Below the pieces are notes generated by a model. It saw nothing but the letters and a program-made list of their open reading frames with translations, was not told where the DNA came from and ran no database searches. Source: Candidatus Oxydemutator sp. (GTDB lineage Bacteria > Pseudomonadota > Gammaproteobacteria > Poriferisulfidales > Oxydemutatoraceae). From it: a stretch of 64,000 nucleotides of DNA. The stretch covers positions 1,696,001 to 1,760,000 of the forward strand of contig OZ241883.1 of NCBI GenBank assembly GCA_965203445.1, read 5' to 3'. This document shows, piece after piece, positions 1 through 64,000 of this stretch. Every line of letters starts with the position of its first letter. Position 1 is the first letter of the stretch. The position numbers and the translations under genes were made by a program.

Positions 1-3000
1 CGCCCGAGGACGGCGGCGGCACCCTGATCGGCATGCCCGGTTCGGGCGACGCCGACGCCGAACTGACGCTGGTCGCCACCGACGCCGACGGCGACGACGC
101 GAACCTGGAGGTGCGCGCCGTGGTCGGCGGCGCCGACGGCGTGCCGCGCTTTGCCGTCGCCTCCAGCGACGTGCGCGTGACCGCCGGCGAGACGTTTCGC
201 ACGCCGCTGCCGGTCGCCGCCGGCGGCGACGGCGCGATCCGTTACCTGTCCGAGCCGCCGCCTCCGCTGCTGGATGGGGTGACGCTGCTGCTGCCGTCGG
301 TGCTGTTGCCGGGCCACGCCGAGGGCGCGGTGCTCGAAGGAAGCGCGCCGTTTGCCGACGTCACGCGAAGCTTCGTGCTCGTCGCAAGGGACGTGGACGG
401 CGAGGAAGCGCGCCTGGCGGTGCGCCTGATCGTCACCGGCCAGATGCCGCCGACGTTTGCGGATGCTTCCGTGGCCGCGGCCTGGGCGGTGACGACGCGC
501 GCCGACGCGGTCCGGCTGCATCTGCCGGCGGCGACGCCGCCGGCGGGCGCGACCGCGGCCGATCTGGACTATGCGTTGGCGCCGCCGCTGCCGTCGTCGC
601 TGACCTATAGCGCGCCGGCGGGTGCGATCACCGGCGGCGGCGTGATCACCGGCGTGCCGCGCGACGGCGTCGCGACGACCTACACGCTGACCGCCACCGA
701 CCGGCGCAGCGGCCTCGCCGCCGGCCTGCCGGTGCGCCTGACGATAAGCGACAAAGCGCCAACCTTCGGCGACGTCGTCCTCGGGCCGTTCCGGTGGATG
801 GATGGGGTCGCCCTTGGTTCCGCGAGCTACGACGTCAGCAACCGGATGTTGCGCCTGCCGCGCGCCGTCGGTGGCGACGGCATGCTGCGCTACCGCCTGG
901 AACCGAAATTTTTTTCCTGCTGTGACGACTTCAGCGACGATCCCACGCCCTATGTAGGGAGCTACCGGTTGGGCGCGGTAACGGGCGTCTTCGATGGCGT
1001 TTCCCTGGGCGTGCACGAAATCACCTGGAGCGCGACCGACGAAGATGGAGATACCGCGACGCTGCGCTTCACGGCCGAAGTGGTGGATCGCATTTCTTCC
1101 GGTGCAGGCGGTTTAGACCTCGTCACGGGAAGATTTGCCTGGGGGAGTTCCGTCAACCGCCGTCTCGGGGGAACGGCAAACAACACTTTCCGATCCGTCC
1201 GCATTGACGGGTTGCCGCTCGGCTTGCGCATCGAGTCGCCGCCCCCACACCTGGTGCCGACGCAGGGCGTGGGCACCGTTGTCGGAAGAGCGCTGTCGGT
1301 CCTGGGCGAGCCTCCCGACGGCAACACGCAGCTGAATATCATCGTTGATACAAGTTTCGCTGCCGCGAATATTCCGTGGTACGTAGGGGTTGCGCCGCCC
1401 GCAACGCCCGGCATCGTCGCCGCCTCGACCGAGACCATCGTGCTTTATGCCGATGAGGCCGTGGCGCCGCGGCCGACCTTGGCCTGGGTCGCCGGACGCA
1501 CCACCGACACCGACGCCGGCCTGCAAATTGCGCTGTCGCCGCTGCCGCAGGGCGTAAGCCGCACCGCCGCGCGCACCGGCACCCACACCGGCGGCAGAGA
1601 CGGCGAGGACGGCGTAAGCCACGTGATCGAGTTGTTCGGCACGCCGGCGCGCGCGGCGAACACCGCAAGCTACACGCTGACGGTCACCGACCAGGCCGGC
1701 AACTACGCCACCCAAAGCTTCGCACTGGTCGTGCGCGGCGAGCGCCCGAAAGTGAACACGCTGACGGTGACCAGCGTCGCCGCCGACGGCGAGGCCTATC
1801 GCGCCGGCGAGCGCGTAACGCTCAGGCTCGGCTTTGATCGTGCGGTCGTGGTCGAAACCGCGCGCGGCGCGCCGCGCCTTGTGCTCGACGTCGGCGGTAG
1901 CGCGCGCACCGCGCCCTTGAGCGCGCGCGCGCGTGCAGACGCGGACGTGCTGCATTTTGAATACGAGGTGAACGCGCTGGATTCCGACGCCGACGGACTG
2001 AGCGTTTCGGCCCTCGACCTGAACGGCGCGCGCATCACCGCAGTCGCCGACGGCGCCGACGGCGCCGACGCGCGCACGGCACTCGGCGCGTTTGCGCGGC
2101 GCGCGCTCGGCCAGCCGCTGATCGGCGGCTCCGATCAGCCGGTGCGCTGGCGACCGGATACCATCGTCGCGCGCTACCGCGTGGGCGAAGCGTTCTCGCT
2201 GGCGCTGCCGGCGCCTGCGAGCGGCAACGCGTCGTTTTCGTATAGCTTTGGCGGCGTCGCGCCGTTTGCGTTCGAGCAGCCGCCGGCGCTGCCGCCCGGG
2301 CTGCGCTGGCAGCCTCCTCCGGCGATGGGCCCGCTCGGCGCGGGCGGCGCGGGCGGCACGATAGCCGGCACCCCGAGCGCGAGCACCCCGTCCACGCTCT
2401 ATCGCCTGACGGCCACCGACGAAGACGGCGACGTCGGTTTCCTCGACGTGCGCCTGACGCCGGCGGCGCCGTCGTTCGGCGACGCCATGCTGGCGACCCA
2501 GACGCTGGTCGTCGGCAGCCGCGCCGGCCTGCCGCTGGCGCTGCCGGCCGCCGACGGCGACCCGGTCTATACGCTGGCGCCGGCGTTGCCGGCGGGCTTG
2601 GCGTTCGACGCCGCCATGCGGCTCATCTTCAGCGCCGCCGGGCCAACGACGCCGACGTCGGTGACGCGCTACACGCTGACCGCGAGCGGTGCCGGCGGCG
2701 TCGGCGAACTGCACTTCGGCCTCGAGGTCGCAACCGATACGGCGCCGATCCTGGTCGGCGGCATCGCCGGCGAACAGCAGCTGTTCGACGACGTGCCGGC
2801 CAACCTGCGCCTGGCCGCGGCCGCCGCCGGCAATCCGCCGTACGCGTACTCGCTGCGCCCGCAACTGCTGCCCGACGGCCTGTCGCTCGACGTCGCCGGG
2901 CGCGGCGCGTGCGCCGACGCGCGCACCATATGCGGCACCGCGGCCGTTGCGGTCGAGCTTGCGCGCTACACGTGGCGCGCCGCCGACTTCGACGGCGACG

Positions 3001-6000
3001 CCGCCGCGCGCGCTTTTGCGATTACCGTGCTGGGCAAGCCGCCGCGCCCGAGCGGCCTGGTCAAGGCCGAGGCCAACCGCAGCTTCAGCGTGCGCTGGGA
3101 CGCCGGCATCGCCGATATAACGCGCTATGAGTACCGCGTGGTTACCAACGGTGTCGTCATCAACGCGCGCTGGCTGACGGTGGACGGCGGCGGCGACGCG
3201 CGCGAGGTTGTGATTACCGAACCGGCCGGCGGCGGGCGCCTTGCCAACGGCCAGTCCTACCTGTTCCAGCTGCGCGCGGTCAATAGCTACGATTTCTCGG
3301 ATCCGGCCCAGCTGATCGTTACGCCCGCGGCGCCGCCGACCTTCGAGGGCGTGGAGCCGGTCGTCGTTACGCTGATGTTGGGTGAGCCGATGGAGACGCT
3401 GGTGCTGCCGTCCGCGCGCGGCGGCGCCCTGCCGCTGCGCTGCGACCTGTCGCCGGTGCCGCCCGGTCTGGAATACGCGCGCCCGAGCGTGTTCGACGCC
3501 CACTGCGGCCTGCTCGAGGGCACGCCGCGCGAGGCCGGCGTGTTCGACGCGGTGCTGACCGCGACCGCGAACGACGGCGAACGCGCGTCCACCGGCGTGC
3601 GCGTTACCGTGGTCTCGGACCACGACGCCGACCGCAACGGCCTGATCGAGATCGAGAACCTCGATCAGCTGAACGCGATACGCTGGGATCTGGACGGCGA
3701 CGGCGTCCCTGACGCCGGGCTGTCCGAAAACGACGTCGCGGCCTACGAGGCCGCGTTCGCGCGCTCCTCGACGCAGACGCGCTGTGCGCTCTCGCAATGC
3801 GCCGGCTATGAACTGGTGCGCGACCTTGATTTTGACACCGACGGGGATGGTAGTTTCTGGTCCGTGGTGGGAGTAGGACCAGTAACGCAGCAGCTACAAC
3901 TGGATTCCGACGACAGTTACGGCGCCGGCTTTGCGCCGATAGGCCGCGGCCAGATGTTTTTCAGCGCGACGTTTCGCGGCAACGGCCATACCATTTCCAA
4001 TCTGGGTATACGAGGTTTCGCGACGGGAGGCACCGCGTTGTTTGCGGGCCTGGCGGCAGGCGGCAGAATCGAGGGTCTGGGCGTGCTGAATGCGGCCATT
4101 GACACGAACTCCGCCGGCGCCCTGCTGGTCGGTACCAGCCGCGGCACGATAGCGGCCAGTTTCGCGCGCCGCCACGGATATTTATTCTGCAGCAGTGTAT
4201 GCGGAGGCATAGCCGCATTAAATTACGGAACGATAGTCGCCAGTTATAGTGATTCGGATGCGGCTAACCGACAGAGTAATTATGCCGGTTTGGCCGGGTT
4301 CAACGGTGGTACGATCAGGGCGAGTTACGCGCTGATCTCGGGCGGCGGCGACGCCGTACGGGGGTTGGTGCGTTTTCTGGAATCCACCGCGACCGCCGCG
4401 GACGCCGAGTTCAGTTACTACCGCGGTGAGTTCATAAGCGCCGGTGGCACGCGCAAAACGACGGCCGAATTGCAGGCGCCCGTCGGCTATACCGGCATCT
4501 ACGCCGACTGGAACGTGGACACCGACGGCGACGGTGTGCCGGATAACCCGTGGTACTTCGGTTCGTCCGACGAATATCCGCAGTTGCGGCTGTTTGCGCC
4601 CGAGTTCGCGGTCGCAGGCCCGGTCGCGGTGCGCGAGGATGCCGCCGCCGCGCGCTTCTGGATCACATACAACGGCGCCGAACCGCTCGCGCGCGGGCGC
4701 CGCGTCGGCGTGGCGGCGCGCGCGATCACCGGCACCGCGGTATCGCCGGCCAGGGCCGGCGTTGATTTCACCGCGCGCGCGGGCGAGGTCGCGTTCTTCC
4801 GCGGCAGCGCGCGCGGCACCACGCGCGCGTTTGCGGTCGCCGTGGCCGACAACGCCAAGGTGCGCGTGCCCGGCGATCCGCTGCGCTTTGCGGTCGTCGT
4901 CGGCGACGGCGCCGCGTCCTCGCGCACCACAGCGATTGCCGACGACGACACCTTGACGATCCGCCCGCAACGAAGCGCCTATACCTTCGAGGAATACGCC
5001 GGCGACGAAAACGTGTGTCTCACGCCCCGAATACCGGCGGCGGGGACGCCTTGCGGCAGAAACGCGGGCCGACGGGAGGTGTGCTTCACGCACCAGGAGA
5101 TAGACCCGCCGGGCGGCATAACCCTGAATCCCGTTTTCACTTACAGCGAAGGCGATGCGCCCGACGCCCGCCTGAACCACGATCGGGACTGCCTGCTGTT
5201 CGAGGGCTCGAGAATTGGCGGGACGTCGCGCTGCGACGTCTCCGCCGGTGGCACCAACTATCGGTTGAATCCCAACCCTCGGTTGATTCTAAACCCAGGC
5301 TTGAATTCCGCCTTTGCGGCAAACCGTGGGTTGAGCGGAGGATTTCACGCGAGAGGTGACGAACTCGCGCTCACCTGCGTAGATCTGGCCATAACCGACG
5401 ATAGGGACTATGAAATGCTCGTTGAATCGGCATTTTTGACCCTTTCCAGCGCTATTACGCGCACCGATTCGGGTGCAAACCTGATATCCAGCGTCTCAAG
5501 TGCCGAAATTTCGATTCGAGACAACGAAAACATACTCTCAATTGCCCAAATTGGCGGTTCGGGGACCATCCGCGAAGGCGAGACCGCGCGCTACCGCCTG
5601 ACGCTGGCGCGTCCGGTGCGCACAAACAGTGCACCGGTTGCCATTCCATGGCGCGTTGCGCCGGCCACCGCCGGCGCCGCCGCCAGTGCCGCCGACTTCG
5701 CCGGCGGCGTGCTGCCGCAGGGCCGCGCGGTCATCGAGCGCGGCGCCCAAGACGTAATCTTCGAGGTTACGCCGATCCAGGACGGCATGCCGGAGGTGGC
5801 CGAGGCCTACCGGATTACGACCCAGACCGGCGTTACGATAACCGCCGGCTTCGGAAGCAATTCGGTGCTCGATACCGGGGGTATTTCGACGCAGACGACG
5901 ATCCTCGTCAACGACGCGCATATCCAGATCGCGGCCACCACCGCCGATGACGACTCGGGACTCGTGCGCGAGGGCCAGCGCCTGACGGTTTTAGTGCGCT

Positions 6001-9000
6001 CCAGCGTATTCGTCAACGGCAACGTCCAGTGTCGGGTGGCGCCCGATGAAAGCCGCCCGAGCGCGGCGCGCACCGCGGCCGACGACTTCGCGGCTACAAC
6101 CACTACCGCGGTGTTCCCCAACCAGACCGATGCGATCTGCGACTTCGACGTGGCGCGCGACGATGCGGGCACTCTCGCCGAGGGCCTCGAGCACTTCCTG
6201 TTGATCATCGAGGCCGACCCGAGCTCGCCGATAGCCAATGCGAGCTACGGCGCGCCGCGCGCGTTGCGCATTGCACCCGACCCGATGGCCGTGCCGATCA
6301 CCGTAAGCGGCCCGCCGAGCGCGGTCGTCGAGGGCGCCGACGCCGTATTCCTGATCACGCTGCAAGGCACCGTAACCAGCCGCACCGAGGTCGTCTATGC
6401 GCTCGAGGACGCAAGCGCCACCGGCGGACGCGATGCGAACGCGCCCGGCGCCGACTTTTATCCGAGCGGCCAGCGCCGCGTGATGCTCGCGCCCGGCACC
6501 GATCCGAGCGCCGAGATCGCGGTTGCGACGATAGCCGACGGCGTCGCCGAGGGCGTGGAGAGCTTCCGCCTGCGCGTGGTGAGCGCCGCGACCAACGGCT
6601 TTAACGAGTTCGGCGTCGGCTACCGCGCGACCGTCTTTGCGCGCGACGCGACCGCGACCGCGGCCGTGGCGCTGATCAGCGACGGCATGGTCTCGATCAC
6701 GCGCGTCGGTTCGGGCGACGTAATCGAGGGCGAGCGCGTCGCGTTCGATCTGACGCTGAACCGCGCGCTGCCGGCGCCGCTTGCGGTGCGCACGCGCGTA
6801 ACGCGGCTGCCCGACGGCGCCGCGGCCGCCGCCGACGTGACCGACGCGACCTTGTCCACGTTCCATCCGGGCGCGCCGCTGGTGCAGAGAATTACGCTGG
6901 CGACGGTGGACGACGGCGACGCCGAGGGGCGCGAGCGCTTCCGCGTCGCGATCACGCCGCCGGAAGTCGGCGGCGGCGGCTACGCCGACTTTGCGATTGC
7001 CACCAGCACGCTGGCGCGCGGGCGCGTGAACCTGGCGTGCGACGAGACCGTGGTCGAGGGTGACGACTTTGCGTGCCGCGTGCGCGTCGGCGCGCCCGCC
7101 GGCGCGCCCGCCGACGTCGACGTGACCATAGCCGTCGGCGCGCCCGGCGACGCCGCCACGCGCGCTGAGGACTACGTGCCGCCGGCCGCGGCGTGCGCCG
7201 CGGGCGTATGCGCCGTGACCATCGCCGCCGGCACGGACACCGCCGCGCTGACGTTTGCGACGCGCGGCGACGACGGTCTCGAGGCCGACGAGCAGGCGAC
7301 GGTCTCGCTTGCCGCGGTGCGCGGCGGCGGCGATCTTGCGCCGACGCTGCCGCGCGCCGGCAGCGACGCGCGCGAGAGCGTGGTGCGCATCGTCGACGAT
7401 GGCAAGATCGCAGGCCTGGTCGGTATCGCCGGTTTCGTCGACGCCGACGGCGCCGCGCTGCCCGCCGAGACGCTCGCCGACGGCGTGCGCGCGACGTTCG
7501 CCGAAGGCGCGCGCGTCGCCGTCCGCGTGGCGTTCGACGGCGTGATTCCGCAAGGCGTCATGGTACCGTTCGACTACCGCGTCGGCGCCGCCGGCGACAG
7601 CGCCGGGCGCGACGACTACGCGCCGTCGGCGCCCGCGCTGCGGCGCGCTTCGTTGACCGGCCCGGTCACCGACACCGTCATCGCGCTCAGCCTCGCCGAC
7701 GACGATTTCGCCGAGAGCGCCGAGACCCTGACCATCGAGCTGGTGGCTACCGCCGGCGACCTGTCGTCGCTTGCGGTGCGCGCCAGCAGCCGCCGCGCGG
7801 TCGTCGTCATCGCCGCCGGCGACGCCGCCGGCGCGCGCACGCTGCGCCTGTCGCGCGACGCTGCGGTGCGCGTCAGCGAGACCCTGACCTATTACCCGAC
7901 GTCGACCGCGCGCACGCGCGCCATAACGCGCGACGCCGTGGTCACGCGCGACGTCGCGCTGACGCCGGCGTCGCCGACCGTGGACGTGTTCGAGGGCGAG
8001 CGCTTGGCGTTCTACGTAACGGTCGGCGGCGCGCCGCCTGGCGAGGCCCTCGAAGTGCACTGGAGCGTGCGCGCCGCCGGCGGGCGCGCCTTCGCCGATG
8101 CCGCCGACTTCGACTTTGCCGACGCCAACGCCGACGGCGACTACGACCCGCTGACCGGCGTGCTGCGCGTACCGCGCCACCGCATCGGGCAACGCCTGCC
8201 GCTGGTGGTGCCCGTCGCCGCCGACGCCGTGGCCGAGGATTCCGAGGCTTTCGAGGTCGCGGTGTCGCTGCGCGACCCGGATAGCGGCGACGACTTTGCG
8301 ACCTCGTTTTCCGCGCGCATCGCGCCCTCGGCCGCGTTGCGCGTCGGCGTGGACGGCCCGGCCGAGATTGACGAGGGCGCGACCGCGACCTACGTGTTGA
8401 CCAATCTGTCCGGCACCGACGCCGCCCGTGACCTGTCCTGGAGCATCAACGGCGTCGGCGAGGGCGACGTTTCGGTGTGCGCGCCCGAGGCCGCCGGCTT
8501 CGGGCAGGGCGCGTGCACGCGGATGGCGACCGCCGCGGCCACCACCTCGACCGACGTTGCGAATATGACCACGAATGATTTCAGCGACAACGTGGGCACG
8601 GTGCAACTGCCGCCGGCGGTGGGCGCGACCGCGACGATCTCGGTGCGCGCGGTGGCCGACGGCAACTACGAGGACTTCGAGCGTTACCGCTTTGTGCTCA
8701 CCGCGGACAACGTCGTCGTGGCCGACCTGCCCGGAGTGATCAGGCCGGCGCGCCTGCTCTATCTGCAAAGCTTCGGCGTCGGCAGCACCGACGACACCGG
8801 CGTCGGCGCGCGGCGCATCGGCCGCGCCGCCGAGGGCGGCGCCAACGCGCTGTTGCTGTCCACCGACACGGCCGTCGCCGTCGCCTACGGCGCGGACTAC
8901 GACGCGCCGCTGCCACGCTCGCGCAATCCCTGCGACAGCGCCTCGGGCGCGGACTTCGGCGCCGCCACCAGCGCCACCGTGAATCAGAACCTGCTGCTGT

Positions 9001-12000
9001 TCCGGGCGGTAACCGACGACGACAGCCGCGGCGTGGCCGCGTGCAGCGACGGCGCACCGGAGGGCAACCCCGAGTACTTCGCGCTCTACGTGCGTCCATC
9101 GCCGACGCTGACCGACGCCCACCCGTACATCGTGAATCTGAACGTGGCGCGCAATGAGCTGTTCGCGCATCGCCCGGTTACCGGCGGCGCGGTTATTTCC
9201 GGCGAGATCGCCGAGCGCGACTACGGCGCCGTGGCGTTGCGCGCCGACGCCGCCGCCGCCGTCGAAGAGGGCGGCGCCGCGGCGTTCACCGTTACCTATC
9301 GCGGCCCGGCGCAGACCTGGCCGGTGCGCGTGCCGTGGCGCGTCGCCGCGGCCGCCGCCGACGCCGCCGAGCCGACGGCGCACGCCGACGACTTCCCGCT
9401 GGCGAACGCCGAGCGCGCCCTGGTGCGGATAGACGACGGCGTCGAGCGCGGCGACCCGCTGTTCCCGTCCGGCGTCGTTACCTTCGCCGCCGGCACCGCC
9501 GACGGCACCACCGCGACCGTCGTCGTGCGCGTGCGCGACGACCGCGAGCGCGAGCCGCGCGAACGCTTCTCGGTGGTGCTCGGCGCGCCGACGGTGCCCG
9601 AGACGACCACCGCGCCGGCGCCGATAGTGACGCGCGGCTACGGGCGCGCCGTTGCGGTCATCGCCGCCAGTGACGATCCGGCCTTCGCTCTCGACAGCAT
9701 CGTCGGCAACGAGGTGCGCGAGGGCGCCACGCTGACGGTCGTGGTGCGCGCGGCCGCGGCCGCGAATGCCGCGCGCGACCTGCGGTGCGCGATCACGCAG
9801 CCTGACGATCCGTCGGCCCAGTCCGCGGGCGCGGCGCGCACCGCGGCCGTGGCCTCGGACTTCGACGCCACCGAGGTCGAGGTGCGCCTGGCACCCGGCG
9901 CGCGCACCGCGACGTGCGAGTTCCCGGTTCGTGACGATACCGAGACCGAGGGCTATGAATACTTCGGCGTGGCGCTTACCGTCGACGGCGTCGACGTCGG
10001 CGCGCACCGCGAGTTTCGCGTCGCCCCCTCCGACGCTTCGGTAACGGTGTCCGGGCCGCGCACCGCTCCCGAGGGCACGACCCGGACCTATACCGTCGTA
10101 CGGCGCGGCGCCGCGGGCGTGGCCTCGCGGTTGTCGTGGCGCACCACGGGCACGTCGGCGGGATTTGCCGCGGCCGATCTACAGTCGGGCTTCCAAAGCG
10201 GCGTCGTCACGCTGCCGGCGTCGCCGGCGGCGCTGACCAGCGCGACGTTCCAGGTCAAGGTGGTAGATGACACCGCGGCCGAGGTCGCCGAACGCTTCGC
10301 TATCGTGCTGGCCGTTGTCGCCGGCGACGCGCGCCTGGGCGAAGGCTCGTCGCTGACGGTCGTGATACCGGCCAGCGACGTGGTCATCGAGCCGCTGGCG
10401 CTGCGCTTCGACGCCTCGAGCTACACCGTGGTCGAGGACACCGGCGATCTGGCCTTCGAGCTGATAGATTCGCGCTCGTTCCGGCCGCCGGCGTCGGCCA
10501 CGCTGACGTTCGAGTTCTCGGCGGCGCACAACACCAGCGACGTGTCCAGCGTCGTCATCGGCGGCGAGCGCCGCCGCTACCCGGCCGCCGGGGCCGCGGT
10601 CGCGGTCGGCTTTGACCTGGACGGCGCCACCCGCACGCGGGTTACGGTCGACATCCGCGCCGATACCATCGCCGAGGAAAACGAGAGCTTCCTGCTGCGC
10701 GTAACCGACGCCGGCGGCGCCGAGATGGACACCGCGACGGTCACCATCGTGGACGATGAAACGGTGGTGATGGGCTTTACATTCGAGGACACCATAGCCG
10801 AAACCAGGGTCAATTTCTCAGTCTGTGCGGTGGTGCTCCGGCCGCTCTCCACGCAGCTCCTGGAGCGCAGGCTCAATTTTGCTTTTGCGCTTGAGGAGGA
10901 GCTGGTGGCCCCGCTTGACCCGGGCGAGTACAACTTCCCGGTCGGTCAGGACGTTGGTCCGTTTTTCCAGATGACCCGCCGCCAATGCTTCGCGGTAGAA
11001 TTTGGCGGCGACGACGACGTCGTCGAGGGCACCGAGTATTACATTCCGAGCCTGACCGGTGTGGGCGGCGGCAGTCTGCCGGAGCGGGTCACCCTTACCC
11101 GCACCAGATACGCCGTGACCAGCGAAGACCTGCCGCTGATGGCTTTTGATCCCACCACCTACACCATCGCCGAGGGCGACGTCGCGCAAGTGTGCGCCCA
11201 AGCCGTCGGCCCCACGGACCCGGCGCTGATAGACCAGACGCCGCCGTGGGATTTCCGCTTCGAGCTGACCGACACCTTGGGCCTGTTGCGACCGGCGATG
11301 GCCGAGTTCGGGCCGTACGCCGGCGTCACCAGCGCCAGTTGCGTCGACATGCACGTCTCGTCCTTGGGCGGTAGCGTCGCGACGACGCGCGTCGCCACGC
11401 TCGGTCTGCAAGACACCACGGCCCGGGCCACGGTCGTGATCCCGCCGACGCCGCTGGTTACGATAGAGGCGCTGCCGTCCGTCGGCGAGAGCGTCGGCGG
11501 TATCGTGGACGAGGGCGGCGTGCTGCGCTTTCGGGCGGTCAAGACGCGCGCCACCAACGAGCCGGTGACGGTGGCTTGGCGCATCAGCGCCGATGCAAAC
11601 GTTGAAACGGCCGGGAGCGTGCTGGCACAACCCGCCGATCTGGTCGGTTACGACGCGCTGCCGGCGATAGGCACCGTCGTGATAGCGGCCGGGACGACGA
11701 AATCGGAGGTCATCCTGATACGCACCGCGAACGTCGCCGGCGAAAGGCCGACGCGCACGTTCGTCGTGACGCTGTTCTCGCTTGTCGGCGTTGGCGGCCG
11801 CCTGGGCACGCCGGACGCGCTCGAGGCCACCGCGACGATCCGCGCCGCCGGCGACGCACCGACCTGGCGGCTTGCGCTCGAACCCGTCGGCGGCGACGAC
11901 TTGACGCTGGACGAGCAGGCGGCCGCGGCCGCGCAGTTCCGAGTCGTGCTGCGGCGCGTCTCCGGCAGCGGCGCGTTGGCGAGCGATCTGGGTTTTGCGG

Positions 12001-15000
12001 TGAGCATCGAAGCCGACGCCGGCAGCGCCAATCCGATCGAGGCCGACGACCTCGCGTCTTCGTCCGCCTTGAGCGGGACTTTTAACGCGAACCAAAGCAG
12101 CGGCAGTGTCATTACCTTTTCGCTGACCGCGAACGACGACGATCTCAACGAGGGCGCCGAAGGGTTTTTGATACGCCTGAACAGCACCGATACGCGCGTC
12201 GTAACCACCGCCACCCTGGGCGGCACCATTGCGCCCGACGCCGACGACGCCGTGCACGTCTCCCTGGCGCTGGCCACGACCCGCAACGTGGCCGAGCCGG
12301 GACGCGCGCTGGTGACGACGATGACGTGGGGCGGCGCGACCCTGAGCGAGGACCTGGTGCTGCCGTTTGTGACGACCGCCGGGGATCCCTATTTTAATCC
12401 CTCGGACGACTACCGCATCGTAGTGCCCGCCGCCAGCGACGGCTACCGCGTGCGCGGTGGCGCGCTGGTCGTCTCGCCGGGCGCCGTCACCTCGAGCGCG
12501 GTGCTGTTCGAGGCGCGCGACGACGTATATAACGAAAGCACCGAGAGCGCGGTCTTCGGCTGGCGCGTGCCGCGATTCGAGAGCGCGGGCGCCGTCACCG
12601 CGACCGTTACCGCGCCACCGTCCGGCGGCGGCGAGGTAACGGTGTGGATAGCCCAGAACGACCGCGTGGTGTACTCCCTGGGCGCTTTTTCCAGAGCGGT
12701 GGTAGCCAAAGGCGGCGAACTCCAAGCCAGGCTTGGCGTGGACAAGGTGAACGTCGACTATACCGCGCCTGCGACGAGGACCCTGGTTTTGAGTGGCCCG
12801 TTCTTTGAGACCGTCACTCGCACGGTGGTCAATGAACCGCCGGATAGCACGCGCCCCCGGGATATATATATTTCTTTTCCTGATGACGGCTTGGAGACGC
12901 CGCAGACCGAGGTGACGCTCACACTGCACGACGCCGTCGGCGGGCGTCCGGGCGGCGGCGGGGTCGCGATTGACCCGGCGCGCTCGGCCGCCACCGTGAT
13001 TCAGCTGGCGGGCGAGGCGGTCGCGGCGTCGCTGTCGGGGCCGGCCGAGGTGCGCGAGGGTGCGACCGCGACCTATACGCTGTCGCTGAGCAGGGCCTGG
13101 ACGCACCCGACGACGGTGGAGTACCGGATTACGACGGCCGCGGTTGCCGGCGCGGCCGCGACGCCGCGCGACCTGCGTGGCGTCGCCGCCTTCCCGACGA
13201 CCGCCAGCGCGGTGATCCCGGCGGCGCGCACGACGGTGCCGATTCTGATCCACGCGCTGGACGACGGCCTGTTCGAGGGCCGCGAGCACTTTGTTCTCGA
13301 GCTGCTGTCGGCGCGCGATACGCGCGGCAACGACTGGCCGCTCAGCGACGCGCGGCGCACCGTGGCCATCGCCGCCAGCGACCCGCCGCGCGCCGGCTTC
13401 GAGGCGTCGCGCTACGTCGTGCGCAACGGTTCGACGCTGACCGCGTGCGTCAGCGTGGACGTCGCGTCGGTGCGCGGCGGCGGCGACTTCTCGCTGACGG
13501 TGACCAGCGCCGACGGCGTCGGCGCCGACGGCGCCGTCGCCGGCGCCGACTACGTGGCGCTGTCGGGCGCGCCGCTCGGTCCGTTCAGCGCGACCACGCC
13601 GCGCCACTGTGTGCGCGTGCCGATCACGCGCGACGGCGCCGAGATCGAGCGCAACGAGGAATTCACGCTGACGCTGGCGGCCGCCACGACCAACGTCGAA
13701 CTGACGCGCGCCGAGGCCACGGTCGAGATCCGCGCGACCGACCGCGTGCCGCCGTACTTCATCTACAGCGGACGCGACGCGATTGCGTACGCGGGCGGCC
13801 AGTCCAGGCTGTGGCTGCCGCTGAACGAACCGGTCAAGATCTTAGGCCGCGGCGAGGCCATGGCCGCGGCCACCGCGAGCGGGCTGGGCCGCGACGCGCG
13901 TCTCGGCGGCTTCGTCGTGTTGCGCCGCCTGTTGGGCACCTTCGACGCGTGCGCGGTGGACGCGATGGCGACGACGATTGCGGTGACGCGCGCGTATTAC
14001 GAGGCCGTGACTCCGAGCGTGGTGCTCGAGTTGGCGCGCCCGATTCCGTACACCGACGACCGCCTGTGGGCGAGTTACTGTTACCAGAGCGGCCCCGGCA
14101 TCTACGATCTGGCGGTCGAGAGCGGCATGGCCGACCCCGAGATCGGGCGCAACCAGCTGACGCGCTCGCTCGGTATGATGGAATACGACCCGATCAAGGA
14201 CTCCGACGGCGACGGTCTGCCCGACGCGCTGGAGGCGCGCTTGGGCGGCGATCCGCTGTCGCCCGCGGGCGCCCCCGACGACGTGCCGCGCGTGACGCTG
14301 ACGCGCGGCGTCGCCGACACCGCGCTGATCGCGTATGCGGGCATCCGCGAGCACGGCGCGCGCCGCCACCTGGGCGTCGAGGTCAGCGCCGCCGGCGGCT
14401 ACACCCTGCGCGCCTACTACCTGTCGGATACCTTCGGCTACACCGGCGACGCGGCCTACGGTTGCCGCGGACGCTTCCCGTCGAATTACGCCGCGCCGCT
14501 GGCGGCCGGCGGCTGCGCCGAGGTCGACTTCGCGAATATCCCGGCGGGCGTGGATCACGTCATCGGCTGGTTTGCCGCCGGGCCTTCGGGCTACTGGTTC
14601 GCGGCGCCGACCGCAAGCGGCCTGCCACAGCAGACCATCCGCCGCGTGCCGGAATTGAACGTCGCGTCGCGGCTCGCCTATCTGGCGCGCGCCGGCGCCG
14701 CCGGCGGCGAAGGCGTCGTCCTCGAGGTGAACCAGGACGTCGCGCCCACGGTGCCGCTGCAACTGCTGCTCGAGGTGCGCACGGCCACCGACGTCGAGAC
14801 GCGGCGCGTGCCGCTGCCGACGGTGCGCGGGCGCGTCGCGGTCGTAACCGCGACCGCCGCCGGCACCTACGGCATCGCCGGCGTCGCCAGCGGCACCGCG
14901 AACCTGCTGTGGCACCCGGCGCGCGGCGTCGCCGCGCTGGCCGAGACCAGCTACTCGCTGGGCGTCGCGACGCGCACGCGCGTGTCGCTGTTGCCCGACG

Positions 15001-16808
15001 TGTCGCTGCTGCTGGGGCCGATGGCGCTGACCCAGGACGGCGCGCCGCGCACCGTACTGCACAGCGGCGGCTACGGCTACCGCCTCGAGCTGCCGGTCAG
15101 CAACCCGGCGTCGCGCGCGACGATGAGCGACGTCCACACGGTCATAGCGGGCGGCGACGTGGCGTTGCGGGTTATGCGCGACGCCGCCGGTGTTTCCGGC
15201 AGGGTCGCCAGCAGGGACGAGTTTGAGATCAAGGGCGACGCCCACGAGCGCGTCGCCACGGCCGAGTTCCTGGTCGGTTTTTCCGACGTCCGCCCAGACT
15301 TCGAGGAGTTCGCCGCACCGGCGCGCTACAGTTGGCCGGTGATCGCGCCGCGCGACGCCGACGCCGACGGCGTCCCGGACGATCAGGACGACTACGCGGG
15401 CGCGTCGCTGCTGCCGGTGCGCGTTGCACGCACCACGGACATCGAGACCTGGCACCACCTGCGCACGGTGCTGCCGACGCATCGCCTGCATACCGGGGCC
15501 GCCACGCGCGAGCGCGTGCGTGCGCGCGCCCGCGCCGGCCAAGCCGTGGCCTACGCCGACTATCTGGCGACGTTGGACGCCGCCGACGACGCCCTCTACG
15601 CCGAATACCCGGTGGTCTATGACTTTGAGATCTACGGCGTCGCGCCGGCGACGTTCACCGCCGCCGGGCGCACCGTCGGCGGCGCCGCCGGCGTGATCGT
15701 GCCGCTGCCGGAGACGGTGCGCGCGATGGTCGGGCGCGGGCTGGTGCCGAGCAAACTGTCTCCGGCCGGCGACCGGAGAAGTTTCGACGTCGCCGGCGAA
15801 AACGGCTTCGGCTTCGCGCCGCTGGACGACCAGGCGCAGTGCCCCGACGACGTCGCGGGCGCCGGCTACCGCAATGACGACGGCAGCCTCGAGAACCGGC
15901 CGTCCGACCCGCGCGACGCCTGTCTGCTGATGTGGATCGTGGACGGCGGCGCCAACGACGCCGACGGCGTCGCCGACGGCGTAATCCGCGATCCGACCGT
16001 GGTCGCCCAACCGGTGGTGATGATGCCGCCGCCGGCGGCGCCGACCGGCTTGGCCGCCGCCACCGCCAGCGAAAGCGTGACCCTGACGTGGAACGACCCG
16101 GGCGATGACGCGATCATGGAATATCAATACTGCGTCCGCGCCGCCGGCGCCGGCGTCTGCGCCGATGCCGACTGGGTGACGATCACGGGCAGCGACGCCG
16201 ACACCGTGCGCTACACGGTTACCAATCTGATGAACGGCACGCGCTATACCTTCGAGTTGCGCGCGGTCAACGCCGGCGGCCCCGGCGCCGCCGCCAACGT
16301 GGACGCGACGCCGATGGCGCCGAGCATGCCGCTGGCGCGGCCCGCGGCGCCGATTGGCTTGGCAGTGATCACCACCCCCGGCGTGCCCCGCGCGACCCTT
16401 GTATGGGAAAACCCGGGCGATCCGACGATCTCGTCCTATCGATACAGCGTCAACGGCGGAAGCACCTGGATCTCGATACCGAACAGCAGCTCCGCCACGG
16501 TGGGCTACACGGTGACGGGCCTGACGCTCGGCGAGACCTATGACTTCCGTCTGCACGCGGGCAACGCCGCTGGCTTCGGCACCGCCTCCCCGGACCCGAT
16601 GAACTCGATAATGAGAATGCTCATGACCTCCGACTCGACCGATCGGACCGATCCGCCTGGCCCGCCCGGCCCCCCGCCGCCCGCACAACCCGCGCGCACC
16701 TCCAGCCACGGCGGCGCCTTCGGGCCGGGTGGCCTGCTGTTCCTGCTGCTGACGCTGACAACCCTGCTGCTACGCCGCCGCGCCCATACCCCCTGTCCCA
16801 AAGGGTGA
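1..16808 (+). CDS. Giant multidomain surface adhesin (Ig-like/He_PIG-type, Calx-beta-like, GLUG-like, FN3 repeats; GlyGly-CTERM-like anchor); 5' end lies upstream of the window
   Basis: Frame is open from the window start (PEDGGGTLIGM) to TGA at 16808. Contains repeated 'LPxGLxF/Y...GTP...YTLTATD.DGD', 'V.EG...DD...E..E.F' (Calx-beta-like) and 'P.AP.GL...VTLTW...Y.FELRAVN' (FN3) motifs. Ends in a Pro linker + SSHGGAFG + hydrophobic helix + RRR. Confidence 0.9.
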   Translation, partial: PEDGGGTLIGMPGSGDADAELTLVATDADGDDANLEVRAVVGGADGVPRFAVASSDVRVTAGETFRTPLPVAAGGDGAIRYLSEPPPPLLDGVTLLLPSVLLPGHAEGAVLEGSAPFADVTRSFVLVARDVDGEEARLAVRLIVTGQMPPTFADASVAAAWAVTTRADAVRLHLPAATPPAGATAADLDYALAPPLPSSLTYSAPAGAITGGGVITGVPRDGVATTYTLTATDRRSGLAAGLPVRLTISDKAPTFGDVVLGPFRWMDGVALGSASYDVSNRMLRLPRAVGGDGMLRYRLEPKFFSCCDDFSDDPTPYVGSYRLGAVTGVFDGVSLGVHEITWSATDEDGDTATLRFTAEVVDRISSGAGGLDLVTGRFAWGSSVNRRLGGTANNTFRSVRIDGLPLGLRIESPPPHLVPTQGVGTVVGRALSVLGEPPDGNTQLNIIVDTSFAAANIPWYVGVAPPATPGIVAASTETIVLYADEAVAPRPTLAWVAGRTTDTDAGLQIALSPLPQGVSRTAARTGTHTGGRDGEDGVSHVIELFGTPARAANTASYTLTVTDQAGNYATQSFALVVRGERPKVNTLTVTSVAADGEAYRAGERVTLRLGFDRAVVVETARGAPRLVLDVGGSARTAPLSARARADADVLHFEYEVNALDSDADGLSVSALDLNGARITAVADGADGADARTALGAFARRALGQPLIGGSDQPVRWRPDTIVARYRVGEAFSLALPAPASGNASFSYSFGGVAPFAFEQPPALPPGLRWQPPPAMGPLGAGGAGGTIAGTPSASTPSTLYRLTATDEDGDVGFLDVRLTPAAPSFGDAMLATQTLVVGSRAGLPLALPAADGDPVYTLAPALPAGLAFDAAMRLIFSAAGPTTPTSVTRYTLTASGAGGVGELHFGLEVATDTAPILVGGIAGEQQLFDDVPANLRLAAAAAGNPPYAYSLRPQLLPDGLSLDVAGRGACADARTICGTAAVAVELARYTWRAADFDGDAAARAFAITVLGKPPRPSGLVKAEANRSFSVRWDAGIADITRYEYRVVTNGVVINARWLTVDGGGDAREVVITEPAGGGRLANGQSYLFQLRAVNSYDFSDPAQLIVTPAAPPTFEGVEPVVVTLMLGEPMETLVLPSARGGALPLRCDLSPVPPGLEYARPSVFDAHCGLLEGTPREAGVFDAVLTATANDGERASTGVRVTVVSDHDADRNGLIEIENLDQLNAIRWDLDGDGVPDAGLSENDVAAYEAAFARSSTQTRCALSQCAGYELVRDLDFDTDGDGSFWSVVGVGPVTQQLQLDSDDSYGAGFAPIGRGQMFFSATFRGNGHTISNLGIRGFATGGTALFAGLAAGGRIEGLGVLNAAIDTNSAGALLVGTSRGTIAASFARRHGYLFCSSVCGGIAALNYGTIVASYSDSDAANRQSNYAGLAGFNGGTIRASYALISGGGDAVRGLVRFLESTATAADAEFSYYRGEFISAGGTRKTTAELQAPVGYTGIYADWNVDTDGDGVPDNPWYFGSSDEYPQLRLFAPEFAVAGPVAVREDAAAARFWITYNGAEPLARGRRVGVAARAITGTAVSPARAGVDFTARAGEVAFFRGSARGTTRAFAVAVADNAKVRVPGDPLRFAVVVGDGAASSRTTAIADDDTLTIRPQRSAYTFEEYAGDENVCLTPRIPAAGTPCGRNAGRREVCFTHQEIDPPGGITLNPVFTYSEGDAPDARLNHDRDCLLFEGSRIGGTSRCDVSAGGTNYRLNPNPRLILNPGLNSAFAANRGLSGGFHARGDELALTCVDLAITDDRDYEMLVESAFLTLSSAITRTDSGANLISSVSSAEISIRDNENILSIAQIGGSGTIREGETARYRLTLARPVRTNSAPVAIPWRVAPATAGAAASAADFAGGVLPQGRAVIERGAQDVIFEVTPIQDGMPEVAEAYRITTQTGVTITAGFGSNSVLDTGGISTQTTILVNDAHIQIAATTADDDSGLVREGQRLTVLVRSSVFVNGNVQCRVAPDESRPSAARTAADDFAATTTTAVFPNQTDAICDFDVARDDAGTLAEGLEHFLLIIEADPSSPIANASYGAPRALRIAPDPMAVPITVSGPPSAVVEGADAVFLITLQGTVTSRTEVVYALEDASATGGRDANAPGADFYPSGQRRVMLAPGTDPSAEIAVATIADGVAEGVESFRLRVVSAATNGFNEFGVGYRATVFARDATATAAVALISDGMVSITRVGSGDVIEGERVAFDLTLNRALPAPLAVRTRVTRLPDGAAAAADVTDATLSTFHPGAPLVQRITLATVDDGDAEGRERFRVAITPPEVGGGGYADFAIATSTLARGRVNLACDETVVEGDDFACRVRVGAPAGAPADVDVTIAVGAPGDAATRAEDYVPPAAACAAGVCAVTIAAGTDTAALTFATRGDDGLEADEQATVSLAAVRGGGDLAPTLPRAGSDARESVVRIVDDGKIAGLVGIAGFVDADGAALPAETLADGVRATFAEGARVAVRVAFDGVIPQGVMVPFDYRVGAAGDSAGRDDYAPSAPALRRASLTGPVTDTVIALSLADDDFAESAETLTIELVATAGDLSSLAVRASSRRAVVVIAAGDAAGARTLRLSRDAAVRVSETLTYYPTSTARTRAITRDAVVTRDVALTPASPTVDVFEGERLAFYVTVGGAPPGEALEVHWSVRAAGGRAFADAADFDFADANADGDYDPLTGVLRVPRHRIGQRLPLVVPVAADAVAEDSEAFEVAVSLRDPDSGDDFATSFSARIAPSAALRVGVDGPAEIDEGATATYVLTNLSGTDAARDLSWSINGVGEGDVSVCAPEAAGFGQGACTRMATAAATTSTDVANMTTNDFSDNVGTVQLPPAVGATATISVRAVADGNYEDFERYRFVLTADNVVVADLPGVIRPARLLYLQSFGVGSTDDTGVGARRIGRAAEGGANALLLSTDTAVAVAYGADYDAPLPRSRNPCDSASGADFGAATSATVNQNLLLFRAVTDDDSRGVAACSDGAPEGNPEYFALYVRPSPTLTDAHPYIVNLNVARNELFAHRPVTGGAVISGEIAERDYGAVALRADAAAAVEEGGAAAFTVTYRGPAQTWPVRVPWRVAAAAADAAEPTAHADDFPLANAERALVRIDDGVERGDPLFPSGVVTFAAGTADGTTATVVVRVRDDREREPRERFSVVLGAPTVPETTTAPAPIVTRGYGRAVAVIAASDDPAFALDSIVGNEVREGATLTVVVRAAAAANAARDLRCAITQPDDPSAQSAGAARTAAVASDFDATEVEVRLAPGARTATCEFPVRDDTETEGYEYFGVALTVDGVDVGAHREFRVAPSDASVTVSGPRTAPEGTTRTYTVVRRGAAGVASRLSWRTTGTSAGFAAADLQSGFQSGVVTLPASPAALTSATFQVKVVDDTAAEVAERFAIVLAVVAGDARLGEGSSLTVVIPASDVVIEPLALRFDASSYTVVEDTGDLAFELIDSRSFRPPASATLTFEFSAAHNTSDVSSVVIGGERRRYPAAGAAVAVGFDLDGATRTRVTVDIRADTIAEENESFLLRVTDAGGAEMDTATVTIVDDETVVMGFTFEDTIAETRVNFSVCAVVLRPLSTQLLERRLNFAFALEEELVAPLDPGEYNFPVGQDVGPFFQMTRRQCFAVEFGGDDDVVEGTEYYIPSLTGVGGGSLPERVTLTRTRYAVTSEDLPLMAFDPTTYTIAEGDVAQVCAQAVGPTDPALIDQTPPWDFRFELTDTLGLLRPAMAEFGPYAGVTSASCVDMHVSSLGGSVATTRVATLGLQDTTARATVVIPPTPLVTIEALPSVGESVGGIVDEGGVLRFRAVKTRATNEPVTVAWRISADANVETAGSVLAQPADLVGYDALPAIGTVVIAAGTTKSEVILIRTANVAGERPTRTFVVTLFSLVGVGGRLGTPDALEATATIRAAGDAPTWRLALEPVGGDDLTLDEQAAAAAQFRVVLRRVSGSGALASDLGFAVSIEADAGSANPIEADDLASSSALSGTFNANQSSGSVITFSLTANDDDLNEGAEGFLIRLNSTDTRVVTTATLGGTIAPDADDAVHVSLALATTRNVAEPGRALVTTMTWGGATLSEDLVLPFVTTAGDPYFNPSDDYRIVVPAASDGYRVRGGALVVSPGAVTSSAVLFEARDDVYNESTESAVFGWRVPRFESAGAVTATVTAPPSGGGEVTVWIAQNDRVVYSLGAFSRAVVAKGGELQARLGVDKVNVDYTAPATRTLVLSGPFFETVTRTVVNEPPDSTRPRDIYISFPDDGLETPQTEVTLTLHDAVGGRPGGGGVAIDPARSAATVIQLAGEAVAASLSGPAEVREGATATYTLSLSRAWTHPTTVEYRITTAAVAGAAATPRDLRGVAAFPTTASAVIPAARTTVPILIHALDDGLFEGREHFVLELLSARDTRGNDWPLSDARRTVAIAASDPPRAGFEASRYVVRNGSTLTACVSVDVASVRGGGDFSLTVTSADGVGADGAVAGADYVALSGAPLGPFSATTPRHCVRVPITRDGAEIERNEEFTLTLAAATTNVELTRAEATVEIRATDRVPPYFIYSGRDAIAYAGGQSRLWLPLNEPVKILGRGEAMAAATASGLGRDARLGGFVVLRRLLGTFDACAVDAMATTIAVTRAYYEAVTPSVVLELARPIPYTDDRLWASYCYQSGPGIYDLAVESGMADPEIGRNQLTRSLGMMEYDPIKDSDGDGLPDALEARLGGDPLSPAGAPDDVPRVTLTRGVADTALIAYAGIREHGARRHLGVEVSAAGGYTLRAYYLSDTFGYTGDAAYGCRGRFPSNYAAPLAAGGCAEVDFANIPAGVDHVIGWFAAGPSGYWFAAPTASGLPQQTIRRVPELNVASRLAYLARAGAAGGEGVVLEVNQDVAPTVPLQLLLEVRTATDVETRRVPLPTVRGRVAVVTATAAGTYGIAGVASGTANLLWHPARGVAALAETSYSLGVATRTRVSLLPDVSLLLGPMALTQDGAPRTVLHSGGYGYRLELPVSNPASRATMSDVHTVIAGGDVALRVMRDAAGVSGRVASRDEFEIKGDAHERVATAEFLVGFSDVRPDFEEFAAPARYSWPVIAPRDADADGVPDDQDDYAGASLLPVRVARTTDIETWHHLRTVLPTHRLHTGAATRERVRARARAGQAVAYADYLATLDAADDALYAEYPVVYDFEIYGVAPATFTAAGRTVGGAAGVIVPLPETVRAMVGRGLVPSKLSPAGDRRSFDVAGENGFGFAPLDDQAQCPDDVAGAGYRNDDGSLENRPSDPRDACLLMWIVDGGANDADGVADGVIRDPTVVAQPVVMMPPPAAPTGLAAATASESVTLTWNDPGDDAIMEYQYCVRAAGAGVCADADWVTITGSDADTVRYTVTNLMNGTRYTFELRAVNAGGPGAAANVDATPMAPSMPLARPAAPIGLAVITTPGVPRATLVWENPGDPTISSYRYSVNGGSTWISIPNSSSATVGYTVTGLTLGETYDFRLHAGNAAGFGTASPDPMNSIMRMLMTSDSTDRTDPPGPPGPPPPAQPARTSSHGGAFGPGGLLFLLLTLTTLLLRRRAHTPCPKG

Positions 16809-16849
16809 GGGGGTACGGGTACCCTTTTTCACTCTTCTCTGAGAGAGGG
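16787..16849. repeat. Two REP-like hairpins (CCCTCTCCC-N-GGGAGAGGG type)
   Basis: TACCCCCTGTCCCAAAGGGTGAGGGGGTA (contains the adhesin stop codon) and CTCTTCTCTGAGAGAGGG. Confidence 0.55.
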
Positions 16850-17036
16850 CTGACGCTGCCGGGCTTTCCCTCCCCAATCATTCTCCCGTAACGCGATGGG
16901 GGTTTCGCTTCTTAGGAATGCCGTTCGTCGGAAAAGTCATTCGTCGGCTATATGACACCGTTTGTCTGCCGCGTTCCATGCTATATTGCGACGCGTGTTA
17001 CACCGTTTCTTTTCCATGCAAACTGGAGGAACGGAA

Positions 17037-17600
17037 ATGCATCAGACAACCAACGTGATAGACAGCGTCCATAACCTGGAGAACGCCGATATGAACCGGG
17101 AGCAGGCCGAGGCCCTGACAAAACTGGTGCGCGATTCGGTTGCCGAGGGCGTCCAGCATCTGGCGACCAAGGCCGAAGTTGCCGCGCAGCTTATGGCGAT
17201 CAAGGCCGAATTGGCCGATCTCAGGGTGCACGTTGACGCGCAGCTTCTGGCGACCAAAGCCGAAGTTGCCGCGCAGCTTATGGCGATCAAGGCTGAGCTG
17301 ATCGATCTCAGGCAGCATATGGCGACCAAGGCCGAGCTGGCCGAACTGAGAGAGCAGGTTTTGGAGCTCAGGGAACAGGTTTTGGAGGTCAGGGAGCAGG
17401 TTTCGGAGATCAAGGCCGGATTGGTCGAACTCAAAGCTTCCCACGAAGCGCAGGTGGCGCATAGCGACGCGCAGATAGCGCTTCTCAGGGGCGAGATTAC
17501 CGAGAAGCTGGGCGCGAACCTGAAGTACATGGCGCTCTCCATAGGTTTTTCGACGGTCGCGATCATCGCGGCGCTGTTTGCCGTGCCCACCGTCGGCTGA
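17037..17600 (+). CDS. DUF1640/CCDC90-like membrane-anchored coiled-coil protein, copy 1
   Basis: GGAGGA RBS then ATG. Head 'LENADMNREQAEALTKLVRD', LATKAE/MATKAE motifs, heptad stalk, C-terminal TM helix. Confidence 0.8.
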   Translation: MHQTTNVIDSVHNLENADMNREQAEALTKLVRDSVAEGVQHLATKAEVAAQLMAIKAELADLRVHVDAQLLATKAEVAAQLMAIKAELIDLRQHMATKAELAELREQVLELREQVLEVREQVSEIKAGLVELKASHEAQVAHSDAQIALLRGEITEKLGANLKYMALSIGFSTVAIIAALFAVPTVG

Positions 17601-17635
17601 AGGCAGGGGAAGGCAAGGCCACCCGGCCCGTGGCC

Positions 17636-17658
17636 ACCCTCTCCTGAAGGGAGAGGGT
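17636..17658. repeat. REP-like hairpin
   Basis: ACCCTCTCC-TGAA-GGGAGAGGGT between the duplicated units. Confidence 0.65.
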
Positions 17659-17819
17659 TGCTTTATTGGCCTTCTCCCATCACGCGATGGGGCTTTCAGG
17701 AATGCCGTTCGTCGGAAAAGTCATTCGTCGGCCATATGACACCGTTTGTCCGGCACGTTCCATGCTATATTGCGACGCGTGTTACACCGTTCCTTTCCAT
17801 GCAAACTGGAGGAGCGGAA

Positions 17820-18353
17820 ATGCATCAGACAACCAACATGATAGACAGCGTCCACAACCTGGAGAACGCCGGTATAAACCGAAAGCAGGCCGAGGCCCTG
17901 ACAAAACTGGTGCGCGATTCGGTTGCCGAGGGCGTCCAGCATCTGGCGACCAAGGCCGAAGTCGCCGCGCAGCTTATGGCGATCAAGGCCGAATTGGCCG
18001 ATCTCAGGGCGCACGTTGACGCGCAGCTTCTGGCGACCAAGGCTGAGCTGGTCGCTCTCAGGCAGCATATGGCGACCAAGGCCGAGCTGGCCGAACTGAG
18101 AGAGCAGGTTTTGGAGCTCAGGGAACAGGTTTTGGAGCTCAGGGAGCAGGTTTCGGAGATCAAGGCCGGATTGGTCGAACTCAAAGCTTCCCACGAAGCG
18201 CAGGTGGCGCATAGCGACGCGCAGATAGCGCTTCTCAGGGGCGAGATTACCGAGAAGCTGGGCGCGAACCTGAAGTACATGGCGCTCTCCATAGGTTTTT
18301 CGACGGTCGCCATCATCGCGGCGCTGTTTGCCGTGCCCACCGTCGGCTCGTGA
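17820..18353 (+). CDS. DUF1640/CCDC90-like membrane-anchored coiled-coil protein, copy 2
   Basis: Near-identical paralog of 17037-17600, lacking one 11-aa repeat. Confidence 0.8.
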   Translation: MHQTTNMIDSVHNLENAGINRKQAEALTKLVRDSVAEGVQHLATKAEVAAQLMAIKAELADLRAHVDAQLLATKAELVALRQHMATKAELAELREQVLELREQVLELREQVSEIKAGLVELKASHEAQVAHSDAQIALLRGEITEKLGANLKYMALSIGFSTVAIIAALFAVPTVGS

Positions 18354-18472
18354 CCTGTCCCCGATAATCAGGGTCGCGCCTACTACAACCACGTCAGGGC
18401 GCGTAGTTCTCCGGGTTATGTCGCGTCAGCCGCATTCCTGGGGAAGGCGACACCGTGGGGTTTGTAGCGCGT

Positions 18473-20125
18473 CTATCGCCTGCGGGGATTAGGCCCCGCC
18501 TGGCCCGGTATTTTCAGCGGCGCGAAAAAGGCCTCGAACCATTGCGGCGGCGCTCCCGTCTCCAGGGTCGCCGCCATCGCTTCGGCGACCTTTTGCGCGG
18601 GTATCGAATCGAACAGATCGGGGGTCGGAACCCAGGCGCCGTTCAGATCGTTGGGTTCGAACTTGTCGAGCGAATCGCCGTATTTGCGCATCGAAAGCGA
18701 GACGATGTCTCTGCCCGTTTGCGATGCAAGATAAAGGAAAAGACGCTCGACGTAGCGGCGCCCGAACCCGTTCGGCTGAAAGCCGTGGAAGCAGGTCAGG
18801 TTCAGCGCGTCGCTGCGGTTGAGGACGACTTTGTATCCTCCGCGCGAGAACACCCCCAGCAGCAGAGGAGCGGGGCGCCTTTTTTCGGTCTTGTACCAGG
18901 GCTTGCGGCTTTTCGTCAGATAGCGCTTATGGAAGCCGGCGCCTTCCCCGAAGCGGATGTATCTTTCGGCGCCCTCGGCACGTGCGTCGGTGGCGGAAAA
19001 CAGCAGCACCGGTTTGTCCGCTGCATACAGCGCGTCGTAATCGGCGGCGTCGAACACCGGGCCGCGAATCTGCGCACTTCTGGTAATGCACGGAACGCAC
19101 TCGGATTTCCGGTCTATGCCGCCGGCCTTGCCTCCGGCCTCGGCGTCGGACGGGCGCAGCACAAAAAACTCGTTCGCGCCGGTGGCGATGCCTCTGCCGA
19201 ACCTGCCGAACGTGTCGAGGGTCGTGGCGCGCGCCGGATGGATTTGAAATTCCCGCCGCTGAAAGAAGGGCAGCCATTTGGATGCGGGATCCAGTTGGTT
19301 GCAGGGCACCTCCGAAACCGGTTCCATCTTGTCGAACGCCGCGAGTTCGGCGATGGATCGGGCTGCATAAAATTGCACCGAGGCGTGGGTGGCCGCGTTG
19401 TCGTACAGGATGACGCCTACTGATGTGATCGCGTCCGGGAACACGTCCTTTTCGCAGTCGAGGCGGATAACGGCGAACAGATGGCCGGCGGCAAGAAGCC
19501 GCTCTTTCACTATCGTTCCGTAGCCGGTGTTCAGGAACTCAAGCGGCATGATGTAGGCCATCCGTCCGCGCGGCTCCAGTTCCGACAGCGACTTCAGCAG
19601 GAAGGCCGACGCGACGTTGGTATAGCCTGATAGTCTGAGGCCGAGGCGCCGCCGGAATTCGCCGATTACGGCGTTGCGGTCGGGGAAGTTCTGAAAGCGC
19701 ATATAGGGAGGGTTGCAGACGATATTTGCGTGCCGCCGGCCCCACGACAGCAGGTAATTTTCGACGGCGATGAACGCCGTGCTCGCGCCGGTTTCCCGCT
19801 CCCAGAACTCGACGATGGCGGGGTCGACCTCGAGCGCCGAAAACTCGATGCCGGAGTCGCGCGGGATCGCATCGCAAAACGCGCCCAGGCCGAAGGCCGG
19901 ATCGAACAGCGACTTTTGCCCGGAAGCAAGCACCCAACGCACCATGAACCCGGCGACCCCCGGAGGGGTAAAAAACTGCCCGAGCGCTTTGCGGTGGCTT
20001 GCGTCGAGCCGCGACACGTCCGGCGTTCTATGCACCGCGCCGCCGGACGGCGCCGCTTGGCCGGCATTGCGATCCGGGGTGTGGGCAGTGGAAAGGATGG
20101 GCGGGTTCAGGTCGGGAGAAGGCAA
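18473..20125 (-). CDS. N6-adenine DNA methyltransferase (gamma-class, Eco57I/TaqI-like); start uncertain
   Basis: GQFFTP, FDPAFGLGAF (motif I) and NPPY (motif IV) in gamma order, followed by a C-terminal TRD-like region. Confidence 0.85.
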   Translation of the reverse strand: MPSPDLNPPILSTAHTPDRNAGQAAPSGGAVHRTPDVSRLDASHRKALGQFFTPPGVAGFMVRWVLASGQKSLFDPAFGLGAFCDAIPRDSGIEFSALEVDPAIVEFWERETGASTAFIAVENYLLSWGRRHANIVCNPPYMRFQNFPDRNAVIGEFRRRLGLRLSGYTNVASAFLLKSLSELEPRGRMAYIMPLEFLNTGYGTIVKERLLAAGHLFAVIRLDCEKDVFPDAITSVGVILYDNAATHASVQFYAARSIAELAAFDKMEPVSEVPCNQLDPASKWLPFFQRREFQIHPARATTLDTFGRFGRGIATGANEFFVLRPSDAEAGGKAGGIDRKSECVPCITRSAQIRGPVFDAADYDALYAADKPVLLFSATDARAEGAERYIRFGEGAGFHKRYLTKSRKPWYKTEKRRPAPLLLGVFSRGGYKVVLNRSDALNLTCFHGFQPNGFGRRYVERLFLYLASQTGRDIVSLSMRKYGDSLDKFEPNDLNGAWVPTPDLFDSIPAQKVAEAMAATLETGAPPQWFEAFFAPLKIPGQAGPNPRRR

Positions 20126-20376
20126 AGGAGGACTGCTACGAGCAACGCGCTTTGGATGGCGAGAACCCCAAAGAGGGAATTTTGCCCGCTCTCCAGCTTG
20201 GCCAATTTTTCCCTGATGTCGGCGAGTTCGACCTGGAGGGGCGCGAGTTCGGTCCGGAGGATCGGCCGGGTAACCATCTCATTCTTCTGGGCGATGGAGT
20301 CCGCCGCCGCCTTCGCCTGTTCCTCGGTGACGTCGGGGATCCGTCTGAAGATCTGATATAGATCTATCGTGCTCAT
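20107..20376 (-). CDS. Small DUF1640-like coiled-coil membrane protein
   Basis: Head 'TEEQAKAAAD', MVTR neck, heptads, C-terminal TM. TGCTATAAT lies 8 nt before the ATG. Confidence 0.7.
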   Translation of the reverse strand: MSTIDLYQIFRRIPDVTEEQAKAAADSIAQKNEMVTRPILRTELAPLQVELADIREKLAKLESGQNSLFGVLAIQSALLVAVLLCLLPT

Positions 20377-20492
20377 GGGCAAGGATTATAGCAGGCGGGG
20401 CAGGCAGGGACGCCTCCGCACGTCGGCGCGTCAAACCAGAGCACAAATGTCCCGTTGCCGGCAGCGCCCGGCGCTTGTGCTATTCTGCGACG

Positions 20493-21140
20493 ATGACATC
20501 GGCGGAAGTGGATCAAGGCGCGTTTGATTTTCGGCCCGAGAGCAGGTCGCCGCTCGCCGCGCGCGGCGACGCTCCGCCGCAACCGCCCATCCCCGGCCTG
20601 CACTACTTTCCGGCGTTCCTCGACGACCAGCAGCAGAGGAGCGCGATCAGGCAGATAGACCGGTCGGCGTGGCTGACCGATCTGGAGCGGCGCGTGCAGC
20701 ATTACGGATGGCGCTACGACTACCGCGCCCGCACGATAGACCGGAGTATGCGGATCGGGCCGCTGCCCGAGTGGCTGGCGGAGATCGCCGCCTCGCTGCA
20801 TGAGCGCACCGGGCTGTTCGACGGCGTGCCGAACCAGGCCATCGTCAACGAGTACGAACCGGGACAAGGCATTGCGATGCACGCCGACCGGCAATGCTTC
20901 GGCCCGGCCGTCGCCACCGTATCGCTGGGCGACGACTGGACGATGGACTTTCGCGCCGTCGGCGGCAAACAAAAGGCGCAGATGCTGCTTGTGCGCGGCT
21001 CGGCCCTGGTGCTCACCGGAGAAGCCAGAAACCACTGGCTCCACGGCATCGCCAAACGCAAATCCGAAACCACCGCCTCAACCCCAAGACCAAGAACACG
21101 CCGCCTGTCGCTGACCTTCCGAACGGCGGATTTCGCATGA
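20493..21140 (+). CDS. AlkB-family 2OG-Fe(II) dioxygenase
   Basis: RRVQHYGWRYDY, NEYEPGQGIAMHAD (HxD), WLHGI and RLSLTFR motifs. Confidence 0.88.
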   Translation: MTSAEVDQGAFDFRPESRSPLAARGDAPPQPPIPGLHYFPAFLDDQQQRSAIRQIDRSAWLTDLERRVQHYGWRYDYRARTIDRSMRIGPLPEWLAEIAASLHERTGLFDGVPNQAIVNEYEPGQGIAMHADRQCFGPAVATVSLGDDWTMDFRAVGGKQKAQMLLVRGSALVLTGEARNHWLHGIAKRKSETTASTPRPRTRRLSLTFRTADFA

Positions 21141-21268
21141 CCGAAAGCAGGCGCATTGTATGCCTTGCGAATTCCCGGAAGCTGGCGGGTCGCTGTATCG
21201 CGGGCCGCGAGTGGAGCGAGGAGCGGGGAGCAGGGTGCTGGATTCGGCCGGCCTCGAATGCGGACTAA
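21137..21268 (+). pseudogene. Truncated dual-OB-domain protein (N-terminal 43 aa only)
   Basis: MTESRRIVCLANSRKLAGRCIAGRE...WIRP resembles the N-terminus of the dual-OB proteins that accompany DUF488 pairs. It overlaps the alkB stop (ATGA) and stops early. Confidence 0.65.
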
Positions 21269-21287
21269 CGTCGGTTGGGCGGCGGAT

Positions 21288-21905
21288 ATGATGAACCATC
21301 CGATTTTTACCGTTGGTCATTCCAATCACTCGCTGGAGGACTTTCTGGCGTTGTTGTCGAAGCATCGGGTAACGGCCGTGGCCGACGTGCGCTCGGTGCC
21401 GTGGAGTCGTTACAACTCTCATTTCAACCGCGACGCGCTGGCCGCGGCGCTGAAGGCCGAGGGTGTCCATTACGTCTATCTTGGGCACGTGCTTGGCGGG
21501 CGTCCGCAAGATCCGTCCCTGTATGACGACGGCGGGCGTGTCCGTTATGAGCGGGTCGTCGAAACGAGCGATTTTCGGGACGGCGTTGCGCGCGTCGTCG
21601 GCGGCGCCGCGGAACATCGCATTGCGCTGATGTGCGCGGAGAAGGAGCCGCTGGACTGTCACCGGACGCATCTGGTCGCGCGGGCGCTTGCTGCCGAAGG
21701 CGTCGAGGTGGTGCACATCCTGGCCGACGGCGCGCTCGAACGGCACGCGGCGACGATGGAGCGATTGACCGCGGATGCGGGCGGCAGGCCGGATGAGGAC
21801 TTGTTTCCCGAGGAACTGATCGAGGAGACGGCGAAGAAGCGCGCCCGGCGCATCGCCTATGCCGGCGGCGATCACGCACCGGAAGCGGGACCGAAAGGGC
21901 GATGA
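21288..21905 (+). CDS. DUF488 family protein
   Basis: IFTVGHSNH...ADVRSVPWSR...LGGRP...LMCAEKEPLDCHR. Confidence 0.88.
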   Translation: MMNHPIFTVGHSNHSLEDFLALLSKHRVTAVADVRSVPWSRYNSHFNRDALAAALKAEGVHYVYLGHVLGGRPQDPSLYDDGGRVRYERVVETSDFRDGVARVVGGAAEHRIALMCAEKEPLDCHRTHLVARALAAEGVEVVHILADGALERHAATMERLTADAGGRPDEDLFPEELIEETAKKRARRIAYAGGDHAPEAGPKGR

Positions 21906-22366
21906 AACTGTCCACCATCGGCTTCACTAAAAAATCCGCGCGCCGGTTTTTCGAGTTGCTCAGGGCTTCGGGCGTCAAGCGCGTGGTCGACGTGAGATTG
22001 AACAATGGTTCGCAGCTCGCCGGTTTTGCCAAGAGGGATGACCTCGCGTGGTTCCTCGACGAGATTTGCGGCATCGAGTACGTCCACCTGCCGAGTCTCG
22101 CGCCCACCGCGGACATACTCGGCGACTACCGGAAGAAGCGCATCGGCTGGGGCACCTGTGAAGACCGCTTTTTGGAGCTGATGCGCGAGCGGCGGATCGA
22201 GGAGACGATCCCCAAAAAAGTCTTGAACGGGGGCTGCCTGCTGTGCAGCGAGGATCAGCCCCACCACTGCCACCGCCGCTTGGTCGCCGAATATCTGAAC
22301 GCGCACTGGGGCGACGTCGAGATCGAGCATCTGGGGATGAAGGGCCCCGAAGGAACCGGCACGTGA
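21902..22366 (+). CDS. DUF488 family protein (second subfamily)
   Basis: TIGFTKKSA..FF...DVRLNN.SQLAGFAK...LLCSEDQPHHCHRRLVAEYL. Confidence 0.88.
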   Translation: MKLSTIGFTKKSARRFFELLRASGVKRVVDVRLNNGSQLAGFAKRDDLAWFLDEICGIEYVHLPSLAPTADILGDYRKKRIGWGTCEDRFLELMRERRIEETIPKKVLNGGCLLCSEDQPHHCHRRLVAEYLNAHWGDVEIEHLGMKGPEGTGT

Positions 22367-22370
22367 TCGC

Positions 22371-23144
22371 GTGATAAGGCGCGGCGATGTTCCAGGCACG
22401 CCGGTCGCGCGACCGACCCCGGATCGAGTCGCCGACACCGTCCGCTTCTACGAGATCATGCGCCGGATAGAGGCCGGCGTCGGCGGCTGCCGGCGGCTTG
22501 CCGAATGCACGGGTCGCATGGACTGGCCGCGGCGGGGTGCGTACTTCTTCTTCGAGGCCGGCGAGGCGCGCGCCGCGTCGGGCAGCGGCGGTCGCATCGT
22601 GCGCGTCGGTACCCACGCGCTGAGAAGCCAGGCGTACACCATGTTGTGGAATCGGCTTAAAGGTCATCGCGGCGTCGCCAACGGCGGCGGCAATCATCGA
22701 GGCTCGATCTTCCGTCTGCTCGTCGGTCGGGCGTTGGCCGGTCGCGGCGATTGTCCTCTGCCGTGCTCCTGGGGAATCGGTGGCTCTCCTGGTGAGGCGG
22801 CGCGCCGGCTGGGGCTTCCATCAAGTGCCGCGGTAAAGAACGCGGAAGCGGACCTGGAACGGCGCGTCAGCGACACTATCGGCCAAATGCCCTTCCTGTG
22901 GCTGAACGTGCCGGATGCGCCGGGCCCGAAAAGTGCCCGCGGATACATCGAACGCAACGCCATCGCGCTGTTAAGCCACGCGCGCACGCCCGCCGCGGAC
23001 CGTCCCTCTCCCGACTGGCTTGGGAGCCACAGCGACCGGCCGAAGGTGCGTGCCTCGGGGTTGTGGAACAGCGACCACGTAGAGGAAGACTATGACGCGG
23101 CTTTCCTGGATGAGGTGGCCGCATTGGTGAAAGCCTGGCCGTAA
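22371..23144 (+). CDS. Conserved hypothetical protein, GIY-YIG-like nuclease candidate
   Basis: GAYFFF...IVRVG...LWNRLKGH...YIERNAI pattern resembles GIY-YIG; co-oriented with the operon. Confidence 0.55.
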   Translation: MIRRGDVPGTPVARPTPDRVADTVRFYEIMRRIEAGVGGCRRLAECTGRMDWPRRGAYFFFEAGEARAASGSGGRIVRVGTHALRSQAYTMLWNRLKGHRGVANGGGNHRGSIFRLLVGRALAGRGDCPLPCSWGIGGSPGEAARRLGLPSSAAVKNAEADLERRVSDTIGQMPFLWLNVPDAPGPKSARGYIERNAIALLSHARTPAADRPSPDWLGSHSDRPKVRASGLWNSDHVEEDYDAAFLDEVAALVKAWP

Positions 23145-23208
23145 AACGAAGGCCCCCGGCCATCTCCCGGAGGGAGAGGGAGGATAAAGAGGCAGCGGGA
23201 GAAGTTGT

Positions 23209-23253
23209 CCGCAGGCCCGTGATGTAACCCTCTCCCCCTAGGAGAGGGTGGGC
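23209..23253 (+). repeat. 45-bp direct repeat copy 1, containing a REP-like hairpin
   Basis: CCGCAGGCCCGTGATGTAACCCTCTCCCCCTAGGAGAGGGTGGGC; second copy at 24113-24157. Confidence 0.8.
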
Positions 23254-23936
23254 CGATGTCGACGCCTCGGCAGGTAGCGCAGGTGGCTTACGTCGGCGTG
23301 CACCCGCTGGCCGCCCGGGCGCAGCACCGCGTAGCCGTACTGGTGCGCCAATGCCAGCGCGTCCCTTTGTGCGATTATGCACGCCATCGCCGGCGCCAGC
23401 GTATTGTCGTCGTATTCGCGCATGAGACGCCGAAAGTTGGGCAGCGTCCACTCGCGCATCCGCTCGACGTCCTCGCAGCGCAGTTTGTGCTTGACCTCGA
23501 TGACCGCGACGACCTCGCCGTTCATCATCAGGATGTCAAACTCGCCTTCTCGGCCGCGACGGCTGACTCTGACGTTGGCGCGGACGTACTCGAACTCCAG
23601 GTCGCCGAGGCGCGGTTCCTTGTTCAATGCCCGGAAGAAGAACTCCTCGGTGGCGCTTCCCCGGGTGTTGGTTATACCGCCGATTTCCTTGTACATTTCG
23701 CGCTTGGCTTCGGCCGCTTTCGCGATTGCTTTTTGGAGTTTTTTGTTGGCCGCCTTGTTAGCCGCCTCGGACTCGGCGTGTCGCTTATCAGCCACGGCGC
23801 GCCACGCCTCCGCTTTGGCGCGCCACTTATCCAATTCGGCGCGCCATGCATCCAATTCGGCACGCCACGCGGCCGCCTCGGCGTTGCTTTTGGCAATTTG
23901 TTCGAGACTCCGTTTTACTGATTCGAGTTCGTTCAT
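23238..23936 (-). CDS. Coiled-coil + PD-(D/E)XK nuclease-like protein (DUF3782-like)
   Basis: N-terminal heptads (WRAELDA/WRAELDK), then G..TEEFF...EFDILMMNG...IEVK. TACAAT lies 7 nt before the ATG; alternative start at 23945. Confidence 0.75.
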   Translation of the reverse strand: MNELESVKRSLEQIAKSNAEAAAWRAELDAWRAELDKWRAKAEAWRAVADKRHAESEAANKAANKKLQKAIAKAAEAKREMYKEIGGITNTRGSATEEFFFRALNKEPRLGDLEFEYVRANVRVSRRGREGEFDILMMNGEVVAVIEVKHKLRCEDVERMREWTLPNFRRLMREYDDNTLAPAMACIIAQRDALALAHQYGYAVLRPGGQRVHADVSHLRYLPRRRHRPTLS

Positions 23937-24112
23937 GGCCGTCATTGTACGCCCGTACGCGCGGTGCGCAAGCGGACAAAATCGAAAATCGAGGGTAAAA
24001 ACAGCCAAGTCGTTGGCATGTTCGGCAAATAAACCTGACGAACGGTTTTGCCCGAACAGGAAACCCTGCTCCCCCTCCCAAAGGGATAGGGAGCAAGGAG
24101 TGGGAAAGAGGA

Positions 24113-24157
24113 CCGCAGGCCCGTAACGTAGCCCTCTCCCCCTAGGGGAAGGCGGGC
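24113..24157 (+). repeat. 45-bp direct repeat copy 2, containing a REP-like hairpin
   Basis: CCGCAGGCCCGTAACGTAGCCCTCTCCCCCTAGGGGAAGGCGGGC, preceded by another hairpin at 24067-24095. Confidence 0.8.
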
Positions 24158-24175
24158 GGAACCTATGCTATTCTG

Positions 24176-25437
24176 GGGAATTATATACATGACACCACCA
24201 GACGAGATTGAATGAAGACACACCGAACAATCAGATACCGTTTGCATCCGCAGACACGGGCCAAGGCCCGCAAGTTGGCGGGTTTGGCGGGTGCGTGCAG
24301 GTTTGCGTGGAATCATTTCGTGGGTAAGTTGCGGGATGAGTATGCCGAGGACGGCGAGCGTGATTACCGGTTTTATTCGCTTGGTAAGAGGTTCACAGCG
24401 TTGCGAAGGGATGACGCCACGTGGTTGCAGGAGTACTCCATGGCAATAGTGCGCCAGGCGTTGAAGCCGATAGAGACTGCATACAGGCAATTCTTCAAGA
24501 AGGAGGGCGGCCTGCCGAGGTTTCACGCCAAGTATGTCCGCCCGGATAGTTTCCCGTTATGCGCCGGCGCATTCCGTATGCGCGGGCGCTATCTGTACAT
24601 CGCCAAGGTTGGCGAGGTGCTGCTACTTGGCCACAATCCCTATCCGGACGGCGTGCCCAAGTCGGGCACGGTCAAGCGGGAATGCGGCAGGTGGTATGCG
24701 TATATCACGTACGAAGTGGAACAATCCGAAGCATTGAAACCTGTAAGAGAAGTCGGCATAGACCGCAACGTCGGTCAGGTAACATTATCCGACGGGACGA
24801 TGTATCGTATGCCGGATACGGCAAAACATGAACGTCGCGTCAGGCGTTATCAGAAGAAGATGGCCAGGCGTCAGAGGCCGAACCACAAGAAGGGGATCAA
24901 GGCGTCGAACCGATGGCTACGCGCACAGTTGCTTCACCAGAAGGCACAGGCCACGTTGCGACACGTCAGACGGAATTGGTGCCATGGCGTATCAAGGCAA
25001 GTAGCTGATAAATACTCCCTTGTGCACCTGGAGCAGTTGAACAATCCAGGGATGACAAGAAGCGCCAAGGGAACAAAGGAGAAACCCGGAACCAGCGTTC
25101 GCGCGAAGACCGGACTGAACCGCGTGATCCTGGCGTCATGCTGGGGCAAGTTTCACCAGTGCCTGGACTACAAGACGAATACGAATTACATAAACCCCGC
25201 ATACACAAGTCAGACGTGCAATAAATGTGGGAACGTAGATAAAGAAAACAGAAAGACGCAGGCGGCGTTTATTTGCACCGCTTGCGGTCATCGGGACAAT
25301 GCGGATGTAAATGCCGCATTGAATATATTGGCCCTCGGGAATAGGGCTGCTGGACGTGGAGGCGGCGAGGTTACTTGGCCCATGAAGCGTCAAATGGATA
25401 CACGGCACCACTTGGTGGTGTCATGTATATAATTCCC
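24176..25437 (+). mobile_element. Non-autonomous TIR-bounded element (IS1595-like ends) carrying only tnpB
   Basis: Perfect 25-bp inverted repeats GGGAATTATATACATGACACCACCA (24176-24200) and TGGTGGTGTCATGTATATAATTCCC (25413-25437). Direct repeat CTATTCTG at 24168-24175 and 25438-25445. Confidence 0.9.
24212..25432 (+). CDS. tnpB: RNA-guided endonuclease TnpB
   Basis: N-terminal YRLHP...GACRFAWN, RuvC-I GIDRNV, RuvC-II LEQL, zinc finger CNKC/CTAC, RuvC-III ADVNAALNI. Confidence 0.93.
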   Translation: MKTHRTIRYRLHPQTRAKARKLAGLAGACRFAWNHFVGKLRDEYAEDGERDYRFYSLGKRFTALRRDDATWLQEYSMAIVRQALKPIETAYRQFFKKEGGLPRFHAKYVRPDSFPLCAGAFRMRGRYLYIAKVGEVLLLGHNPYPDGVPKSGTVKRECGRWYAYITYEVEQSEALKPVREVGIDRNVGQVTLSDGTMYRMPDTAKHERRVRRYQKKMARRQRPNHKKGIKASNRWLRAQLLHQKAQATLRHVRRNWCHGVSRQVADKYSLVHLEQLNNPGMTRSAKGTKEKPGTSVRAKTGLNRVILASCWGKFHQCLDYKTNTNYINPAYTSQTCNKCGNVDKENRKTQAAFICTACGHRDNADVNAALNILALGNRAAGRGGGEVTWPMKRQMDTRHHLVVSCI

Positions 25438-25457
25438 CTATTCTGAAACGATGTTTG
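25325..25457 (+). ncRNA. Putative TnpB omega-RNA (scaffold in tnpB 3' end and right TIR; guide from the flank); boundaries approximate
   Basis: GGCCCT...AGGGCT hairpin, GACGTGGAG...ATGAAGCGTCAA core and terminal hairpin 25398-25428. The position is typical for omega-RNAs (inference). Confidence 0.55.
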
Positions 25458-26806
25458 ATCACGTTGCCGGGCGCCTGACGGCGCTTGCCGAGCGCCTGCG
25501 CGGCGAGGTGCGGCTTACCGAGGACAATATCGCGGACACGTTGCGCGAGGTGCGCGCGGCGTTGCTCGAGGCCGACGTCGCGGTGTCGGTGGTCGGCGAT
25601 TTCATCGAGACGGTGCGCGGGCGCGCGCTCGGCGCCGAAGTGAACCGCAGTCTGACGCCCGGCCAGGCGCTGATCAAACTGGTGCGCGAGGAGTTGACCG
25701 CGCTGATGGGCGGCGCGTGTGCGACGCTCGCGCTCAACGTGCAACCGCCGGCGGTGGTGCTGCTCGCCGGCCTGCAAGGCGCCGGCAAGACGACGACCGC
25801 GGCCAAACTCGCGCTCCATCTGCGCGAAAAGAAAAAATCGGTCGCGCTGGTCAGTTGCGACGTCCATCGCCCGGCCGCGATCGAGCAGCTGGCGCAACTC
25901 GCGCGGCAGTGCGACGCCGCATGCTACCCGACCGACGCCGCGGCGCCGCCGGTGGTCGCGGCGCGCGCCGCGCTCGAACGCGCGCGCCTCGATTTTCAGG
26001 ACGTGTTGATCGTGGATACCGCGGGCCGCCTGCACGTGGACGACGCGATGATGGACGAGATCAGGGAGTTGCACGCGGCGTTGTCGCCGGTCGAGGTATT
26101 GTTCGTCGTGGACGCGATGACCGGGCAGGACGCGGTGGTCGCGGCGCGCGCCTTCGGCGAGGCGCTGCCGCTGACCGGCGTCATTCTGACCAAGGCCGAC
26201 GGCGACGCGCGCGGCGGCGCCGCGTTGTCGGTGCGCGCCGTGACCGGCAAGCCGATCAAGATGATCGGCGTCGGCGAGAAACTCGACCGGCTGGAACCGT
26301 TTTATCCGGAGCGCATAGCGTCGCGCATCCTCGGCATGGGCGAGATCGAGAGTCTGATAGATCAGATTGAGAGCAAAAGCGACGCCAAAAAGACGCGCAA
26401 ACTCGCCGCCAAGATCAAAAAGCGCAAGGGTCTCGACCTCGAGGACGTGCGCGATCAGCTGCGTCAGATGCAGGACATGGGCGGCGTCGCCGGGCTGCTC
26501 GACAAACTCCCCGCGGCGATGGTCGGCAAGGTCGCGGCCAAGGCCGATACCGCGTTTGGCGACCGCCAGACCAAGGCCATGGTGGCCGTCATAGATTCGA
26601 TGACGCCGCAGGAGCGCCGTCGCCCCGAGATCCTGAACGGCTCGCGCAAAAAACGCATAGCCGCCGGTTCCGGCACCTGTATCCAGGACGTCAACCGCGT
26701 GCTGAAGCAGCACAAGACGCTGCAAAAGACGATGAAGAAGTTCGGCCGCGGCGGCGCCCGCCAGATGATGCGCGGGCTGGGGGGAGGGCCCTTTCCCGGC
26801 CGCTGA
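25451..26806 (+). CDS. ffh: Signal recognition particle protein
   Basis: [27 protein letters not shown] and M-domain [10 protein letters not shown]. Confidence 0.97.
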
Positions 26807-26863
26807 AAGTCGGGGTAGTTCAGTGCGCCGCAGGGTTGCCCTGCCGCCCGGCGCCCCAAGCAA

Positions 26864-26887
26864 GGGAACGCCCCCACGGGCGTTCCC
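26864..26887. other. Perfect 10-bp hairpin between ffh and the purF -10 box (terminator or regulatory)
   Basis: GGGAACGCCC-CCAC-GGGCGTTCCC followed by GATGTATAAT; no U-tract. Confidence 0.45.
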
Positions 26888-26921
26888 GATGTATAATATC
26901 TCCATCACTCCACACAAGCCT

Positions 26922-28418
26922 ATGTGCGGTATTCTCGGTATCTACAGCCACGCCCCGATCAGCCAGTCCTTGTACGACGGTCTGGTGCTGTTGCAGCATC
27001 GCGGCCAGGACGCCGCCGGCATCGTCACCTGCGACGGCGGCAGGATCTACCAGCGCAAGGGCAACGGCCTGGTGCGCGACGTGTTCGATTCCGGCCAGCT
27101 GCACGAATTGCGTGGGTGCGTCGGCATCGGCCACGTGCGTTATCCGACCGCGGGCAGCAGCAGCGAGTCCGAGGCGCAGCCGTTTTACGTCAACAGCCCG
27201 TACGGCATCACCCTCGCGCACAACGGCAACCTGACCAATTCCGAGCGGTTGGTCGTCGAGCTGTTCGACCAGGACCGGCGCCACATCAACACCGATTCCG
27301 ACTCCGAGATTCTGCTGAACGTGCTCGCGCACGAGCTGCTGAACCAGCGCTCGCTGGTGCCCGGGCCGCGCGAGATTTTCAACGCGGTGCGCCGCGTCCA
27401 CGACCGCTGCCGCGGCGCCTACGCCGCGGTTGGGCTGCTCGCCGGCCACGGCTTGCTGGCGTTCCGCGACCCGCACGGCATCCGCCCGCTGATCTACGGC
27501 GTGCGCGACGGCGCCGCCGGGCCCGAGTACATGTTCGCGTCGGAGAGCGCCGCGTTGCACGCCTTCGGCTTCGAGATCGCGCGCGACGTGGCACCCGGCG
27601 AGGCCATCTACATAGACGGCGACGGCGCGTTCTACGCCGAGCAGTGCGCGCGCGCGGCGCGCTACAACGGTTGTATCTTCGAATACGTCTATTTCGCGCG
27701 CCCCGACTCGGTGCTCGACCGGGTGTTCGTCCACCAGGCGCGCATGCGCATGGGCCGCAGCCTCGCGCGCAAAGTCGAGAAACAATGGCCCGACCACGAC
27801 ATAGACGTAGTGATACCGGTGCCCGACACCAGCCGCACCGCGGCCCTCGAGTTCGCGGTGCGCCTGGGCGTCTGCTACCGCGAGGGCTTCATCAAGAACC
27901 GCTACATCGGGCGCACCTTCATCATGCCGTGGCAGACCGAGCGCCAGAAGTCGGTGCGCCAGAAACTGAACCCGCTGGAGCCCGAGTTCAAGGGCAAGAA
28001 CGTGCTGTTGGTGGACGACTCTATCGTGCGCGGCACGACCTCGAAGCAGATCATCCAGATGGCGCGCGACGCCGGCGCCAACAAGGTCTATTTCATGTCG
28101 GCGTCGCCGCCGGTGCGCCACCCGAACATCTACGGCATAGACATGCCGGTGGCCGGCGAACTGATCGCGCACGAGCGCTCGGTCGAGGAGGTGCGCCGCG
28201 CGATCGGCGCCGACCGTCTGATCTACCAGAACCTGAAGGCGTTGGTGGACTCGGTCAAGGAAGGCAACCCGGCGCTGAAGAAGTTCGACTGCTCGGTGTT
28301 CGACGGGCGCTACGTGGTCGAACCGCAGCCGGACTACTTCGCCCGGCTCGAACGTCGCCGCCGCGAACTCGCGCGGCGCCCGCATGGACGCGCATCGTCG
28401 CTGCGCAGCGTCGGCTGA
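26922..28418 (+). CDS. purF: Amidophosphoribosyltransferase
   Basis: MCGILG N-terminus, [22 protein letters not shown]. Confidence 0.97.
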
Positions 28419-28476
28419 GCGGCGCCGGGCGTCGCCGCTGCGTCCGTCGCTGCGCCCGAACTTCCGCTGGCGCGGT

Positions 28477-29007
28477 ATGGCGCAACGCCTGTGCCGCAGG
28501 TATCCGCGGCGCGCGCGCCTGCCGCTGGCGTTGGTGGACACCGCGTCGCAACGCCTGTGCGTCGTCTTCGGGCGCTCTCTGCTGGCGTGCTATCCGGTGT
28601 CGACGTCGCGCTACGGCGTCGGTTCCGCGTCGGGGTCGTACCGGACGCCGCCGGGGGCGCATTACGTGTTTGACAAGATCGGCGCCGGCCAGCCGCCGGG
28701 CGCGCGCTTCGTCGCGCGCGCGCCGACCGGAGAGGTGCTCGAGGTGCGGCCGCGCCGCGCCGCCGCAAGCGACGTCATCTGCACGCGCATCCTGCGCCTG
28801 GCCGGACTTGTGCCGCGCGTCAACCGCGGCGGCGGGCGCGACTCGCTTGGGCGCCACGTCTATATACACGGCACCACGGACGAGGGGCGCGTCGGCGCGC
28901 GCGCCTCGATTGGCTGCATCCGCATGAGAAACGACGACGTCGTCGCGCTGTTCGACGCGCTGCCGCGCGGCGCGCTGGTGCATATCGCGCCCGGCGCGCC
29001 GAAGTGA
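28477..29007 (+). CDS. L,D-transpeptidase (YkuD) family protein; start uncertain (frame open from 28384)
   Basis: YPVSTS...TPPG...IHGT...SIGCIRM. Confidence 0.85.
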   Translation: MAQRLCRRYPRRARLPLALVDTASQRLCVVFGRSLLACYPVSTSRYGVGSASGSYRTPPGAHYVFDKIGAGQPPGARFVARAPTGEVLEVRPRRAAASDVICTRILRLAGLVPRVNRGGGRDSLGRHVYIHGTTDEGRVGARASIGCIRMRNDDVVALFDALPRGALVHIAPGAPK

Positions 29008-30257
29008 GCGCGCCGCCCGCGGCGCGGCGCGCGCGCGCGCACCTGTCCGAAATTTTCGACGCCGGCCTTGCGCGCGTGCGCGGGCGCGACGCGGTGCGCT
29101 CCTACTTCGCGCGCAACCCGCCGCCGCCGGCGCCGCTGCATCTGGTCGCGGTCGGCAAGGCCGCGTCGGCGATGACCTTGGGGGCGCTCGACGCGCTCGA
29201 CGCGCGCCTCGAGGCCGCTCTGGTCGTCACCAAGCACGGCCACGTGGACGACGAACTCGCGCGCACCGGCGCCGTCGAGTGTCTCGAATCGGATCATCCG
29301 GTTCCGGGCGCGGCCAGCCTGGCCGCGGGCGCCGTGCTGCTCGAGCGCGTGGATGCGTGGGCGGCGCGCCCCGGCGCGCGCTTTTTGTTTTTGCTGTCGG
29401 GCGGCGCTTCGAGCCTGGTCGAGGTGCCGGCGCCGCCGCTGCAACTGGACGACCTTGCGAGGATTACCCGGAGCCTGCTTGAAAACGGCCTCGACGTCGC
29501 ACGCATGAACACGGTGCGGCGCGCGCTCTCGCGTATCAAGGGCGGGCGGCTTGCGGCGCACCTGCGCGGTCGCCCGACGCTCAACCTGCTGATCTCGGAC
29601 GTGCCGGGCGACGACCCGGGCGTCGTCGGTTCGGGCCTGTTGACGCCGGTGCGCGAGACCCTGCGCCTGGAACGGTACCCGGCGCCGGTCGCCGCGGTGC
29701 TGCGCGCGACGCCGCTCGCGCCAGTGCCCGAAGAGGCCGCGTTCGCCTCGATTGCGACGCGCATCGTCGCGCGGCTGGAGGACGCGAAACGGGCGTGTGC
29801 GCGCAAGGCCCGGGCGCTCGGATACGAGACCGCCGTCGCCGGCGCTTTCCTGGGCGGCGACGCCAACGAAGCCGCGCGCATGGTCTGCCGCGATTTGTGC
29901 GCGGGCGTGCCCGGCGTGCATATATGGGGCGGCGAGACCCTGATGCACCTGCCGCCCGATCCGGGGCGCGGCGGCCGCAACCAGCACTTGGCGCTGGCGG
30001 CGGCGGTGGCGCTCCGGGGGCGCGACGATCTGTTCGTGCTGGCGGCCGGCACCGACGGCACCGACGGCCCGACCGCGGCCGCCGGCGGCCTGGTGGACGG
30101 CGCCACCGTCGCGCGCGGCGAGGCCGCCGGGCGCTCCGCCGAGAACAGCCTGGCGCGCGCCGACAGCGGCACTTTTCTCGAAGCCGCCGGCGACCTCGTC
30201 GTGACCGGCCCGACCGGCACCAACGTGATGGATCTGGTCATCGGCTTGCGCCGGTGA
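29004..30257 (+). CDS. Glycerate 2-kinase (DUF4147/MOFRL family)
   Basis: VGKAA, HPVP, LSGGASSL, GGET, GGRNQ, GTDGTDG, TGTNVMD. Confidence 0.92.
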   Translation: MSAPPAARRARAHLSEIFDAGLARVRGRDAVRSYFARNPPPPAPLHLVAVGKAASAMTLGALDALDARLEAALVVTKHGHVDDELARTGAVECLESDHPVPGAASLAAGAVLLERVDAWAARPGARFLFLLSGGASSLVEVPAPPLQLDDLARITRSLLENGLDVARMNTVRRALSRIKGGRLAAHLRGRPTLNLLISDVPGDDPGVVGSGLLTPVRETLRLERYPAPVAAVLRATPLAPVPEEAAFASIATRIVARLEDAKRACARKARALGYETAVAGAFLGGDANEAARMVCRDLCAGVPGVHIWGGETLMHLPPDPGRGGRNQHLALAAAVALRGRDDLFVLAAGTDGTDGPTAAAGGLVDGATVARGEAAGRSAENSLARADSGTFLEAAGDLVVTGPTGTNVMDLVIGLRR

Positions 30258-30326
30258 TGAAAGGAGGATCGGGTATTGCGGCGTGCGTGTCCGAGGCGCC
30301 GGCCCAAAGGCGCCGCGTTTCTTCCG

Positions 30327-31040
30327 CTACAGGGTCAGTTGGGTGGGGCGCCCCTGGCGTAGTTCGAGCACGCTGCCTTGTTCGTACCAGTCGCCCAGGA
30401 CTATGCGCTGCGCGGGCTCGCCGTCCACCGTCAGGTCGTGGATCGCGGGGCGGTGGGTATGGCCGTGAATCAGGCGGCGCACCGCGTAGCCGCGCATGTA
30501 GGCGATGACGGTGTCCTGGTTGACGTCCATAATCGCGGCCGGCTTGTGCTCGATTGCGCGCCGGCTGCCGCGCCGCAGCGTCTTGGCCAGGCGACGGCGC
30601 CAGCCCGGCCTCAGACTTTGTATCGCCGCCAGCGTCAGCGGATGGCGCACGATGCGCCGGTAGCGCAGGTAGGCGGTATCGTCGGTGCACAGCAGGTCGC
30701 CGTGCATCAGCAGCGTCGGGCCGGCGTTCGTGTTGATGACGTGCGCGTCCGGCAGCAGGCGGCAGCCGGTGCGGCGCGCGAAGCGCTCGCCGATCAGAAA
30801 GTCGCGGTTGCCGGCGATGAAGTGCACCGGCGTGCTTCTGGTCAGCGCCGCCAGCGCCTCGACGACGCCCTCGAACTCGCGCGCCGGGGCGTCGTCTCCG
30901 ATCCAGTAGTCGAACAGGTCGCCCAGGATGTACAGCCGCTCGGCGTGCCTCGCGCGCCCCCGCAGAAAGCCGACGAAGCGCTCGATGGCGTGCGGCCGCC
31001 CGGGACTGAGGTGGCAGTCCGAGACGAACAGCTCGGCCAT
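30327..31040 (-). CDS. lpxH: UDP-2,3-diacylglucosamine hydrolase
   Basis: SDCHL, GDLFDYWIGDD, GNRDF, HGDLLCTDD, HGHTHRP, LGDW. Confidence 0.95.
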   Translation of the reverse strand: MAELFVSDCHLSPGRPHAIERFVGFLRGRARHAERLYILGDLFDYWIGDDAPAREFEGVVEALAALTRSTPVHFIAGNRDFLIGERFARRTGCRLLPDAHVINTNAGPTLLMHGDLLCTDDTAYLRYRRIVRHPLTLAAIQSLRPGWRRRLAKTLRRGSRRAIEHKPAAIMDVNQDTVIAYMRGYAVRRLIHGHTHRPAIHDLTVDGEPAQRIVLGDWYEQGSVLELRQGRPTQLTL

Positions 31041-31622
31041 TCAGTCGCCCGTGACGGTCGCCTTGTATATCGTGACGGTCTTTTTGGGCACGTCGTTGTA
31101 AGGGCCGACCGTACCCGTCTCCAGCGCGGCGATTTTGTCCACGACCTCCAAGCCCTCGATGACCCTGCCGAACACGCAGTAGCCCCAGCCTTGCGCGTTC
31201 TTCTCCTTGAAGTCGAGAAAGGCGTTGTCTTTCAGGTTGATAAAGAACTGCGAGGTCGCCGAGTGCGGGTCCGAGGTGCGCGCCATCGCGACCGTGCCGC
31301 GCAGATTGCGCAGGCCGTTGTCGGCCTCGTTTTTTATCGGCGGGCGCGTCTGGCGCTGTTGCATGTCTTTCTTGAAGCCGCCGCCCTGGATCATGAAGTC
31401 GGCGATCACGCGGTGGAAGATCAGGTCCTTGTAAAACCCGTCGCGCGCGTAGGCGATGAAGTTTTCGCTAGTGGCCGGCGCTTTTTGCCGGTCGAGCTCG
31501 ATGACGATGTCGCCGTGGTTGGTCACCAGGCGCACGCGCGGGGCGCCGTCGGTACACGCCGCGTTGCCGGCGACGAGCAGCGTGCAGCAGGCGGCAGCCA
31601 TGTGTCGGAATAATTTGGGCAT
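31041..31622 (-). CDS. Cyclophilin-type peptidyl-prolyl isomerase with signal peptide (PpiA/PpiB)
   Basis: FHRVIADFMIQGGG, AMARTSDPHSATSQFFIN, GYCVFG. Confidence 0.93.
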   Translation of the reverse strand: MPKLFRHMAAACCTLLVAGNAACTDGAPRVRLVTNHGDIVIELDRQKAPATSENFIAYARDGFYKDLIFHRVIADFMIQGGGFKKDMQQRQTRPPIKNEADNGLRNLRGTVAMARTSDPHSATSQFFINLKDNAFLDFKEKNAQGWGYCVFGRVIEGLEVVDKIAALETGTVGPYNDVPKKTVTIYKATVTGD

Positions 31623-31781
31623 AGGAAAAATCCGCTGGTCTGGTACTGGCAAGAGAGCGGATACTATCCGTTTTCGGCGCCGGTTTCCACCCGCCGGGCC
31701 GATGGGAGAAGCGCCCGGGAAGCGCCCGCGCCCCGATTTTGCCGTGGCGCAGCCGCCGGCCCGGGGCGCCTCGCCCGTGGG

Positions 31782-31788
31782 CTATAAT
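31782..31788 (+). promoter_or_regulatory. -10 box of the tRNA operon
   Basis: CTATAAT 8 nt upstream of tRNA-Pro. Confidence 0.6.
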
Positions 31789-31796
31789 CACCGCTT

Positions 31797-31873
31797 CGGG
31801 GCATAGCGCAGTCTGGCAGCGCGCCTGCTTTGGGAGCAGGAGGTCGGAGGTTCAAGTCCTCTTGCCCCGACCA
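31797..31873 (+). tRNA. tRNA-Pro(TGG)
   Basis: Cloverleaf; anticodon arm CCTGC-TTTGGGA-GCAGG; GTTCAAG; CCA. Confidence 0.95.
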
Positions 31874-31875
31874 TC

Positions 31876-31952
31876 GCGCCTGTAGCTCATCTGGATAGAG
31901 CATCGGTCTTCTAAACCGGAGGTAGCAGGTTCGAGTCCTGCCAGGCGCGCCA
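31876..31952 (+). tRNA. tRNA-Arg(TCT)
   Basis: Anticodon loop CTTCTAA; GTTCGAG; CCA. Confidence 0.95.
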
Positions 31953-31954
31953 GA

Positions 31955-32031
31955 GGTGGGCGTAGCTCAGTTGGTAGAGCACAGGATTGTGGCTCCTGAG
32001 GTCGTGGGTTCGATCCCCATCGCTCACCCCA
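31955..32031 (+). tRNA. tRNA-His(GTG)
   Basis: G-1, anticodon loop TTGTGGC; GTTCGAT; CCA. Confidence 0.95.
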
Positions 32032-32055
32032 CCCACGTTGATACAGGGAGTACGG

Positions 32056-32751
32056 ATGGCTTTGTCGACTGACTTTTTGCCGGGCGGCGGCGCGCCGACC
32101 GGGGCCGGCGTCGTCGCGCGCGCGCGCGGGTTTTTCCACGTCTGGCGGCTGGCGCTGGCGGCCGCGATTTTTGCGGGAGCGGCGGCGGCCGCGCCGAACG
32201 CGCCGCCGCCGGCGGACTACCAGGCGGCGAAAGGCATGGTCGAGGCGCTGGTGCTCGGGTTGATAGCCGAGGTGCGTACCAACCAGGAACTCTACACCGA
32301 CGATGAAGAGTTGTTCGCGTTGATCCGCCGGCGGGTGCTGCCGATGGTGGATACCGCCGCGTTCAGCCGCCTGGCGCTGGGCCGGCATTGGAAAAGCGCC
32401 GACGACGGGCAGCGCCGGGCGTTCGCGCGCGCCATGGAGTCGCAGATGGTCAGCAGCTACGGCAAGTCGTTGACGCTGTTGCTCGAGGTGGATCGCGTCC
32501 GCTTCCGGCCGCTCGAAGGGCGCGCCGGCGGCAAGTACGAGGTGGTCAAGAGCAGCGTTTCCTTCAAGAGCAACCAGCCGCCGCTGCGCATAGACTACGC
32601 CGTGCACAAGGTCGGCGACGGCTGGAGAATTTTCGATCTGGTGATCGACGGCCTGAGCCTGGTGAAGCAGTTTCGCCGGAGTTTCGACCGCGAGATCGAG
32701 GAATACGGCTTGGCCGGGCTGATCGAGCGGCTCGGCGCGTCGTCGCGCTGA
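32056..32751 (+). CDS. mlaC: MlaC/Ttg2D phospholipid-binding periplasmic protein
   Basis: SRLALGRHW...QRRAF...IDY...WRIFDLVIDGLSLVKQFRRSF. Confidence 0.85.
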   Translation: MALSTDFLPGGGAPTGAGVVARARGFFHVWRLALAAAIFAGAAAAAPNAPPPADYQAAKGMVEALVLGLIAEVRTNQELYTDDEELFALIRRRVLPMVDTAAFSRLALGRHWKSADDGQRRAFARAMESQMVSSYGKSLTLLLEVDRVRFRPLEGRAGGKYEVVKSSVSFKSNQPPLRIDYAVHKVGDGWRIFDLVIDGLSLVKQFRRSFDREIEEYGLAGLIERLGASSR

Positions 32752-34035
<1,284 letters not shown>

Positions 34036-34052
34036 CGGGAAGGGAGGCGCGC

Positions 34053-34712
34053 GTGTCCGGTCGTTTCAGAATCGCGGTGGCGAAGGGGCGTGTGCTGCGC
34101 GACGCGCTGCCGCTGCTTAGGCGCGCCGGCCTGGCGCCCGCCGGCGATCCGTCGCAGGAACGCAAGTTGGTGCTGCCGTGCGCCGGCGGCGCCGACGCCG
34201 AGATCGTCGTCATCCGCGCCGCCGACGTGCCGACCTACGTGGACTACGGCGCCGCCGATTTCGGCGTCGTCGGCAAGGACCTGCTGATGGAACACGGCGG
34301 GCGCGGTTTTTACGAGCTGTGCGATCTGGGCATAGCCGCCTGCCGCATGGTCGTGGCCGGCGCCGCCGGCGGCGCCACGCTGCCGCGCCGCCCGCGCGTC
34401 GCCACCAAGTACGTCGCCACGACGCGCCGCTACTTCGCGCGCGGCGGGCGCCAGGCCGACGTCGTCAAGCTCTACGGCTCGATGGAACTGGCGCCGGTGC
34501 TCGGCCTGTCCGACTTGATCGTCGACCTGGTGGACACCGGCGAGACGCTTGCGAGCAACGGCCTGGTCGAGGTCGAGGAAATCGCGTCGGTCAGCGGACG
34601 CTTGATTGCGAACAAGGCTTCGATGAGAATAAAGGGCGCGGCGATGCGGGAGATGGCCGCGCGTTTCGCGGCGGCGCGCGCAACCGCCGCCGACGCGCGA
34701 ACAGTGCGATGA
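34053..34712 (+). CDS. hisG: ATP phosphoribosyltransferase, short form
   Basis: IAVAKGR, DVPTYV, VATKY, KLYGSMELAP, DLVDTGETL; GGAGG RBS. Confidence 0.93.
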   Translation: MSGRFRIAVAKGRVLRDALPLLRRAGLAPAGDPSQERKLVLPCAGGADAEIVVIRAADVPTYVDYGAADFGVVGKDLLMEHGGRGFYELCDLGIAACRMVVAGAAGGATLPRRPRVATKYVATTRRYFARGGRQADVVKLYGSMELAPVLGLSDLIVDLVDTGETLASNGLVEVEEIASVSGRLIANKASMRIKGAAMREMAARFAAARATAADARTVR

Positions 34713-35773
34713 AGTACCAGACCGACGATCTCAAAATCCGCGAAATCAAGGAGCTGATCGCGCCCGAGGAGCTGATCGCCCGATTGCCCGCGAGCGACGC
34801 GGTTTGCGAATGCGTCTATCGTTCGCGCGAGGCGGTGCAGGGCATCCTGCACGGGCGCGATTCGCGCCTGGTCGTCGTCGTCGGGCCGTGCTCGGTGCAC
34901 AACGTGGACGCGGCGCTCGAATACGCGCAGCGGCTGCGCCCGCGCGTCGCCGAGTTCTCCGGCGCGCTGCACGTCATCATGCGCGTTTATTTCGAGAAGC
35001 CGCGCACCACCGTCGGTTGGAAGGGGCTGATCAACGATCCCGATCTCGACGACAGCTTCCACATCAACAAAGGCTTGCGGACGGCGCGCAAACTGCTGCT
35101 CGACCTGAACGGCCACGGCGTGTCGGCGGCGACCGAATACCTCGACCTGATCAGCCCGCAGTACGTCTCCGATCTGATCAGCTGGGGCGCAATCGGCGCG
35201 CGCACGACCGAGAGCCAGTCGCACCGCGAGCTGGCCTCCGGTCTGTCGTGCCCGGTCGGTTTCAAGAACGGTACCGACGGCAACATCCAGATCGCGGTCG
35301 ACGCGCTGCGCTCGGCGTCGCGCCCGCACCACTTTCTGTCGGTCACGAAGCACGGGCGCTCGGCGATCTTCTCGACCGCGGGCAACCGCGACTGCCACGT
35401 CATCCTGCGCGGCGGCAGGCACACCAACTACGACGCCGGCAGCGTCGACGCGGTGGCCGAAAAACTCGCCGACGCCGGGCAGCTGCCGAAGATGATGATA
35501 GATTTCAGCCACGCCAACAGCCTCAAGCAGCACCGGCGCCAGTTGCTCGTCGGCAAGGCCGTCGCCGACCAACTGCGCGCCGGCGAGGAGCGCATCATGG
35601 GCGTGATGATCGAGAGCAATCTGGTGGCCGGGCGCCAGGATCTTAAGCTTGGTGAGCAGCTGGTGTACGGGCAGAGCATCACCGACGCGTGCCTGGGCTG
35701 GGACGATACCGTCGGTCTGCTCGAACAGCTGGCGGAAGGGGTCGAGGCCGGGCGCGCCGCGCGGGGCGCCTGA
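34709..35773 (+). CDS. aroG: Class I DAHP synthase (AroG/AroF type)
   Basis: GPCSVH, RVYFEKPRTTVGWKG, GARTTESQ, DFSHANS, YGQSITDAC. Confidence 0.93.
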   Translation: MKYQTDDLKIREIKELIAPEELIARLPASDAVCECVYRSREAVQGILHGRDSRLVVVVGPCSVHNVDAALEYAQRLRPRVAEFSGALHVIMRVYFEKPRTTVGWKGLINDPDLDDSFHINKGLRTARKLLLDLNGHGVSAATEYLDLISPQYVSDLISWGAIGARTTESQSHRELASGLSCPVGFKNGTDGNIQIAVDALRSASRPHHFLSVTKHGRSAIFSTAGNRDCHVILRGGRHTNYDAGSVDAVAEKLADAGQLPKMMIDFSHANSLKQHRRQLLVGKAVADQLRAGEERIMGVMIESNLVAGRQDLKLGEQLVYGQSITDACLGWDDTVGLLEQLAEGVEAGRAARGA

Positions 35774-37101
35774 TGTTGCCGCTGGCGATAACCCGGCTCG
35801 ATAGCCGCGATCCCGCTTTCGACGCCGGCCTCGAGGCTTACGCGCGGCGCCGCGCCCGGGCCGCGGCCGGCGTCGAGACGCGCGTGCGCGAGATTATCGG
35901 GCAGGTGCGCGAACGCGGCGACGCCGCGCTGCTCGAATACGCCGCGCGCTACGACGGCTTCGAGGCGGATGACGCCGCCGAACTGAGGCTGGCCGCGCGC
36001 CGCGTGCGCGCCGCGGCGGCGCGCGTGCCCGCGGAACTCGTGGACGCGCTGGAACACGCGGCGTCTCGCATCCGCGGCTACGCCGAGCGCCAGAAGCTCG
36101 AGGCCTGGTGCTACGAGGACGACGACGGCGCGCGACTGGGGGAGATGGTGACGCCGCTTGCGTCGGTCGGCGTCTATGCGCCGGGCGGCAGTGCCGCGTA
36201 CCCGTCTTCGGTGCTGATGAACGCGATCCCGGCGCGGGTCGCGGGCGTTGCGCGCGTCGTGATGGCGACGCCGGCGCCCGGCGGCGACGTCAACGCCGCG
36301 GTCATGAAGGCCGCCGAGATCGCCGGCGTGTCCGAGATCTACACGGTAGGCGGCGCGCACGCGATCGCGGCCTTGGCGTGGGGCACGCGCACCATCGCGC
36401 CGGTGTCCAAGATCACCGGGCCGGGCAACGTCTGGGTGGCCGAGGCCAAGCGCCAGGTGTTCGGGCGCGTCGGCATAGACTCGATAGCCGGGCCGTCGGA
36501 AATCCTGATCATCTGCGACGGGCGCACGCCGCCCGAATGGATCGCGTGCGACCTGTTCGCGCAGGCCGAGCACGACGAGCAGGCGCGCGCGGCGCTGCTG
36601 TGCCCGGACGCGGAATATATAGAGGAAGTGGCGCGGCGCATGGACGACCTGATCGGCGGCATGGCGCGCGCCGACGTCATCCGCGCGGCGTTGGCGGAAC
36701 ACGGCCTGTTGCTCCGGGTCGGGAGCCTCGACGAGGCGGTGGATCTGGCCAACCGCATCGCGCCCGAGCATCTCGAGCTGTCGGTGGAGGATCCCGAGGC
36801 GCTGCTCGGCGGCGTGCGCAACGCCGGCGCGGTGTTCCTCGGACGCCACACGTCCGAGGTGCTCGGCGATTACTGCGCCGGCCCGAACCACGTGTTGCCG
36901 ACCGGCGGCGGCGCGCGTTTTTTCTCGCCGCTGGGCACGCACGACTTTCAGAAACGCACGAGCCTCGTGCGCTGCACGCCGCGCGCCGCGGTGCGCCTGG
37001 GACACACCGCGCGGCGCCTGGCCGAGGCCGAGGGTCTCGAGGCGCACGCGGCGTCGGCGCGCTGCCGCATCGCCGCGGGCGCCGCGGATACGTCCGGCTG
37101 A
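35773..37101 (+). CDS. hisD: Histidinol dehydrogenase
   Basis: PGGSAAYPSS, GPGN, AGPSE, QAEHD, APEHL, GPNHVLPT. Confidence 0.96.
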   Translation: MLPLAITRLDSRDPAFDAGLEAYARRRARAAAGVETRVREIIGQVRERGDAALLEYAARYDGFEADDAAELRLAARRVRAAAARVPAELVDALEHAASRIRGYAERQKLEAWCYEDDDGARLGEMVTPLASVGVYAPGGSAAYPSSVLMNAIPARVAGVARVVMATPAPGGDVNAAVMKAAEIAGVSEIYTVGGAHAIAALAWGTRTIAPVSKITGPGNVWVAEAKRQVFGRVGIDSIAGPSEILIICDGRTPPEWIACDLFAQAEHDEQARAALLCPDAEYIEEVARRMDDLIGGMARADVIRAALAEHGLLLRVGSLDEAVDLANRIAPEHLELSVEDPEALLGGVRNAGAVFLGRHTSEVLGDYCAGPNHVLPTGGGARFFSPLGTHDFQKRTSLVRCTPRAAVRLGHTARRLAEAEGLEAHAASARCRIAAGAADTSG

Positions 37102-38177
37102 TGGCGCTCGACTGGATCCGCGCCGACGTGCGCGCCGCCTCGGCGTATGCGGCGCCGTCGTTCACCGGCGCCGTCAAACTCGACGCGATGGAAAGCCCGT
37201 ACGCTCTCGACGACGGCCTGAAGGAACGCTGGCTCAAGGCGCTGGCGGACTGCGACGTCAACCGCTACCCGTCGGGCCAGGCCGCGTTGAAGCGGCGCTT
37301 GGCGGAGCTTACGGGACTGCCGCAAAACTGCGATCTGCTGTTCGGCAACGGTTCCGACGAGTTGCTGCAAATCGTCGCGCTGGCCGCGCGCGGCGAGCGC
37401 CTGTTGTCGCCGTCGCCGGGCTTTTCGATGTACCCGATCATCGCCCGCAACTGCGGTCTCGCGTTCGCCGAGACGGCGCTGTCGCCGCCGGACTTTGCGC
37501 TGCCGCGCGCGGCGATGCTGGCCGCGATTGCGCGCCTGCGTCCGGCGCTGGTGTGGCTCGCCTATCCGAACAACCCGACCGGCAACCTGTGGCGGCGCGA
37601 TACGATAGACGCCGTGATCGAGGCGGCGCCCGGCATCGTGCTGATGGACGAGGCCTACGCGGCGTTCGCGTCGGACTCGTACTGGCCGTCGCTGGGGCGC
37701 CGTGACAATCTGCTGGTGTTGCGCACGTTCTCGAAGATCGGCTTGGCCGGACTGCGCTTCGGCATGTTGGCCGGGCGCGCCGACGTCATCGCCGAGCTGG
37801 ACAAGCTGCGCCTGCCGTACAACGTGAACGCGCTGACCGAGGCGAGCGTCGCTTTTTTTCTGTCGCACATGGAGCATTTCGAGCGCCGCGCCGGCGTCAT
37901 CCGCGCCGAGCGCGAGCGCTTGCGCGAGCGCCTGCGGCGTATTCCCGGCGTCGCCGCGTATCCGAGCGAGGCCAACTTCGTGCTCGTCGGATGCGCGCGA
38001 GCGCGCGCGAGCGCGGACGAGATTTTCCGCGCCCTGCGCGCGCGCGGCATCCTGGTCAGGAATTTTCCCGGCGACGCCGTGCTCGGCGACTGCCTGCGGG
38101 TTACGGTCGGCGCGCCCGCCGAGAACGACGCCTTTGTCGCCGCGTTCGCCGAGCTGGCCGCGGGGGGCCGCGCGTGA
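37101..38177 (+). CDS. hisC: Histidinol-phosphate aminotransferase
   Basis: NRYP, GNGSDE, PNNPTG, DEAY, RTFSK. Confidence 0.94.
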   Translation: MALDWIRADVRAASAYAAPSFTGAVKLDAMESPYALDDGLKERWLKALADCDVNRYPSGQAALKRRLAELTGLPQNCDLLFGNGSDELLQIVALAARGERLLSPSPGFSMYPIIARNCGLAFAETALSPPDFALPRAAMLAAIARLRPALVWLAYPNNPTGNLWRRDTIDAVIEAAPGIVLMDEAYAAFASDSYWPSLGRRDNLLVLRTFSKIGLAGLRFGMLAGRADVIAELDKLRLPYNVNALTEASVAFFLSHMEHFERRAGVIRAERERLRERLRRIPGVAAYPSEANFVLVGCARARASADEIFRALRARGILVRNFPGDAVLGDCLRVTVGAPAENDAFVAAFAELAAGGRA

Positions 38178-38935
38178 CGACGCTGGCCGAGATCGCGGCC
38201 TTTGCCGACCGCCTGCTGGAAGTGCGCCGCTTCGAGGATTACTGTCCGAACGGCGTGCACGTCGAGGGCCTGCGCCCGGTGCGTCGCGTGCTCTCGGGGG
38301 TGACCGCGTGCCTCGCGCTGATCGAGGAGGCCGTCGCGCGCGACGCCGACGCGCTGCTGGTGCATCACGGCTATTTCTGGCGCAACGAGGCGCCGGCGTT
38401 GACCGGCATGAAGGCGCGCCGCCTGCGCCGTCTGCTCGAGAGCGGCATCGGTGTGCTCGCCTACCATCTGCCGCTCGACGCCCACCCCGAGATCGGCAAC
38501 AACGCGCAGCTGGCGAAACGCCTGGGGTTGCGCGCGACCGGCGCGCTCGACGACGACCGACGCGCGCCGATTGCAATGCGCGGCGAACTGGAATCGCCGT
38601 GCGCCGCCGACGAGTTCGGGCGGCGCATCGCGCGCGCCCTGGCGCGCGAGCCGCTGTGGGTGGACGGCGGCGGCACCGGCGACGTGCGCACCGTCGGCTG
38701 GTGCACCGGCGCCGCCCAGGACTACCTCGAGTACGCGGTGCGCCACGGCCTCGACGCGTTCATCAGCGGCGAGGTCTCCGAGCGCACGACGCACGTCGCG
38801 CGCGAGGAAGGCGTGCACTACTACGCCGCCGGCCACCACGCGACCGAGCGCTACGGCGTCCAGGCGTTGGGCGAACGCATAGCGCGCGAGTTCGCACTCG
38901 AGCACGTCTTCGTCGACGTCGACAACCCCGTCTGA
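38174..38935 (+). CDS. Nif3-like dinuclear metal center protein (YbgI)
   Basis: DYCPNG, LVHHG, YHLPLDAH, GNN, AGHHATERYG. Confidence 0.92.
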   Translation: MTTLAEIAAFADRLLEVRRFEDYCPNGVHVEGLRPVRRVLSGVTACLALIEEAVARDADALLVHHGYFWRNEAPALTGMKARRLRRLLESGIGVLAYHLPLDAHPEIGNNAQLAKRLGLRATGALDDDRRAPIAMRGELESPCAADEFGRRIARALAREPLWVDGGGTGDVRTVGWCTGAAQDYLEYAVRHGLDAFISGEVSERTTHVAREEGVHYYAAGHHATERYGVQALGERIAREFALEHVFVDVDNPV

Positions 38936-39026
38936 AGCGTGAACCCCCGGTAGCCGAACCGCCGTTCCCCTCCCGGTCCCAGAGACATCGCCGGTATAGC
39001 CTATCCCTAGCCGTACGGAGCGACTG

Positions 39027-41063
<2,037 letters not shown>

Positions 41064-41109
41064 TCGGGACCTTTATCAGGGTCTTTTGTGCTATCCTTCG
41101 CGCCGATGA

Positions 41110-41186
41110 AGGCGCGTAGCTCAGTTGGTTAGAGCATCACCTTGACATGGTGGGGGTCGTTGGTTCGAATCCAATCGCGCCTACCA
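41110..41186 (+). tRNA. tRNA-Val(GAC)
   Basis: Anticodon loop TTGACAT; GTTCGAAT; CCA; TGCTATCCT upstream. Confidence 0.95.
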
Positions 41187-41217
41187 CCGTTTCCGTCACG
41201 CGCCCGCGACGCCCCGT

Positions 41218-43125
41218 ATGCCAGAGATCACGCTCCCCGACGGCACCCGCAAGGTCTTCGACGGCCCGGTCACGGTCATGCGCGTGGCCGAGGACATAGG
41301 CCCGGGTCTGGCCAAGGCGGCGCTCGCCGGCGAGGTGGCCGGGCGCCTGGTGGACGCCTGCGTCGAGATAGAGCGCGACGCGCCGTTGCGGGTCATCACG
41401 GCGAGGGACGACGAGGGTCTCGAGATCGTGCGCCACTCGTTCGCGCACCTGTTGGGGCACGCGCTCAAGCAGCTGTATCCCGAGGCGCGCATGGCCATCG
41501 GCCCGGTCATCGAAAACGGCTTTTATTACGACGTCGCCTACCGGCGTCCGTTCACCGACGACGACCTGCGGGCTATCGAGCGGCGCATGCGCGAACTGAT
41601 CGAGCAGGACTACGACGTCGTGCGCGAGGTCGTGTCGCGCGAGCAGGCGGTTGCGACTTTCGAGGAGCGCGGCGAGCCGTACAAGGTGCAGCTCGCGCGC
41701 GAGATACCCGACGGCGAGATCATCGCGCTCTACCGCCACCAGGAATACGTGGACATGTGCCGCGGCCCGCACGTGCCGAACACCCGCCACCTGCGCGCGT
41801 TTCGCTTGACCGGGGTCGCCGGCGCCTACTGGCGTGGCGACAGCGGCAACGAGACCTTGCAGCGCATCTACGGCACCGCGTGGGCCGACGACAAGCAACT
41901 GAAGGCCCACTTGAAGCGCCTCGAAGAGGCCGAGAAGCGCGACCACCGCCGCCTCGGCGCGCAGATGGATCTGTTCCACTTCCAGCCCGAGGCCCCGGGC
42001 ATGGTTTTCTGGCACGAGAACGGCTGGACGCTCTACCGCGTGGTCGAGGGCTACATGCGCGCGGCGCTCGCCGGCGCCGGCTACCACGAGGTGCACACGC
42101 CGCAGATGCTCGACCGTACGCTGTGGGAGCGTTCCGGTCACTGGGACAAGTTCGGCGACATGATCTTCTCGACCGAATCGGAGAAGCGCGACTACGCGGT
42201 CAAGCCGATGAACTGTCCGGCGCACGTGCAGATCTACAACCAGGGACTGAAGAGCTACCGCGACCTGCCGTACCGCCTGGCCGAGTTCGGCGTCGTCCAC
42301 CGCAACGAACCGTCGGGCACGCTGCACGGGCTGATGCGGGCGCGCCGCTTCACCCAGGACGACGCGCATATTTTCTGCGACGAGCGGCAGTTGCAGGCCG
42401 AGATCGCAACGCTGATCGAGATGATGTTCCGCGTCTATCGGGATTTCGGCTTCGACGACGTGCTGGTGGCGCTGTCCACGCGCCCGCCGCGACGCGTCGG
42501 CGACGACGCGCTGTGGGACAAGGCCGAGCAGGCGCTCGCCGAGGCGCTGGCCGCGCGCGCACTCGAGTACCGCGTGGACGCGGGCGAAGGCGCGTTCTAC
42601 GGCCCGAAAATTGACTTCACGCTGAAGGACAGCCTCGAGCGCAAGTGGCAGTGCGGCACGATCCAGATAGACTTCTCGATGCCGGAGCGGCTCGGCGCCG
42701 AATACGTCGCCGCCGGCGGTGCGCGCAAGACGCCGGTGATGATCCACCGCGCCATCCTGGGTTCGCTCGAGCGCTTCATCGGCATCCTGATAGAGAACTA
42801 CGGCGGACGCCTGCCGCTGTGGTTGGCGCCGGTGCAGGCCGTGGTCATGAACATCACCGACGCCCAGCGTGATTACGCGGCCGCGGTCGCCGCCGATCTG
42901 GGCGCGCGCGGCTTCCGCGTCCGGGCCGACTTGAGAAATGAGAAGATAAACTATAAAATCCGCGAACACACGCTCGCGCGTGTCCCCTACATGCTGATAG
43001 CAGGCGATGCCGAACGCAACGCCGACACCATTGCGGTGCGCCTGCTGGACGGCAAGGACCTGGGCGCGATGCCGGTCGCCGACGTGGTGGCCGGGTGGAG
43101 CGAGCGCTTGGAAACAAAGACCTGA
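41218..43125 (+). CDS. thrS: Threonine--tRNA ligase
   Basis: TGS domain, CRGPHVP, KPMNCP, GAFYGPK. Confidence 0.98.
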
Positions 43126-43154
43126 ACCGCAACCATAAAGCGGGAGGAGACGGC

Positions 43155-43706
43155 ATCAAATTAGTAAAAAGAAACCGTTTGAACGACGAGATTGACGACC
43201 TGAACGTGCGCCTGATAGACGTCGAGGGCGTCAACATGGGCGTCATGAGCGCCAGCGACGCGCGCAAGTTCGCGCTGGAGCGCGAACTCGATCTGGTGGA
43301 GCTGGTGCCGAACGCGACGCCGCCGGTGTGCCGGGTCATGGACTACGGCAAGTTCCGCTTCGAGCAGCGCAAGAAGGCGCAGCAGGCGCGCAAAAAGCAG
43401 AAGCGCACGCAGGTCAAGGAGGTCAAGTTCAGGCCCGGCACCGACACCATGGACTACGAGACCAAGTTGCGCAACCTGGTGCGTTTTCTCCGGGACGGGG
43501 ACAAGACCAAGGTCGTTCTGCGGTTCAGAGGCCGCGAGATGATGCACCGGGAATTGGGAATGCAAATGTTGCACAGGGTTCGCGCCGACTTGGCGGAGCA
43601 CGCCGTCGTCGAGCAGCAACCGAAAAACGAGGGGCGCCAGATCGTGATGGTGATGGCGCCGAAAAGACAGGTGGCGGCGAAGCCCGGGCTTGCCGCGTCG
43701 GAGTGA
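43155..43706 (+). CDS. infC: Translation initiation factor IF-3 (probable ATC start)
   Basis: GGAGG then an in-frame ATC; [25 protein letters not shown]. Confidence 0.93.
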
Positions 43707-43710
43707 CGAT

Positions 43711-43908
43711 ATGCCCAAACAAAAGACCAACCGCGGCGCCGCCAAGCGCTTCAGGAAGACCGCAAGCGGCGCCTATCGCAAGAAGCAGTCGCACGCGCGC
43801 CACATCCTGACGAAGAAGACGCCGAAGCGCAAGCGCGGCCTGCGCGCGCCGGATCTGGTGCACGCCAACGACGTGGCCGCGGTGCGCAAACTGCTGCCGT
43901 ATACCTGA
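43711..43908 (+). CDS. rpmI: 50S ribosomal protein L35
   Basis: [14 protein letters not shown]...HILTKK. Confidence 0.96.
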
Positions 43909-43945
43909 ACCTGCGCCTGAACCGACAGCTGCACCGAAGGACGCC

Positions 43946-44308
43946 ATGCCGCGAGCGAAAAACAGCGTCGCCACGCACGCGCGACGCAAGAAGATCCTGA
44001 AGCGGGCGAAAGGCTACCGCGGCGCGCGCAGCAGAGCGTTCCGCGTCGCCAGGCAGGCGGTAATCCGCGCCGGCGAGTACGCCTACCGCGACCGCCGCCG
44101 GCGCAAGCGCGCGTTCCGCAGCCTGTGGATCGTGCGCATCAACGCCGCGGCGCGCGCCTTCGGTCTGTCGTACAGCCGCATGATCGAGGGCCTGGCCAAG
44201 GCCGACGTAGAACTCGACCGCAAAATCCTGGCCGAACTGGCGGTGCACGATCCCGACGCCTTCGGCAAGATCGCCGAGAAAGCCAAGGCCGCGCTGACCG
44301 CCGGCTGA
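43946..44308 (+). CDS. rplT: 50S ribosomal protein L20
   Basis: AKGYRG...YAYRDRR...[11 protein letters not shown]. Confidence 0.97.
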
Positions 44309-44424
44309 TCCGGCCTGCGTCCGGTCGGGTCGCGGTGTCCTCGGGGCTTGCTCTCGTAGCCTGGATTGACGTGTCCTAGGCCGGGGTTTTCGACCTTCCA
44401 CGAGTTGCGACCACGGGCGGCGCC

Positions 44425-45453
44425 ATGCAGGACCTCGCCACCATCGTTGCCGGCGCGCGCACGCGCGTCGAGGCCGCGCAAACGGCCGCCGAACTCGACA
44501 AGATCCGCGTCGAATACCTCGGCAGGAAGGGCGTCGTCACGCTGCGCCTGAAACGGCTCAACTCGCTTCCCCCGCGGGAGCGCCCCGCCGCCGGCAAGGC
44601 CTTGAACGACGCCAAGCGCGAGATTCTGGCCGCGGTCGAACGCCGCCGCGCGGCGCTCGCCGATGACGCCGTAAGGCGGCGCCTCGAGAGCGAGAAATTA
44701 GACGTGACACTGCCCGGTCGCGGCCGCGGCGGCGGTGCGCTGCACCCGATCACGCGTACGCTGCGCCACGTCGAGCAGCTGTTCGCGCGCGCCGGTTTCG
44801 ACGTCGAGGAAGGTCCCGACGTCGAGGACGATTTCCACAACTTCGAGGCGCTGAACGTGCCGCCGCTGCACCCGGCGCGCGCGATGCACGACACCTTTTA
44901 CATTGCCGGCGACGCCGAACGCGGCGCCGAGGGCGGGGGCTACCTGCTGCGCACGCACACCTCGCCGGTGCAGATCAGGGTCATGCGGCGCACGCCGCCG
45001 CCGCTGCGGATGATCGCGCCGGGGCGCGTCTATCGCTGCGATCTCGACGTCACGCACAGCCCGATGTTTCACCAGGTCGAGGGGCTGGCCGTGGACGAGC
45101 ACCTGTCGTTTGCCGACTTGAAGGGCGTCGTCGCCGGTTTTCTACGCGCCTTCTTCGACGAGGACGATCTGCCGATTCGCTTTCGGCCCTCGTATTTCCC
45201 CTTCACCGAGCCTTCGGCCGAGGTGGACATCCACTGGCGCCACGGCGGCGACCGCCACGCGTGGCTTGAGATCATGGGTTGCGGCATGGTGCATCCGAAC
45301 GTGTTGCGCGCAGTCGGCTGCGACGCCGGGCGCTACACCGGCTACGCCTTCGGTCTCGGCGTCGAGCGTCTGGCGATGCTGCGCTACGGCATAGACGACC
45401 TGCGCGTGTTGTTCGACAACGACCTGCGCTTTTGCGAGCAGTTTGCGGACTGA
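44425..45453 (+). CDS. pheS: Phenylalanine--tRNA ligase alpha subunit
   Basis: [26 protein letters not shown]. Confidence 0.97.
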
Positions 45454-45463
45454 CGGGGCCGGC

Positions 45464-47869
45464 GTGCGTTGCAACCTCGAGTGGCTGCGGCAGTGGGTGG
45501 CGATCGCGCCAGACGACGCGCGCGCGTTGGGCGAGCGTCTGACGCTGGCCGGCCTCGAAGTGGACGCCGAATACCCGGCGGCGCCGGCGTTGTCGCGCAT
45601 CGTCGCCGCGCGCGTAACCGACGTGGCGCCGCACCCGGACGCCGAACGCCTGCGGCTGTGCCGCGTGGACGCCGGTGGGCGCGGTTCGTTTCAGGTGGTG
45701 TGCGGCGCTCCCGACGTGCGCGTCGGCCTGTGCGCGCCGCTTGCGCTCGAAGGCGCAAACGTCGGCGGCAGGACTATTGCTTTGGCGACGATACGCGGCG
45801 TCGAATCGCACGGAATGCTGTGCTCCGCCGCCGAACTCGGCCTGGGCGACGATGCCGGCGGCCTGCTCGATCTGGGGGACGTGGAACCCGGCGCCGAACT
45901 CGGCGAACGTCTCGGTTCGGACGACGTGATCTACGACCTCGATCTGACGCCGAACCGCGCCGACTGCTGTAGCGTGTTTGGCGTCGCGCGCGAGATCGCG
46001 GCGCTGGACGGCGTCGAACTGTGCGCGCCCGAACAACCGGCGGTCGCCGCCGCCCACGACCTGCAACGCGCGGTTGTGGTCGCCGCCGAAGCCGCCTGTC
46101 CGCGCTATCTGTCGCGCGTCGTAACCGGCCTCGATCCGGCGGCGGTCGCGCCGCTGTGGATGCGCGAACGCCTGCGTCGCTGCGGTATGCGCGGCGTGCA
46201 TCCGGTGGTGGACGTGCTGAACTACGTGATGCTCGAGTGCGGGCAGCCGATGCACGCCTTCGACGGCCGCCGCCTGGCCGGCGATCTTCGGGTGCGTTTC
46301 GCAAAGGACGGCGAGCAACTGCGTCCGATAGGCGGCGGCGAGGCGCTCGCGTTGAACGGCGACGTGCTCGTGATCGGCGACGACCACGGCGCGGTCGCGG
46401 TCGCCGGCATTATCGGCGGCGCCGGGAGCGCGGTGCGCGAGGATACCCGCGACGTTGTGCTCGAATGTGCGTTCTTCGCGCCCGAGGCCGTCGCCGGACG
46501 CGCGCGCGCGCTCGGTCTGCACACCGAGTCGTCGCATCGTTTCGAGCGCGGCGTGGATCCGCGCTTGCAGACGCGCGCGCTGGAGCGTGCGACGCAGTTG
46601 CTGCTCGACGTCGCCGGCGGGAGCGCCGGGCCGGTGCGCGAAGTCAAAAGCGAACGCCACTTGCCGCGCGCCGCCGGGATCATGCTGCGCGCCGAGGCCA
46701 TGGCCGGGCGCCTGGGCGTCGCCGTCGCCGCCGACTTCGTCGCGCGCGCCCTCGTTTGTCTTGGTTGCCGCGTCGAGGGCCTCGGCGCCGGCGATGGCGC
46801 CGGCTGGCGTTGCGTGCCGCCGTCGTGGCGTTTCGATCTGCGCATCGAGGAGGATCTGATCGAGGAGATCGCGCGTCTGTACGGTTACGACAAAATTCCC
46901 GAGCGCATGGGCGCCGCCGTCGCCGGTGCCGGCGCCGGCGACATATTCGCGGGCGAGAACCGCGAGCGCGAGCGCGACCGGCGTCTCGACGACCGCCTGG
47001 TCGAGGCCGGTTATTACGAGGTGGTCACCTATAGTTTTATCTCGCCGAGGGAGGCCGCGCAGTTTTCCGACGAGAGCGCGCCGCGCCTGAGAAACCCGAT
47101 TTCGAGCGAGACGTCGGTCATGCGCACGTCGCTGTGGCCGGGACTGCTGCGGGTGTTGTCCTACAATCTCGACCGGCAACGCGAGCGCGTGCGGATTTTC
47201 GAGCGCGGCCCGGTGTTTTTCGAGCGCGACGGGCGGCCCGGGCAGGCGCAGATGCTGGGCGGGTTGGCGTGCGGCGCGCTGCGCCCGGAGCAATGGGGCG
47301 ACGACGGCCGCGCGTGCGACTTCCACGATGTCAAAGGCGACGTCGAACGCCTGCTGCGCGGCTGTGGCGGCGCTTTGCGTTTCGAGGCCGCCGAGTATCC
47401 GGGCCTGCATCCGGGACGCAGCGCGCGCGTCAGGATAGGAGACGCCGAAGTCGGGCGCGTCGGCCAGCTGTCGCCGCTGCTCGAACAACGCCTGAAGTTG
47501 CCCGCCCCGGTGTTCTTGTTCGCGCTCGAACTCGATCACCTGCCGGAGCGCCCGCCGACGTCGTGCCGGCCTCTGTCGCCGTATCCGGCGGTGCGCCGCG
47601 ACCTGGCGGTGGTCTTCCCGCAAGAAGTTACGGCCGCCTCGGCGGTGCGTTGTATCGAGAGCTTGCGCATCGAGCAACTGGTGAAAATCGTGGTATTTGA
47701 TGTTTTTGCGGGGGGTGATATACAATCGGGCTTCAAAAGCATAACCTTGGGGTTGATTTTTCAGGATTTATTCAGCACTCTTGAAAGCGGCAGCAGCGAT
47801 GCCTGGGTCGGGACTATCGTCGAGGCCCTGGAACGGGAGCTGAACGGGAAACTGAGGACGACCCACTGA
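45464..47869 (+). CDS. pheT: Phenylalanine--tRNA ligase beta subunit
   Basis: [35 protein letters not shown]. Confidence 0.96.
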
Positions 47870-47880
47870 GAGAACGCCCG

Positions 47881-48228
47881 ATGCCAACAAAAAAGACCAA
47901 GACGGTGACCAAATCGCACTTGATCAATCACCTGTCCGATAAGCTCGGCCTCAACAAGCACGAGTCCAGGGAATTCATGGAGAGTTTCTTCTCGGAAATC
48001 GTCGGCACCCTGGAGGGTGGCGTCAACGTCAAGCTGTCCGGTTTCGGCAATTTTTTGTTGCGCGATAAGGGCGAGCGCCCCGGACGCAATCCCAGGACGA
48101 GGGAGGTGGTGCCGATTCCGGCGCGTCGCGTCGTGGTTTTTCGGCCCGGTCAGAAGCTCAAGAATCGGGTGGCCGGTTGTATCGGGCAAGGAGCCGAGGA
48201 TGACCCGCTTTCCGCTGATACCGGATAA
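47881..48228 (+). CDS. ihfA: Integration host factor alpha
   Basis: VKLSGFGNF...RPGRNPRT...[13 protein letters not shown]; follows pheT. Confidence 0.94.
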
Positions 48229-48532
48229 GCACTATTTCACGATCGGCGAGGTCAGCGAATGGTGCGGGGTCGAGCGCCACGTGCTGCGCTACTGGGAGAA
48301 AGAGTTTGCGCGCCTGCGCCCGGTGAGAAGGACCAACCGCCGCTGCTATACTCGGGAAAACCTGTCGCTGTTGATACGCATATATACACTGCTGCGGGTG
48401 GACAAATACACGATGGAAGGTGCGAAACAGGTGCTGGCCGACCGCGAGGCCGCGGCCGAGAAGGGCATCCATACCGACCTGGTTCGTGAGATAAGAGGCG
48501 AACTCGAACAGATACTGAACGTTCTCAAGTGA
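48200..48532 (+). CDS. MerR-family transcriptional regulator
   Basis: [13 protein letters not shown]...[10 protein letters not shown]; usual position after ihfA. Confidence 0.9.
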
Positions 48533-48537
48533 CTCGT

Positions 48538-48611
48538 CGGGGCGTGGCGCAGTCTGGTAGCGCACCACAATGGGGTTGTGGTGGTCGGAGGTTCAAATCC
48601 TCTCGCCCCGA
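48538..48611 (+). tRNA. tRNA-Pro(GGG), CCA not encoded
   Basis: Anticodon arm CCACA-ATGGGGT-TGTGG; GTTCAAAT; followed by TCA instead of CCA. Confidence 0.92.
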
Positions 48612-48682
48612 TCATTTTGTCGCCGGCCGTTCGATCTTTGTCGCGGCCTTTTTGAATAGTGGCGGCGGCGACGCCGTTTGTT

Positions 48683-49189
48683 ATGCGTTGGTTCGGGCGC
48701 TTTGCCGTGTTCTTTGATTCCCCCGTGGGTGTGCTCGAAATCCAGGCCGACAAAGCCGGCCTGCGGCGTATTTCGTTTTGTTCGCGCCGCACGCCGTCGT
48801 CCGCAAGCGCGCCAGGCTCATTAGTCGCGCCGTCGCCGATGGAGAAACGCATAGCGCGGCAACTGCAACGCTACTTCGACGATCCCGCCCGGCGCATCGA
48901 ATGCCCGCTGCACCTGGCCGCCGCCACCCCCTTTCAGCGGCGCGTATGGAAAGTCATCGCCGCCACCCGCCGCGGCCAGACGCTGACCTACGGCGGCATC
49001 GCCGAACGCCTGAACACCCATCCCCGCGCCGTCGGCGGCGCCTGCCGCGCCAACCCGGTTCCGATAGTCGTCCCGTGCCATCGCGTCATCTCCAAGTCGG
49101 GCGAGTTGCGCGGCTACACCGGGCCTACGAAGGGTAAGGGATTGAAGGTCAAAGCCTGGCTGTTGCGCCACGAAGGGGCGCTGGAGTAA
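48683..49189 (+). CDS. ogt: Methylated-DNA--protein-cysteine methyltransferase
   Basis: FQRRVW, RAVGGAC..NP, active-site PCHRV. Confidence 0.92.
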   Translation: MRWFGRFAVFFDSPVGVLEIQADKAGLRRISFCSRRTPSSASAPGSLVAPSPMEKRIARQLQRYFDDPARRIECPLHLAAATPFQRRVWKVIAATRRGQTLTYGGIAERLNTHPRAVGGACRANPVPIVVPCHRVISKSGELRGYTGPTKGKGLKVKAWLLRHEGALE

Positions 49190-49198
49190 CCTTTGCCC

Positions 49199-51901
49199 AT
49201 GCCTCCCAAGTCCTCCAAGTCTGGCAAGCCTCGCAAGTCTGGCAAAGCCGCGCGAAATTATCGCCACAAGGAAGAAGCTCTGATGCGTCCCGAGAGCGGC
49301 GCGCAGGACGTCTTTCCGTCCGCCAGGAGAAGGCCGCCCAGGACCTGGCGCTACGATTCCTCGCTGGCGCCGGAGTTGGCCTGGGACGAGGACGAGGCGC
49401 GCGGCGAGGGGGAACGCCTGATCGAGGAGATCATCGCCGGCGACGACCTGGATCAGGCGAAGCAGGCGGCGGAAAAACTCAAAAACCTGTCCCGGCACTT
49501 TCTGAACTGGGCCGGCAAGGCCGAGCGTGGCGGTTTTGCGGTGCCGACGCTGCCGCTGTTCGTCCACGAGCGCCTGTCCACCGAAGCCGTGCTGGAAACG
49601 CTGAAACGCCGCCACCGCAAGCGCGGCCAGACTTTGGAACTGTTCGGCGAGAGCGACAAGAGCATCGGCGAGAAAATCCGCGGCGCCTACGAACACGTCA
49701 ACGGTTGGCAGAATCGCCTGATCCTCGGCGACTCGTTGCAGGTGATGAACTCGTTGCTGGAGTACGAGGGCTTGGGCGGGCAGGTGCAGATGGTCTATAT
49801 GGACCCGCCTTACGGCGTCAAGTTCGGCGGCAACTTTCAGCCGTTTGTGCGCAAGCGCGACGTCAAGGACGGCGACGACGATTCGCTGAGCCGCGAACCG
49901 GAAATGGTGCGCGCCTACCGCGACACCTGGGAGTTGGGCATCCACTCGTGGCTGACCTATATGCGCGACCGCCTGCTGCTGGCGCGCGAAATGCTGACCG
50001 ATTCGGGTTCCTGCTTCGTGCAGATTTCCGATGAGAACGTGCACTTGGTGCGGTGCGTGATGGACGAGGTGTTTGGGAGGGAGAATTTTGTAAGTGAGAT
50101 TTACTTCGCTACGACAAGCGGATTCGCTACTGAAAAAATCAGCCGTGTAGGTGATTATCTGGTTTGGTACGCCAAGGATAGCAAAAGAATGAAATACCGC
50201 TCTTTATTTGTGGCCAAAAACAACACTGAGCGCGGGGATAATACATACCGTTATTTGGAACTTCAGTCTGGCTCAAGGCGTTCTATGACGAAAGCAGAGC
50301 GGGAAGGTATGGTTTCTCTTCCAGATGACAGCAGGGTTTTTGCCTGCGGTGATACTCAATCACAAGGTGCTTCCTCGCAGGATTGCCCTTTTGAATTTGA
50401 AGGGCAAATTTTTCGTCCACAACCGAATAATCATTGGAAAGCGCATTATCTGAGAGGCATGGAAGCTCTCAAAAAAAGCAATCGTCTTGTCATTGTTGGA
50501 AACCAGCTGTGGTATATCCGCTACGCGGATGACTATCCGGTGCGAAAAATCACCAACTCCTGGATGGACACGGGTCTTTCCTTTGCTATGGATAAAAAAT
50601 ACGTTGTCCAAACCGCCGAGAAAGTTATCCAACGCTGCATGTTGATGACCACCGACCCCGGCGATCTGGTTTTAGACCCCACCTGCGGCAGCGGTACCAC
50701 CGCCTATGTCGCCGAACAATGGGGCCGCCGCTGGATCACTACCGATGTCTCTCGTGTGCCCTTGGCCCTTGTCCGCCAACGCCTGCTCACCGCCACCTAT
50801 CCCTACTATCAGTTGAAAGACGAGCAGCGCGGCCCGGCCGGTGGCTTCGTTTATCAGCGCAAGCAGAACAAAAAAGGCGAGGAAGTCGGCGGCATCGTGC
50901 CGCATATCACGCTGAAATCCATCGCCAATAACGAACCGCCGGCCGAGGAAGTGCTGGTGGACAAACCCGAAACCGAAAGCAGCGTCATCCGCATCACCGG
51001 CCCGTTCTGCGTCGAGGCCGTACTGCCCACGCCGCTGTCGCCCGAGGCCGAACTGCCGCAAGTAAAAGAACCTGTCCCGCCACCGGACAACGAGGACAAC
51101 CACATCGAGCGCATGATCGAAGTGCTGCGCCTGTCACCAGTGCTGAGACTGCAAGGCAACCAGGAATTCCGCCTGGACAAGGTGCGTCCGCCCGCCAAGT
51201 CCTTAAGCCTGCATGCCGAAGCCGAGCACGTCGCTCCCGGGACGGACGACGGCGAGGCCGTCGCGATCGTCTTCGGCCCCGCCAACGGCCCCGTCAGCGA
51301 ACGCGCCGTGATCGAGGCTGGCAAGGAGGCGCACGCAAAGAATTACCAAATGCTGCTGGTCATCGCCTTTGCGATAGAACCCGAAGCCCGCGAAACCGTG
51401 CAGCACGGCGAGGCGACCCTTGGCTTGCCTGCGGTCTATGTCCAGGCCAGTACCGATCTGGTGATGTCGGACCTGCTGAAGAATACCCGCTCAAGCCAGA
51501 TCTTCGCCGTCGTCGGCCTGCCCGATGTCAAACTGGAAAAAGCGCCCGAGAAAGCCGAGGACGGCGGCGACCTGTGGCAGGTAACCCTGCGCGGCCTGGA
51601 CGTGTTCGACCCGGCCACGATGGAACACAACGCCCTGCAAGGCGACGATGTGCCATGCTGGATGCTGGACACCGACTACGACGGCCAGAGCTTTCGCGCC
51701 GGCCAGGTATTCTTCCCGCGCACCTCGGCCTGGGACAAAATCCGCCACGCCGTGCAAGCGGACTTCGACGAATCCGTCTGGGAACGCCTGCGCGGCGCCG
51801 TCAGCGCCCCGTTCGCCGCCGGCGACCAGATCGCCGTAAAAGTCATAGACGACCGAGGCAACGAACTGATGGTAGTCAAAAAAACCGGAGACCCAAAATG
51901 A
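49199..51901 (+). CDS. Type III-like R-M methyltransferase (Mod, beta-class)
   Basis: NRLILGDSL, YMDPPYG, central variable TRD, LDPTCGSGTT, long C-terminal extension. Confidence 0.9.
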   Translation: MPPKSSKSGKPRKSGKAARNYRHKEEALMRPESGAQDVFPSARRRPPRTWRYDSSLAPELAWDEDEARGEGERLIEEIIAGDDLDQAKQAAEKLKNLSRHFLNWAGKAERGGFAVPTLPLFVHERLSTEAVLETLKRRHRKRGQTLELFGESDKSIGEKIRGAYEHVNGWQNRLILGDSLQVMNSLLEYEGLGGQVQMVYMDPPYGVKFGGNFQPFVRKRDVKDGDDDSLSREPEMVRAYRDTWELGIHSWLTYMRDRLLLAREMLTDSGSCFVQISDENVHLVRCVMDEVFGRENFVSEIYFATTSGFATEKISRVGDYLVWYAKDSKRMKYRSLFVAKNNTERGDNTYRYLELQSGSRRSMTKAEREGMVSLPDDSRVFACGDTQSQGASSQDCPFEFEGQIFRPQPNNHWKAHYLRGMEALKKSNRLVIVGNQLWYIRYADDYPVRKITNSWMDTGLSFAMDKKYVVQTAEKVIQRCMLMTTDPGDLVLDPTCGSGTTAYVAEQWGRRWITTDVSRVPLALVRQRLLTATYPYYQLKDEQRGPAGGFVYQRKQNKKGEEVGGIVPHITLKSIANNEPPAEEVLVDKPETESSVIRITGPFCVEAVLPTPLSPEAELPQVKEPVPPPDNEDNHIERMIEVLRLSPVLRLQGNQEFRLDKVRPPAKSLSLHAEAEHVAPGTDDGEAVAIVFGPANGPVSERAVIEAGKEAHAKNYQMLLVIAFAIEPEARETVQHGEATLGLPAVYVQASTDLVMSDLLKNTRSSQIFAVVGLPDVKLEKAPEKAEDGGDLWQVTLRGLDVFDPATMEHNALQGDDVPCWMLDTDYDGQSFRAGQVFFPRTSAWDKIRHAVQADFDESVWERLRGAVSAPFAAGDQIAVKVIDDRGNELMVVKKTGDPK

Positions 51902-53400
51902 AACTCACCGTAAAAAACTTCGGCCCCATAGCCGAAGCAAAAAATATAGAAGTAAGCCCCATGACAATTTTCGTAGGGCCGAGCAATACGGGCAAGTCAT
52001 ATCTGGCAATGCTGATTTATTCAATTTATATGGTGCTTGCAAAAGCAAAAGAAGACTATCGCATGGCAAGATATAGTATGCGCTACATGGAGGGTAATTA
52101 TAAAGACATAAAAGATATATTTAATAAGTTAACGCAATCACAAAGCACCGCGTTGGGAGAAATAGATAAGTATTTCGATAAGTGGGTAGAAGATATCTGT
52201 TCTGAATGGCGGAAACAATTTATTTATTGTTTGGGAGAAGAAGGGAGAAATATAATCGAGACTACGGAAGTGGATAAAAGGTTTTCCGTGAGAATATCCG
52301 ACTTTGAAAACCAGCTTATTTTAGATTTGACGTATCCGGAGAAGAGCAAGCTGACCAACCAAAAGAAAAAGGATATATATCAATCGTTAAAAAAAATACT
52401 CTTATCGCAGAAACAGAAAAAACAAAGATACGGAAGAGTAGTTGACCACAATGAGAGAATGTACTTTCATTTGTTAGATGAATGTATTGAGACGTTATTC
52501 CATCATTTTCATACCGCTTTATCTAATAATGAAGAAAACAGGTTATCGATTCCGCATTACTTGCCTGCCATCCGAGGTGGGATTATTCAAAGTCACCGCA
52601 CTCTGGTTAGTGCACTTATTGAGCGGGCGCCTATGGCCGGACTTAGCAGGCTCTCGCCTATTCCTCTTTTTAGTGGTGTTCTTTCTGATTTTATGCAAAA
52701 ACTGATAAATATTAGAGGCGATAGGACAGGTGTAATGTTAAGAAGACGTATAATACGTCGGAAACGTCCACTACGTCGTCCCCACCGTCCTCCCGTAGAA
52801 GAAATAAAAAGAATTAGTGGGGATATAGAAAACCGAATCTTGTCCGGAGAAATATATATTCAAGAATCGGAAGTAGGGTATCCCGATTTCCGCTACAGGT
52901 TTAAGAGCAACGGCGAAGAACATGATTTGCCATTGATGAGCGCCTCGTCATCGGTTTCAGAATTGGCCCCGATTGTGCTATTTATCCGTCATTATTTGGA
53001 TACCAGTGACTTGTTTATCGTGGAGGAGCCGGAAGCCCATCTGCATCCGGCCGCCCAGCGGAATATTTCCGATATTCTCGCGCGATTAGTCGCGGATGGC
53101 GATGTCAATATTTTGATCACCACGCATAGTGACATTATCGTGGAACAGGTCAGCAATTTTGTCTATGCCGCGGAGATAGCCGGTAGTAAAAAAACCGAGC
53201 TCTCCAAACTTACCAAACTCAAAGAAGAAAAGTGCTCCGTTTATTTGTTTGCCGGATCCAGAGCGGGGAAAACAAGGGTCAAAAAAGTTCCGTTTGATAA
53301 GGAATATGGCTTTTTGACCAAAGATCACCTGGATGTTTCCTCTGCGCTTTACAACGAAACCATCAGGCTCATGAAACAGAGAGATAAGGCCAGTGGTTAA
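51898..53400 (+). CDS. ABC/AAA-type ATPase (AAA_15/AAA_21-like), low GC
   Basis: KNFGPI, GPSNTGKS, SSSVSEL, IVEEPEAHLHP, TTHS; ATGA overlap with mod. Confidence 0.85.
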   Translation: MKLTVKNFGPIAEAKNIEVSPMTIFVGPSNTGKSYLAMLIYSIYMVLAKAKEDYRMARYSMRYMEGNYKDIKDIFNKLTQSQSTALGEIDKYFDKWVEDICSEWRKQFIYCLGEEGRNIIETTEVDKRFSVRISDFENQLILDLTYPEKSKLTNQKKKDIYQSLKKILLSQKQKKQRYGRVVDHNERMYFHLLDECIETLFHHFHTALSNNEENRLSIPHYLPAIRGGIIQSHRTLVSALIERAPMAGLSRLSPIPLFSGVLSDFMQKLINIRGDRTGVMLRRRIIRRKRPLRRPHRPPVEEIKRISGDIENRILSGEIYIQESEVGYPDFRYRFKSNGEEHDLPLMSASSSVSELAPIVLFIRHYLDTSDLFIVEEPEAHLHPAAQRNISDILARLVADGDVNILITTHSDIIVEQVSNFVYAAEIAGSKKTELSKLTKLKEEKCSVYLFAGSRAGKTRVKKVPFDKEYGFLTKDHLDVSSALYNETIRLMKQRDKASG

Positions 53401-53887
53401 GCCGAAACCAACGAGTCAACCGGAACCAGGACTCAAAAGTATCTTCGATGATAAATACAAAAAATGCCGGATTCCTGAACGTTCAGAATATGGATTGGGA
53501 AGTATGATAAATCCCACCGTTTATTCGGTGGATAAGCTTTTTGAAGAGCCGCCTGAAAGAGGCGGAAAGCATTGTGATGAATTCGTATTCTGTGCTTTGA
53601 GCCAAAACGAGGCTGGCTTGTACCTGGTAGAGAGAAAAACCAATAGCCAGGATATAACAGCAGTAAAAAAACAGCTGCAAGGCGGAGCGGATTTTATCCG
53701 GGATTTCATGAAGGACGATCCGTCAACCGACAATCAGCCGTTCGATTATATGCCCGTGTGGGTTTCCAAAGGAATAAAACCTGGGCTGCGTTCGATGTTG
53801 AGAGACCCTGAAAATTCAATTTCATTGAAAGGAAAAGACGAGCTCATTGAACATTGTAAAATTGGAAAGAACCTGCCCCTAATGTAA
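53393..53887 (+). CDS. Hypothetical protein, possible PD-(D/E)XK-like partner of the ATPase
   Basis: Overlaps the ATPase stop; 'KHCDEFVF...YLVERK...KQL' pattern. Confidence 0.55.
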   Translation: MVKPKPTSQPEPGLKSIFDDKYKKCRIPERSEYGLGSMINPTVYSVDKLFEEPPERGGKHCDEFVFCALSQNEAGLYLVERKTNSQDITAVKKQLQGGADFIRDFMKDDPSTDNQPFDYMPVWVSKGIKPGLRSMLRDPENSISLKGKDELIEHCKIGKNLPLM

Positions 53888-53898
53888 CGGTGGCAACG

Positions 53899-55551
53899 AT
53901 GAAAATCACCAGGGTAGTTATCCGCAACTTCAAGCGTTTCGGCGACGAAACTTTTGACCTTGACGATCACATTGTCGTCACCGGGCCGAACAATTCGGGC
54001 AAGACCACGTTGCTGCAAGCGATTGCGACCTGGCACTTGGCGTTGTCGCGCTGGCGCGAACTGAATGACTATCAGCGTCACGGCGGCGCCTATACCAAGG
54101 CGCCTATCGCCCGGCAGGCATTTTATTCCGTTCCGTTGCGCGCCTTTGATTTGTTGTGGCACAAACGGGGCGCGGAAGAGAAAGTTGAAATAGCAGTAAC
54201 TTGTGACAATACCCGCGTGCCCGTTGAAATCATCAGCGACAGCAGCGAGCAGGTGTACGTTCGCCCAACCTCGGACGTGTCGCCGGAGTGTCTTGTGGAC
54301 CCCGATAATTTTCCCGCTCCGGCTTTTGTTCCGGCCATGTCCGGTCTGGGCACCGAGGAACCCGTGTATCAGAGGCCGAAGATCAATCAGTTGTTGGGGC
54401 AGGGCAAGCCCGGCGACGTGCTGCGCAACCTGCTGGTCGAGGTTCATCATGACCGGAGCGCGTGGGAACGGCTGACAAAAGCCGTCAAAACAATTTTCGA
54501 TTACGACCTTTTGCCGCCGAATACCGATGGCCCGAATATTATTTTGGAATACCGGCACGCAGCACGGTCTGGCCCGACGTACGATATTGCCAGTGCCGGC
54601 AGCGGATTTCTGCAGGTGCTGATGTTGTTGACCTTTCTGAATTTCCGGCAGGGAACGGTGCTTCTGCTGGATGAGCCTGATGCCCACCTGCACGTAATTC
54701 TGCAAGACGGTATTTACCATGAACTGAAAACTACCGCACGAAAGAACAATTCGCAGTTGATCATCGCCACTCATTCGGAGGTCGTTATCAACGCCGTCGA
54801 ACCGAGAGAATTATACGCGCTGCTGGATACTCCGAAAAAACTGGCGAGCGACGAGGAAAGGGCGACGCTGATTCGCTCTCTTTCGTTGTTGTCCAACCTG
54901 GATATTGTGCAGGCGCGTGAAAAGGGAAGTGTGTTGTACGTCGAGGGCCACACCGACCTGGCATTGTTGCGCGCGTGGGCGCATATTCTGGAGCATCGGA
55001 CGGCGGGTTACCTGAGGCAGCCGTTCTGGAAACCCGCCGTGTTTGAAACGAGGCACAAAGGCAAGGGGATAAAGGCGGATGATCACTTCGAGTCTTTGCT
55101 GCTTGCGCAAGAGGAAGCGTGCGGCGTGCAAGTCATAGACCGCGACGCCAAGGAGAACATCCCCCCTATGAAGACGGCTTTCGACGACAGGTTTCTGAGA
55201 CTGTGCTGGAACCGCTATGAAATCGAAAGCTACCTTGTGCACCCCGACGTCCTTGCCCGTTTCGTTGCCGAGGCCGTCGGGCCGGAAGCGGAACTGGCAG
55301 ATGGCGACGCGATGAAAGAAGTCATGCGCGCGGAGTTGCCCGGCCGGGTTGTGGACGATCCGATGGGCGATCACGATGTTCTCAAACAGAGCAAGGCGCG
55401 CGTCGTCTTGTCCAAGATTCTTCACGAGGCTGGATTGCAGAATTTCCCCTATACTCGCTACGCGGAAATCGCCGCCGTCATGCGCGCGGATGAAATCCAC
55501 CCCGAAATAATCGAAAAATTAGACGCCATCGCCGACCACCTGAACCTGTAA
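53899..55551 (+). CDS. ABC ATPase fused to a TOPRIM-like domain (OLD-family-like nuclease)
   Basis: GPNNSGKT, GSGF, LDEPDAHLH, ATHS; C-terminal YVEGHTD, DRD, RYEIESYL. Confidence 0.8.
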   Translation: MKITRVVIRNFKRFGDETFDLDDHIVVTGPNNSGKTTLLQAIATWHLALSRWRELNDYQRHGGAYTKAPIARQAFYSVPLRAFDLLWHKRGAEEKVEIAVTCDNTRVPVEIISDSSEQVYVRPTSDVSPECLVDPDNFPAPAFVPAMSGLGTEEPVYQRPKINQLLGQGKPGDVLRNLLVEVHHDRSAWERLTKAVKTIFDYDLLPPNTDGPNIILEYRHAARSGPTYDIASAGSGFLQVLMLLTFLNFRQGTVLLLDEPDAHLHVILQDGIYHELKTTARKNNSQLIIATHSEVVINAVEPRELYALLDTPKKLASDEERATLIRSLSLLSNLDIVQAREKGSVLYVEGHTDLALLRAWAHILEHRTAGYLRQPFWKPAVFETRHKGKGIKADDHFESLLLAQEEACGVQVIDRDAKENIPPMKTAFDDRFLRLCWNRYEIESYLVHPDVLARFVAEAVGPEAELADGDAMKEVMRAELPGRVVDDPMGDHDVLKQSKARVVLSKILHEAGLQNFPYTRYAEIAAVMRADEIHPEIIEKLDAIADHLNL

Positions 55552-55595
55552 TGTCCGCCTCAAGTTACTGTATAACTTCCTATAAAATAGCAGCC

Positions 55596-56771
55596 ATGAA
55601 AATCGAACGTCTCCATCTGAAGAACTTCCGCGCCCTGCATGACGTGGAATTGAAGGACGTCCCGCCGTTTGCGGTGTTCGTCGGTGAAAACGGCAGCGGC
55701 AAATCCACGCTGTTTCGGGTCTTCGGTTTCCTGAAGGACGCCTTGGTGAACAATCTGAAGACCGCCGTGCAAAGGATGGGCGGCTACAAGGAGGTGGCGA
55801 CCCGGGGCCACACGGATGAGCCCATCGTGATTGAAATTCAGTTTCGGGCGGCGACTGTCGCCAGGGGGCGGCTTGTTACGTATCGTTTGGAGATTACTGC
55901 CCGGGACGGCGCTCCCATCGTGAAACGGGAGATCTTGTGTTACAAGCGAGGGAAATATGGTTCACCTTTTCACTTTTTGGATTTCAAGGAGGGAGAGGGC
56001 TATGCCATCAGCAACGAGGAGGACTTCGACAAGTCAGACGAAGAATTGACCAAGGATTTTCAAAAACTGGATTCTCCCCATATGCTTGCCATCAAGGGGT
56101 TGGGGCAGTTTCAGCGCTTCAAGGCGGCCAATGCTTTTCGCCATTTTATCGAGAACTGGCACGTGTCCGATTTTCATATCGCCGCGGCCCGCCAGCGCTC
56201 GGAAGCGGGAATGGAGGAACATCTTTCCGAATCCGGTGATAACCTGCCCCTGGTCGCTCAGCATTTGTACCAGAATGATCCCCCGACGTTCGACGCTATC
56301 ATAGAAAAATTCAGGGAGAGAATTCCCGGCATGTCCGGGGTGGACGTGGCGGTAACGCCTGACGGATATGTACTGCTGCGCTTTGCGGACGGCTCCTTCA
56401 AGGATCCTTTCATTGCCCGCCACGTCTCGGACGGCACGATCAAGATGTTTGCCTACCTGGTGTTGTTGCATGATCCGAGGCCGCACCCGTTTCTGTGCAT
56501 TGAAGAACCGGAGAACCAGCTGTATCCGCGTCTGCTCGGCACCTTGGTCGAGGAACTGCGTGATTACGCCATGCGGGGCGGGCAGGTTTTCGTCTCCACT
56601 CATTCGCCCGATGTGTTGAACCACGTAGAGCCCGAGGAAGCGTTTTTGTTAAAGAAAAAGCAGGGCAAGACCGCGATCCATTTGCTCGCCGACAATCGGC
56701 AAATCAAGGGGTTGTTCGATGCAGGCGATCAATTGGGCTGGTTGTGGAATCAGGACCTGCTGGAAATCTAG
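55596..56771 (+). CDS. AAA_21-type ABC ATPase
   Basis: GENGSGKS, SDGT, IEEPENQL, STHS. Confidence 0.85.
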   Translation: MKIERLHLKNFRALHDVELKDVPPFAVFVGENGSGKSTLFRVFGFLKDALVNNLKTAVQRMGGYKEVATRGHTDEPIVIEIQFRAATVARGRLVTYRLEITARDGAPIVKREILCYKRGKYGSPFHFLDFKEGEGYAISNEEDFDKSDEELTKDFQKLDSPHMLAIKGLGQFQRFKAANAFRHFIENWHVSDFHIAAARQRSEAGMEEHLSESGDNLPLVAQHLYQNDPPTFDAIIEKFRERIPGMSGVDVAVTPDGYVLLRFADGSFKDPFIARHVSDGTIKMFAYLVLLHDPRPHPFLCIEEPENQLYPRLLGTLVEELRDYAMRGGQVFVSTHSPDVLNHVEPEEAFLLKKKQGKTAIHLLADNRQIKGLFDAGDQLGWLWNQDLLEI

Positions 56772-56784
56772 TAGCAGACAAGCA

Positions 56785-57390
56785 ATGCATGTCGCACAGA
56801 TAAATCTCGTCTTCCTGCTGGAAGAGGATTCTGCCAAGCATTTGTTGGAAACATTGCTGCCTCAGATAGTAGGCGAGTTCCCCGCTGTACATTGCAGATG
56901 CATCCCGCATCAAGGCAAAAACCACCTGCAACAGTCTATTCCCCGCAAGCTCAAGACTTGGAATCAACCCAATACCTTCTTTGTCATCCTGCACGATCAA
57001 GATAGCCGTGATTGTCGGGAACTCAAGCAGGAATTGCAGGAGATATGCGCGAGACAAAGCAAACATACGCCTTTGATTCGCATCGTCTGCCGGGAATTGG
57101 AAGCGTGGTATTTCGGCGATCTCGATGCGGTCGAGAAAGCATTTCCGAAGTTTGAGGCGGCGCAGTACCGAAACAAGAAAAAATATAGGAATCCTGACGA
57201 TATTGATCGTCCAGGCAAGGAACTGAAACGTATTGGTATTGATAAAGGCTTCCACTTCCAAAAGGGAGACGCGGCGAAGAAGGTTCCTCGATACATGGAC
57301 ATAAAAAATAATTCTTCAAAAAGTTTTCAGCACTTGGTGACCGGCGTGCAAAAGTTGGTCCGGCAAAACATACAATCACAACAAGGATAG
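56785..57390 (+). CDS. DUF4276-family protein (TOPRIM-like)
   Basis: FLLEEDS, GK..L, HDQDSRDC, ELEAWYFGD, N.S.SF. Confidence 0.75.
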   Translation: MHVAQINLVFLLEEDSAKHLLETLLPQIVGEFPAVHCRCIPHQGKNHLQQSIPRKLKTWNQPNTFFVILHDQDSRDCRELKQELQEICARQSKHTPLIRIVCRELEAWYFGDLDAVEKAFPKFEAAQYRNKKKYRNPDDIDRPGKELKRIGIDKGFHFQKGDAAKKVPRYMDIKNNSSKSFQHLVTGVQKLVRQNIQSQQG

Positions 57391-57396
57391 TCCGCG

Positions 57397-60300
57397 ATGC
57401 TCGCTCCCGCAGTTCAGGCCCCTGTCATCAATTCTCCCTATGAGGAGCCGGGGGCGCATTGGAAAATCCATGAGCATGAGCCGGCGGAGAAAATCGTTGG
57501 GCGGCGCAAGCCGACCTATGTGTATCTGCCGCCCGGCGCGCGCACCGACGGCGAGAACGAGCGCGAGGTCGGCCATGAGATCGAAGAACTGCAACTGGTG
57601 TCGCAGGTGCGCGAGCGGCTTGCCGAATGGCGCCCGCTGGCGTTGCGCGGCGGCGGCGGCGTCAGCCGGGTGACGATGGAACTGCTGAATTACTGGCGCC
57701 GTCGCGGGCGTGCGCAGCCGTTGTTTTTTGCGCAACTGGAAGCCGCCGAGACGATCATCTTTGTGAGCGAGGCGCGCGCCGATCTGTTGCAGGGGATCGT
57801 CGTGCCGCCGGATGAGCCGGGGGCGGAGAAGCAAAGGCAGGGTTGCACCGCCTTTCGCAGGTTGTGCTGCCGGATGGCGACCGGCGCCGGCAAGACCACC
57901 GTGATGGCGATGCTGGCGGCGTGGAGCATACTGAACAAAGTCCACAACAGGCAGGACAGGCGCTTTTCCGACGCCGTGCTGGTGGTTTGCCCGAACGTTA
58001 CCATCCGCGACCGCCTGGCCGAGCTCGATCCGAGGAAGGGCGAGGCCAGCATTTACCGCACCCGCGACCTGGTGCCGCCGGCGCTGATGCCGCGCTTGGC
58101 GCAGGGACGGATTCTGACGACGAACTGGCACGTGTTCGAGCCGCACGGCACCCAGTCCGGCAGCAAGGTGGTCAAGGCCGGGCAGCGCGTCGTGATGCGC
58201 GAGACCGTGTTGATCGGCGACAGGACTATGACCGCGCGTGGCAAGCGCTACATGACCGAGAACGATCTTAGAAAAAAGAGCGCGCTGGGACTGTTGCGCA
58301 TTCTGTCGGAGGAGAAAGACAAGGGCGGCAATCTGAGGAAGGCCGAAATCGAGGCGGAAAAATACCTCGAGTCCGACGCCGCGCTCGTGCGCCGCGTGCT
58401 GGAAGGAGAATTGGGAACGCGGCGCAACGTCATGGTGTTCAACGACGAGGCCCACCACGCCTACCGCCTGCGCGACGGCAATGACAACGGCAATGACAAC
58501 GGCAATGGCAACGGCGACGGCAACGAGGAGGACGGTCTTATCGGCGACGACGAGGCGGCGGAGCACTATTACAAGGAGGCCACGGTGTGGGTCGAGGGAC
58601 TGGATCGGGTGCACAAGTCGCGCGGTATCAATTTTTGCGTGGACTTCTCGGCGACGCCGTATTTTCTGGGCAAGGCGGGCGCCAACACCAATCGCATTTT
58701 CCCGTGGACGGTCAGCAGTTTCGATTTGCAGGACGCAATCGAGGCCGGGCTGGTCAAGATTCCGCAGTTGGCGGTGCGCGATTCTTCCGGCGCCAGCGTT
58801 CCGGGCTACTTCAACATCTGGAAATGGATACTGCCGCAACTGACGCCGTCCGAGCGCGGCGGCAGAAAGAGCGGCGCCAAGCCGGAGGCGATACTCAAAT
58901 ACGCGCACACGCCGATTGCGATGATGGGCGGCATGTGGGAGGCGTTGCGCCGCGAACTGGCCGAGTCCGACGACCCGCGCCCGCCGGTGTTCATCATCGT
59001 CTGCAAGACTCGGAAACTGGCGAAAATCGTCTATGAGTGGCTGGCCGAGGATCGCCCGCCGACCACCGCCATTCCGCGCGCGAGTCTGCCCTCGCTGCGC
59101 AACGACGACGAGCACCGGAACACCATCTGCGTGTATTCGGACGTGCAGAAGGAAATCGAGAGCGGCAACGCCAAGAGCGACGAAACCCGCTGGATGCGTC
59201 ACGTGCTCGACACTATCGGCAGGATGGACTGGCCGCGCGACAGTCAGCGCCGGGCGCAATATCCCGACGGCTTCGAGGAGCTGGCGCGCAAGTTGGGCCG
59301 CGAGAAGCACCCGCCGGGGCGCGACGTGCGCTGCATCGTCAGCGTCGGGATGCTGACCGAGGGTTGGGATTGCAACACCGTGACGCACATCATCGGTCTG
59401 CGCCCGTTCATGTCGCAACTGCTGTGCGAGCAGGTGGTCGGGCGCGGCTTGCGGCGCGCATCCTACGAGGTCGGTGCGGACGGGCTGATGCGCGAGGAAA
59501 TCGCCACCGTGCTCGGCGTGCCGCTGTCCGCCTTTACCGTGAAGGCCGCCGGCGGCACCAAAGTGGAAGAAGCAAAACGCTGGCACGTGCACGCGGTACC
59601 GCAAAAAGAACAATACAAGATCCGTTTCCCGCGCGTCGAAGGCTACCGCCAGAGCGTGCGCGGGCGCATCGTTTGCGACGTGGATGAAGTCCCGCCGCTG
59701 CGGATAAACATCGAAAAAATCCCGTCGGAAGTAGAGATGAAGCCTGGATTGGCACCCAATATCGGTCGTCCTTCCCTGCACGGCCCGGGCGCGCTCAACA
59801 GGGCGGATCTCGAGGAATTTCGCGGGCAGGCGCGCTTGCAGCAGAGGATCTGCGAGATGACCGCCGCGCTGGCGAAGGACTATTCCGACGACGCACAATG
59901 TCGGTTGCCGCCGGGAGTTCTGTTTTCCCAGTTGTATCGGATCGTGCGCGAATACTTCGACAAGAAGGTTATCGCGGCACCTCCCGCAGACCGGCGAGAC
60001 GCGTTCCTGGCCCCGTATTATGGGCACATCATCGAACGTCTGTTGCAAGGAATCCGCCCCGACGAGGCCGCGGGCGAGGCGCCCGAACTGCCGCGCTATG
60101 AGCGTATGCGCGGCGACGGTTCTACGGCGGAGGTGGACTTCAGCACCCGCCGCGAACCATACCCGGTGCACAAAAGCCACGTCAATGCCGTGGTGCCGGA
60201 TACCGAAAGACTCGAGCAGTTGGCCGCATGGCACCTGGACAAACACCCGCGCGTGTTCTCGTTCGCCAAGAACGAGGGGCTGGGCTTCGGCATTCCGTAC

Positions 60301-60531
60301 CTGCACAACGGCGAGTCTCACGATTATCTGCCCGACTTCCTGGTGCGGCTGCAAGACGAGGATCGCTATCTGATTCTCGAGACCAAGGGCTACGACGAGC
60401 TGAAAGAAATCAAACGCACCGCCGCCGAGCGCTGGGTCGCCGCGGTCAACGCCGACGGCGGACGCGGACATTGGCAATACGCGATGGTATCCGAGGCCTC
60501 GGAAATCAACGGCCTGCTGGAACGGTTGTAG
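57397..60531 (+). CDS. Type III-like restriction helicase/endonuclease (Res, BPTD_3080-like)
   Basis: INSPYEEP, MATGAGKT, NDEAHHAY, SATP, MLTEGWD, QVVGRGLRR, C-terminal YLPDF...LETKG. Confidence 0.9.
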   Translation: MLAPAVQAPVINSPYEEPGAHWKIHEHEPAEKIVGRRKPTYVYLPPGARTDGENEREVGHEIEELQLVSQVRERLAEWRPLALRGGGGVSRVTMELLNYWRRRGRAQPLFFAQLEAAETIIFVSEARADLLQGIVVPPDEPGAEKQRQGCTAFRRLCCRMATGAGKTTVMAMLAAWSILNKVHNRQDRRFSDAVLVVCPNVTIRDRLAELDPRKGEASIYRTRDLVPPALMPRLAQGRILTTNWHVFEPHGTQSGSKVVKAGQRVVMRETVLIGDRTMTARGKRYMTENDLRKKSALGLLRILSEEKDKGGNLRKAEIEAEKYLESDAALVRRVLEGELGTRRNVMVFNDEAHHAYRLRDGNDNGNDNGNGNGDGNEEDGLIGDDEAAEHYYKEATVWVEGLDRVHKSRGINFCVDFSATPYFLGKAGANTNRIFPWTVSSFDLQDAIEAGLVKIPQLAVRDSSGASVPGYFNIWKWILPQLTPSERGGRKSGAKPEAILKYAHTPIAMMGGMWEALRRELAESDDPRPPVFIIVCKTRKLAKIVYEWLAEDRPPTTAIPRASLPSLRNDDEHRNTICVYSDVQKEIESGNAKSDETRWMRHVLDTIGRMDWPRDSQRRAQYPDGFEELARKLGREKHPPGRDVRCIVSVGMLTEGWDCNTVTHIIGLRPFMSQLLCEQVVGRGLRRASYEVGADGLMREEIATVLGVPLSAFTVKAAGGTKVEEAKRWHVHAVPQKEQYKIRFPRVEGYRQSVRGRIVCDVDEVPPLRINIEKIPSEVEMKPGLAPNIGRPSLHGPGALNRADLEEFRGQARLQQRICEMTAALAKDYSDDAQCRLPPGVLFSQLYRIVREYFDKKVIAAPPADRRDAFLAPYYGHIIERLLQGIRPDEAAGEAPELPRYERMRGDGSTAEVDFSTRREPYPVHKSHVNAVVPDTERLEQLAAWHLDKHPRVFSFAKNEGLGFGIPYLHNGESHDYLPDFLVRLQDEDRYLILETKGYDELKEIKRTAAERWVAAVNADGGRGHWQYAMVSEASEINGLLERL

Positions 60532-60707
60532 TTGTTCCGCGGCGCGCTCGCAGGCGCGCCCGCAGGCCCACCCGCGTCCGCGATCCGGCACAACTTTCCC
60601 GCGCCGTCGCTGCTTGAAAACTTCTTTGGCATCCGCATATTCATAAGGATAGCCGGAGATTCTCATGCGCGGTGACGATCTGCTGATTATCGTGTATGAT
60701 TCATCGC

Positions 60708-61089
60708 ATGGTACGATTGAGCGACGAACAATGAGAACGCATACGCAAACATTTCCCAGAAGAGAACATCGCGCCAAGCCGGGCCGGTCGTAAGCCGGTG
60801 CCGACGAGAAAAGTTCTCGAAGGCGTCCTGTGGATCCTCGACACGGGGCGCAATGGAAGATGCTGCTGCAATGTTATCCGAATTACAAAACAGTGCACCG
60901 CCGTTTTCGACGATGGTGCACGGACAACACCTTGCGCGATCTGTTGGTGGATTTGGCCAATGACTTGCGCAAGGAAGGGGTTGTGGATGAGAGGGAGTGT
61001 TTTATAGACGGTATGTTTTCCGCGGCCAAGGAGGGTGGCGCGGGGATAGGCAGGACGGGGCGTGGAAAAGGCCTCAGAATCATGGCCAT
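60708..61089 (+). pseudogene. IS5-family transposase remnant
   Basis: MVRLSDEQ*ERI...GRKP...VLEGVLWILDTG, then a frameshift to AQWKML..YPNYKTVHRRF...FIDG...IGRTGRGKGLRIMAI, then truncated. Confidence 0.85.
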
Positions 61090-61177
61090 TATAATGCCCC
61101 TAATTTTCCTTTGCATTAACTCAAACTCAGGATTAATCAAATGATCGGTATTACTTGCGTGTTAGCCGTGTGTGCTG

Positions 61178-64000
61178 ATGCGTCAAAATAATGAATCTCT
61201 GACGTGGCGGTTGTGCGAGCAACCACATGGCGCAGAACCTGATCCTGTAAGTGGTTCTTCGTTATTGTCCTTCCTACTGCGAGCGCTTGGTTGCAAAACT
61301 GGCGCTCCTGATTTTGACAACTGGCTCGTTCAGTCAACTGGCCGCTGTCGGCCTGTTTCAGTTGTTATTCTCCTGACAGTAGTATTGCTCAGCATGCCGG
61401 CTGCGGTCGTTGCGCAGGGCACTGGCGGCGTGTGTGATCGCACCGAGCAGGTGAAGCGTGCAATAGTGCAGGCAGCGGAAGTGGCGGAATGCAGTTTGGT
61501 TACGGCGGAGCAGTTGGAGATGATTACTTCGCTGGATATCAGCAGCCGTAGCATAAGCCGATTGCGGGTGGGTGACTTTGCAGGGTTGGATGAGTTGGCA
61601 TCACTGCGCTTGGACGGGAACCGTCTGACTGGCCTGGAGCCGAGGATATTTGCCGGTTTAGTCGCTTTGGAGCGTCTGTATATGAGTTCCAACCATTTGG
61701 TCACGTTGGAGAATGGTGCGTTCTCGGGGTTGACGAGTTTGCGGATGTTGACGTTGAGCGACAATCGAATCAGCAGCGCGGGAGATGTATTTGCGAATAC
61801 CAGCCTGAGCGCGTTGACGGTGTTGGATATGTCGGGGAATCGGTTGGAGAGATTGGGTGAAGGAGCATTTTCTGGTTTGGGGCAGCTGAAAGAATTGCGT
61901 TTGGGGAGTAATTGGATAAATAGAATGGAAAGTGGTGCTTTTTCGGGGTTGGGCAATTTGGGTAGATTGGTTCTGCAAGGGAATCGTTTGCGGGACCTGC
62001 CTGCGGATATATTTTCGGGATTAGATTTAGGCATGTTGGATTTGTCCGGCAATCCGATGGATCCATTCGTGTTGGAGTTGCGCCTGGAGGCTTGGGAGGA
62101 AGGAGTGCGTGCGCGCATAAGGGAAGGGGCGCCTGCGGCGATAAAGGCATCCTGGTCTGCGTCGGGCGGTTCGAGCGAGATGGGTCAGGTAGAGGTGGCG
62201 GCGGGCGCGTTGGCGAGCGGGGTATTCGGTTTGGAGCGTGCGCACGTGGAGCCTGCGATGATAAGGCTGCATGATGCTCAGCAGTTGCTTCCGTCCGCGT
62301 CCTACCGTGGTATTCGTATATCGGCGACGGGCATCGTGACGTTGAGATGGCGTGGGCCTCGGTTTGTTGGGGGAGTGGAGGATCAGATATACACGGTGGG
62401 TGTGGAAGTATCGTCAAAGTTGCCGGCGGCGGTAAGCGGTACGCGTCCGTTGCGCTACAGTTTGTCTGGAGATTCCCCGCTGCCGTCGGATTTGGCGTTC
62501 GACCCGTTGACGCGGGTATTGTCGGGGACTCCGACGCGGGTGCAGGGGGGTGTGTATCGCTACACGGTGGAGGACGCGGTGGGTCGCAGGGCTACGACGG
62601 AGATCGGCATTCGCGTGCGCGGTGAGGTATGTGCCCGCACGCGAGCGGTTCATGAGGAGATAGCGCGCAGGGCGGGTCATTCGGACTGCGACTACGTCAA
62701 AGAAAACGATCTTGCGCGTATAGAGACGCTGATCATAAGCGACCGTGGATTGAGCGAGTTGCAGCTTGGTGATTTCGGGGGTTTGAGCGGCTTGAGGTCT
62801 TTGCGTATGGAGGGGAACGGTTTGAGGCGGTTGAGACATGGGATATTTTCGGATCTGGTTCGCTTGGAGCGTCTGTATATGAGTTCGAACCATCTGGTGA
62901 CGTTGGATAGCAGAGTGTTTTCGGGATTGGTCAGTTTGCGCATGTTGACGTTGAGCGGCAACTGGATAAGCGACGTTGGCGAACTGTTCAAGAACACGAG
63001 TTTGAGCGCGCTGACGGCGTTGGATTTGTCGAGGAATCGTTTGGGTGGATTGGGCGACGGAGCATTTTCGGGCTTGCGGCGTTTGGAGACGTTGCAGTTG
63101 GCAGGCAACCAAATAAGCACGCTGGATAGCGGAGCATTTTCGGGATTGGATAGTTTGCGCACGCTGACGTTGTCTGGAAATGGGTTGACGAGGTTGCCCG
63201 CCGAGATATTTGTCGGCATGGAGTTGACGGGCGGTCTGGACTTGTCAGGCAATCCGGTGGACCCATTCGTGTTGGAGTTGCGCTTGGAGGCTTGGGAGGA
63301 AGGAGTGCGTGCGCGCATAAAGGAAGGGGCGCCTGCGGCGATAAAGGCATCCTGGTCTGCGTCGGGCGGTTCGAGCGAGATGGGTCAGGTAGAGGTGGCG
63401 GCGGGCGCGTTGGCGAGCGGGGTATTCGGTTTGGAGCGTGCGCACGTGGAGCCTGCGATGATAAGGCTGCATGACGTTCAGCAGTTGCTTCCGGCCGCGT
63501 CCTACCGTGGTATTCGTATATCGGCGACGGGCATCGTGACGTTGAGGTGGCGTGGGCCTCGGTTTGTTGGGGGAGTGGAGGATCAGATATACACGGTGGG
63601 TGTGGGAACGTCGTCAAAGTTGCCGGCGGCGGTAAGCGGTACGCGTCCGTTGCGCTACAGTTTGTCTGGAGATTCCCCGCTGCCGTCGGATTTGGCGTTC
63701 AACCCGTTGACGCGGGTATTGTCGGGGACTCCGACGCGGGTGCAGGGGGGTGTGTATCGCTACACGGTGGAGGACGCGGTGGGTCGCAGGGCTACGACGG
63801 AGATCGGCATTCGCGTGCGCGGTGAGGTATGTGCCCGGACGCGAGCGGTTCATGAGGAGATAGCGCGCAGGGCGGGTCATTCGGACTGTGACTACGTCAA
63901 AGAAAACGATCTTGCGCGTATAGAGACGCTGATCATAAGCGACCGTGGATTGAGCGAGTTGCAGCTTGGTGATTTCGGGGGTTTGAGCGGCTTGAGGTCT
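61178..64000 (+). CDS. Secreted leucine-rich-repeat + Ig-like repeat protein; runs off the window (absent from the ORF track); start uncertain
   Basis: My manual translation gives a signal-like VVILLTVVLLSMPAAVVA, a cap VCDRTEQVKRAIV..C, repeated LxxLxLxxNxLxxLxxxxFxGL, and an Ig-like LPSDLAFDPLTRVLSGTP. I saw no stop before the window end. Confidence 0.85.
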   Translation, partial: MRQNNESLTWRLCEQPHGAEPDPVSGSSLLSFLLRALGCKTGAPDFDNWLVQSTGRCRPVSVVILLTVVLLSMPAAVVAQGTGGVCDRTEQVKRAIVQAAEVAECSLVTAEQLEMITSLDISSRSISRLRVGDFAGLDELASLRLDGNRLTGLEPRIFAGLVALERLYMSSNHLVTLENGAFSGLTSLRMLTLSDNRISSAGDVFANTSLSALTVLDMSGNRLERLGEGAFSGLGQLKELRLGSNWINRMESGAFSGLGNLGRLVLQGNRLRDLPADIFSGLDLGMLDLSGNPMDPFVLELRLEAWEEGVRARIREGAPAAIKASWSASGGSSEMGQVEVAAGALASGVFGLERAHVEPAMIRLHDAQQLLPSASYRGIRISATGIVTLRWRGPRFVGGVEDQIYTVGVEVSSKLPAAVSGTRPLRYSLSGDSPLPSDLAFDPLTRVLSGTPTRVQGGVYRYTVEDAVGRRATTEIGIRVRGEVCARTRAVHEEIARRAGHSDCDYVKENDLARIETLIISDRGLSELQLGDFGGLSGLRSLRMEGNGLRRLRHGIFSDLVRLERLYMSSNHLVTLDSRVFSGLVSLRMLTLSGNWISDVGELFKNTSLSALTALDLSRNRLGGLGDGAFSGLRRLETLQLAGNQISTLDSGAFSGLDSLRTLTLSGNGLTRLPAEIFVGMELTGGLDLSGNPVDPFVLELRLEAWEEGVRARIKEGAPAAIKASWSASGGSSEMGQVEVAAGALASGVFGLERAHVEPAMIRLHDVQQLLPAASYRGIRISATGIVTLRWRGPRFVGGVEDQIYTVGVGTSSKLPAAVSGTRPLRYSLSGDSPLPSDLAFNPLTRVLSGTPTRVQGGVYRYTVEDAVGRRATTEIGIRVRGEVCARTRAVHEEIARRAGHSDCDYVKENDLARIETLIISDRGLSELQLGDFGGLSGLRS
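62048..64000 (+). repeat. Intragenic tandem repeat with a 1,200-bp period
   Basis: 62048-62800 is near-identical to 63248-64000. Confidence 0.92.

Follow-up and report, generated by a model that had tools for sequence, protein, structure and literature searches.

The 64,000-nucleotide stretch of the Candidatus Oxydemutator sp. contig OZ241883.1 analyzed here (the window) carries, directly upstream of the signal recognition particle gene ffh, a 1,262-bp element (copy A, 24176-25437) whose sole long open reading frame is a tnpB gene (Table 1). TnpB is the ancestor of Cas12, and its known job is to prevent the loss of IS200/IS605 and IS607 elements after scarless excision. The protein encoded by copy A scored over the cut-off with all three Pfam profiles it matched (OrfB_IS605, HTH_OrfB_IS605, and Cas12f1-like_TNB) and matched the NCBIfam model guided_TnpB at 1e-62 with 212.6 bits (cut-off, 100). 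When it was aligned to solved TnpBs from the PDB, the RuvC residues were located in GIDRN, LEQLN, and HRDNADVNAALNI, together with a CxxC...CxxC zinc finger. About 100 nt lie between the end of the TnpB core and the right end of the element, and the last ~30 codons of the gene are shared with a predicted omega-RNA and the right terminal repeat. A simple scan of copy A for sigma-70-like promoters and for terminators found nothing.

Ends, duplication, and uninserted site

A scan for inverted repeats returned a single perfect pair of 26 nt (24175-24200 and 25413-25438; 100% complementary), which comprises the 25-mer of each end and one ambiguous G/C position. The first-pass annotation had described an intact tnpB as the only gene between perfect 25-bp terminal inverted repeats (TIRs) with an 8-bp target-site duplication, and the repeat scan, the 8-mer CTATTCTG present on both sides, the open reading frames, the profile matches, and the alignment of catalytic residues all agree with that description. 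It had also regarded a 26-bp TIR with a 6-bp duplication as an equivalent parse, but the 8-bp parse is to be preferred for copy A, because the ends of the family begin with GGG rather than GGGG and because of the sequence of the empty site. This site, the uninserted allele that the annotation had suggested looking for in relatives, is present in 3/3 genomes of the same genus and reads gtGCTATTCTGcgcgccATG(ffh), with one CTATTCTG directly upstream of ffh. Copy A entered CTATTCTG 5 nt before the ffh start codon (25451) and duplicated those 8 bp. The assembled contigs of 4 DNA runs contained no joint spanning copy A and only contig breaks at its right boundary, 25438.

Table 1 Features of copy A and its flanks, in window coordinates.
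Feature	Position	Strand	Basis and remarks
Left flank TATG, 5' of the duplication	24164..24167	+	TAM-like purine position; -1 = G and -3 = A in copy A
Left duplication CTATTCTG	24168..24175	.	Direct reading; present once in the empty site of relatives
Left terminal inverted repeat	24176..24200	+	Outer 12 nt GGGAATTATATA family-wide; inner 13 nt CATGACACCACCA lineage-specific
tnpB, 406 aa, intact; RuvC D/E/D and C4 zinc finger	24212..25432	+	Open reading frame, HMM, alignment
Predicted omega-RNA scaffold	25337..25437	+	Structure and covariation
Right terminal inverted repeat	25413..25437	-	Perfect complement of the left repeat
Right duplication CTATTCTG	25438..25445	.	Direct reading and empty-site comparison
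Predicted guide (right duplication and ~12 nt of flank)	25438..25457	+	Would cover the start codon of ffh (25451)
ffh (signal recognition particle protein), neighboring gene	25451..26806	+	Open reading frame and comparison with relatives

A family of solo tnpB elements

The complete genome to which the window belongs holds 13 intact tnpB copies sharing the terminal 12-mer, along with 2 fragments. Both motif-defined ends were found at 48 of the 57 tnpB loci examined, and 47 of these elements are non-redundant. The 8-mers flanking the 47 elements match at 8/8 positions in 24 and at 7/8 in 7, and a clean duplication is absent (6/8 or less) in 16. Since 31/47 elements match at 7/8 or better, as against 1/384 shifted control windows, the duplication is not a product of chance. 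Copies c25 and c1131 are identical at 1370/1371 positions and have different duplications; at least this pair of the genome's copies has therefore transposed recently. Of three pairs aligned end to end, copy A and c174 gave the highest value, 82.6% identity across the entire element; over the gene, BLAST gave 86.4%.

The closest TnpB homologs, which come from the same order and from one Caldilineaceae genome, have the same ends. Among 41 sampled genomes of the order, 17 were tnpB-positive and 27 contained IS1595 transposases, with all 17 falling among the 27. A class-wide search (E up to 1e-60) found the TnpB clade of copy A in 2/300 sampled genomes, both from the family of the window genome itself, and in none of the rest. 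A metagenome scan with the pattern GAAGCGTCAA-N(24-54)-TATAATTCCC yielded 24 loci, about the number expected by chance on a rough estimate, and 0/24 showed TnpB similarity. Single-linkage clustering of TIR types fused many of the types, and only the mosaic within the genome was used; the tree was a quick build. Miniatures that lack tnpB and have the same ends also exist (for example, G000 113341-113503), and the left end of one copy, c1432, contains two end-like motifs in tandem.

IS1595 transposases with matching ends

The same genome contains a 2,616-bp IS1595-family element (L006 1001-3616) with the TIR GGGAATTATATACTTAAATCTACA and the duplication ATCAGAAA. Its 314-aa protein matched DDE_Tnp_IS1595 (1e-43), Zn_ribbon_IS1595, and the NCBIfam model transpos_IS1595 (6e-61), and its cargo besides the transposase is a methylase-HNH. 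A profile search of the complete genome returned DDE_Tnp_IS1595 once and neither Y1_Tnp nor Resolvase (0 each); the same searches were positive for these two domains in 6/14 and 12/14 control genomes, respectively. The solo-tnpB family shares its terminal 12-mer with the transposase-encoding IS1595 elements of this genome and of its relatives, in which 24 transposase-bearing elements have the outer 12-mer of the tnpB elements. Further copies with different 8-bp duplications, an IS1595 transposase with the same TIRs, and TIR ends shared by the closest TnpB homologs are what the first-pass annotation had proposed to look for; all three were found, in the 13 intact copies, in the 2,616-bp element with its 8-bp duplication, and in the order and the Caldilineaceae genome. 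The ISNwi1 group of IS1595, to which the first-pass annotation had likened the ends, is characterized by ends of the form ggnnatTAT and by frequent passenger genes; GGGAATTAT fits this form, and copy A may belong to the group. Siguier et al. are said to have described passenger genes in the IS1595 family in 2009.

Each transposase lineage has its own version of the inner half of the repeat, and the inner repeat types of the autonomous IS1595 elements of relatives recur in tnpB elements. To explain the co-varying inner repeats, we considered that the two ends might pair or undergo gene conversion; this was dropped as unnecessary, because the autonomous IS1595 elements show the same lineage-specific inner repeats. 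No tnpB and IS1595 transposase were seen inside one pair of ends, no transposase lay within 3 kb of 11 loci, and the nearest tnpB/transposase pairs in relatives are separate elements. We infer that the tnpB elements are mobilized in trans by IS1595 DDE transposases encoded elsewhere, which would recognize the conserved outer repeat GGGAATTATATA and about 12 nt of lineage-specific inner repeat.

The repeat of copy A matches that of the only intact transposase at 19-20 of 26 positions, a poor match, and copy A may therefore be immobile today. A truncated IS1595 transposase (L007 1485-1967) is preceded by GGAGTTAATATACTTGACACCACTA, the inner part of which equals that of copy A at 11/13 positions. 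Because this sole transposase gene with a copy A-like inner repeat is truncated and copy A is old, the element is probably now stranded.

The right end in a predicted guide-RNA scaffold

A conserved, structured 3' region extends to the last base of the element. In the predicted omega-RNA scaffold, GGGAAU (25337-25342) and AUUCCC (25432-25437) form a closing helix, and GGACG/CGUC forms a second one. The inner right repeat supplies the 3' arm of a long subterminal hairpin at ~25398-25428. The closing helix, which RNAalifold also finds, is paired in 278/282 cells, compared with 86-186/282 when slid, and has one mismatch in 4/47 elements. Compensatory forms of this helix are GGGAAC/GUUCCC (c896) and GGGGACU/AGUCCCC; most helix columns are invariant, and the covariation therefore rests on few lineages. 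The inner repeat is used by the subterminal hairpin in 45/46 elements, with a median z of -3.7. No Rfam family matched between 23000 and 26500 of the window. From the predicted structure and its covariation we infer that the right repeat belongs to the omega-RNA scaffold, and such a right end, built into a predicted guide-RNA scaffold, appears to be new. A hard-wired guide within the element was rejected. It was sought in the variable stretch that precedes the terminal 12-mer on the right, by comparison with the left end; the 5' part of the stretch does not match the left end in register, and the stretch is instead the 5' arm of the hairpin that includes the inner repeat.

The guide is predicted to consist of the right duplication and the adjoining flank, because the scaffold runs up to the element's final base, because the guide follows the scaffold in IS200/IS605 elements, and because Fanzor1 RNAs are described as extending past the duplication (PMC10711439). 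At copy A, inserted 5 nt before the essential ffh, the predicted guide covers the ffh start codon, a position that would suit domesticated tnpB copies serving the host as TldR-like guide-RNA regulators or as defense genes, with the repeats as relics. We regard such domestication as extremely improbable, since the catalytic D/E/D of TnpB is intact and TldR-type proteins are nuclease-dead. The 13 copies, moreover, occupy unrelated sites with fresh duplications and include one near-identical pair, the guide position is flank-derived and different at each copy, and the site is empty in all three congeners.

The structure also bears on whether an IS200/IS605- or IS607-type tnpB element was inserted into a MITE, to which the repeats and the duplication would then belong. 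Nesting between elements of the solo-tnpB family does occur, as the tandem left-end motifs of c1432 indicate, and the tnpB-less miniatures with the same ends also favor this reading. Against nesting, the ATG of copy A follows the left repeat after only 11 nt (after 23-99 nt in the other copies) and the conserved 3' RNA region abuts the right repeat, so that the tight spacing at both ends leaves no room for subterminal hairpin ends of the Y1 type (IS605). In the predicted structure, an internal motif is base-paired to the final 6 nt of the repeat; in 47/47 non-redundant members the repeats lie directly at the cassette and the duplications differ, and Y1_Tnp and Resolvase domains are absent from the complete genome. 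The nested-insertion reading is largely refuted, and we consider it very unlikely. Copy A is instead, with high probability, a non-autonomous IS1595-family transposon whose only cargo is an intact tnpB and its predicted omega-RNA module.

A purine signal on the left flank

Immediately 5' of the left duplication (-1), 31/31 tnpB elements have a purine, and 28/31 have one at -3. On the right side of the same 31 elements, a purine was found in 14/31 (p = 7e-7), and a control of no more than 20 autonomous IS1595 elements had purines at 18/40 flanks (p = 1.5e-7); the controls thus lack such a bias. In 9/9 further insertions, which were parsed by eye and one of which (L097) hinges on where the boundary is set, the -1 base is likewise a purine, bringing the independent insertions with a purine 5' of the left duplication to 40/40, compared with 18/40 flanks of the transposase-bearing relatives. 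The recent insertions c25, c1131, c174, and c975 also obey the signal. The right end always places CCC before the right duplication, the opposite of the signal. This left-flank purine bias of tnpB insertions appears to be new and looks like a target-adjacent motif (TAM). TAMs of characterized TnpBs are described as fixed sequences of 4-5 nt (PMC4810608, PMC13565253), whereas the signal found here comprises one invariant purine and weaker preferences.

The bias could also arise without any homing role for TnpB, which would then be an IS1595 passenger as set out above, from an asymmetric choice of target by the transposase when it acts on these particular ends, from a need for tnpB expression, or from sampling. 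We take this to be a serious possibility, though one we stop short of calling probable. The degeneracy of the signal, with its single invariant purine, is in its favor, and the autonomous elements lean weakly the same way (11/20 on the transposase-proximal side, 7/20 on the other). Homing also seems redundant, as DDE excision already breaks the donor (PMC13565253). However, the bias is one-sided and follows the orientation of tnpB, and a two-fold symmetric transpososome would be expected to give a preference mirrored on the right side. The same transposase family without tnpB gives 18/40, and the recent insertions conform to it. The biased positions, 9-12 nt upstream of the element, appear to be in the wrong place for a -35 box of the left-end TATATA. 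The right-end CCC, finally, puts pyrimidines where purines are demanded, as a rule of self-avoidance predicts.

Discussion

Copy A has the 8-bp duplication of the IS1595 family and repeats shared with elements that encode DDE_Tnp_IS1595. Because tnpB stands alone in it and a transposase gene is absent, it is a member of the family only as a transposase-less derivative that needs a partner in trans. IS1595-family elements are described as having 8-bp target duplications and ends that begin with GG (PMC8101967), and copy A agrees in both respects; it differs from them in its lack of a transposase and in its cargo, an RNA-guided nuclease with a predicted guide-RNA scaffold that overlaps the right repeat. 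With IS200/IS605 and IS607 tnpB elements of the ISDra2 type, it shares the TnpB family, a 3' omega-RNA module that runs to the last base, and a guide taken from the right flank, the last two as predicted here. Such elements are described as lacking inverted repeats and duplications, as using a Y1 or serine TnpA, and as inserting beside a 4-5-nt TAM (PMC4810608, PMC13565253). Copy A, in contrast, has 25-bp repeats and an 8-bp duplicated spacer that separates its left end from the putative TAM, and its repeats, its duplication, and the count of 0 for both Y1_Tnp and Resolvase in the genome do not fit IS200/IS605 (IS1341 group) or IS607. The first-pass annotation had proposed that TnpB was captured by an IS1595-like transposon and is mobilized in trans, and the further copies, the partner element, the empty site, and the genome free of Y1 and serine enzymes support this proposal. 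The findings it had set against its own reading were Y1 or serine transposases with hairpin ends inside the TIRs, or a lack of other copies and of a matching DDE transposase; neither was encountered.

Its estimate of novelty was too high, as DDE-associated TnpBs with inverted repeats and solo copies mobilized in trans were described in 2023. Altae-Tran 2023 (PMC10691335) presents solo TnpBs as well as the TnpB branches DDE-1 to DDE-6, which have inverted terminal repeats, and infers mobilization in trans. Copy A and its family resemble these branches in that tnpB lies within inverted repeats, that the 3' end of TnpB is within 250 bp of the end of the transposon, and that the ends flanking solo TnpBs closely match the ends of elements with a transposase (PMC10691335). 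The main text of that paper names IS630 (DDE-6) only; the types of DDE-1 to DDE-5 are not given there, and the term IS1595 does not occur in it (PMC10691335). A 2026 review lists ISL2, IS630, and IS1031 as the DDE types (PMC13565253), and our literature search found no paper on an association of TnpB with IS1595. As described in PMC10691335, the DDE branches come without an analysis of duplications, an empty site, a TAM-like flank signal, or a structure in which the repeat is part of the scaffold.

Fanzor1/Fanzor2* likewise are nucleases carried by cut-and-paste transposons that are often non-autonomous (PMC10711439, PMC3627910), and for their RNAs an inverted repeat is predicted in the scaffold and the RNA extends past the duplication (PMC10711439), as we predict for copy A. 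Unlike the Fanzors of eukaryotic TIR/TSD transposons, copy A is prokaryotic and has an IS1595 (Merlin-related) partner, and in place of the short fixed motif of Fanzors, the solo-tnpB family has an 8-bp duplication that is variable and is therefore not a fixed part of the scaffold or the TAM.

We tentatively propose, at somewhat short of an even chance, that TnpB is not idle cargo in these elements. Its guide RNA, built on the binding site of the transposase at the right end and reading into the duplication and the flank, would direct TnpB to cut the empty allele by way of a purine TAM, so that only insertions correctly oriented beside such a flank would be copied to sister chromosomes or restored, and hence survive. 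The target of the cut would be the uninserted allele, composed of the left flank, one 8-mer, and the right flank; the TAM would be the last bases of the left flank; and the cut would drive or restore the insertion through recombinational repair. If TnpB homes in this manner with a left-flank TAM, every surviving insertion would be expected to show a purine 5' of the left duplication. The benefit of such homing is not obvious, as DDE cut-and-paste excision breaks the donor anyway, and the 2026 review treats the presence of TnpB in DDE transposons as unexplained (PMC13565253). The homing proposal predicts a guide composed of the duplication and the flank, a strict need for a purine at -1, and a preference for one at -3.

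If the flank signal is not a TAM, the locus is a well-documented, ordinary member of the kind described in 2023. If it is one, these small TnpBs (about 375-400 aa) would have a very relaxed TAM and could be of interest for genome editing. The window genome, with its 13 intact cassettes, one intact and one decayed partner transposase, recent pair, empty site, and lineage-specific ends, is a compact natural test bed. The homing proposal, if true, would explain why one and the same tnpB core has repeatedly come to lie between different lineage-specific ends, and it would be the first evidence that the life cycle of a DDE transposon in prokaryotes is shaped by RNA-guided homing.

Insertion of copy A upstream of ffh

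Copy A, the tnpB element just upstream of ffh, is bounded by the one perfect inverted repeat of 26 nt in the window, which comprises the 25-mer GGGAATTATATACATGACACCACCA of the first-pass annotation and one ambiguous G/C, and CTATTCTG directly flanks both arms on the outside. The sole long ORF between the arms encodes a TnpB (Pfam OrfB_IS605, HTH_OrfB_IS605 and Cas12f1-like_TNB; NCBIfam guided_TnpB, 1e-62), and alignment to solved TnpB structures places the RuvC acidic residues in GIDRN, LEQLN and HRDNADVNAALNI, together with a C4 zinc finger. Inverted-repeat, ORF and profile evidence thus agree with the first-pass description of tnpB as the only gene between perfect terminal inverted repeats (TIRs) with an 8-bp duplication. 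We queried the three same-genus genomes with the 5' region of ffh and read the sequence upstream; the empty allele that the annotation had proposed seeking was present in all three as a single ...gtGCTATTCTGcgcgccATG; the filled site in the window reads ...tatgCTATTCTG, the element, then CTATTCTGaaacgATG. Since congeners carry one 8-mer where two surround copy A, the repeat is a true target duplication: the element entered 5 nt ahead of the ffh start codon, and 8 bp were duplicated.

Copy A separates ffh, an essential gene, from its former upstream DNA, and the region upstream is not alignable with the three congeners. Transcription of ffh must now start in, or pass through, the element; its right end carries an outward-reading TATAAT, but a simple promoter scan calls none. 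The ffh start codon would fall within the predicted guide of copy A. A palindrome-containing repeat (...CCCTCTCCCCCTAGGGGAAGG...) on the left of the insertion site recurs elsewhere in the genome as at least 14 partial copies (85-94% identity) and resembles a dispersed repeat of REP-like type; the depth of contigs increases across it.

Coordinates of copy A, related elements and neighboring features
Feature	Sequence	Position	Remark
Inverted repeat arms of copy A	window	24175-24200 and 25413-25438	26 nt each
tnpB ORF of copy A	window	24212-25432 (+)	406 aa
REP-like repeat	window	about 24113-24160	~45 nt; 7 nt left of insertion site
Junction between copy A and ffh	window	25438-25455
Intact IS1595 element	own genome (G000)	1978350-1980965	locus L006, 1001-3616
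Truncated IS1595 transposase	locus L007 (G000)	1485-1967	160 aa
DNA methylase-like ORF	locus L007 (G000)	1964-2782	follows truncated transposase
Left end of c1432	own genome (G000)	1432384-1432460	tandem end motifs
tnpB-less or truncated derivatives	own genome (G000)	113341-113503; 247602-248387; 2222918-2223420	family ends

A mobile cassette family and its candidate IS1595 partner

The genome is complete (2.38 Mb, single contig), and BLAST and tblastn identified 13 full-length, stop-free tnpB copies and two fragments in it; eight copies share 76-100% protein identity and the other five form a subfamily at about 60%. The terminal 12-mer GGGAATTATATA / TATATAATTCCC is common to all 13 and occurs 62 times with at most one mismatch in this G+C-rich genome; about 30 of these 62 matches are solo ends. 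In most copies the flanking 8-bp duplication is perfect and distinct (e.g., AATAGTAG, AAAATGTT, TATCTTTG, CTTTTTTG, TAATTTTT, ATTATTGT), so that the further copies with different duplications that the annotation had proposed seeking were found. Copies c25 and c1131 are identical at 1370/1371 positions yet lie in different duplications, and c174 and c975 are 97.3% identical; the cassette family has thus moved recently. Copy A is old: its whole-element identity to c174, the best of three aligned pairs (c174, c826 and B), is 82.6%, and its BLAST identity to c174 over the gene is 86.4%. The derivatives with family ends include a 163-bp miniature, a copy shortened to 786 bp by internal deletion, in which the 3' part of tnpB and the RNA region remain, and a fragment of copy-A type.

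The IS1595 transposase sought with the same TIRs is present in the same genome, in a 2,616-bp element bounded by these ends (TIR GGGAATTATATACTTAAATCTACA, duplication ATCAGAAA). It encodes a 314-aa protein with Zn_ribbon_IS1595, DDE_Tnp_IS1595 (1e-43) and NCBIfam transpos_IS1595 (6e-61) matches, as well as a 436-aa N6/N4 DNA methylase fused to an HNH domain. Such cargo seems recurrent in this IS1595 lineage, in that a methylase-like ORF also follows a second, truncated transposase. Profile searches of the whole complete genome returned one DDE_Tnp_IS1595 domain over the cut-off and no Y1_Tnp or Resolvase domain, with the three profiles matching 1, 6 and 12 of 14 control genomes, respectively; the classical tnpB partners were therefore not found, leaving the IS1595-family enzyme as the only candidate.

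Of the 41 genomes in the order sample, 17 encode TnpB relatives at 43-60% identity, and each of these 17 also has IS1595 transposases, a co-occurrence that is weak evidence because 27/41 have the transposase anyway and kin are non-independent. Among 300 genomes sampled over the class, the clade was found in two (E up to 1e-60); it is also present in records titled Gammaproteobacteria MAGs, 'Porisulfidus', 'Oxydemutatoraceae' and one Caldilineaceae MAG. We examined 57 tnpB loci, 13 from this genome, 4 from the titled records and 40 further ones, leaving out L011-L015 as probably redundant; both motif-defined ends were located in 48, of which 47 are non-redundant. The flanking duplication matches at 8/8 positions in 24 of these 47 elements, 7/8 in 7, 6/8 in 3 and fewer in 13, compared with 1/384 shifted control windows at 7/8 or better. 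No locus examined holds an IS1595 transposase between the same pair of ends as tnpB. In the sister family, a more distant tnpB class with multiple copies (L104, L105, L107, L111-L116), at 33-38% identity to copy A TnpB, showed no IS1595-type ends by inverted-repeat scan; instead, a GTGTGGAA motif lies close to either end of several of its copies. GGGAMT...TATAC ends are present in L106 and L108-L110, which are at similar distance. Two end architectures may exist side by side in one TnpB clade.

Lineage-specific inner repeats of the cassettes

The outer 12 nt of the ends are the same in every copy, and the next ~12 nt vary among copies yet agree between both ends. Our initial suspicion was RNA pairing or a guide built into the element; the autonomous IS1595 ends in relatives explain the match instead. 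Transposase homologs occur in 27/41 genomes of the order sample, and the ends could be paired in 25 of 32 autonomous loci examined, 22 of these 25 with a perfect 8-bp duplication. These elements share the outer 12-mer and have lineage-specific inner segments that recur in tnpB cassettes: CmAAAATGCACCAA is shared by a same-genus IS1595 element and cassette c431, and the TTTAACTTGACAG type by a multi-copy IS1595 and cassettes from other genera. The inner repeat is thus most likely a label of the transposase lineage on which a cassette depends. The ends nearest those of the intact 2,616-bp element belong to c2135, c174 and c975 (23-24/26), which include the 97.3% pair; those of the 99.9% pair c25/c1131 match at only 20/26. 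No intact partner with the copy-A-type inner repeat was identified in this genome or 40 relatives. The truncated transposase is preceded by GGAGTTAATATACTTGACACCACTA, whose inner 13 nt equal those of copy A at 11 positions, so that copy A looks like the stranded passenger of a now-dead transposase lineage.

In a quick maximum-likelihood tree of 48 TnpB proteins, copy A is sister to c174/c975, whose inner-repeat type differs, and CTTTAATCCGTGA occurs in both TnpB subfamilies of the genome, the starred branches forcing at least two changes. Tandem end motifs mark the left end of c1432: GGGAATTATA-CTTTAAATCCGTA on the outside, then directly GGGAGATTATATAGACAACTTGACAA and after it the tnpB ATG. 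Its right end has the outer type only, and the arrangement is a snapshot of end replacement by nesting. Together, the mosaic of inner types on the tree and the tandem ends argue that the tnpB core was re-housed several times among IS1595 lineages, via nesting or recombination.

Predicted guide-RNA module

Every cassette has a 3' stretch of 100-145 nt whose DNA sequence is conserved, across subfamilies as well. An internal GGGAAU is complementary to the element's last six bases, AUUCCC, with 278/282 cells pairing, compared with 86-186/282 after shifting the partner 1-3 nt. Variants of this closing helix (GGGAGU/AUUCCC in 6 elements, GGGAAU/GUUCCC in 2, GGGAAC/GUUCCC in c896, and GGGGACU/AGUCCCC in another genus and a 37%-identity class) fit RNA pairing; four elements have one mismatch. 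RNAalifold on 46 sequences recovers the closing helix and a second helix, GGACG/CGUC; between the two is a long hairpin, with the inner right repeat as its 3' arm. At least 6/12 inner-repeat bases are paired in 45/46 elements (median z -3.7 vs shuffles) whatever the repeat type, implying that the 5' arm followed each change of type. The predicted omega-RNA scaffold thus appears to extend to the element's last base, and the guide should begin at the right copy of the duplication. This agrees with the arrangement shown for Fanzor1 RNAs of eukaryotic TIR transposons (PMC10711439). Rfam gave no match for the module.

Purine signal beside the left duplication

A guide consisting of the duplication and right flank would target the empty allele, with a TAM that would have to be the end of the left flank. 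Among 31 non-redundant cassettes with a duplication of at least 7/8, the base 5' of the left duplication (-1) is a purine in 31/31 (A 15, G 16); position -3 is a purine in 28/31, -2 is C in 1/31 and -4 is G in 15/31, and the first two bases of the duplication are never G. At the mirror positions on the right, -1 is purine-equivalent in 14/31 (Fisher p = 7e-7), and 20 autonomous IS1595 elements have a purine at -1 in 11/20 and 7/20 per side, together 18/40 (p = 1.5e-7). Nine further independent insertions outside the hypothesis-forming set, parsed by eye and with L097 resting on a boundary choice, have a purine at -1 in 9/9 and at -3 in 7/9. The right end always puts CCC before the right duplication, which is what a rule against self-cutting would require. 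The signal may represent a short purine TAM and may indicate TnpB action on the empty allele, a tentative reading that we hold to be somewhat short of probable; the signal is far more degenerate than known TAMs of 4-5 nt, and the autonomous control set is small (20 elements).

Discussion

TnpB usually travels in IS200/IS605 and IS607 elements, which lack inverted repeats and duplications (PMC4810608, PMC13565253). Altae-Tran et al. (2023) described six DDE-associated TnpB branches, each of which has inverted terminal repeats, and solo TnpBs with the ends of transposase-bearing elements, for which mobilization in trans was inferred (PMC10691335); the main text names IS630 alone, and 'IS1595' is absent from it. 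A 2026 review names ISL2, IS630 and IS1031 (PMC13565253). Outside the supplements of PMC10691335, our literature searches found no publication linking TnpB to IS1595. The first-pass reading of a tnpB housed in an IS1595-like transposon and moved in trans is supported by the shared ends, the partner element and the recent copies. As DDE-housed TnpBs have already been described, copy A is an added, unusually well-documented member of that kind. Three features go beyond print, as far as we found: inner repeats that are lineage-specific, with tnpB re-housed repeatedly; incorporation of the right repeat into a predicted guide-RNA scaffold; and, most of all, the purine signal that flanks the duplication on one side only. 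Were TnpB to act on the empty allele, a new insertion could thereby be copied to sister chromosomes or regained after loss.

Follow-up and report, generated by a model that had tools for sequence, protein, structure and literature searches.

A tnpB-carrying IS1595-type element whose right terminal repeat may complete an omegaRNA scaffold

Introduction

Cas12 descends from TnpB, a nuclease that also serves as a compact genome editor in its own right. Elements of the IS1595 family typically have TIRs that start with GGG and 8-bp AT-rich TSDs, and some of them carry passenger genes. Of the described TnpB-bearing elements, ISDra2 is portrayed in a 2026 review (PMC13565253) as having neither TIR nor TSD, as moving in the form of single-stranded DNA by means of a Y1 transposase, and as inserting beside a 5-nt motif, TTGAT, that is also its TAM. 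The pseudoknot of its omegaRNA joins positions -106 to -102 with positions -6 to -2 (PMC10097598).

The association of TnpB with DDE transposons and the presence of TIRs inside Fanzor guide RNAs are both already published. Altae-Tran et al. (2023; PMC10691335) described TnpBs found with DDE transposases, in branches DDE-1 to DDE-6, with inverted terminal repeats around all six of these groups, no more than 250 bp between the 3′ end of TnpB and that of the transposon in most examined cases, and solo TnpBs with ends like those of transposase-bearing copies; the main text of that paper names IS630 and has no occurrence of IS1595 or of the word pseudoknot. The 2026 review lists ISL2, IS630 and IS1031 for DDE-associated TnpB, and proposes inflexible target recognition as the reason why TnpB is seldom found in DDE transposons of prokaryotes (PMC13565253). 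In the Fanzor layout set out in PMC10711439 and PMC13565253, the 3′ TSD belongs to the scaffold and the 5′ TSD to the TAM, the TSD being short and fixed, the guide RNAs run approximately 15 nt past the TSD, and those of Fanzor1 are described without a pseudoknot. The combination of a guide RNA with a transposase that needs TIRs and leaves variable TSDs has been described only for these eukaryotic systems, and is solved differently there. Here, a bacterial tnpB element inserted beside ffh is analysed and compared with these systems.

Results

Element anatomy, insertion site and mobility

In the window, by which is meant the whole 64,000-nucleotide stretch of DNA analysed, tnpB is the sole cargo gene of a 1262-bp element at 24176-25437 (Table 1); all of the coordinates in the original prediction were reproduced on rechecking, as was the location of the tnpB stop codon inside the right TIR. 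A repeat search of the window returned a 26-nt inverted repeat (24175-24200 and 25413-25438) with 100% complementarity. Since the outermost G/C of this repeat is common to the TSD, the ends were read as a 25-nt TIR bordered by an 8-bp TSD. The 24-nt core of the TIR occurs twice in the window, against an expectation of zero from 100 shuffles. Insertion was verified by the empty site in three of three congeneric genomes, where the sequence reads gtG-CTATTCTG-cgcgcc-ATG, with CTATTCTG present once; the ffh orthologues in these congeners, with 80-81% identity, are without the element. In the window the ffh gene starts 5 nt 3′ of the right TSD (ATG, 25451-25453).

Table 1. Features of the element and its surroundings (window positions)
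Feature	Position	Strand	Basis
Candidate TAM position, ATG; G24167 is -1, directly 5′ of the left TSD	24165-24167	+	Flank bias (putative)
TSD CTATTCTG, 8 bp, left copy	24168-24175	+	Single copy in the empty site of 3/3 congeners
Left TIR (GGGAATTATATACATGACACCACCA)	24176-24200	+	Repeat search
tnpB, 406 aa; TAA 25430-25432 inside the right TIR	24212-25432	+	ORF list, Pfam, NCBIfam
Putative omegaRNA stem 1, GCCCU/AGGGC, 7-nt loop CGGGAAU	25331-25347	+	Paired in 96.3% of cells
Predicted pseudoknot 5′ strand (stem-1 loop bases GGGAAU)	25337-25342	+	Complementarity to the TIR tip
Putative omegaRNA stem 2, closing helix GACGU/GCGUC (25353-25357 with 25387-25391), variable inner stem	25353-25391	+	
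Terminal hairpin, with the inner right TIR as its 3′ arm (25415-25428)	25398-25428	+	RNAfold and homologues
Right TIR	25413-25437	+	Repeat search; shuffle test of TIR core
Predicted pseudoknot 3′ strand AUUCCC, last 6 nt of the element	25432-25437	+	99.0% of cells paired, 48 sequences
TSD CTATTCTG, right copy	25438-25445	+	Directly 3′ of the right TIR
Predicted guide: right TSD CTATTCTG plus flank AAACGATGTTTG, including the ffh ATG	25438-25457	+	Pseudoknot position and left -1 purine
ffh (SRP54 GTPase)	25451-26806	+	Pfam SRP54 3.9e-69, SRP_SPB, SRP54_N

A single DDE_Tnp_IS1595 gene (1.2e-43) is present in the same genome, within a 2616-bp autonomous IS1595-family element (genome positions 1978350-1980965) that has Pfam matches to DDE_Tnp_IS1595 and Zn_ribbon_IS1595 and an 8-bp TSD. 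The first 13 nt of the window TIR are identical to the TIR of this autonomous element, while other TnpB copies have 23 of 26 TIR nucleotides in common with it when read by eye. Among 41 related genomes, 17 carry this TnpB, and all 17 also have an IS1595 DDE match, two of them by fragments only. TSDs are exact at 46 of 67 unique insertion sites and have one mismatch at another 17. Judged by its ends, the window element is a non-autonomous IS1595-type cut-and-paste element, and the shared ends, the co-occurrence of TnpB with the transposase, and two copies at different sites that differ by 1 in 1371 nt, indicating recent movement, suggest that such elements are mobilised by an IS1595 transposase. 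All 12 full copies in this genome retain ORFs of 406-434 aa. The closest paralogue of the window element shows 86% identity over the aligned part. The inner TIR of the window copy reads CATGACACCACC as opposed to CTTAAATCTACA in the genome's sole transposase-bearing element, and its present mobility is consequently doubtful.

Assignment to the IS200/IS605 family (tnpB-only elements of the IS1341 group), which is characterised by a Y1 TnpA, the absence of TIRs and TSDs, subterminal hairpins at the two ends and insertion 3′ of a fixed tetra- or pentanucleotide, was also considered, and was rejected given the TIRs and 8-bp TSD; insertions lack a fixed 4-5-nt motif on their 5′ side, and no Y1_Tnp match was found in this genome, which is 100% complete. 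The records in which relatives are found bear the labels of several phyla, with Gammaproteobacteria, Caldilineaceae, Rhodothermales and Paracoccaceae among them.

The TnpB protein

The encoded protein scored 212.6 bits against the NCBIfam model guided_TnpB (NF040570; cut-off 100). Pfam matches were to Cas12f1-like_TNB (1.1e-16; 61.2 bits against a cut-off of 26.3), HTH_OrfB_IS605 (1e-07) and OrfB_IS605 (4.6e-07), the last with 30.5 bits, exactly equal to its cut-off of 30.5. Chain 9j09_A (8.4e-24) is the closest solved structure, followed by ISDra2 TnpB (8bf8/8h1j; 1.1e-17). The RuvC D-E-D and CxxC...CxxC zinc-finger residues align with the motifs of solved TnpBs, and D184, E274, D365, C336, C339, C355 and C358 are invariant in an alignment of seven sequences; D184, E274 and D365 are presumably the RuvC catalytic residues. 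By these matches the protein is a bona fide TnpB, and is predicted to be an active nuclease.

The terminal hairpin and the reading frame

The original prediction envisaged that the TIR had replaced the terminal hairpin of the omegaRNA, by way of a 14-bp stem. This stem, ATACACGGCACCAC (25398-25411) with GTGGTGTCATGTAT (25415-25428), comprises 13 pairs, one of which is G-U, and one C/A mismatch, and is exactly the terminal hairpin that RNAfold returns for 25331-25437, although the single-sequence fold of that region is not significant (z of -1.27, with 25 of 200 shuffles as stable). A terminal hairpin with the inner TIR as its 3′ arm was nonetheless present in 53 of 53 homologous right ends despite their differing sequences, with a median z of -3.0, a z below -2 in 38 of the 53, and a median of 13 out of 20 inner-TIR bases within the 3′ arm. 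The hairpin is maintained by compensatory changes and by G-U pairs, of which there are 107 on the sense strand versus 52 on the antisense, and the sense strand forms the more stable hairpin in 36 of 49 cases. No comparable hairpin was found at the left end of the element. Conservation across all right ends, together with the compensatory changes, supports the idea that the TIR may stand in for the terminal hairpin.

Between CGTCAA and the final six bases of the TIR tip the spacer measures 29 to 80 nt, yet its length is 2 mod 3 in 46 of the 53 right ends. The first in-frame stop codon falls at -8 to -6 in 33 of the 53, and is TAA in 28, TAG in three and TGA in two.

The omegaRNA scaffold and pseudoknot

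Covariation across homologues was examined with 48 sequences, and revealed a conserved structure that overlaps the end of tnpB and extends as far as the transposon's right terminus, and which includes a pseudoknot between the stem-1 loop and the TIR tip that was absent from the original prediction. Over the whole structure 91.1% of cells are paired, compared with 82.0 ± 0.6 for shuffles (0 of 500 reach 91.1%) and 32-50% when the structure is slid along the alignment, and both partners vary in 14 of the 28 pairs; since the members of a class are related to one another, however, independent events are fewer than the cell counts suggest. Two of the five stem-1 pairs change on both sides, as do seven of the eight inner pairs of stem 2, the helices of which are paired in 96.3% and 89.1% of cells. 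In class 3 the closing helix of stem 2 reads GACAG/CUGUC, whereas classes 2 and 4 have GACGG/CCGUC.

The pseudoknot strands are located at -101 to -96 and -6 to -1 from the right end, and covary in at least five forms: GGGAAU/AUUCCC, GGGAAC/GUUCCC (copy E895k), GGGACU/AGUCCC (classes 2 and 3), GGGGAC/GUCCCC (Caldilineaceae-labelled copies) and GGCGCU/AGCGCC (class 4). Two pairs of the helix show CG and GU replacements among the 48 sequences, and most of the single changes are transitions that leave a wobble pair (GU 5 and UG 2, versus three unpaired cells). With a strict definition of stem 1, six of six Watson-Crick pairs were found in 39 of 44 sequences. In a scan of 31 loci the scores were 6/6 in 18, 5/6 in eight and 4/6 in five, the pseudoknot being imperfect in some lineages, and since the best-scoring hairpin was taken at each locus these scores are biased upward; the two Rhodothermales-labelled loci had no convincing stem 1. 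A search of Rfam returned no matching family, all six hits being far under the gathering scores. The comparative evidence supports the omegaRNA reading, in which the region would be transcribed to give an RNA whose 3′ end lies beyond the TIR tip. As the position of the pseudoknot matches that in the ISDra2 omegaRNA, the TIR tip would mark the end of the scaffold and the TSD the expected start of the guide, which would place the 3′ pseudoknot strand directly before the guide.

Guide register and candidate TAM

In this register the guide probably reads the TSD and then the start of ffh (CUAUUCUGAAACGAUG...), a guide length of 16-20 nt being assumed. The original prediction had put the TAM in the left flank, and comparison of the bases 5′ of the TSD across insertions revealed an orientation-specific bias that fits this placement, with position -1 occupied by a purine in 66 of the 67 unique sites (48 G, 18 A, one T and no C). 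On the right, the mirror position is a purine in 33 of these 67 (p 9e-12 versus -1). In TnpB-less IS1595 elements the -1 purine occurs in 14 of 32 cases (p 3e-10 versus the TnpB sites), this control comprising the 32 ends of 16 autonomous elements, many from one IS in one genome. The -1 purine is present in all 22 of the sites added later, which are from records labelled with several phyla, and the empty sites of the three congeners also have G at -1. The bias fits a minimal TAM, although positions -2 to -5 carry little information, with only a weak bias at -3 and -2, such that the -1 purine could reflect something other than a TAM. To our knowledge, a one-base TAM is without precedent among characterised TnpBs.

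The original prediction also contained an alternative, namely that the scaffold ends at TCAA and that a fixed guide resembles the element's own TIR. This was rejected by 16-mer matching, the best match of such a guide to the element's own left end being just 8-13 of 16 positions in 48 of 48 elements.

Discussion

The reading that best accounts for these data is that of a non-autonomous IS1595-type element with tnpB and an omegaRNA whose scaffold ends at the TIR tip, to which a probability of about 0.68 is assigned. The last ~107 nt of the element (25331-25437) would then serve three roles at once, as the C-terminal tail and stop codon of TnpB, as the right TIR, to be bound by a DDE transposase supplied in trans, and as the omegaRNA scaffold, made up of stem 1, stem 2, the terminal hairpin and the GGGAAU/AUUCCC pseudoknot. 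Whatever follows the transposon tip would be the guide, here the TSD and the first bases of ffh, and the target would be an element-free allele of the form X-TSD-Y, with a very short TAM (a purine at -1) at the 3′ end of X. The occupied site would escape because its left junction matches only the 8-nt TSD, and because the TIR tip (...CCC) lies just before its right junction and puts a C at -1. Cutting of empty or precisely excised alleles would favour restoration of the element by recombination, a logic that has been shown for IS200/IS605 TnpB and that would here be adapted to a DDE transposon.

A further step, for which the odds are judged to be somewhat below even, is that a TnpB lineage has been refitted to IS1595, with a three-role end, the TSD as guide seed and a nearly TAM-free specificity in which the TAM has been reduced to one purine, there being no fixed target motif to exploit with a DDE transposase. 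If so, TnpB-driven retention or homing would work for DDE transposons, and copies at purine-flanked sites (66 of 67) would be those that persist.

A layout of the Fanzor type, as published for Fanzor1 and Fanzor2* (PMC10711439, PMC13565253), would instead take the scaffold to be the TIR plus the 8-nt right TSD, with the guide beginning after the TSD (AAACGAUGUUUG...) and the left TSD serving as an AT-rich, degenerate TAM. The TSDs are indeed 76% A+T compared with 49% in the flanks, but those of TnpB-less IS1595 elements are just as AT-rich, and the 8-bp TSD has no fixed sequence and could therefore supply neither a defined part of the scaffold nor a defined TAM. With the TSD as TAM, moreover, the right junction (TSD then Y) would itself be a target, the -1 purine, 9 nt from the would-be target, would stay unexplained, and the pseudoknot ends at the TIR tip, which compares with 1 nt before the guide in ISDra2. 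This layout is accordingly considered unlikely.

Slightly less likely still is that the hairpin and the match between loop and tip are DNA-level or coding features, such as extra transposase-binding repeats, an end-recognition palindrome or codon constraints on the TnpB tail, any omegaRNA ending upstream or having a fixed guide. In its favour, the sequence is protein-coding with a conserved frame, a conserved Gly-Asn is specified by GGGAAT, the transposase constrains the TIR tip in any case, and the single-sequence z-score is modest. Against this, the loop and tip change together, their single changes mostly preserve wobble pairing, and the sense strand has twice as many G-U pairs as the antisense; a hairpin of this kind is missing from the left end, a search for a terminator-like site found none, and the 16-mer matching excludes a fixed guide directed at the element's own TIR. 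In class 4 and several other copies, furthermore, the right tip differs from the element's own left tip and matches the loop, which is unexpected under a pure transposase constraint. The least probable of the explanations weighed here accepts the omegaRNA but attributes the -1 purine to asymmetric target choice by the transposition complex on TnpB-type ends, or else to a promoter or to context, in which case TnpB may have some other role, or a longer TAM may be met by some copies only. The small control set and the weak bias at -3 and -2 would be compatible with this, but the bias is missing both from the mirror position of the same insertions and from the TnpB-less controls, is kept in every later-added site, and places the purine exactly where a TAM must be if the guide starts at the TSD.

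With the scaffold taken to end at the TIR tip, the IS1595-TnpB family provides a concrete and directly testable bacterial counter-example to the suggestion made in PMC13565253. From it follow a clear structural prediction, in which the tip of the TIR acts as one strand of the pseudoknot, a predicted register for the guide and a one-base candidate for the TAM, and it would also illustrate clearly how a single sequence can carry three overlapping codes. If the minimal TAM is true, these nucleases of ~400 aa would have an unusually wide targeting range.

Comparison with known systems

The ISDra2 TnpB-omegaRNA (IS200/IS605; PDB 8bf8/8exa/8h1j) has in common with the present system an RNA-guided RuvC nuclease of ~400 aa, an activity presumed here, and an omegaRNA, putative here, that overlaps the 3′ end of tnpB and reaches the right end; for the window element it is likewise predicted that the guide is right-flank DNA and that a pseudoknot connects the bases immediately ahead of the guide to a strand ~100 nt upstream. 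Unlike ISDra2, the element described here has the TIR ends of a DDE transposon, a TSD that would supply the first eight guide bases and a one-purine candidate TAM; no Y1 gene was found in its genome, and the similarity between the proteins is distant (E 1.1e-17). The guide RNA of the IS607 TnpB (ISXfa1) is described as having a pseudoknot that adjoins the guide (U-130/A-3) and a scaffold fitted to sequence constraints imposed by the transposase, features that would be shared, but IS607 differs in its serine recombinase, in the lack of TIR and TSD and in the assimilation of one right-flanking nucleotide into the scaffold. Fanzor1 and Fanzor2* are, as reported, TnpB-family nucleases carried as cargo of non-autonomous cut-and-paste elements, in which the guide-RNA scaffold is predicted to include the TIR (Yoon et al. 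2023, PMC10711439; PMC13565253). The window element differs from them in its bacterial host, in the variable 8-bp TSD that would act as guide, and in a predicted pseudoknot that is kept by using the TIR tip. Compared with the IS1595 family in general, it is without a transposase, has tnpB as cargo, and possesses a right end that is also predicted to be an RNA scaffold.

Anatomy of the element and its insertion site

The TnpB element upstream of ffh is 1262 bp in length (window 24176-25437), and the arrangement described in the original prediction was confirmed. The 24-nt core of its terminal inverted repeat (TIR) occurs exactly twice in the window, versus no occurrences in 100 shuffles. Profile searches matched the tnpB product to Cas12f1-like_TNB, HTH_OrfB_IS605 and OrfB_IS605, and its NCBIfam guided_TnpB score was 212.6 bits (cut-off 100). 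Alignment with six relatives (36-55% identity) revealed D184, E274, D365 and four zinc-finger cysteines to be invariant, whilst the closest solved structures were 9j09_A (8.4e-24) and ISDra2 TnpB (1.1e-17).

Features of the element, its surroundings and the related autonomous element (window coordinates unless marked genome)
Feature	Position	Remarks
TIR, perfect inverted repeat	24175-24200 / 25413-25438	26 nt by repeat search; outermost base common to TSD
Target-site duplication (TSD), 8-bp direct repeat CTATTCTG	24168-24175 and 25438-25445	
tnpB ORF	24212-25432	406 aa; sole gene within element
tnpB stop codon (TAA)	25430-25432	within right TIR
Predicted omegaRNA scaffold	25331-25437	last ~107 nt
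Terminal hairpin (predicted)	25398-25411 with 25415-25428	13 pairs including one G-U; one C/A mismatch
Stem 1 loop CGGGAAU (7 nt)	25336-25342	complementary to tip
Tip, last six bases AUUCCC	25432-25437	
ffh start	25451	
Autonomous IS1595-type element	genome 1978350-1980965	2616 bp; encloses 307-aa protein

The element is a real insertion. In three genomes of the same genus the ffh orthologues (80-81% identity) are preceded by ...gtG CTATTCTG cgcgcc ATG, with the 8-mer present singly and the element absent. Both junctions of the filled site are spanned without differences by contigs from two public runs of unknown kind; no contig from these runs carries the empty allele, and one loose contig end at 24163 runs on into unrelated sequence.

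In the three congeners (L143-L145) CTATTCTG sits 6 nt upstream of the ffh ATG, and no obvious ribosome-binding site precedes ffh in these genomes or in window 25438-25453. The 8-mer, which the insertion duplicated, resembles a -10 box giving rise to a leaderless ffh mRNA, and insertion 5 nt from the essential ffh may be tolerated because this putative box was duplicated. TATAAT also occurs within the right TIR, pointing outward. A promoter and terminator scan of 24050-25600 returned 0 sites of each, and the terminal hairpin is not terminator-like. The left flank contains a REP-like palindromic repeat, GCCCTCTCCCCCTAGGGGAAGG (24064-24152), which has 24 genome hits at ≤4 mismatches and adjoins several element ends and solo ends. 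Further upstream, a 256-aa ORF (23238-24008, minus strand) with Ala- and Lys-rich repeats, including AWRAELD twice, had no Pfam match.

Transposon family and distribution

At the DNA level the element has 22 matches in the host genome (2.38 Mb, one contig, 63.6% G+C). Eight of these are near-full-length copies with 77-86% identity over the aligned parts; a second subfamily among the matches has 67-70% identity. All copies examined have GGGAATTATATA...TATATAATTCCC-like tips and 8-bp AT-rich duplications, and ORFs of 406-434 aa are retained in 12 of 12 full copies. Recent movement of the family is indicated by two copies at separate sites that have 1 difference in 1371 nt. The 12-nt tip motif GGGAATTATATA is restricted to the two TIRs in the window and has 62 hits in the genome at ≤1 mismatch, 33 of them paired and 29 solo, with no partner within 3 kb.

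Membership of IS200/IS605 was rejected, since a TIR and TSD are present and a Y1 transposase was not found in the genome, in a search to which control genomes responded. The 307-aa protein of the autonomous element matched DDE_Tnp_IS1595 (1.2e-43) and Zn_ribbon_IS1595; the genome gave no other IS1595 transposase match. Tips held in common with this DDE element, together with the lack of a detectable Y1 gene, indicate that the TnpB elements are non-autonomous and of IS1595 type.

Several further observations were made on these copies. A 411-aa passenger in the autonomous element resembles a DNA methyltransferase that has an HNH motif at its C-terminus, and a MITE-like 163-bp pair of tip motifs lies at genome 113341-113503. 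Copies 174463-175774 and 975120-976431 differ at 36 of 1312 positions, with 24 of the differences falling within element positions 1098-1240, a stretch that takes in the 3' end of tnpB and the beginning of the putative omegaRNA (stems 1 and 2); such clustering would fit a conversion tract or rapid compensatory change. Two copies with good TIRs have unlike TSDs, namely 970249-971503 (ATATAATG vs AAATATCC) and 247602-248387 (ATTATATA vs TATAATAA), perhaps as a result of inter-copy recombination; a neighbouring copy in opposite orientation, 3.6 kb away, was noted with them.

Amongst 41 related genomes, TnpB of this type was found in 17 and an IS1595 DDE match in 26; each of the 17 TnpB-positive genomes has the transposase, if only as a fragment. 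When one genome per species was scanned, 510 relatives were confirmed; source records of the best 80 carry the labels Gammaproteobacteria (several orders), Caldilineaceae, Rhodothermales, Paracoccaceae and others, and many of these relatives have TIRs of the form GGG..TATATAC together with exact 8-bp TSDs. Two related genomes (G009 and G015; loci L129-L137) contain many copies of a second, minimal element of the IS1595 family, 753 bp long, with GGTACTTGAC... TIRs and TSDs of 8 bp.

The right TIR as a probable part of the guide RNA

The end of the element is predicted to form three stem-loops and an unpaired 9-nt tail. The single-sequence fold was not significant (z -1.27), and the structure is taken as real on the basis of comparison across homologous right ends. 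In an initial alignment of 53 sequences (A2) the tips of four class-4 rows (classes 1-4 being groups of homologous right ends) were misaligned; 48 of the 53 were therefore realigned (A3), leaving out these four rows and copy E248k, and class 4 was scored by script outside A3. The written structure was paired in 91.1% of A3 cells, a value attained by 0 of 500 column shuffles (82.0 +/- 0.6), whilst slid partners paired in 32-50% of cells, and both sides change in 14 of 28 pairs. Stem 1 occurs as GCCCU/AGGGC, GCCUC/GGGGC, GCGGU/ACCGC, GCGCU/GGCGC and GCCGG/CCGGU, and the closing helix of stem 2 as GACGU/GCGUC, GACGG/CCGUC and GACAG/CUGUC.

The terminal hairpin was proposed originally from the pairing of an upstream segment with the TIR, and refolding recovered it exactly as claimed. 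It forms in 53 of 53 right ends despite ranging from 29 to 80 nt and being wholly different in sequence, with z below -2 in 38 of 53 (median -3.0), and this conservation supports the prediction. Inner-TIR bases contribute a median of 13/20 to the 3' arm (minimum 5), and the left end has no comparable hairpin partner. G-U pairs are in excess on the sense strand (107, antisense 52), which also folds more stably in 36 of 49 cases; this favours an RNA structure over a DNA palindrome.

A further helix is predicted between the loop of stem 1 and the TIR tip, with strands at positions -101..-96 and -6..-1 relative to the end of the element. It was paired in 99.0% of A3 cells, and its columns vary in concert (pair 11/156: AU 38, GU 5, CG 4; pair 12/155: UA 45, UG 2, CG 1).

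Loop and tip sequences of the predicted pseudoknot
Loop	Tip	Occurrence
GGGAAU	AUUCCC	most of class 1
GGGAAC	GUUCCC	own-genome copy E895k
GGGACU	AGUCCC	classes 2 and 3, several orders
GGGGAC	GUCCCC	Caldilineaceae-labelled copies
GGCGCU	AGCGCC	class 4; whole TIR different
GGGAUU	AGUCCC	wobble form

Exceptions were two AGCCCC tips, which leave an A/C mismatch, and one AAUCCC tip, which leaves an A/A mismatch. In class 4 and several other copies the two tips of one element are unlike and the loop matches the right one, indicating that constraint by the transposase alone is insufficient. Of 31 loci in a second set, 18 scored 6/6, eight 5/6 and five 4/6, values that are biased high since the scan picked the best hairpin; a convincing stem 1 was not found in the two Rhodothermales-labelled loci. 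An Rfam scan of 23800-25800 at E ≤ 10 gave 6 weak hits, all far under gathering scores and none relevant.

Taken on sequence comparison, the probability that the TIR is part of the omegaRNA scaffold is put at roughly 0.85. The same bases also end the tnpB frame: the spacer between a conserved CGTCAA and the last six bases of the tip varies from 29 to 80 nt, yet leaves a remainder of 2 on division by 3 in 46 of 53 ends, and the first in-frame stop lies at -8..-6 in 33 of 53 (TAA 28, TAG 3, TGA 2). The stop codon inside the TIR, as noted for this copy, is therefore a conserved feature.

Guide register and candidate TAM

In the register originally proposed, the guide would comprise the TSD and right flank, giving the target CTATTCTGAAACGATGTTTG, with the target-adjacent motif (TAM) in the left flank. 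Bases 5' of the TSD were compared across insertions whose boundaries were set by TSD and TIR only. Boundaries were called in 53 of 82 sequences of a first set, dropping those scoring < 8, and in 38 of 80 loci of a second, from which seven not at GG...CC tips were dropped (L151, L164, L169, L195, L202, L205 and L208); copies lacking a boundary call (decayed TSDs, contig ends) were left out. Merging of orthologous and duplicate sites gave 67 unique insertion sites, with TSDs that were exact in 46 and carried one mismatch in 17 and two in 4. At -1, directly 5' of the left TSD, 66 of 67 sites have a purine (G 48, A 18, T 1, C 0). The corresponding figure for the mirror position beyond the right TSD, counted as 'purine-equivalent', is 33 of 67 (p 9e-12), and that for the ends of 16 TnpB-less IS1595 controls sharing the TIR type is 14 of 32 (p 3e-10). 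The control search found 7 autonomous elements at first and was extended by 20 regions; the 16 used have GGGAA/GGGAC-type TIRs, and eight 753-bp elements with a different type of TIR were excluded. A weak purine excess is seen at position -3, and G is found at TSD position 1 in 0 of 67 sites.

An orientation-specific purine thus lies exactly where a guide beginning at TSD position 1 would require the TAM, in agreement with the left-flank placement, and covariation and flank bias together support the proposed interpretation. That the guide starts at the TSD is considered probable from these patterns, whereas the chances that the purine itself is the TAM are about even. The right junction has C, from the TIR tip, at -1, which would account for self-avoidance, and the occupied left junction would match the guide over 8 nt only. 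TnpB would then cut empty or precisely excised alleles, such that copies at purine-flanked sites persist.

Two other registers were weighed. A fixed guide resembling the element's own TIR, the alternative raised originally, was rejected: best 16-mer identity to the own left end was 8-13/16 in 48 of 48 elements. The other has a precedent in eukaryotic Fanzors, for which PMC10711439 and PMC13565253 describe a guide-RNA scaffold that includes TIR and TSD, and a TAM that includes the 5' TSD. Such a register would, however, leave the -1 purine unaccounted for, and the right junction would itself become a target.

Comparison with known systems

Full-text literature searches covering main texts returned nothing on an IS1595-TnpB link, and nothing on the guide-RNA structure of prokaryotic DDE-associated TnpB. 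DDE-linked TnpB is described in PMC10691335, the main text of which does not mention IS1595, although its supplements may: inverted terminal repeats surround all six groups, the tnpB 3' end is ≤250 bp from the transposon end in most cases examined there, and solo TnpB copies with the same ends occur. Fanzor1, as presented in PMC10711439 and PMC13565253, has no pseudoknot, whereas one is predicted for the IS1595-type TnpB element. For ISDra2, the cryo-EM structure described in PMC10097598 has a pseudoknot between -106..-102 and -6..-2 and a guide from +1, versus -101..-96 and -6..-1 predicted here. By analogy with this geometry, the scaffold would end at the TIR tip and the guide would begin at the TSD.
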